A stretch of DNA of 53,646 nucleotides, counting the filler, from Bipalium vagum (taxonomy: Eukaryota), in the NCBI GenBank assembly GCA_037834085.1. It is 2 parts of 2 records of this genome, joined end to end, with 100 filler letters (N's around TTAATTAATTAA, not from the genome) between each part and the next. Parts side by side here need not be neighbours in the genome. Positions count along the whole stretch, not along the records: positions 1 to 24,553 come from JBBMKC010200052.1; 1 more part is not named here. One strand, 5' to 3'. Below the pieces are notes generated by a model, which worked only from the letters and a program-made list of their open reading frames with translations, was not told the origin of the DNA and searched no databases. A program made the translations under genes and the position numbers. Below are positions 1-53,646 of this stretch, piece by piece; position 1 is the stretch's first letter; each line of letters starts with the position of its first letter.

Positions 1-571
1 TGTTTATTAAGTTAATAATGAAATTAAATATTCAACGATAATTCTATCATCTGGTGAGGTACGACTTATCCTTTAACTCTCTGTAAATACAATTTTTGAC
101 GAAAAATAAAATTACATAACATTTCTACTCATATAAAATTACGTTTTTTAATTATTAATTCAAATTAATTAAATAAATTTAACTAAAAATATTGTTTAGG
201 AGCAGCCACTGATTATTAATCAGTAGTATGTCATCCTAAAATTATTTAATTATAATTTTTAGTTATGTTTAGTAAAAATGAAATATAAAATGTACGCCAT
301 GATTGACAGCTTAACTGGATAATCAGAGACGTTAAAATGAACTGCAAAATAGTATATAAGCCACCGAAAACTCATTGTTTTTCGCCAAGAAAATTATAAA
401 AAAAATTGGTATATTTATAATTGATAATTTTATTTTGCTGATCAGGGTTTTTCCTGGAACATCTCTTAATTATAATGTGTTTGAAGTCTATGAAAGAGTG
501 CCTGTTTCAGTTTGATTGTTGTAAATAAAAAGGGTTTTACAATTATTTTATTTAATAATTTTTTTAAGTAA

Positions 572-1354
572 TTGGTTTGTGTTGTTAGTAAGAGGGTGAA
601 ATTTGAGCACCATGTGAAAGCTGAGGAAAAGGCGGATCCAGCGGTTCCTCGATCTTATAAATCGGTGGCTACAATGTCGATGAAAGAAGTTTGTTTCTCA
701 GAGCTGGAAAAGAGGATGAGTGATCTGGAGCAGAAAACCGAAATGCTTTTTACGAAGATAAATGCAATTAGTAAGCATTTGTCAATTAATAATGTGTCCA
801 TTTCATCTGAGAAGATTGGTGTTGTTCGCCTAAATCGATTAATTCTTTTAATAATATTATTATTAATAATAAAAGTAAAATAACTGAAATTGCTCCTGGT
901 ACTGACGGATTCACTTTGGTGAAATGGAAAAAAAGCCTAATCCGCCGATACCTAAAATGTATTCGAACGAACAAAACATTCGACTTTTGAATAAACATGA
1001 GAAAACTAAAATATTTGGTTTATTTCCAAATTTATTGCAGTTGATTAAAATGAAACATATTCCAATAAAGCTAAACGCATTAATCTGGAGATTAATCGGA
1101 TAAGAAGTGAACAAATTAATATTCTAAACTTTGAAAAGCGGCATTTTATTAATGGAAACTTATATATCCAAATAAAGAAACAGAATAATAGCAATGCAGT
1201 TGACGTTGAAGATTGGAAAATTTCGAAAACCTCGGTGAATTCCGCTTCCAGTCCAAAAATATCAACTCCTAACATTAATGTTCATCATTATAACAATAGT
1301 AACCATTATAAAATTAATAATCAAAAGATTTATAATAATAATAACAACAACAAG

Positions 1355-1386
<32 letters not shown>

Positions 1387-3130
1387 TTTACCAGTACAGA
1401 AATTTAATAATAAATCGATAAAAACATCAATAAATATCGATAATCTTTCAGAAAAAATTAATCTTTTCGATTGTAGTTTGAAATTGGTTCTACCTTTAAT
1501 GAAAATTTTATTGAATCCTCTTCAGTTATTTCTAAATTCTTGTTAGCCTTTTCTAATGACTTTTCGAATACCAATTTTTTTCTGTTGCTGTTTCCAGGAC
1601 TGCGGAAATTAATAAAGTTATAAGTAAACTTAAAAAGACTCATAAGCTTCCAGATTTCTTGGTTAAATTGGACCTAAAATGTATAGATGGCAAACTATTC
1701 TATTTGAATATAACTCCATCTGTATCTAATAATAATCAGATACAATCGACATCTTTATCTCAACTTCCGCATACTCGTATAACTGAAATAATAAAACATT
1801 TCCCCAAGCTAAGTGAGCTTCTTTTTTGCAAAGTAATTCCGCTGGCACCAATGATGTTATTGAAAGGCTTTCGAAATAATCCGGATTTCTGACCAATATC
1901 TGTTTTATTGAGGGTACATTTTTTAAGTCTTCCGAAAGTCAGAAAGTTTATAAAAACCAATCGGATTTCTTTTGATATATCAGAACTTGCTAAATTAGGT
2001 GAGGAATTAAACCCAACCCTTCAAATGATGATTCGCCAGATAAGATGGTTTTAATCGCTTTTCATTTAAATTATCTTTTATTGAAAGATAAGCTTATTTC
2101 CAAAATATCTGACTCTGATTATCATGTGATAAACTTTCTATAAAATTTGAGTTTTTATCTGTCAATTTCACAATGTGAAATTTTGGCTCATCTTCTTTAA
2201 ATAATTTTTGTGACCTTGGTGAGAAATAATAAGCAAATTACTTCCAAAAATCATTTTTCCAAAAGAAAATAATTGAGAGTGTTAAGCGGTTAAAAAGTGT
2301 TAAAATATCACAAACGTTGGATAGATGCAGCAATGTAATCAATCCAGATTTAAATGAAACGCGTTTTCACAATTTATTGAGATAAACTGCTCTGATATAC
2401 TGTCTCAATTTGAGCTAGTCTATCAATGTGGAAACGAAATATATATACGGTCCAATCTAAAGAAGAGAATATATCAAAAACCGAGACAGTTCGTTTTGTT
2501 TTTGAAAACCTTATAAGAAATAAGTATAATGTCTTGTTGCTGATTAGTTAGAGATTCTGGATCCCAAAATCCGGTAAGATTATGGCTTAATAAATCATAA
2601 AATAAATAAAAATCAAAACTCTTCCTCTGAGAATTTATCTTTTCCAAAGAATAATATTTCTAAAACTATTTCAAACCAAATATTAACGAGAAATTTGAAT
2701 TTTGTTGTAAAAAATGATTCGATAAAAAACTTTTTTGAAAGCCTTCAACTAGGAGAAAAGTACATTTTTCTTGATTGCACTGTTACAGTTGCAATTCTTG
2801 AAGGATGTACTAATTTTATATTAGATTGTCTTGATCTCAATAACATAAACGATATATCTGTGGTTTTTATTTTGGTTTGGCATCCAAACTCTCAAAAATT
2901 TATTTTAATTTTGGATTTTTAGAAAGAGTTTTCATTTGTCATAAATCCCACATTTTTTACAACTCTGAATCTGTGCTTTCAATAAATGATTCTTTAAAGG
3001 AACTCTTCTTTGAAATTCGGGGAAATGTTGATTCTTTGCAGTTGAATGAGAGCCTTCCGCATGACACGCGTGGTTCTGGACTCTACTCAAACTTAATTTT
3101 TTGTGGAATAATTGAGAATTATTCAAATGG
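572..3130 (+). pseudogene. Long degenerate coding region, possibly the N-terminal (pre-RT) part of a non-LTR retrotransposon ORF
   Basis: Chain of + strand ORF fragments with coding-like composition: coiled-coil ELEKRMSDLEQKTEML, Asn-rich linker, and a weak Ulp1-protease-like segment near 2700-3120. It is cut off by the pPolB element at 3132. No diagnostic RT motif is visible. Confidence 0.25.
1333..1387 (+). repeat. (AAT/AAC)n microsatellite
   Basis: Directly visible run taataataataacaacaacaagaataataat... Confidence 0.9.
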
Positions 3131-3131
3131 T

Positions 3132-3213
3132 ACACAAATGGGATCCCATTGTTACCCCTTTTTTCCCTCACCCATTCGCACGCGTGCCTCCCGGCAAACA
3201 CCCTCATTCGTTC
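3132..3213 (+). repeat. Left terminal inverted repeat of the pPolB element
   Basis: gttaccccttttttccctcacccattcgcacgcgtgcctcccggcaaacaccctcattcgttc aligns with the reverse complement of 8997-9060 (ggtagccccattttttcctcactcactcatatgcgtgcctcccggcacacatactcgttcattc). Confidence 0.85.
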
Positions 3214-3391
3214 GTGAAAAACGTGTTTACAAATAAGCTTCTCTTTGTGTGGCGTATAAAATTAAAATATTTCTATACGCATAAAATATACCAAAAAATC
3301 AAAAATTAAAATTTTTATTTTTTCTTTAAAAAAATAGCAAGCGAAAATAATATTAATAAAAAAAAGTTACAGAGCTCAGAATTTAATATTG

Positions 3392-6300
3392 ATGAATGAC
3401 AAGCTATAAATAAAAATTTACCTTTTGAAAATTGTCCTTTTCCAGACAATTTATTTCACGCTGATTTTAATCAGACAACCGAAATAGAAGATGGTAATTT
3501 GATTCATTATTTAAATTCTCATTATTATAAAAACATCTTCATTCAGTTTTTCAATATGACATTTCCCCAGCAGATACAACTTCAAAAAAATATTCGTAAT
3601 TGTTTAAATTTTATTTAGAAAACCTTTACAAATGATTCAGATAATTATAGAGTTAAACTAACACCTTTACATCCGATAATTTATTCAAAACATGGTTCAT
3701 TTCCTTGAACAACTAAGGATAATGTAATTAATTTATTATATTCCAAATTAGAAAAAAATTTACAATCTGCTGAAGAAGTAAATATTGAAGACGTAACTTT
3801 TGAATTTATAATAATACCAATACCTCAAGGAAAGGGAAAAAAATTTATCAATTATAGTGGTAATAATTCTACAAATTTAATATTACAAATTTTTGCAAAA
3901 AATTCTATCAGGTTGTGTAGTATGAAATTTGTAGGTAATGAAATTGCCAACTTTAATTGTTGTTTATTTGTTATCGGCTTCATATTTTACCATTCTGTTT
4001 TTTGCGTTATTATCATTTTACAAATTTCATACTACATAACCTGATATTAATATAATTCAAAATAATGATTCAATTTGTTTGGCTAGATCAATAGTAACTT
4101 CTTTAACTTATGATAATTTCGAAAATAAAAATTATTTAAACCTTGGAGAAAAAGATAATAGAATTAGATATATTAGAAGAGGAGATAAAATACAAGAAAA
4201 ATGGTCTATAAAATTACATAATATGGCACAAGTAGAAATTAAAGAAAATGGTAATAATATTGATGATTTAAAATTATTTGAAAATAATTTAAATTTAAGA
4301 ATTTAGTTTATCATCATAATAATAATAATAATTCTTTTTATATAGAAGCAATGAAGAATTTGTAAAACAAACTTTTATATTTTATGATCAACCAAATCAT
4401 CACTTTATTTCAATAGCAAAAATATCAACTTTTTTACAATCAAAAAAATATTGTCACAAATGCTTACTAGGATTTTAAAATCAGCATAAATGCAAAGTAG
4501 ATAATGTTACAACTTATAGAAATTCGAACATTTGTGAAGATTGTAAACAAGAATGTTATAATAGATCTGATCATAAATGTGGTTGTAAACCACCTTTTAA
4601 TCAACAAAAATGTTATATGAAAAATAATGAAGGAAATTTTAAACAAAGTAATAAATACTTATTTTGTGATTTTGAATCTACTCAAGAAAATGCAGGTTTT
4701 CATGAAATGAATTACGCAATAGCTTATGATACTGAAACAAAATATGTTAAAATACAAACAAACACAATTTCATATAAGCGTAACTTTGCCAAAGGCACTA
4801 AATATTTCAAAACCAATCGAAGGTTATAACAACAATGTTGTTGATAAAGAATTAAATATGGATCCTTTACAATATATAACAATAGCTCAAATTTATACAC
4901 AAATGTTTTTGTCTATAATAAATAATAAAGAAATTGAAATTCCAAGATTAAATGATTTTGAAGAATTATATTTTTATAAATGTATTCATTGGCTAGAATT
5001 TATAAATTAAGAATTTAATCAAAATATTCAACATACAAAAAGAGGAGGAGAAAAAATAATTAATGTTAATAATAAAAATTATAAACCTGGTGGTTATTAT
5101 TATGATACAAAAACTGAAATTCATTATATCTATGAATTTAATGGTTGTTAATTTCATGGCTGTCCAAAATGTTAAAAAATAAAAAAGAAATATGTGAAAC
5201 AGGAAATAAACAATGGAAGAATTATATGATAGAACTTCAGAAAAAATAAAATTATAAACTATTATAAAGATTTTAATTTAAATTTACAACTTGTAGAAAT
5301 ATGGGAATGTGAATACGAAAAACTTTTAGAAAATTCTGAATTTAAGAATTTTAAACTCCACTTAACATTATCTAAATTAAAACCAAAGGAAGCGTTTTTT
5401 GGAGAAAGAACTGAACTTTTAAAATTGTATTGGAACACGTTGTTTGAGAAACACTCACACTCTAAAGTAAAATATGTAGATTTTGTTTCATTATATCCAA
5501 CTGTAAATAAATATGATGAATATCCAGTTGGGCACCCAATAAAAGTATTTAATATTACTCCCGAAGATTATTTTTAAAATGGTGTCATTTCTAATGAAAA
5601 AGCTACGCGTAATTACTTTGGAATTATAAAATGTAAAATTTTACCACCAAAAAATTATTACTACCAGTTATACCTGTTAAACAAGAGTTTGGAAATGCTC
5701 CAAAATTAATATTTAGTTTATGTAGAACTTGTATGGAAAAATATATATAAAATGTGATCATTACATAAAAATAATAATTGTGAGAATTCCGAAAATTCTG
5801 ATCACATAATAAATTAATGTAAAACATGTATAAAAAATAAATATAATTTAAATCATTCAAAAAGATAATGTAAATCATGCTATAATTTTAAACAAAAAAA
5901 TGTAATCATAATGATGAAGACAGATTCCTAATAGGAACATGACCTACAATTGAAATAAATAAGGCAATAGAAAAAGGATACAAATTAATAAAAATTTATG
6001 TAATGGAAAATTTTGAAAAAACTAAAAGAGGTTAATTTGAAGATTATGTAAATATATTTATGAAATATAAATTAGAAGCATCTGATTGTAAATTTAAATA
6101 CCATTCTGAAAGTTGTTCACCAGGTTGTAATAAACATTGTAACGAAGATTGTAAAAATGATAATAATTGTAATACAAAAACTGAATTTGTAGCAGAAAAT
6201 ATTGCTTATGATTTTGATATTGATTATATTAAATTTAATGCTGGTTTAAGATTTATGGCCAAAATTTGTTTAGTTAGTTTATGGGGACATTTTGGAATGA

Positions 6301-7066
6301 GATGATTTTGAACAATATTCATATGTTTATAATTATAATGATATTTGTAAAATAATATTCGATGACATAATTAAAGAACCAAATCCAATTATTTTAAATA
6401 AAGAAGTTTGGATGATGAAATATCATATAAAAGAAGAATGGAAAAAACCAAATAAAACTACAAATACTTATATAGCATATTTACAACTGCTCATGCAAGA
6501 TTAATATTATACAATCTTTTAGAAACATTAAATGAAAGAGTAATTTATTGTGATACTGACAGTACAATATATATTGATAATTCCTGTGAAAATAAAAATT
6601 TTAGTCATGAAGAATGTAAGCCTGTTAGAAAAATTACAAGGAGAAAGTTTGGGAGATTTAACAGAAGAAGTTGAAAAAGATTATGAGATTGGATCTTATA
6701 TAATAGAAATAGTTGTAGCTGCTCCAAAAGATTATCATATGAAAATTTGGAGTAGTAAAAAAATAAAATAGTTACAACTGGTAAAACAAAAGGTTTTGTA
6801 AAAAATGACATTAATTCAGATAAACTAACTTTTGAAAAGAAAAGGAATTTAGTATTAAATAATCCTAATAATCCATTTAATAAAATAAGGAAGAAAATTA
6901 TGAAATAGTAGAAAGTATAAAATTTAAATTAAGAGGAAATAGTTTTAATAATTTTAATAGGATACAAACAATAGATGAAATAAAAATGTATGATTTTGAT
7001 TTTAATAAAAGACAGATCAAATATTTATAAAATGGTAATGTAATAATTTATCCATATGGATATTAA
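3392..7066 (+). pseudogene. Protein-primed DNA polymerase B (pPolB), Polinton/adintovirus type, with frameshifts and stops
   Basis: Motifs in order: LQSAEE..IPQGKG; IQNNDSICLARSIV; ExoI YLFCDFESTQ; nuclease-like insert YEFNGC*FHGCPKC...EIWECE; AFFGERTE; motif A YVDFVSLYP..YPVGHP; motif B AKICLVSLWGHFG; [10 protein letters not shown]; motif C IYCDTDS; LGDLTEE; APKDY; KTKGF; C-terminal YPYGY*. Confidence 0.93.
3908..4044. mobile_element. Mariner-type MITE inserted in the pPolB gene
   Basis: TIRs tcaggttgtgtagtatgaaatttgta / tacaaatttcatactacataacctga with TA on both sides. Removing it restores the frame KNSINIIQNNDSICLAR. Confidence 0.88.
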
Positions 7067-7139
7067 AATTTTATTCTTTAGAAAAAAAATGTTAGCTAGA
7101 GCTGAAGGCTCGTTTTCCCAACTCAAAAATTTCCCAACA

Positions 7140-7400
7140 ATATTTTTTCATTAGATGAAAAAATTAAGTTAAAACATATTAATTCTGACATTCCTTTAAT
7201 AACTTAATGTCAAAATTTGAAAGAAGAAGGAATCCATTGGCTTGGATATTATAACTGTGTTTATTTTGACTCTTATATGAACGAACTATAGTATTCAATA
7301 AATAAGATTTTCAAAGTGAAATGGATTTGTTGTATAGTGGACAATTAACTTTATATGTTTTATATCAAATTTATAAAGAAGTTCCATTCAATAATTATTG
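7140..7400 (+). pseudogene. Adenain-like (Polinton maturation) protease, copy 1
   Basis: EGIHWLGYYNCVYFDSY ... DFQSEMDLLYSGQLTLYVL, with frameshifts and stops. Boundaries are approximate. Confidence 0.75.
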
Positions 7401-7597
7401 TTTGTGTAAGCAAAATGAAAAAATTTATAGAAATTTTAGAAGAGTTACAAAGTGTTATTTTAGAAAAATAAAAAGAATTTAAAATTAAAAAAATTAAATT
7501 TTATTTTAAAAAATGCAAGCTTCGCTTTTGAAACCAAAGGTTTCGACTCGATTTAAGATTGTAAAAACAAATACATTACTATAGTTTTTATGTAAAT

Positions 7598-7992
7598 ATG
7601 AAATTAACTAAACTACAAATTTTGATTTATTTGATATTGCTGAAGAATTAGAAATGCCTTTAAAAGTTTTAATGAAAGATAAAATAACAGAAAAAAGAGT
7701 TAAATCAGAAATTACATCAATTATTAATTATCAAAATACAAATCAAAAAGGAATTCATTGGGTTGGTTATTTAAAAAATTTATATTTTGATTCTTATGGT
7801 TTAACACAACTTGAAGATTTAGAAAAACATGTAAATGAGTACAACAAATTTGATTTTCAATCTGAAACAGATTTAGAGTATTCTGGATAATTATCTTTAT
7901 ATGTTTTATCGAAACTTTTTAGTGGAAAAAAAGTTGAGGAAATTTTAGAAGAATTGGAATATGTTATTTTTGAAAAGTTAAAATTAAAAAAT
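7598..7992 (+). pseudogene. Adenain-like protease, copy 2
   Basis: TNFDLFDIAEELEM..IINYQNTNQKGIHWVGYLKNLYFDSYG...DFQSETDLEYSG*LSLYVL. The G-x-HW, YFDSYG and Q motifs match adenovirus/Polinton proteases. Confidence 0.85.
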
Positions 7993-8993
7993 ATGGGTGA
8001 TAAACTTTTTGTTAATATTGCTGAAAATGGAGAATTTATTTATACCAAAGCTCTTAATCATTATGATGAAGATGAAGATGAAGAAAATGAAATAAAAGAA
8101 GTAAATTTTATTAGAAATGAAAGTGAAAATAAATTTTTAAATGTTATTGGAAATGAAATGAATTTTAAATATGAATAATAAATATTCCAAATCCTACTGA
8201 AGATAATGATGTTGTAAAAAAAATATATAGATGATAAATGAAATATAATAAGAAGTGAAAAAATAATTAATGTAAATGATAAAACAATTAATATTAAAAA
8301 ATTTGAAAATAACTTAAATGTAAAAATTAAAAATATAGAAAAAAAATTCCATGATGAAAAACTAAAATCTATAAAATATATTTCAAAACTAAAAATATTT
8401 TATGCAGAAGATGATTATAAAAAATTAAATGAAACATTCAGATCAAATATTTGGCATTCATTTGGAAATCACCAATATCAAATAGTATAAATGTTTCTGG
8501 TCTAAATATCACTGCAAATAATGATGGATATTTATTTGGAAATATTTATAATTCTTTAATTGAACCTTTTACAATAATATTAGTTGCAGAAAAAATTAAT
8601 TATAAAAAAATGATATTATAAATTTTGGAACAGAAAATAAATGTCATGTTTTTGGTTGGTATAATAATAATAATAGGAATTATTTTTTTGTTAATGGAAA
8701 ATCAATAGGACGAACAGAAGTAACAGAATCTAAATTCGGAACCGATTTAATATCTTTAAAATGTACTAGATCACCTACATTTCCAACACAGTCACATTTT
8801 ATCTATAATTCAGAAAAAAAATTCAACAATTTTTCCATCAAGTAGTAAGTATGAATTTCAATTTAATTCAAAAAATAAAAAAATTTATGAAATCATGATT
8901 TTTAAAAGAAATTTATTTAAAAGTGAAATGGAAAAGATTGAAATTTTTATGAAAAAGTTTTATCCAAATATACACTACAATGTAGAGTTCTGA
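7993..8993 (+). pseudogene. Fibre/receptor-binding-like protein with a C-terminal LamG/ConA-like domain
   Basis: NIPNPTEDNDVVxKKYIDD resembles the P....DaatK.YVD fibre-shaft motif. C-terminal KIYEIMIFKRNLFKSEMEKIEIFMKKFY resembles a LamG-like terminal strand-helix. Frameshifted. Confidence 0.55.
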
Positions 8994-8996
8994 GAT

Positions 8997-9079
8997 GAAT
9001 GAACGAGTATGTGTGCCGGGAGGCACGCATATGAGTGAGTGAGGAAAAAATGGGGCTACCAAAATAGTACACTATGTGT
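8997..9079 (-). repeat. Right terminal inverted repeat of the pPolB element
   Basis: Reverse complement of 3132-3213. Core gcgtgcctcccggca is identical; ends in tgtgt. Confidence 0.85.
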
Positions 9080-9699
9080 CCGATTACCATGGGTTTCAAC
9101 CAATTTTATTATCGAGAGTTTTACTGCTGCAGAGTAATTTGTTCTTGTACTCATTTTTTACTATAACAAAATAACAGTATACAAATTATTAGAATTAAAA
9201 TAATCATCTTACTCTCGAATTTCAGCTTAAAAAAATAAATCAACAAGTAATTCAAAAATATTTATAAGTAATCCAATATTTAAACATATTTTAAATAATT
9301 AATTATAATTGTGATTCAATGTTTATGATTTAAATGATTCATTTCACTCTTGTATAATACCCAGTCCAAATTTGTAAAAATAATGAGGTAAAAAGTGCGT
9401 TTTATGCATGAGATTTTTTTTTCAATATTACTACATCATTGCATGAAAGACTTTTTTTCAATATTTCATTTCAATCTTGTATAACACGCAGTTCGGATTT
9501 TGAACCAAAAATGAGGTAAAAAATTGAAATTTGACGTCAATTTGTTTAAGATATTAGTTAAGAGAAAAATATGGGAAACTTTGTATCCAAAATAATAACT
9601 CAATTTTAAAAAAAAATTCAGTTCAGTAAATATTAAAATTTATGAAATTATGATTTTTCACAAATGTTGAGTTATTTGAAGTTAGAAATTGTTTATTTT

Positions 9700-10190
9700 T
9701 ACCTGATGATTTTGAGTAGACTTGTTTTACAAAACCCATGATTATCATTCATTATGATCAATGTAATGAATTCAGCTGATCTACTATCAAGTTGACAATA
9801 CCTACGATTTCTCAAATGTTTTTCATTGACAAGCTTACCCTCTTCTATTGTCTGAAACAGCAATAGAAGTAGAAAATATTCTAGCTCCGTCATCAAATCT
9901 AGAAAAGTAGAAAATGTATGGAGTAACAGAGATAACGTAGATGCAATGCATGGTCCAAAATTCAATTTATATATTTTGTCAATGTTATGTCAACTGGTAC
10001 TTCTTGAATTAAGCGCGAGAATCTTTGAATTTACATGAAAATAGGCAAAGTTTTAAGTTCTCAAGGAAAATTCGAAACTAGTAAAACCTTTCATCTTGAT
10101 AACTTCAATTTGGCGGTAATTTTTTTCAGATGCTTCATTTTGTTTCTCCGAGCTAACAATTGGGATCGACTGTTTTGTTGTAAACCATAT
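9700..10190 (-). mobile_element. Possible hAT transposase C-terminal remnant
   Basis: RIFSTSIAVSDNRRG(KL) weakly resembles the hAT dimerisation-domain motif ERxFS...RxRL. Confidence 0.25.
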
Positions 10191-37400: not shown

Positions 37401-40400
37401 CTAATTGAATCAAAACAATCACGATAAAACTTTATTGAGAAATGCAAAAACAATCGCTACACTTGTCGTAAAATCGCAATCAAAATCTTCAAAGGCCTAC
37501 AATCAATAATCGAAATTGTCTCAAAATCAAAAATAATAATCAATCAAAAATCAAAAATAATCCAAAAACACAAATTCAAGATGAGTAAAATTACGTTTTT
37601 GTTAATCATAAAAATAAAACAAAATTAAAGATACTCTTACCAAGAGCAACAGGGGTCCACTAGGTCCTTTTCAGGTCACTTGTGGATTCCCAAATTTGTT
37701 TGATCTCCTGTAAAATAATTATGTTGAAATTGTGGAGCATCCCAAAATATCGTCATTTTTAAATTTTTGATAAACAATTCTTTTTGTGATTTTTTTTATT
37801 TTTATCTTTGTAATATGGGATCATCAAGTTAAGGATAAATATAATAATAATTATTTTTATTGTTATTTTATTTATTAAATATTAATTATAAATTATTACC
37901 AAAAAACAAAGGATTTATATAAAAAACAAATATAGAAAATAGAAATTACTAAGAATAGAAAATAATGTTTCTAAAAATAGAATTTAGACAAATAAAATAA
38001 TATGAATTTCTAAAAATAGAAATCATATGTTTCTAAAAATAGAAATTATAACAAAATTTTTATATATAAACCCAAGAAAAATAGTAAAAACTCACAATAT
38101 AATTCTCACCAAGGGTTCAGTAATTCACACAGAGGACTATAAAAGAGACAAGATAATATTCAACAGAGAACAATTACAAGCAGCACAATAAGGACGAATT
38201 ATTCCAAGACGTGGTGGATCATTAACATTTACAAAACTTATTAAGAAATCTTTATTCTCATTTTATAAACTCTACGAATTTTCGTAACAGCAGTTTATTT
38301 TATTATCAGATATATTATTTAATATCAAGCAATCTTAACCGATTATTAACTAAAACTCTTCTAAATAAGTGCTCGAAGCTTTTCGAGAATCAAATAAAGT
38401 TTTATTTTTTCCTTTTTCTTCTTTTTTATTTTTAAAATTTACACAGCTACTTGCTCGTAAATTGCTGAGGACTTTTGAGCATTAAACTAAGTTTGTGCCA
38501 AAAGATATATGTACTTGATAATCCCATAAAGAGTTTAATTGTAAAAATCAGATTCGAAAATAAATATTTTAAAACCATTTGTGTTTTCTTAGTTCATTTG
38601 AATTTTTTTTGGTCGTTTATTGTGTCAGTGATTTTAAGTTTTTGTGCCTGAACGTTCATCCGTAAATCCTTCTGATATTAAGTACTTTTTTAAGTAACCT
38701 AAAAGCCCAGTTTCGATATTTTTCAACTTAAAATCAGCCACTTTTTAGGAATTACTGTAAAAATGATAAAATGGAATCGATTTCGGCAAATATAAATTTC
38801 TCGTTATAATAATAATAACAATTTTGAAGTCTTTCTCGTTATCTGGACAAATTTCTGGTAATAGTCGTCTCTTTATATAGTTGTTGAGATTGGTGTACGA
38901 TCACCAATCCCTATGCTTAGACGGCTATTCTCCTAATAGCTATTAATCAAACTCTATCACCACGCCGAGATGGAGTTTGATCAAACCAGAATAATTAAAA
39001 ACCCATGTATCCCTTTTATCCTTCATTATTTCAAAACCCCACAGGTCTAATGTATCAAAATCTATACGGCTAGATTTTGATATGTGGCTTTTGGCATAAC
39101 CAAAACGACCTTCAAATGCGCATGGACTGCTCTGACTGCTGAGCTAAATTCTCCTCCTTTAAAGCTCACATTCATACCCTTAACCGCCCTGAGTCTTTTT
39201 ACTTCCATTTCCATTCAATTTCTTTACATTTTTACTTCCGAGACCTCGTCCGCTGGTTGGTGTCCTGGTGTGGTCGCTATGTTGGTACTATTGAACTAAA
39301 AAACCCTGTGTAGTGTGTATGCAGGGTTTTTGGTGATTTGAAAACATGACAGGTTGACTAATTATTAAGTTTTTAATGTTTCATCGATTCATAGAAACTG
39401 TGTATTAATTTTTAAATGATATTCTAAATTTTTGCCATGTCATCAAATTACATCACAAAAACCCTGCATACATACTACACAGGGTTTTTTTAGTTCAATA
39501 GTATCCCTATGTTAGTTGAAAATGAATCGGAGATACCGGGATTCGATCCCGGGACCTTCACATGTGCATGGACTGCTCTGACTGCTGAGAAACCATCTTC
39601 GAACCGTCTCTGTTGACAAAATACTTTTCCGTAGACCTTATTAATTTTATTGGTGGTAATATGAACACTTTACCTTTAAATAAAATAGGAAAGTGTCAAA
39701 ATGGTTCTTCTGTAGACCCATTTCTTAATCTCAAAAATCTGCTAAATAAAAATATCTATTTAAAAATACTTACCCTTTATTTAATTCATCTCCTTTTTTT
39801 ATTTGTTTACTTAAACAAATAAATTCATATAACAGGATTATTAGCTTAAGGATTTATTTAAAAATCAACAGGACTTTCCAGATTACACAATTGTAATAAT
39901 TTTTTTCAAAATTCTTGTTATTATTTTAAAAATTAAAAACTTTGCCTGTCAGATTTGTTGAAGCATTTCAAATTTTTGATAAAAAATAATTATTTTGAAA
40001 ATTAAATTAATTTTTCATTTTAAACTACATAAACAGGGTGTGCCAGCAAAATCCTGACAAAAAACAACTTTATAAAAAATAGATATATTAAAAATATGTT
40101 CCGCGCTTCTATTGCTCGATATAACCACTCGCTGCTTGTATGACCTTCAAGATTCTCTGCCTGAAGCGCATACATGCCTTCTTTATATGCACTTAGTTTA
40201 ATTGGGCTAACGCCTCTGTAATGGAATTCTGAAGAGATGTCAGATTAGGGTGTCTCGACTTGTTAGTAACCTTTTCAAGAACGCTCCATACATAATAGTT
40301 CATAGGGTTTAAATCTGGACTATTTTGGAGCCAGAATTCCTTGCTTCAATACATGTCAACATTATCGAACAGTCAGTTTTTTTAAACTCCGGTCTTGTTG

Positions 40401-41055
40401 AAAGATGTATGGTCTTCAATTAAACATTGTCTGGATTTTGCTGGCACACCCTGTTTTATATATTTAAAAAACATTTTGGCTTAAGAATTTGAAGTATTCA
40501 TCACATTTTAAAATCATCAAAAAAATTTTATTTGGTAAGTCTAATATGAAAAAAAAGAATAAATATGACACAAAATAAATAAGTTTCAGACTTCATTTTA
40601 TCTGTCAATAGTATCTGTACTATTAGATTAGAATTGTTTATTTAAATTAAATTTCTTTACAATTTGCAGTCAGCATTTTCGGTGCAAACGTGCTTAAAAA
40701 CAGATACACTGGAATTCGTAATGGAAAAAATAGTTTTGTCAGAGGTAATACAATTAAATTGTTTTTTTCGTTTTTGAAGTCATCTATACTTACACAGGTA
40801 CATCGCCTTGTTGTTATTAACAACGAAACGGAACGCCAGGTTCTAGGTATTGTCAGTTTAGCTGACTTGTTGCATTATTTTGTTCTCAGATATAATGGTC
40901 GACATTCTACGGGAAATGTTGTTTCTGGAATTTCGTGTTGTAACAATCTAAACAATAGTCAAAATCTCAGCGAACAAGAATCGCAAATCCATAATACTTC
41001 ACCCAATTCGCTCAGTTTTAGTACTGAAGATTGTGTTGCGGAAATTGCTAATTGA
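31414..41055 (+). CDS. PRKAG: AMP-activated protein kinase gamma subunit (SNF4/PRKAG family, four CBS domains); exons 31414-31603, 34085-34296, 34344-34517, 34639-34710, 40670-40744, 40798-41055; 5' exon(s) not found
   Basis: GT-AG exons splice in frame: [26 protein letters not shown]; [31 protein letters not shown]; [15 protein letters not shown]; [11 protein letters not shown]; CLKTDTL; [15 protein letters not shown]. All align with AMPK-gamma. Confidence 0.95.
34788..34900 (+). repeat. LTR-like repeat (family B), also present inverted at ~38650-38750
   Basis: cctaaaagtgacggattttacgttaaaaatatcgataaagggcttttagattact...tatcagaaggattta matches the reverse complement of 38650-38750. Confidence 0.6.
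35200..35889 (+). mobile_element. pogo/Tigger transposase remnant with right TIR (intronic)
   Basis: [54 protein letters not shown]; ends ...gagatcttactgta. Confidence 0.88.
37250..39082 (-). mobile_element. Family A LTR-like copy interrupted by about 1 kb of nested LTR-like inserts (intronic)
   Basis: 38750-39082 matches 19207-19525 and 37250-37730 matches ~19555-20010, both as reverse complements. The intervening DNA includes family B and a + strand LTR-like unit starting TGT at 37809. Confidence 0.7.
39105..39596 (-). mobile_element. tRNA(Ala-like)-derived SINE/tandem repeat with two heads
   Basis: Minus strand ctcagcagtcagagcagtccatgcacatgtgaaggtcccgggatcgaatcccggtatctcc has A and B boxes and a tRNA-Ala-like 3' end. 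A second, truncated head lies at 39105-39155. Confidence 0.65.
39284..39506. mobile_element. MITE (Merlin-like) with ~50-bp TIRs
   Basis: tactattgaactaaaaaaccctgtgtagtgtgtatgcagggtttttg is inverted at the other end. GG/CC termini; duplicated flank ctatgtt. Confidence 0.85.
40034..40453 (-). mobile_element. Internally deleted Tc1/mariner-superfamily (maT-like) element
   Basis: TIRs cagggtgtgccagcaaaatcc; internal [20 protein letters not shown]...ACMRFRQRI. Confidence 0.85.
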
Positions 41056-41749
41056 TAATTTTTTTTCAAATATCACAAATTAACAACTTTGTGTAGATGT
41101 CAGATCATGCGTTTCTGAGAGATAAGTTGTTCATCTATATTATTATTTTATAGCCTCAACAGAATTATGTACAAATATATTTTACCTTTTATTCATCTGT
41201 CATGATAATGATTATTTTGTTATTCTTTTAGGTTTTTAATTATTTCAATTATATTTTACAGTTCATTATTATTTACTTAATACTACTTAGGATTTCGGAT
41301 TATTTGTGAACAAAATAATAATAATTCCATTATTATTAGTGCCCCGTAACAGGTGCAATTTAAAAACCAAACACCAGTTTAAAAATATTAACAATCAAAA
41401 CAAGTGAGATTTCTGTCAGAAATGATTTTCATTAAGAACAAAAGACGTTAAAAAGAAAAATGATAAATTGTTGGAGAATCAAGGAAAATATACTTAACAA
41501 TGTCTTTGAAAGAAATAAATTCACTGAAGTGTTGGATTACATCAAACAACAATGTCTCAATTTGTTGAATAAATAACATTTATTTGCTGGACATAATGTA
41601 TAAAACCAAATTTGACAGAAATGGGAAAAATGCAGTATTATACAGTTACTAATAAGATACTATTCAATTGGTCAAGAAACTTAATAAAAATATCTAGTAA
41701 GTTTTTTTTTCTTTTTAAAATAAAAAAATAATTTTTGATAAATGTTATT

Positions 41750-42466
41750 GGTTGCGCTTTACTTTGTGGTACAATTTGTAAAATTTTACCTTGTGTAATA
41801 AATTGTGTAATCATAAAATTAAATATATGGTCACATATTTTTAAGTGGTACAAAATGTTAAATAATTATAATTAAACACAAATTATTATATTTAAACATA
41901 ATAATTATTAAACACAATTGGAAAACACAATAATAAAAATTAAAAACAACGATTAATCTACCAAAATTTATTATATTTTATAACATTCCCGTATGTATTT
42001 CAGCAGCTCATCAAAGCCATTTAAGCGCTAGCGAAACGCACATGTTTCCATGTGTTTTTTTCCGGCAGATAAATCTACCATGGCCATGAGAGATCTGTAA
42101 TTTCATCTCTCCGTGACCCTCAAATTGGTATATTTTCATGTTGGGTAACATGCCGTTACCCATTGACCATCTGACGGAATCTACCTCATTATCAAAGGTT
42201 TTGTTGATTCTGGCAGGGTTCCAATAATTCACTAAATACAAAAAAATTTAATAATTAATAATAAAAAATTATAAAAACCTACCTTGTTTTTGCATTATTT
42301 GAAAGATTAAACTAATATATCCCAAATTTATTTAAAACAAAATAATAAAATTTATATGGTACAATTTTATATTATAATGTCATTAAAATTTATGTGGTAC
42401 AAAAATAAAATTACATGATGATTACGCAATGATTTTACAAATTGTACCACAAAGTAAAGCGCAACC
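41750..42466 (-). mobile_element. Non-autonomous Merlin (IS1016/IS1595-like) element
   Basis: 35-bp TIR ggttgcgctttactttgtggtacaatttgtaaaat, perfect 8-bp TSD atgttatt, and an internal transposase N-terminus-like ORF at 42011-42241. Confidence 0.85.
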
Positions 42467-42479
42467 ATGTTATTTAATA

Positions 42480-43340
42480 AAAAATTTTCCTTCATTCTCA
42501 AAATTTTAAATGCAACTGATAAAATTTCAATTCCTCTTCTAAAAAATTCCTTTGGTTTTGACTCAAAGAACTTATTCAGCACCATCTTTATTTTATTTAT
42601 GGTATCCGTAGATAATTCTTCGAAATTCCCAGCAATTCAGTCTCTTAGCAACATCTGGTCGGGTGTTGTCTTCATAAAACAGAATCTTTCTGTTAATCAC
42701 ATCTAATTTATTTTTTAGTGGATTATTAAAACGATCAGCTCTATTACAATAAACATTTAATGACTTGATTGTGATTTATTAATTCAAAGAAAATAATTCC
42801 ATCTATATCCTAACAAACACCTAATGAAACTTCTTGGATGAAGGCATTTTTTGGCTAAGGTATCTGAGTTTCCTTGGTATTAATCCATTGTTTTTGCCTT
42901 TTATCATTGCGGTGAAATACCTATTTTCAACTTTGCTAACAATCCAATTTAAAAATGTCTAACTTAAACTGAGAAGAGTCTGGTACACATTAATTAGATC
43001 ATTTTCTGAAAAATATCGATTTAGTATGGAAACCTTACTAATACTATCCAGATGCCGATTAATAGTAGATTTCACTAAATCGAGGACCTCTCAGTTTTTC
43101 AATGGTTATATCTGAATTCTGCTCAACTGTCACATTAAATAAAACTTCCTCGAATTCTATGATACAGAGCGATTCTTCTCCTAAAGTTTGTAGTTCCCGT
43201 AAAGAAATATTTTGATTGGCATAAATTATTTATTGATTTTCAGTTTACTTTCCATATGATTTTGTTGCTGTTGTCTCGTTCTTGTGTATTTTATATTCGT
43301 ACATAATAAAAAAATATCAAAAGTGGTCCTTTAGCATTTC
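42480..43340 (-). mobile_element. Mariner remnant
   Basis: C-terminal FFESKPKEFFRRGI and other decayed mariner segments. Confidence 0.6.
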
Positions 43341-43939
43341 CATTTCAAGTACTTTAAAAAGAGAATAACAATTAAAACTTAAAATCTTACATTACGCAAG
43401 ATCAATATACATTTATTTTATTAAAACAATGTAATCACTATTAATTTATTCCTTGTTCTTTTAAGTCTTTTAAAATAGTACATAATATTTTGATAAACAT
43501 CAAAATTAAAGTTTAAAAAAAACTAGAAAAATGTCATCACTTAATTATTTAGTATTACAAATTAAATATTAATTTATTTTCCACCAAAGATTTATTTTAA
43601 AAACATATTTTTCTACTTTGTTTAGAATTAAATATTCTACATTTAATAGAATTACATTTAATATTCTACATAAATAGAAACATTCAAAATGCATATATCG
43701 CATTTTTCTAGTACAAAAAATGAGATAATATAAAATAGATAAAATTGTTTGATATCTAATTTTGTAAATGATTAAATTAAAAGTTCGTGCCAGATTTTAT
43801 TAAAAAATACAAAGTCAAAATTATTTTATCAATCATTAGCATAGTCACCTTTGAGAATACAATTAGTCTCCAACAATTTTAAAATATTCACTTGGGTTTC
43901 CTAGGATAAAATGGCTGAGATGATTTTTAACATTTCCTT

Positions 43940-44883
43940 TATAAACAAAACTTATTTCCATTCAAATTGTTACTTAAAGACCAGAAAAAATAAAATATGT
44001 TGGTGCCATGTCTAGGGAGTAGAGGGTGCTCCAAAATTTCATATTCTAACTCGTTTTTCCTAAGGTTGTGTATGTAATCTAGTATCTGGCATTATCATGA
44101 TGAAAGATTATTCCTTTTCTATTTATTAAAGCTAAACGCCTTTGACGAATTGCAGCATTAACTCTAATAATAAATAATGTCTCTGTAATCTCGGTACATA
44201 CACAGAATTACATTCATATGGTGGTGATCAGCCTTTAGGACTTATTCTGAGCTTTCTTCCGGGTTCTTTTACGCTGCACGTTATTGTACAGGATCCACTT
44301 TTCATCGCCTGTTACTGATATATCATAAAGGATTCATTGTTATTTAGGGTAAGGAGAGCTATGTCGACATCCATACGCTGCAGTTTATTCCTTTCTGTCA
44401 ATATATGCGGCACTCATGAATCGAGTTTAGAAACGTATTACTGGCTCTTTAAATGATGAAATGTGGTCAAGATATTTACACCAAGAAGATCGTTCAAAAC
44501 GAAATTGATCTTCCAAAATAAAACCTAGTCACGTAATGGCCGAAAGCATTCCTCAATAGTACTTAGAGAAGATAAGCTTGGATATGCTGCTACATCAGCC
44601 ATACAGTCCAGACTGAAAAATTACTATTTCTATTATCCATGCAAAATTAATTGAATGAAAAAATAAATAAATAAATAATAAATAAAATAATGAAGACCTC
44701 AAATTGGATCTTACTCAGTTTTTTAACAATAAAAATCAGGACTTCCTCGAAAAAGGAATTATGATGCTTCATGAAAGAAATTGCAGAAGGTCATCGAGGT
44801 AAATGGACAATGTTTTATTCAAAAAAACTTAGAATTTATATCATATTTTTATTTGAATTACTTACTTATTTTCCAACCCAATA
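43940..44883. mobile_element. Two mariner remnants in opposite orientation
   Basis: Minus strand VTGDEKWILYNN (~44280-44315) and YSLDMAPT (~44000-44025). Plus strand HQPYSPD (~44595) and TIR end ttattttccaacccaata. Confidence 0.7.
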
Positions 44884-46289
44884 ATACTGCAAGGTAAAAG
44901 ATATATTAATATATATTACTTAAACAAGCATTTAACGTAAAATAATACCTGATAATATCACCTAAACAGTATGAATTATTTTAAATAAAACATTAGTTAT
45001 AACGTTCTGATTCTGGTTTGTAATAAAGAATTTTAAAATCTGGTACGAACTTTTGCAATGACTCAATATAAATATAAATAAATATTTTTATTTTAATATA
45101 CCTAATAATTTTTTAAACATCTTTTTGAAAATTAAAATGCTTTTTTTATTCAAATATTTTTTTATATTTAAGAATTTTTTTAAATAGTAATTTTTTTCAG
45201 GCACTAACTTTAAAAACTGTTGAGGATGTTCATTAGTGTTCAATCATTGAACAAATCGTAGTCAGTTAACAAACAGTGTATATTCTTCAGATTTATTATA
45301 TTATATTATTTTCAGAAATGTTTATGTTGCGCACAGATTTGAATTAAATTTCATTATTATTATTTCAATATTCTATCAAATTGTTCGTTATCCATATGTG
45401 CAGGTTCTTAACCTTTCTAATGTTATTTAAATGTTGAAGAACTGTAGTATAATTATTTGTCTTTCGCAACTTCTTGTGTTTATTTTCGTGGATCTTCTTA
45501 AGTTGTGTTTTTAAATGAATATCACCAAGTTCTTATGGATTACACTCACCTACTATTCCTGTACTACCGGTCCAAAATTTTTTTTCAAAGAACAGCGTTC
45601 TGAAGTTCTTACGTGAGCCAATGTTTGGATTAACTTTTCTATAGGTTTTGCTGCATTGCTTACAGTTTAGAATTCATCTTAGAAAATGATTAGAATTTGT
45701 TATTTTTATTGTAGTGATTTTAATCCTTTATTCTTATATTACTCATAATAGATCATGTATATCTATAAATCATATTTATTTTTTTAAAAATAGATGAAAA
45801 ATGATTTCGATATTAAAAACGAAAATTATTGACGAAGCTTCATGCAGGTTATCTGAGTATGGACAATCCGCAACTAAGCTCCAATTTTTTTAATGATTAG
45901 AATATGAAGAAAATTCAGAAACTTACATTTTGTACATGAGAAACCTAATCAATTTTATTGATAGTTTAAGATATGATCCTGCTTGAATAGAAATATTCAA
46001 GAATTTTACCAGTAACAAATATTGATGAACATTTAGAAAACTATAATTTAATAGGAAAATTAAATATTACATAAATTTATAAACAAAATTAAATTCCAAT
46101 CAATAGAGTTGATTAAGCAACAATGAAATGTAAAATATGGAATATCAAAAGTTTTAAAAGGTAGATATTTTACTGATATAGAAATAATACATAAAACGAA
46201 TAACATTCGAAAAGATTATAAAGAGTTTTTAAATAAAACATATATTGACAGGAAAGGAATTCGGCTTGTGAAGATCTTCCCATTGATGT

Positions 46290-46396
46290 GTAATGTAAAC
46301 TGTTAAACTTGAACACCGTGATTATCTGAACACCTCTCTAATTTGAACTTTTCAGCAAGGACACTATGGTGTTCAATTTAAGCAGGTTTCATTGTA
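46290..46396. mobile_element. Small pogo-type MITE
   Basis: Imperfect TIRs aactgttaaacttgaacacc / ggtgttcaatttaagcaggtttcattgta. Confidence 0.5.
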
Positions 46397-47350
46397 TATA
46401 GTTTTTCTGATGTCGTGGAATCAGTGAAGAGTTTAAACAAAATATTTAACTTTTATCGTTTTATTTTCAATTCAAAAGGGAACTCTTTAGATAAGTCAAT
46501 TTAAAATTGTTTTATGATTTATTTTTTATTTAAAATTAATATTATATCACTTTTCATTTGTTCCCACTTTTTAAAAAATCTATATTTAAGATTTATATAA
46601 TTTATAGATATAAAAATTTTAAATTAAGATTTGAGATTTTTTATGTTAAAAGAAATGAAGAAGAAAAATTCAGAACTCATTAAAAGATAATCCTTGACTT
46701 CTTATGTGAAAAAATATTCAAGAATTGAAGACTTTAACATATTTTAAGAGAAGACTAATTCTTTAATAATGTAATAGTAAAAGGATAAACTGTGAAAATT
46801 AGATGTCGCATTTATTAAGTGAAAGATGATTTTTATCCAGCCTAACTGAATTCGAAATAATAATACTGTTAAAGAGTTCGAAAAGTTGCATTTTTTGAAA
46901 ATATTTTTATTAAAAATAATTTTATCTGAAATATTATTTCTATTTTAACGATTTAAATTAGAATTTTTTACTTTGTTCAAAGTTTTCTTAATTTTTTCAT
47001 AGATTCTTCACTATCATTTCACTATCAATAACTTAAAATTATTAATCTATTGATTTTTTTATAAGCTATTTTCATTATATTTTTTTAATTAATTAATTTT
47101 ACCATTTTAATTAAAGTTTCATTTGGTAATTATTGAAATAAATATTAAAATATTATTATAAAACTATTTCTGAGGAGACAGGTTAATTTGGACTAATGAG
47201 GAAGTTAGTTGAACCCATTGATACAGGAAATAATACCTCGCTGTTCACGAGAGAATAAATCGATTTTTGTAGAAAAATTAGACAATTTATATCATTTTAT
47301 AATTGTTAAACTAAATTTTATAAAATATTCGTTAATAAATATTAAATATA

Positions 47351-48623
47351 CAGGGTGGCTCAAAAGTAACTTAATGATTTTAAATAATAGTAAAAAGTAA
47401 ATATTGCAGACAATTATTTATTTTGAATATTATACATAAACAATTCACGGAGATTTTTTTAAACTAGATTTTGAAAATTATGTTCTTCAAATAACCATCA
47501 CTTTCTGCCTCACAAAATTTGGCTCTTTTTATAGAGTTTTCCTTGACACCTGCTAAAACTTACGGATTTATTGCTTTAATTTCGTCACGAATATTGTTCT
47601 TTAATTGTTGAATAAACTTTGGCTTATTAATATAAACTTTATCCTTCAGATATCCCCAAAGAAAATAATCTGGTGATGATAAATCTGGTGAACGAGAACG
47701 CCAATTTAATGTTGAATTTCTGGAAATTATCCGATTACAGAAAATCTCACGTAAGAGTTCTCTGGTACGTTTCGCCGTGTGTGCGGTGGCTCCATCTTGT
47801 TGAAACCACATCAGTTCATTGTCAGCAACAGCAGGAAGCAAATATGTTTTTATCATATCGCGATATCGCTCAGCATTTATGGTTACAGCATTCCCATTAA
47901 CATCCTTAAAGAAATATGACCCTTTGATCTTTTCTTATAAAACACCACACCAAACTGTGCATTTCATTTGGATTCTCAGATCCCCATATTCTATAATTTT
48001 GCTTGTTGACGAATCCATTCAAATAAAAATGGGATTCGTCACTCATTATCAAATTCTGCAGGACGTTTTCATTTGGAAGTGCCATTTCTTGAAATTTCCG
48101 GACATATGTTAATCTTTTTTGTTTGTCTGTCTGCTTCAAATATTGCACCATTTGAATTTTGTATGGAAACAGTTTTAGTTCCCTTACCAGAATTCGTTGT
48201 AAGGATTTTCGAGAAATGCCTACTTGCAAAGAACGTCTTTGAGTTGATGTTTCTGGGTCCTCCACAATACTCTTTTGTATTCATTCAATAAAATCTTTAT
48301 TTCTGGTTTGGCACGGTCTTCCCAATCTTTGCAAATCGTTTACGGAGCCATGGCCTCGGAAACGTTTAATTAATGGCATAATAAAGGCTGTTGGTGGCTT
48401 CTTAACATTGAAATGCTTGCAATATTTACGTTGAGTTCCGATTATTGAATTATTGTTTCGAAAATAAAATTCCACGATTTTCGTTCGTTCAGATATTATA
48501 TATCTTTGTGACATAAATTTCCTGGAATCCATTTTTATATCTACAATTATTTCAAAATAAATAAATATTGATTTTATTTTTTATGTTTTTTTAAAATTAT
48601 TAATTAACTTTTGCGCTACCCTG
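47351..48623 (-). mobile_element. Tc1/mariner DD41D (rosa) element, full-length, frameshifted
   Basis: TIRs cagggtggctcaaaagt / acttttgcgctaccctg with TA flanks. MSDESHFYLNGFVNKQNYRIW; WFQQD-(41 aa)-DYFLWGYLK. Confidence 0.92.
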
Positions 48624-50289
48624 TATAATTGAGTTATGTAAAATTTGATGTTATTTCAAGTTATTATGGTAACAGTAAAGAATTTTATTTTTTATTTAAT
48701 AATTAACAAAATTATATAATGGTAATTCTAATATTTGTCAAATTCAATACCAGATAAAATATTCTGTCATTACTTTCATAAAATACGTGACAAAAATTGT
48801 TTATTTTATAAATAGGAAACTCTTTTGTTTTATTTTATTTCGACTAATATTCAAATTAATTAAATTTACATTTGAATAAGAAATATTATTATTATTATTA
48901 TTATGAATAAAAATTATTATAAAATATCTTGTTTTTCTCTTAAAATCTCGTTGAAGATTACTAAAAACAAAAGACAGAATTTAATTATTTTATTGAGAAG
49001 AAATCTAATTCGCAATTACTAATAATTATCTTTTACTATTTACAATACATCTTGACCTAAATTACTTTGGAATATACAATAAATTTCTATATCGATTAAT
49101 ATTAAATTGGTCTACATAAACAAATTTACATTATATTGGACTTCGGCAGAAATTCTTTTTCAGTGACAAGATTATATTTTCCATACTGTATAAATGTAAG
49201 CTGTACATACACATTCATTTGAATACAAATAATTTATTAAAAAAACATTTTATATTAACATAATATAGCATATTTTGCATTAACATTCCATTAATTACTC
49301 CATTAAAACCGTTCTTTTGTTACTCTGTCAACTTTCTTCGTATAATATTCGTCAAAGCAAAATATTAATTCATTACTTGTCAGACAATCAGTCTTATTAT
49401 CTCAGTTTTGATTAATAATGGCCTAAATTAATCGAATTTTCTTTTAAAGTCATCTACTACTCACAAAGAAATCTTTATACGATAAATTTTGTAACCGGCG
49501 AAAAGAAATTATTTTTTATCCTGTGAAATAATCAAATTACTTTATTGTAACACAATATATTATCATTATTTATTGTTCCTGATAAATCTATATTTAAATG
49601 ATTTTCCCATAGGATTTAACACAAAAACATATAATGATGTCTCCATGAGAATTTCACTCAATTTCAGAATGCCATTAAATCATACAAAAATTTGGAATAT
49701 ATCTTTTTCAAAGTTCATCTATTGCATGTTTTTTATCCCAGATAGTTTCATGATCAAGATGGAATGATTTCATTATCACCAATTTCAGTTAGGTTTTTAA
49801 TAATTATTTTAAATATTAAATAAATATGTGTTCTCCAGGAATTTCTTTCTAAACATTTTCAATTTTAAAATATCAGTTTTATTAATTAAATTTTATTTAT
49901 ATTTCACAATTTAATTGTAAAAGTGTAGAACCATCACGAAAATAATACTTTAAAATGATGAAGCATAAAACTCTAGGAGTAAAACCAATATCCTTTTGTT
50001 GAAAATTTATAATTAAAGTCCAGCTCAATTGAAGTTTATTTTTATATTTATATTTTGTAACAATTTTTAGTTCAAATATACACAGCATTCATTTATTTTA
50101 GACTATTTTTGTGTATTCAAATTTATGTTGTCCCAAAAATATGTCGTTTGTTATTCAGAATTAAATTAAACATCTTCTGAGTATGACGAGATTTGAAATT
50201 ATTTATTACTGTTTTAAAAATCTAAATATAATAGTGAGACTTTTTTTAATATCAATTTGTTTTAATAATTTATTTTTAGCGCATGTGAT

Positions 50290-51010
50290 GATTTCCAACG
50301 TTCAAATCGGGTGAAATCGTCTCCAATGTAAATTTAGTTGCAGAATAGCATCCGTATTCGATAAAGATATCTTGAAAGAATCGGTTGAATCTAATCCATC
50401 TCAATCAATTCGTCAATTAGTCTCTGATATTGTTTATTCAAACTCCACTATTCTACGATACTTCATTGTATTGGAAAAAATATAAAGTTCCTCAAATCGG
50501 CCCTTATGAACTGTTGGAAAGTCAAGAACAAAAACGGTTTGAAATTTAAAAGTCACTTTTAAAAAACTTATAGGACGACCGTTTTTTCAAAATGGATGAA
50601 AAAGTACAGTGATTTGAAAAAAGGTCATGTTCATTTTTGGAACTGCTATTGAATTCTCTTCTATAAATTTCTGCTTGTCAGATAATTGTTGAAACTTGAA
50701 CATCTATTCAGCACAATTGAAAACATTGCATGAAGTTGTGACAACAAAATATCCTTCTTTAATCAAGAGTAACAAGGTTTATTTACAAGTGGATAAAGCA
50801 AATCTTCATACTTTACGAAAATCAATTGCAGCCTTCAATCGTCTTGATTGAATTTAGCTTTTTTCACATCCTCTATACTCTATAGATGCCGCAGCTTTTG
50901 ACTTTCATTTGCTTCTCTGAATGTCACATTTTCTCCGAGAACGGTACAGACGAAGAAGCTCTTCATGAGAAACTAATGAAGTTTAATGACTGCATAATGG
51001 CATAATAGTA
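50290..51010 (+). mobile_element. Mariner remnant
   Basis: ILKESVESNPSQSIRQL, LQVDKANLHT, HPLYSIDAAAFDFHL. Confidence 0.65.
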
Positions 51011-52859
51011 AAACCAAAAAGATAACCTAGTATTGGACTTTTGTCTGTCTAAATGATAGATTTTATTTTGGTTCATGAATTTGACGTGTAAAATAAAACC
51101 TATCTGATGAAGTTTTTTAACAGTCTTTTTTTATGGGACAACATGACATTAACATTAATGCATTTTTAAATAATCTTTGTTGTCTTCAAGTATTAAAAAA
51201 ATTATTTTATTTATTTATTTTTAACAAAAGATATTTTTATTGTCAATTATAATGTGAAATATTCATAAATTTTCATAATAATAATTTTTGAAAAATTGTT
51301 TTCAAAAAATCCTCAATTGTCTAACGATATATTTTTATTGATTATTAATATTATTAATGAAATATTAATTTTTATAAATGTACACTGACCAAAATTATCT
51401 TTATTGATTTTTAGCTTTTTTTATTCTCTAAAAATAAAATATTTTAATGATTAACATGGTTAAAAGTGGTAAAAATAAATCTATTTCTCCCTTATTTATG
51501 CATTCAACGTCAGCTTCATTAGTAAAGAAAATTAAAAAAGAGAAGAGTACCTTAAGACCGACGATATTCAAATGTGAACTGTAACAACATATTTTGGTTT
51601 TACAATTAATTGGTTTAATGAATAAACAAAACAGGTGGATGGCACACGGCTAAATGCAAATGAGTGTAAATATGTGATTAACTAAATGAGAGAATAAATT
51701 TAATTATTTTTTTCTTTACATTATAACAAGCACAAATGAAAATTATCAATAATATTATTTAAATACCATTTTCCCTGTAAAATCTTTTCCTTTGTAACAA
51801 TAAGTATCAATTAATTCTCAAATAAATTTTGAATTAGAATTTTTAAAATATTATAAAAAATTCACGATAAATATATACCGTAAATATTATTTTTAATGAA
51901 TAATGAAAAGTTTACAATTTTCTTCAATAAATAGTCATAAAATGAATTTAATACGGTTGAGTTATGTCTCTTTACAGGTAAAAAATGTTAATACATGAAA
52001 ATATTTATCATCTAATGGATGAGTGCTTTTTCGCTGCAGTCATTGTAAAGTTATGCATAATTTTGTAAGTCCACTATTACTGATTTGTCCTTCTATATTT
52101 AGAGATATGGAAGTTATAAGTGTTTAAGTCCGTCTCTTTATTGAAACATGTCCCGAAATGACACGGAGGCTACAGCATGCTACCAGCTCATCTGCAAAGA
52201 TTCGGGCAACAATTAAATATCCTTGAGAACTTTTTACCGATGGTATTCAGACTTCCAATTTGGATAACGAATTTCTTGAGAACACAATATCAAAATCGGA
52301 TACCTTCAGTTTTCTCATCGTGATATTGTCGAAGTTTTCAATCTGTAGATAAAGTGAAAACGCCAATGACAGAGGTTTTGCGAACACTATCTTCCGATGA
52401 TCTAATCCACCAGTTTCAGCTGTTGAAAACTGAAATTCAATCTATTATTGACTTAAACGATCAATGCCTATGATTAAGAGTAACTGCCGTTACTTTGCAG
52501 ACTTCCTATTTGCAAATAAATGTCCTCATACAAATAGACTATGAGACATCAAGCCTAGCAAATGTAATATATAGTGGCAATGTCAGGAAAATTTCTAGTG
52601 GATTAGAAATTCTCATTTAAAGATTTAAGTATGCCTTAAACTGTTGCGAAAAATGAGGCCAAACATTGTCCTGCTGCAAAATAATTTTATCACACCTGTT
52701 GGCGTAATATGATCGTTTATTCTTTAATTCTTGGCTAAAATGCATCAATTGAAGTTAAAAGCGTTTCCATGACTATTTCAGTAAAGAATGTGTAATTCCA
52801 AAAAAATGGAAATTTCCAAGTTATATCAGAAGAGAGAGAACAGGATTAACTCTGGATCC

Positions 52860-52993
52860 GATTGATACATCTGATGTCTTTGTCGAGTTCAAAGAGGTCG
52901 GAAATACTTCACCAGGTCTTGAAAAGATCTCTTACAAAGACTTCATCTATATGGATCCAGAAGGTGTTCTATTCAGCCTATTATTCAACTGGA
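52860..52993 (+). mobile_element. Non-LTR retrotransposon RT N-terminal fragment (R2/NeSL/Utopia-like)
   Basis: DVFVEFKEVGNTSPGLEKISYKDFIYMDPEGVLFSLLFNW matches the NTxPGxDxIxY..DP.G..L..LFN pre-RT motif. Confidence 0.6.
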
Positions 52994-53449
52994 CTTCAGA
53001 GCCAATTTATCACATTTTCTTTGACATGATTATTGTCAATAAACTTCTGATCTCCTAAGTAATACCTGAGTGGACCAAACAAATGAAAATCCGATGGAGC
53101 CAGGTCAAGGCTGTATAGAGGATAAGGCAATAGCTCCGAGTGTAATTTATCAATGGTTTCTCGAGTTTTCTGAGTCGTATGAGGCCTTGTATTACCGAGA
53201 AGCTAAATGATACATCCTCATTAATATCCAGGTCGTTTTATCAATATTGCTGACTTCACTTTGTTTACGAGCATGTCACAGTAGTATGTGCTATTTATTG
53301 TCGACTGATCTACATGGTGCCCACTGGAAAAGCGTAAAATTTTGTTTAATCAAATAAAAACTGAAACAATAAATAAATTTATGAATTTAATGGATATACA
53401 GTTACAGAATATAATTTATACAATCACAAGAACTACAAAACATGTTCAA

Positions 53450-53646
53450 AATGATCAATATTACTGTCGTGACATATTAATAGACGATTAATCCATGACT
53501 CAGTTGCTTTTTGAATGATGATGGATTTCATTCCAGGAATTCATCAAACACAATTTGAGATCTTCTATTCTAGTAATATAACGACGCTGTAACTGAAGTT
53601 TTTGAAGCAGAATGCCCCAAACACAGAAGTCCATAACATTTAGGTC
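53450..53646 (-). mobile_element. Tc1/mariner-superfamily transposase C-terminal remnant, truncated by the window end
   Basis: DLNVMDFCVWGILLQK...IQKATESWINRL. Confidence 0.6.

Follow-up and report, generated by a model that had tools for sequence, protein, structure and literature searches.

Serine codons at the nucleophile position of two decayed, tandem adenain-like proteases in a probable Polinton-type relic of Bipalium vagum

The stretch of DNA analysed here, called the window, comprises 53,646 nucleotides (filler included) from the Bipalium vagum assembly GCA_037834085.1 and has a GC content of approximately 25%. It is made up of parts of two records, which meet at 24554-24653, where two runs of 44 N flank a 12-base palindromic stop linker; the join lies within a transposase ORF. 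Between positions 3155 and 9055 there is a unit of 5.9 kb, in which the remains of a polymerase gene, two protease copies and one more ORF are enclosed by 59-bp inverted-repeat arms. The features of this unit are the following.

3155..3213, plus strand: left inverted-repeat arm of 59 nt with 80% complementarity to 8997-9055; likely the point where the relic begins
3400..7068, plus strand: probable family B polymerase (pPolB) gene, broken into many pieces, 3.7 kb; PF03175 on one piece, motifs by eye
7151..7465, plus strand: alignable part of the pseudogene for protease copy 1, with His at 7235, Asp at 7268, Gln at 7312 and Ser (AGT) at 7336-7338
7315..7317, plus strand: FQS-motif Ser (AGT) of copy 1, used as internal control; its partner in copy 2 is TCT at 7861-7863
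7336..7338, plus strand: nucleophile position of copy 1, AGT (Ser), read directly
7573..7974, plus strand: pseudogene for protease copy 2, with His at 7756, Asp at 7789, Gln at 7858 and Ser (TCT) at 7882-7884
7882..7884, plus strand: nucleophile position of copy 2, TCT (Ser), with a stop two codons downstream
7993..8990, plus strand: further broken ORF, pieces in three frames; no Pfam hit, best Atlas score 0.89 (a lead only)
8997..9055, minus strand: right inverted-repeat arm; it departs from the left arm at 12 of 59 positions (JC distance 0.24, range 0.12-0.43)

The 15-nt core of the arms occurs at only those two places in the window, where 0.03 occurrences would be expected, and no target-site duplication was seen by eye at the ends of the relic. 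One piece of the polymerase gene (5233-5574) matches PF03175 (DNA_pol_B_2) at E=0.0039, which is below the curated cutoff, and Pfam scans of the whole polymerase frames gave no hit. The sequences DFVSLYP and YCDTDS (about 6546), which we take to be polymerase motifs, are found in separate frames of this region. In addition, the motifs ICLARSI, HHFISI, YEFNGC and EIWECE, recognised by eye, are kept in the broken polymerase at 4070-4400 and 5130-5310; the former two are presumably OTU-like and the latter two presumably Vsr-like. Domains of these two kinds occur in Polinton polymerases, according to the consulted parts of three sources (PMC8502044, 10.1101/2023.08.22.554363, 10.1101/2024.03.18.585575). 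Between the arms there is little or no space for integrase, ATPase and capsid genes. A Pfam scan of 21 read-through frames (1-3152, 3301-7067, 7980-13501 and part of 16500-19351) gave no hit to an integrase, a packaging ATPase, or a major or minor capsid protein, in a search so insensitive that it also missed the polymerase. Judging from its size, its repeats and its missing genes, the locus is likely a Polinton-derived relic and not a complete Polinton, and the 5.9-kb unit could be a derivative formed by deletion, a fragment that had been captured or a segment-like unit.

On the minus strand, the region 16500-19100 holds another run of broken ORFs, which lack introns, are very AT-rich and may represent a further fragment of a related element. 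Within this run, the region 18027-18344 has an Atlas score of 0.93 to Laminin_G_3/ConA-like viral clusters (97 of 256 features shared), which serves as a lead. The C-terminal part of the 7993-8990 ORF resembles, by eye, this ConA/LamG-like region or the frame after it. On either side of this second viral-like fragment lie two intron-less genes for rhodopsin-family receptors, at 13630-14595 and 21002-21868 on the minus strand (7tm_1, E 2e-12 and 5e-13), which are separated by 7.3 kb and share 92% identity over 300 nt. Farther along the window, exons encoding CBS domains are found at 34054-34311 and 40651-41055; the two sets probably belong to one gene, which we take to be of the AMPK gamma type. 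Transposase remnants (DDE_1 and HTH) occur at 35368-35688 and 23901-24605. The receptor genes, the CBS exons and these remnants together suggest that the host is an animal.

The two protease copies constitute a direct repeat, 546 nt apart with 76% identity over 80 nt, and BLASTP gives E values of 1e-11 and 1e-9 for the two pieces. An earlier note on this DNA, made from the sequence alone, had described them as tandem adenain-like proteases in which Ser replaces the catalytic Cys while the other catalytic residues persist, and direct reading of the codons bears this description out. The nucleophile motif is DFQSEMDLLYSGQL in copy 1 and DFQSETDLEYSG*L in copy 2, the asterisk denoting a stop just after the Ser. 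The Cys nucleophile is absent from both, and Ser is found instead. The catalytic His of GIHW, the acidic third residue of the triad, which is the Asp of YFDSY, and the oxyanion Gln (7312 and 7858) could all be located in both copies. The spacing between Gln and the nucleophile site is Q-x7 in each copy and not Q-x(5-6) as had been supposed; the register proposed earlier is nevertheless right, as the same x7 spacing is shared by the five closest Cys-bearing relatives.

Neither copy retains an intact frame that holds all of the catalytic residues. In copy 1, stops stand at 7205 and 7303, a gap directly behind the Asp motif and ahead of the Gln motif shifts the frame, which changes again near 7400, and the N-terminal third cannot be aligned. 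Because its His and Asp lie in a different frame from its Gln and Ser, copy 1 encodes no intact protein with all four residues. Copy 2 is interrupted by three stops, at 7582, 7609 and 7888; its only Cys is N-terminal and is also present in relatives. Both copies are pseudogenes that derive from the family and are not working members of it, and neither is able to make a full protease today.

Searches with copy 2, read with X at its stops, retrieved 111 representatives at E values up to 0.001, and two further searches gave 27 and 56 proteins. A profile of 31 sequences matches adenain 1avp weakly (E=0.053). In this alignment, the Ser column of the copies falls on the Cys of AACGLF, their Asp column on the Glu of LFEPFG and their Gln column on the Gln of VQGPNS. 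Adenain has His54, Glu71, Gln115 and Cys122 as its catalytic residues, as given in the part of PMC4246237 consulted. PF00770 is matched by 8 of the 31 aligned members at E up to 0.1, the best at 4e-4. A Pfam scan of the two copies in the window themselves matched no protease family, a direct search of PDB sequences with copy 2 returned nothing other than chance matches to bacterioferritin, and a 92-aa piece searched against longer proteins yielded none of 36 candidates.

A structural model of copy 2 with X at the stops was predicted with a pLDDT of 94.6; it was built on an alignment of mostly Cys-bearing relatives and therefore describes the fold of the family and not the folding of a pseudogene product. 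Foldseek placed 1nln second (E=9.3e-4), after another enzyme of the CE clan, and structure comparison ranked the adenovirus 8 protease 4wx4 first (Z 10.3, rmsd 2.9 over 120 residues). Judged by their titles, the top 29 VIA rows for this model comprise entries for adenain, Ulp1/SENP, the CE clan and related protease folds. The Ser is residue 104 of the model, directly ahead of a helix at 108-116. The alignment of the copies with their relatives is ungapped across the nucleophile site at 62-68% identity, and a nucleophile elsewhere in the protein was rejected on this ground. From the alignments and the predicted fold, the Ser codons are thus assigned to the nucleophile position of adenain, and the copies are assigned by descent to the protease family of the adenain/Ulp1 fold (CE clan). 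The earlier note is accordingly supported in its choice of family and in its assignment of the residues.

The residue at the site was examined in 178 aligned homologues, counted as distinct proteins of fewer than 500 aa (one protein of 500 aa or more was dropped) with gap rows kept separate; these are predicted ORFs from other samples and not other copies in this host. The site is occupied by Cys in 148 of them, by a gap in 25, by Ser in one and by other residues in four. Among the 145 homologues that are in register, having Gly next to the site, Cys is found in 141 and Ser in one. His is kept in 173 of the 178. The five closest intact relatives (P0118-P0122, from ENA and Logan assemblies) are 61-68% identical to copy 2; they share its GIHW, YFDSY and FQS-x6 motifs and, together with the next two, carry Cys at the site in seven of seven cases. 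No intact, Ser-bearing close relative is present among the 178. The lone Ser-bearing homologue, P0037 (NCBI source, a 387-bp contig), has Glu at the position of the oxyanion Gln and stands on a different branch, and its sequence marks it as an apparently independent dead or decaying case. The earlier note had also entertained selection for Ser, or a lineage with Ser as nucleophile; this is not supported, given the broken state of both genes and the Cys in the seven closest and in 141 of 145 in-register homologues. Cys in other family members is the outcome that the note itself had named as refuting its proposal, and it is seen here among relatives from other samples.

No related locus was found in viral_contigs or genome_contigs, and an exact search of viral_contigs with the DNA of the Ser-form motif gave no match. 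Two distant loci (38% identity) were obtained from metagenome_contigs; in both, a single protease gene with Cys is present and no ORF of polymerase size was recognised. Among the matches listed, two sequencing runs contain related DNA, with shares of 0.34 and 0.11, and none is an RNA run.

The divergence of the copies gives further information on their history. Among residues that are invariant in the seven closest relatives, 9 of 31 have been lost from copy 1 and 6 of 52 from copy 2. Between the copies, pN/pS is 0.74 (bootstrap 0.47-1.27), with dN of 0.36 and dS of 0.54 over 72 codons. Their dN/dS of about 0.7 is far above the omega of approximately 0.001 that the part of PMC8097293 consulted gives for core genes of active Mavericks, including pro. 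A neutral model calibrated on the invariant-residue losses of the copies gives a probability of 0.25 that His, Asp and Gln are all kept in both, so that this retention was rejected as a sign of selection. In the same model, Cys is lost from both copies with a probability of 0.04-0.05, and Ser is reached in both with a probability of only 0.0009-0.0023, or about 1 in 400 to 1 in 1,200. Apart from the nucleophile, the two copies show the same loss at only about one of 31 invariant residues, and this one stands at a block edge that is uncertainly aligned. On the other hand, amino-acid differences between the copies are fewer at invariant columns (10 of 31) than elsewhere (26 of 40; Fisher P 0.009), a depletion that persists after correction for codon mutability (P 0.03-0.04), suggesting that the divergence of the copies was partly under constraint.

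The codons themselves had been read as a sign of two independent changes from Cys or of selection for Ser, since AGT and TCT belong to different codon families. The codons for Ser fall into two separate sets, and switching between them takes two substitutions (PMC6872785, in the part consulted). The same AGT/TCT contrast, however, separates the copies at the Ser of the FQS motif, seven codons upstream of the nucleophile site (AGT at 7315, TCT at 7861), where the five closest relatives also have Ser; a switch of this type is seen at two of the four Ser positions common to both copies. Moreover, the neutral model gives the observed AGT/TCT pair a probability of 1.3-4e-4 from a TGT start and of 4-12e-4 from a TCT start, the latter fitting approximately three times better. 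The contrast at the conserved FQS Ser and these ratios together mean that the codons show neither independent origins nor selection, and the codon-family argument of the earlier note is weak. Two independent changes are still the likeliest reading, although the codon families alone do not separate the histories. A more general caution is that AGY and TCN codons at one site prove by themselves neither independent origins nor selection. The FQS TCT codon of copy 2 lies within a hairpin at 7857-7871, with a perfect stem of 6 bp and a loop of 3 nt, which is absent from copy 1; hairpin arms of such a type cover about 3% of the sites in the relic. As a speculation, a templated double change at this hairpin could explain the codon switch at the FQS Ser of copy 2.

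Collectively, these data are best explained by two decayed tandem pseudogenes of the adenain/Ulp1 fold in a likely Polinton-type relic of an animal genome, in which Ser was reached without selection. We hold this reading to be probable because both frames are broken, the intact relatives have Cys and many other invariant residues have been lost. A working ancestor would have been a protease with the triad Cys-His-Asp and an oxyanion Gln, comparable to the enzyme by which adenovirus has its virion precursors cleaved. Its gene would then have been duplicated in the lineage of the element, whose other genes may have been lost, or may never have been present here, before the element was integrated and decayed. 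Once catalysis no longer mattered, Ser could have arisen at the nucleophile position by unselected mutation, most likely through one hit per copy. Alternatively, the site might have changed once at an early stage, with copy 1, which decays faster, being hit twice thereafter; a single early change from Cys to Ser under pure neutrality was rejected as the main route, as it requires an extra early hit. What speaks against unselected decay is the low neutral probability of Ser in both copies, the residual constraint between them, and their placement as sisters in the best tree, built with the nucleophile column removed (support weak, 69/85, not starred), together with nine residues, Ser included, that they share and that are not found in the five closest relatives. 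The fork of the two copies had not been resolved in an earlier tree.

The same observations would fit an element that had been, before its decay, a compact, capsid-less and Polinton-derived unit comprising a polymerase, two protease paralogues and one accessory gene, with the paralogues catalytically dead and selected for their fold. Only small residues would be tolerated at the site of such proteins, and Ser would have been accepted once before the duplication or once per copy. If the pair served as binding or decoy proteins, it would represent a fossil pseudo-protease branch of the adenain family. Between the copies dS is 0.54, larger than the 0.24 (upper limit 0.43) by which the inverted arms differ, and the lack of room for capsid, ATPase and integrase genes agrees with this proposal as well. 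By analogy, inactivated protease domains are retained elsewhere in the same virus group, as reported for the vOTU of adenovirids and bidnavirids in the consulted part of 10.1101/2024.03.18.585575. The data in support of such a dead pair, however, amount to 72 codons and a 59-nt repeat, with a sister placement that is not starred, and the pair is opposed by the lack of an intact Ser-bearing close relative among the 178 homologues, by the lack of an exact match to the Ser-form motif in viral_contigs and by a dN/dS far above that of active elements. In a rough weighing, a likelihood ratio of 10-100 applied to a prior of about 0.3-1% (Ser in 1 of 145) leads to roughly 0.1-0.3, from which we infer that a dead pair of this kind is rather unlikely, and its role as a fossil branch of binding or decoy proteins equally so.

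An active adenain-fold lineage with a Ser-His-Asp triad is much less likely than such a dead pair and is, in our estimate, very improbable. It would account for the His, Asp and Gln kept beside Ser in both copies, but the chance retention of these three residues is not rare, both genes are broken, no intact example exists among the homologues, and the Cys in the closest relatives largely refutes it. In TEV protease, which has a different fold and thus offers an analogy, the exchange of Cys for Ser reduced activity approximately 10,000-fold, and recovery took ten rounds of directed evolution (PMC4576821, in the part consulted). Least probable of all is an artefact, in which the nucleophile would lie elsewhere or the Ser codons would be sequence errors: the adenain profile match is weak and the codons are those of the assembly, but the ungapped alignment, the column on the Cys of AACGLF, the position of the model Ser just ahead of its helix and the N-terminal location of the sole Cys of copy 2 oppose it, and two separate errors that both yield Ser are unlikely.

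As best explained, namely as unselected decay, the locus is of little importance, being a further decayed Polinton-type relic that is unusual in its tandem proteases and in a coincidence at one codon. Intact Ser-bearing copies, if they exist, would represent an adenain that is naturally dead or of the Ser form and would indicate a non-proteolytic role for the protein in capsid-less elements. The titles, abstract openings and passages of the literature consulted describe neither a Ser-form nor a tandem Polinton protease.

Among known systems, adenain (PF00770, Peptidase_C5; PDB 1nln and 4wx4) resembles the copies in their predicted fold and in the order of residues, namely His, acid, Gln and nucleophile. 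It differs in having Cys, Glu and 204 residues, whereas the copies have Ser, Asp, the Q-x7 spacing, about 135 residues and broken frames, and form a tandem pair. The five closest relatives differ from the copies in that all have Cys and open frames. The relic shares with Polinton/Maverick elements (adintoviruses) an adenain-like PRO gene within inverted repeats, beside what is probably a pPolB gene, and, like it, endogenous Polintons are mostly degraded by stops and frameshifts, as described in the consulted parts of PMC8502044 and PMC8097293; the latter puts degraded vertebrate Maverick loci at 96%. A maturation protease is known from Polintons and adintoviruses, again from sources consulted in part (PMC8502044, PMC11071296, 10.64898/2026.10.13.758929, 10.1101/2024.03.18.585575), and this is the work expected of the ancestral gene. 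According to the available part of 10.1101/2023.08.22.554363, Polintons measure 13-25 kb, have terminal repeats of 100-1500 bp and are flanked by a target-site duplication of 5-8 bp, in contrast to the 5.9 kb of the relic, its arms of 59 bp and its ends with no such duplication seen. Unlike Polinton/Maverick elements, the relic carries its PRO gene duplicated in tandem.
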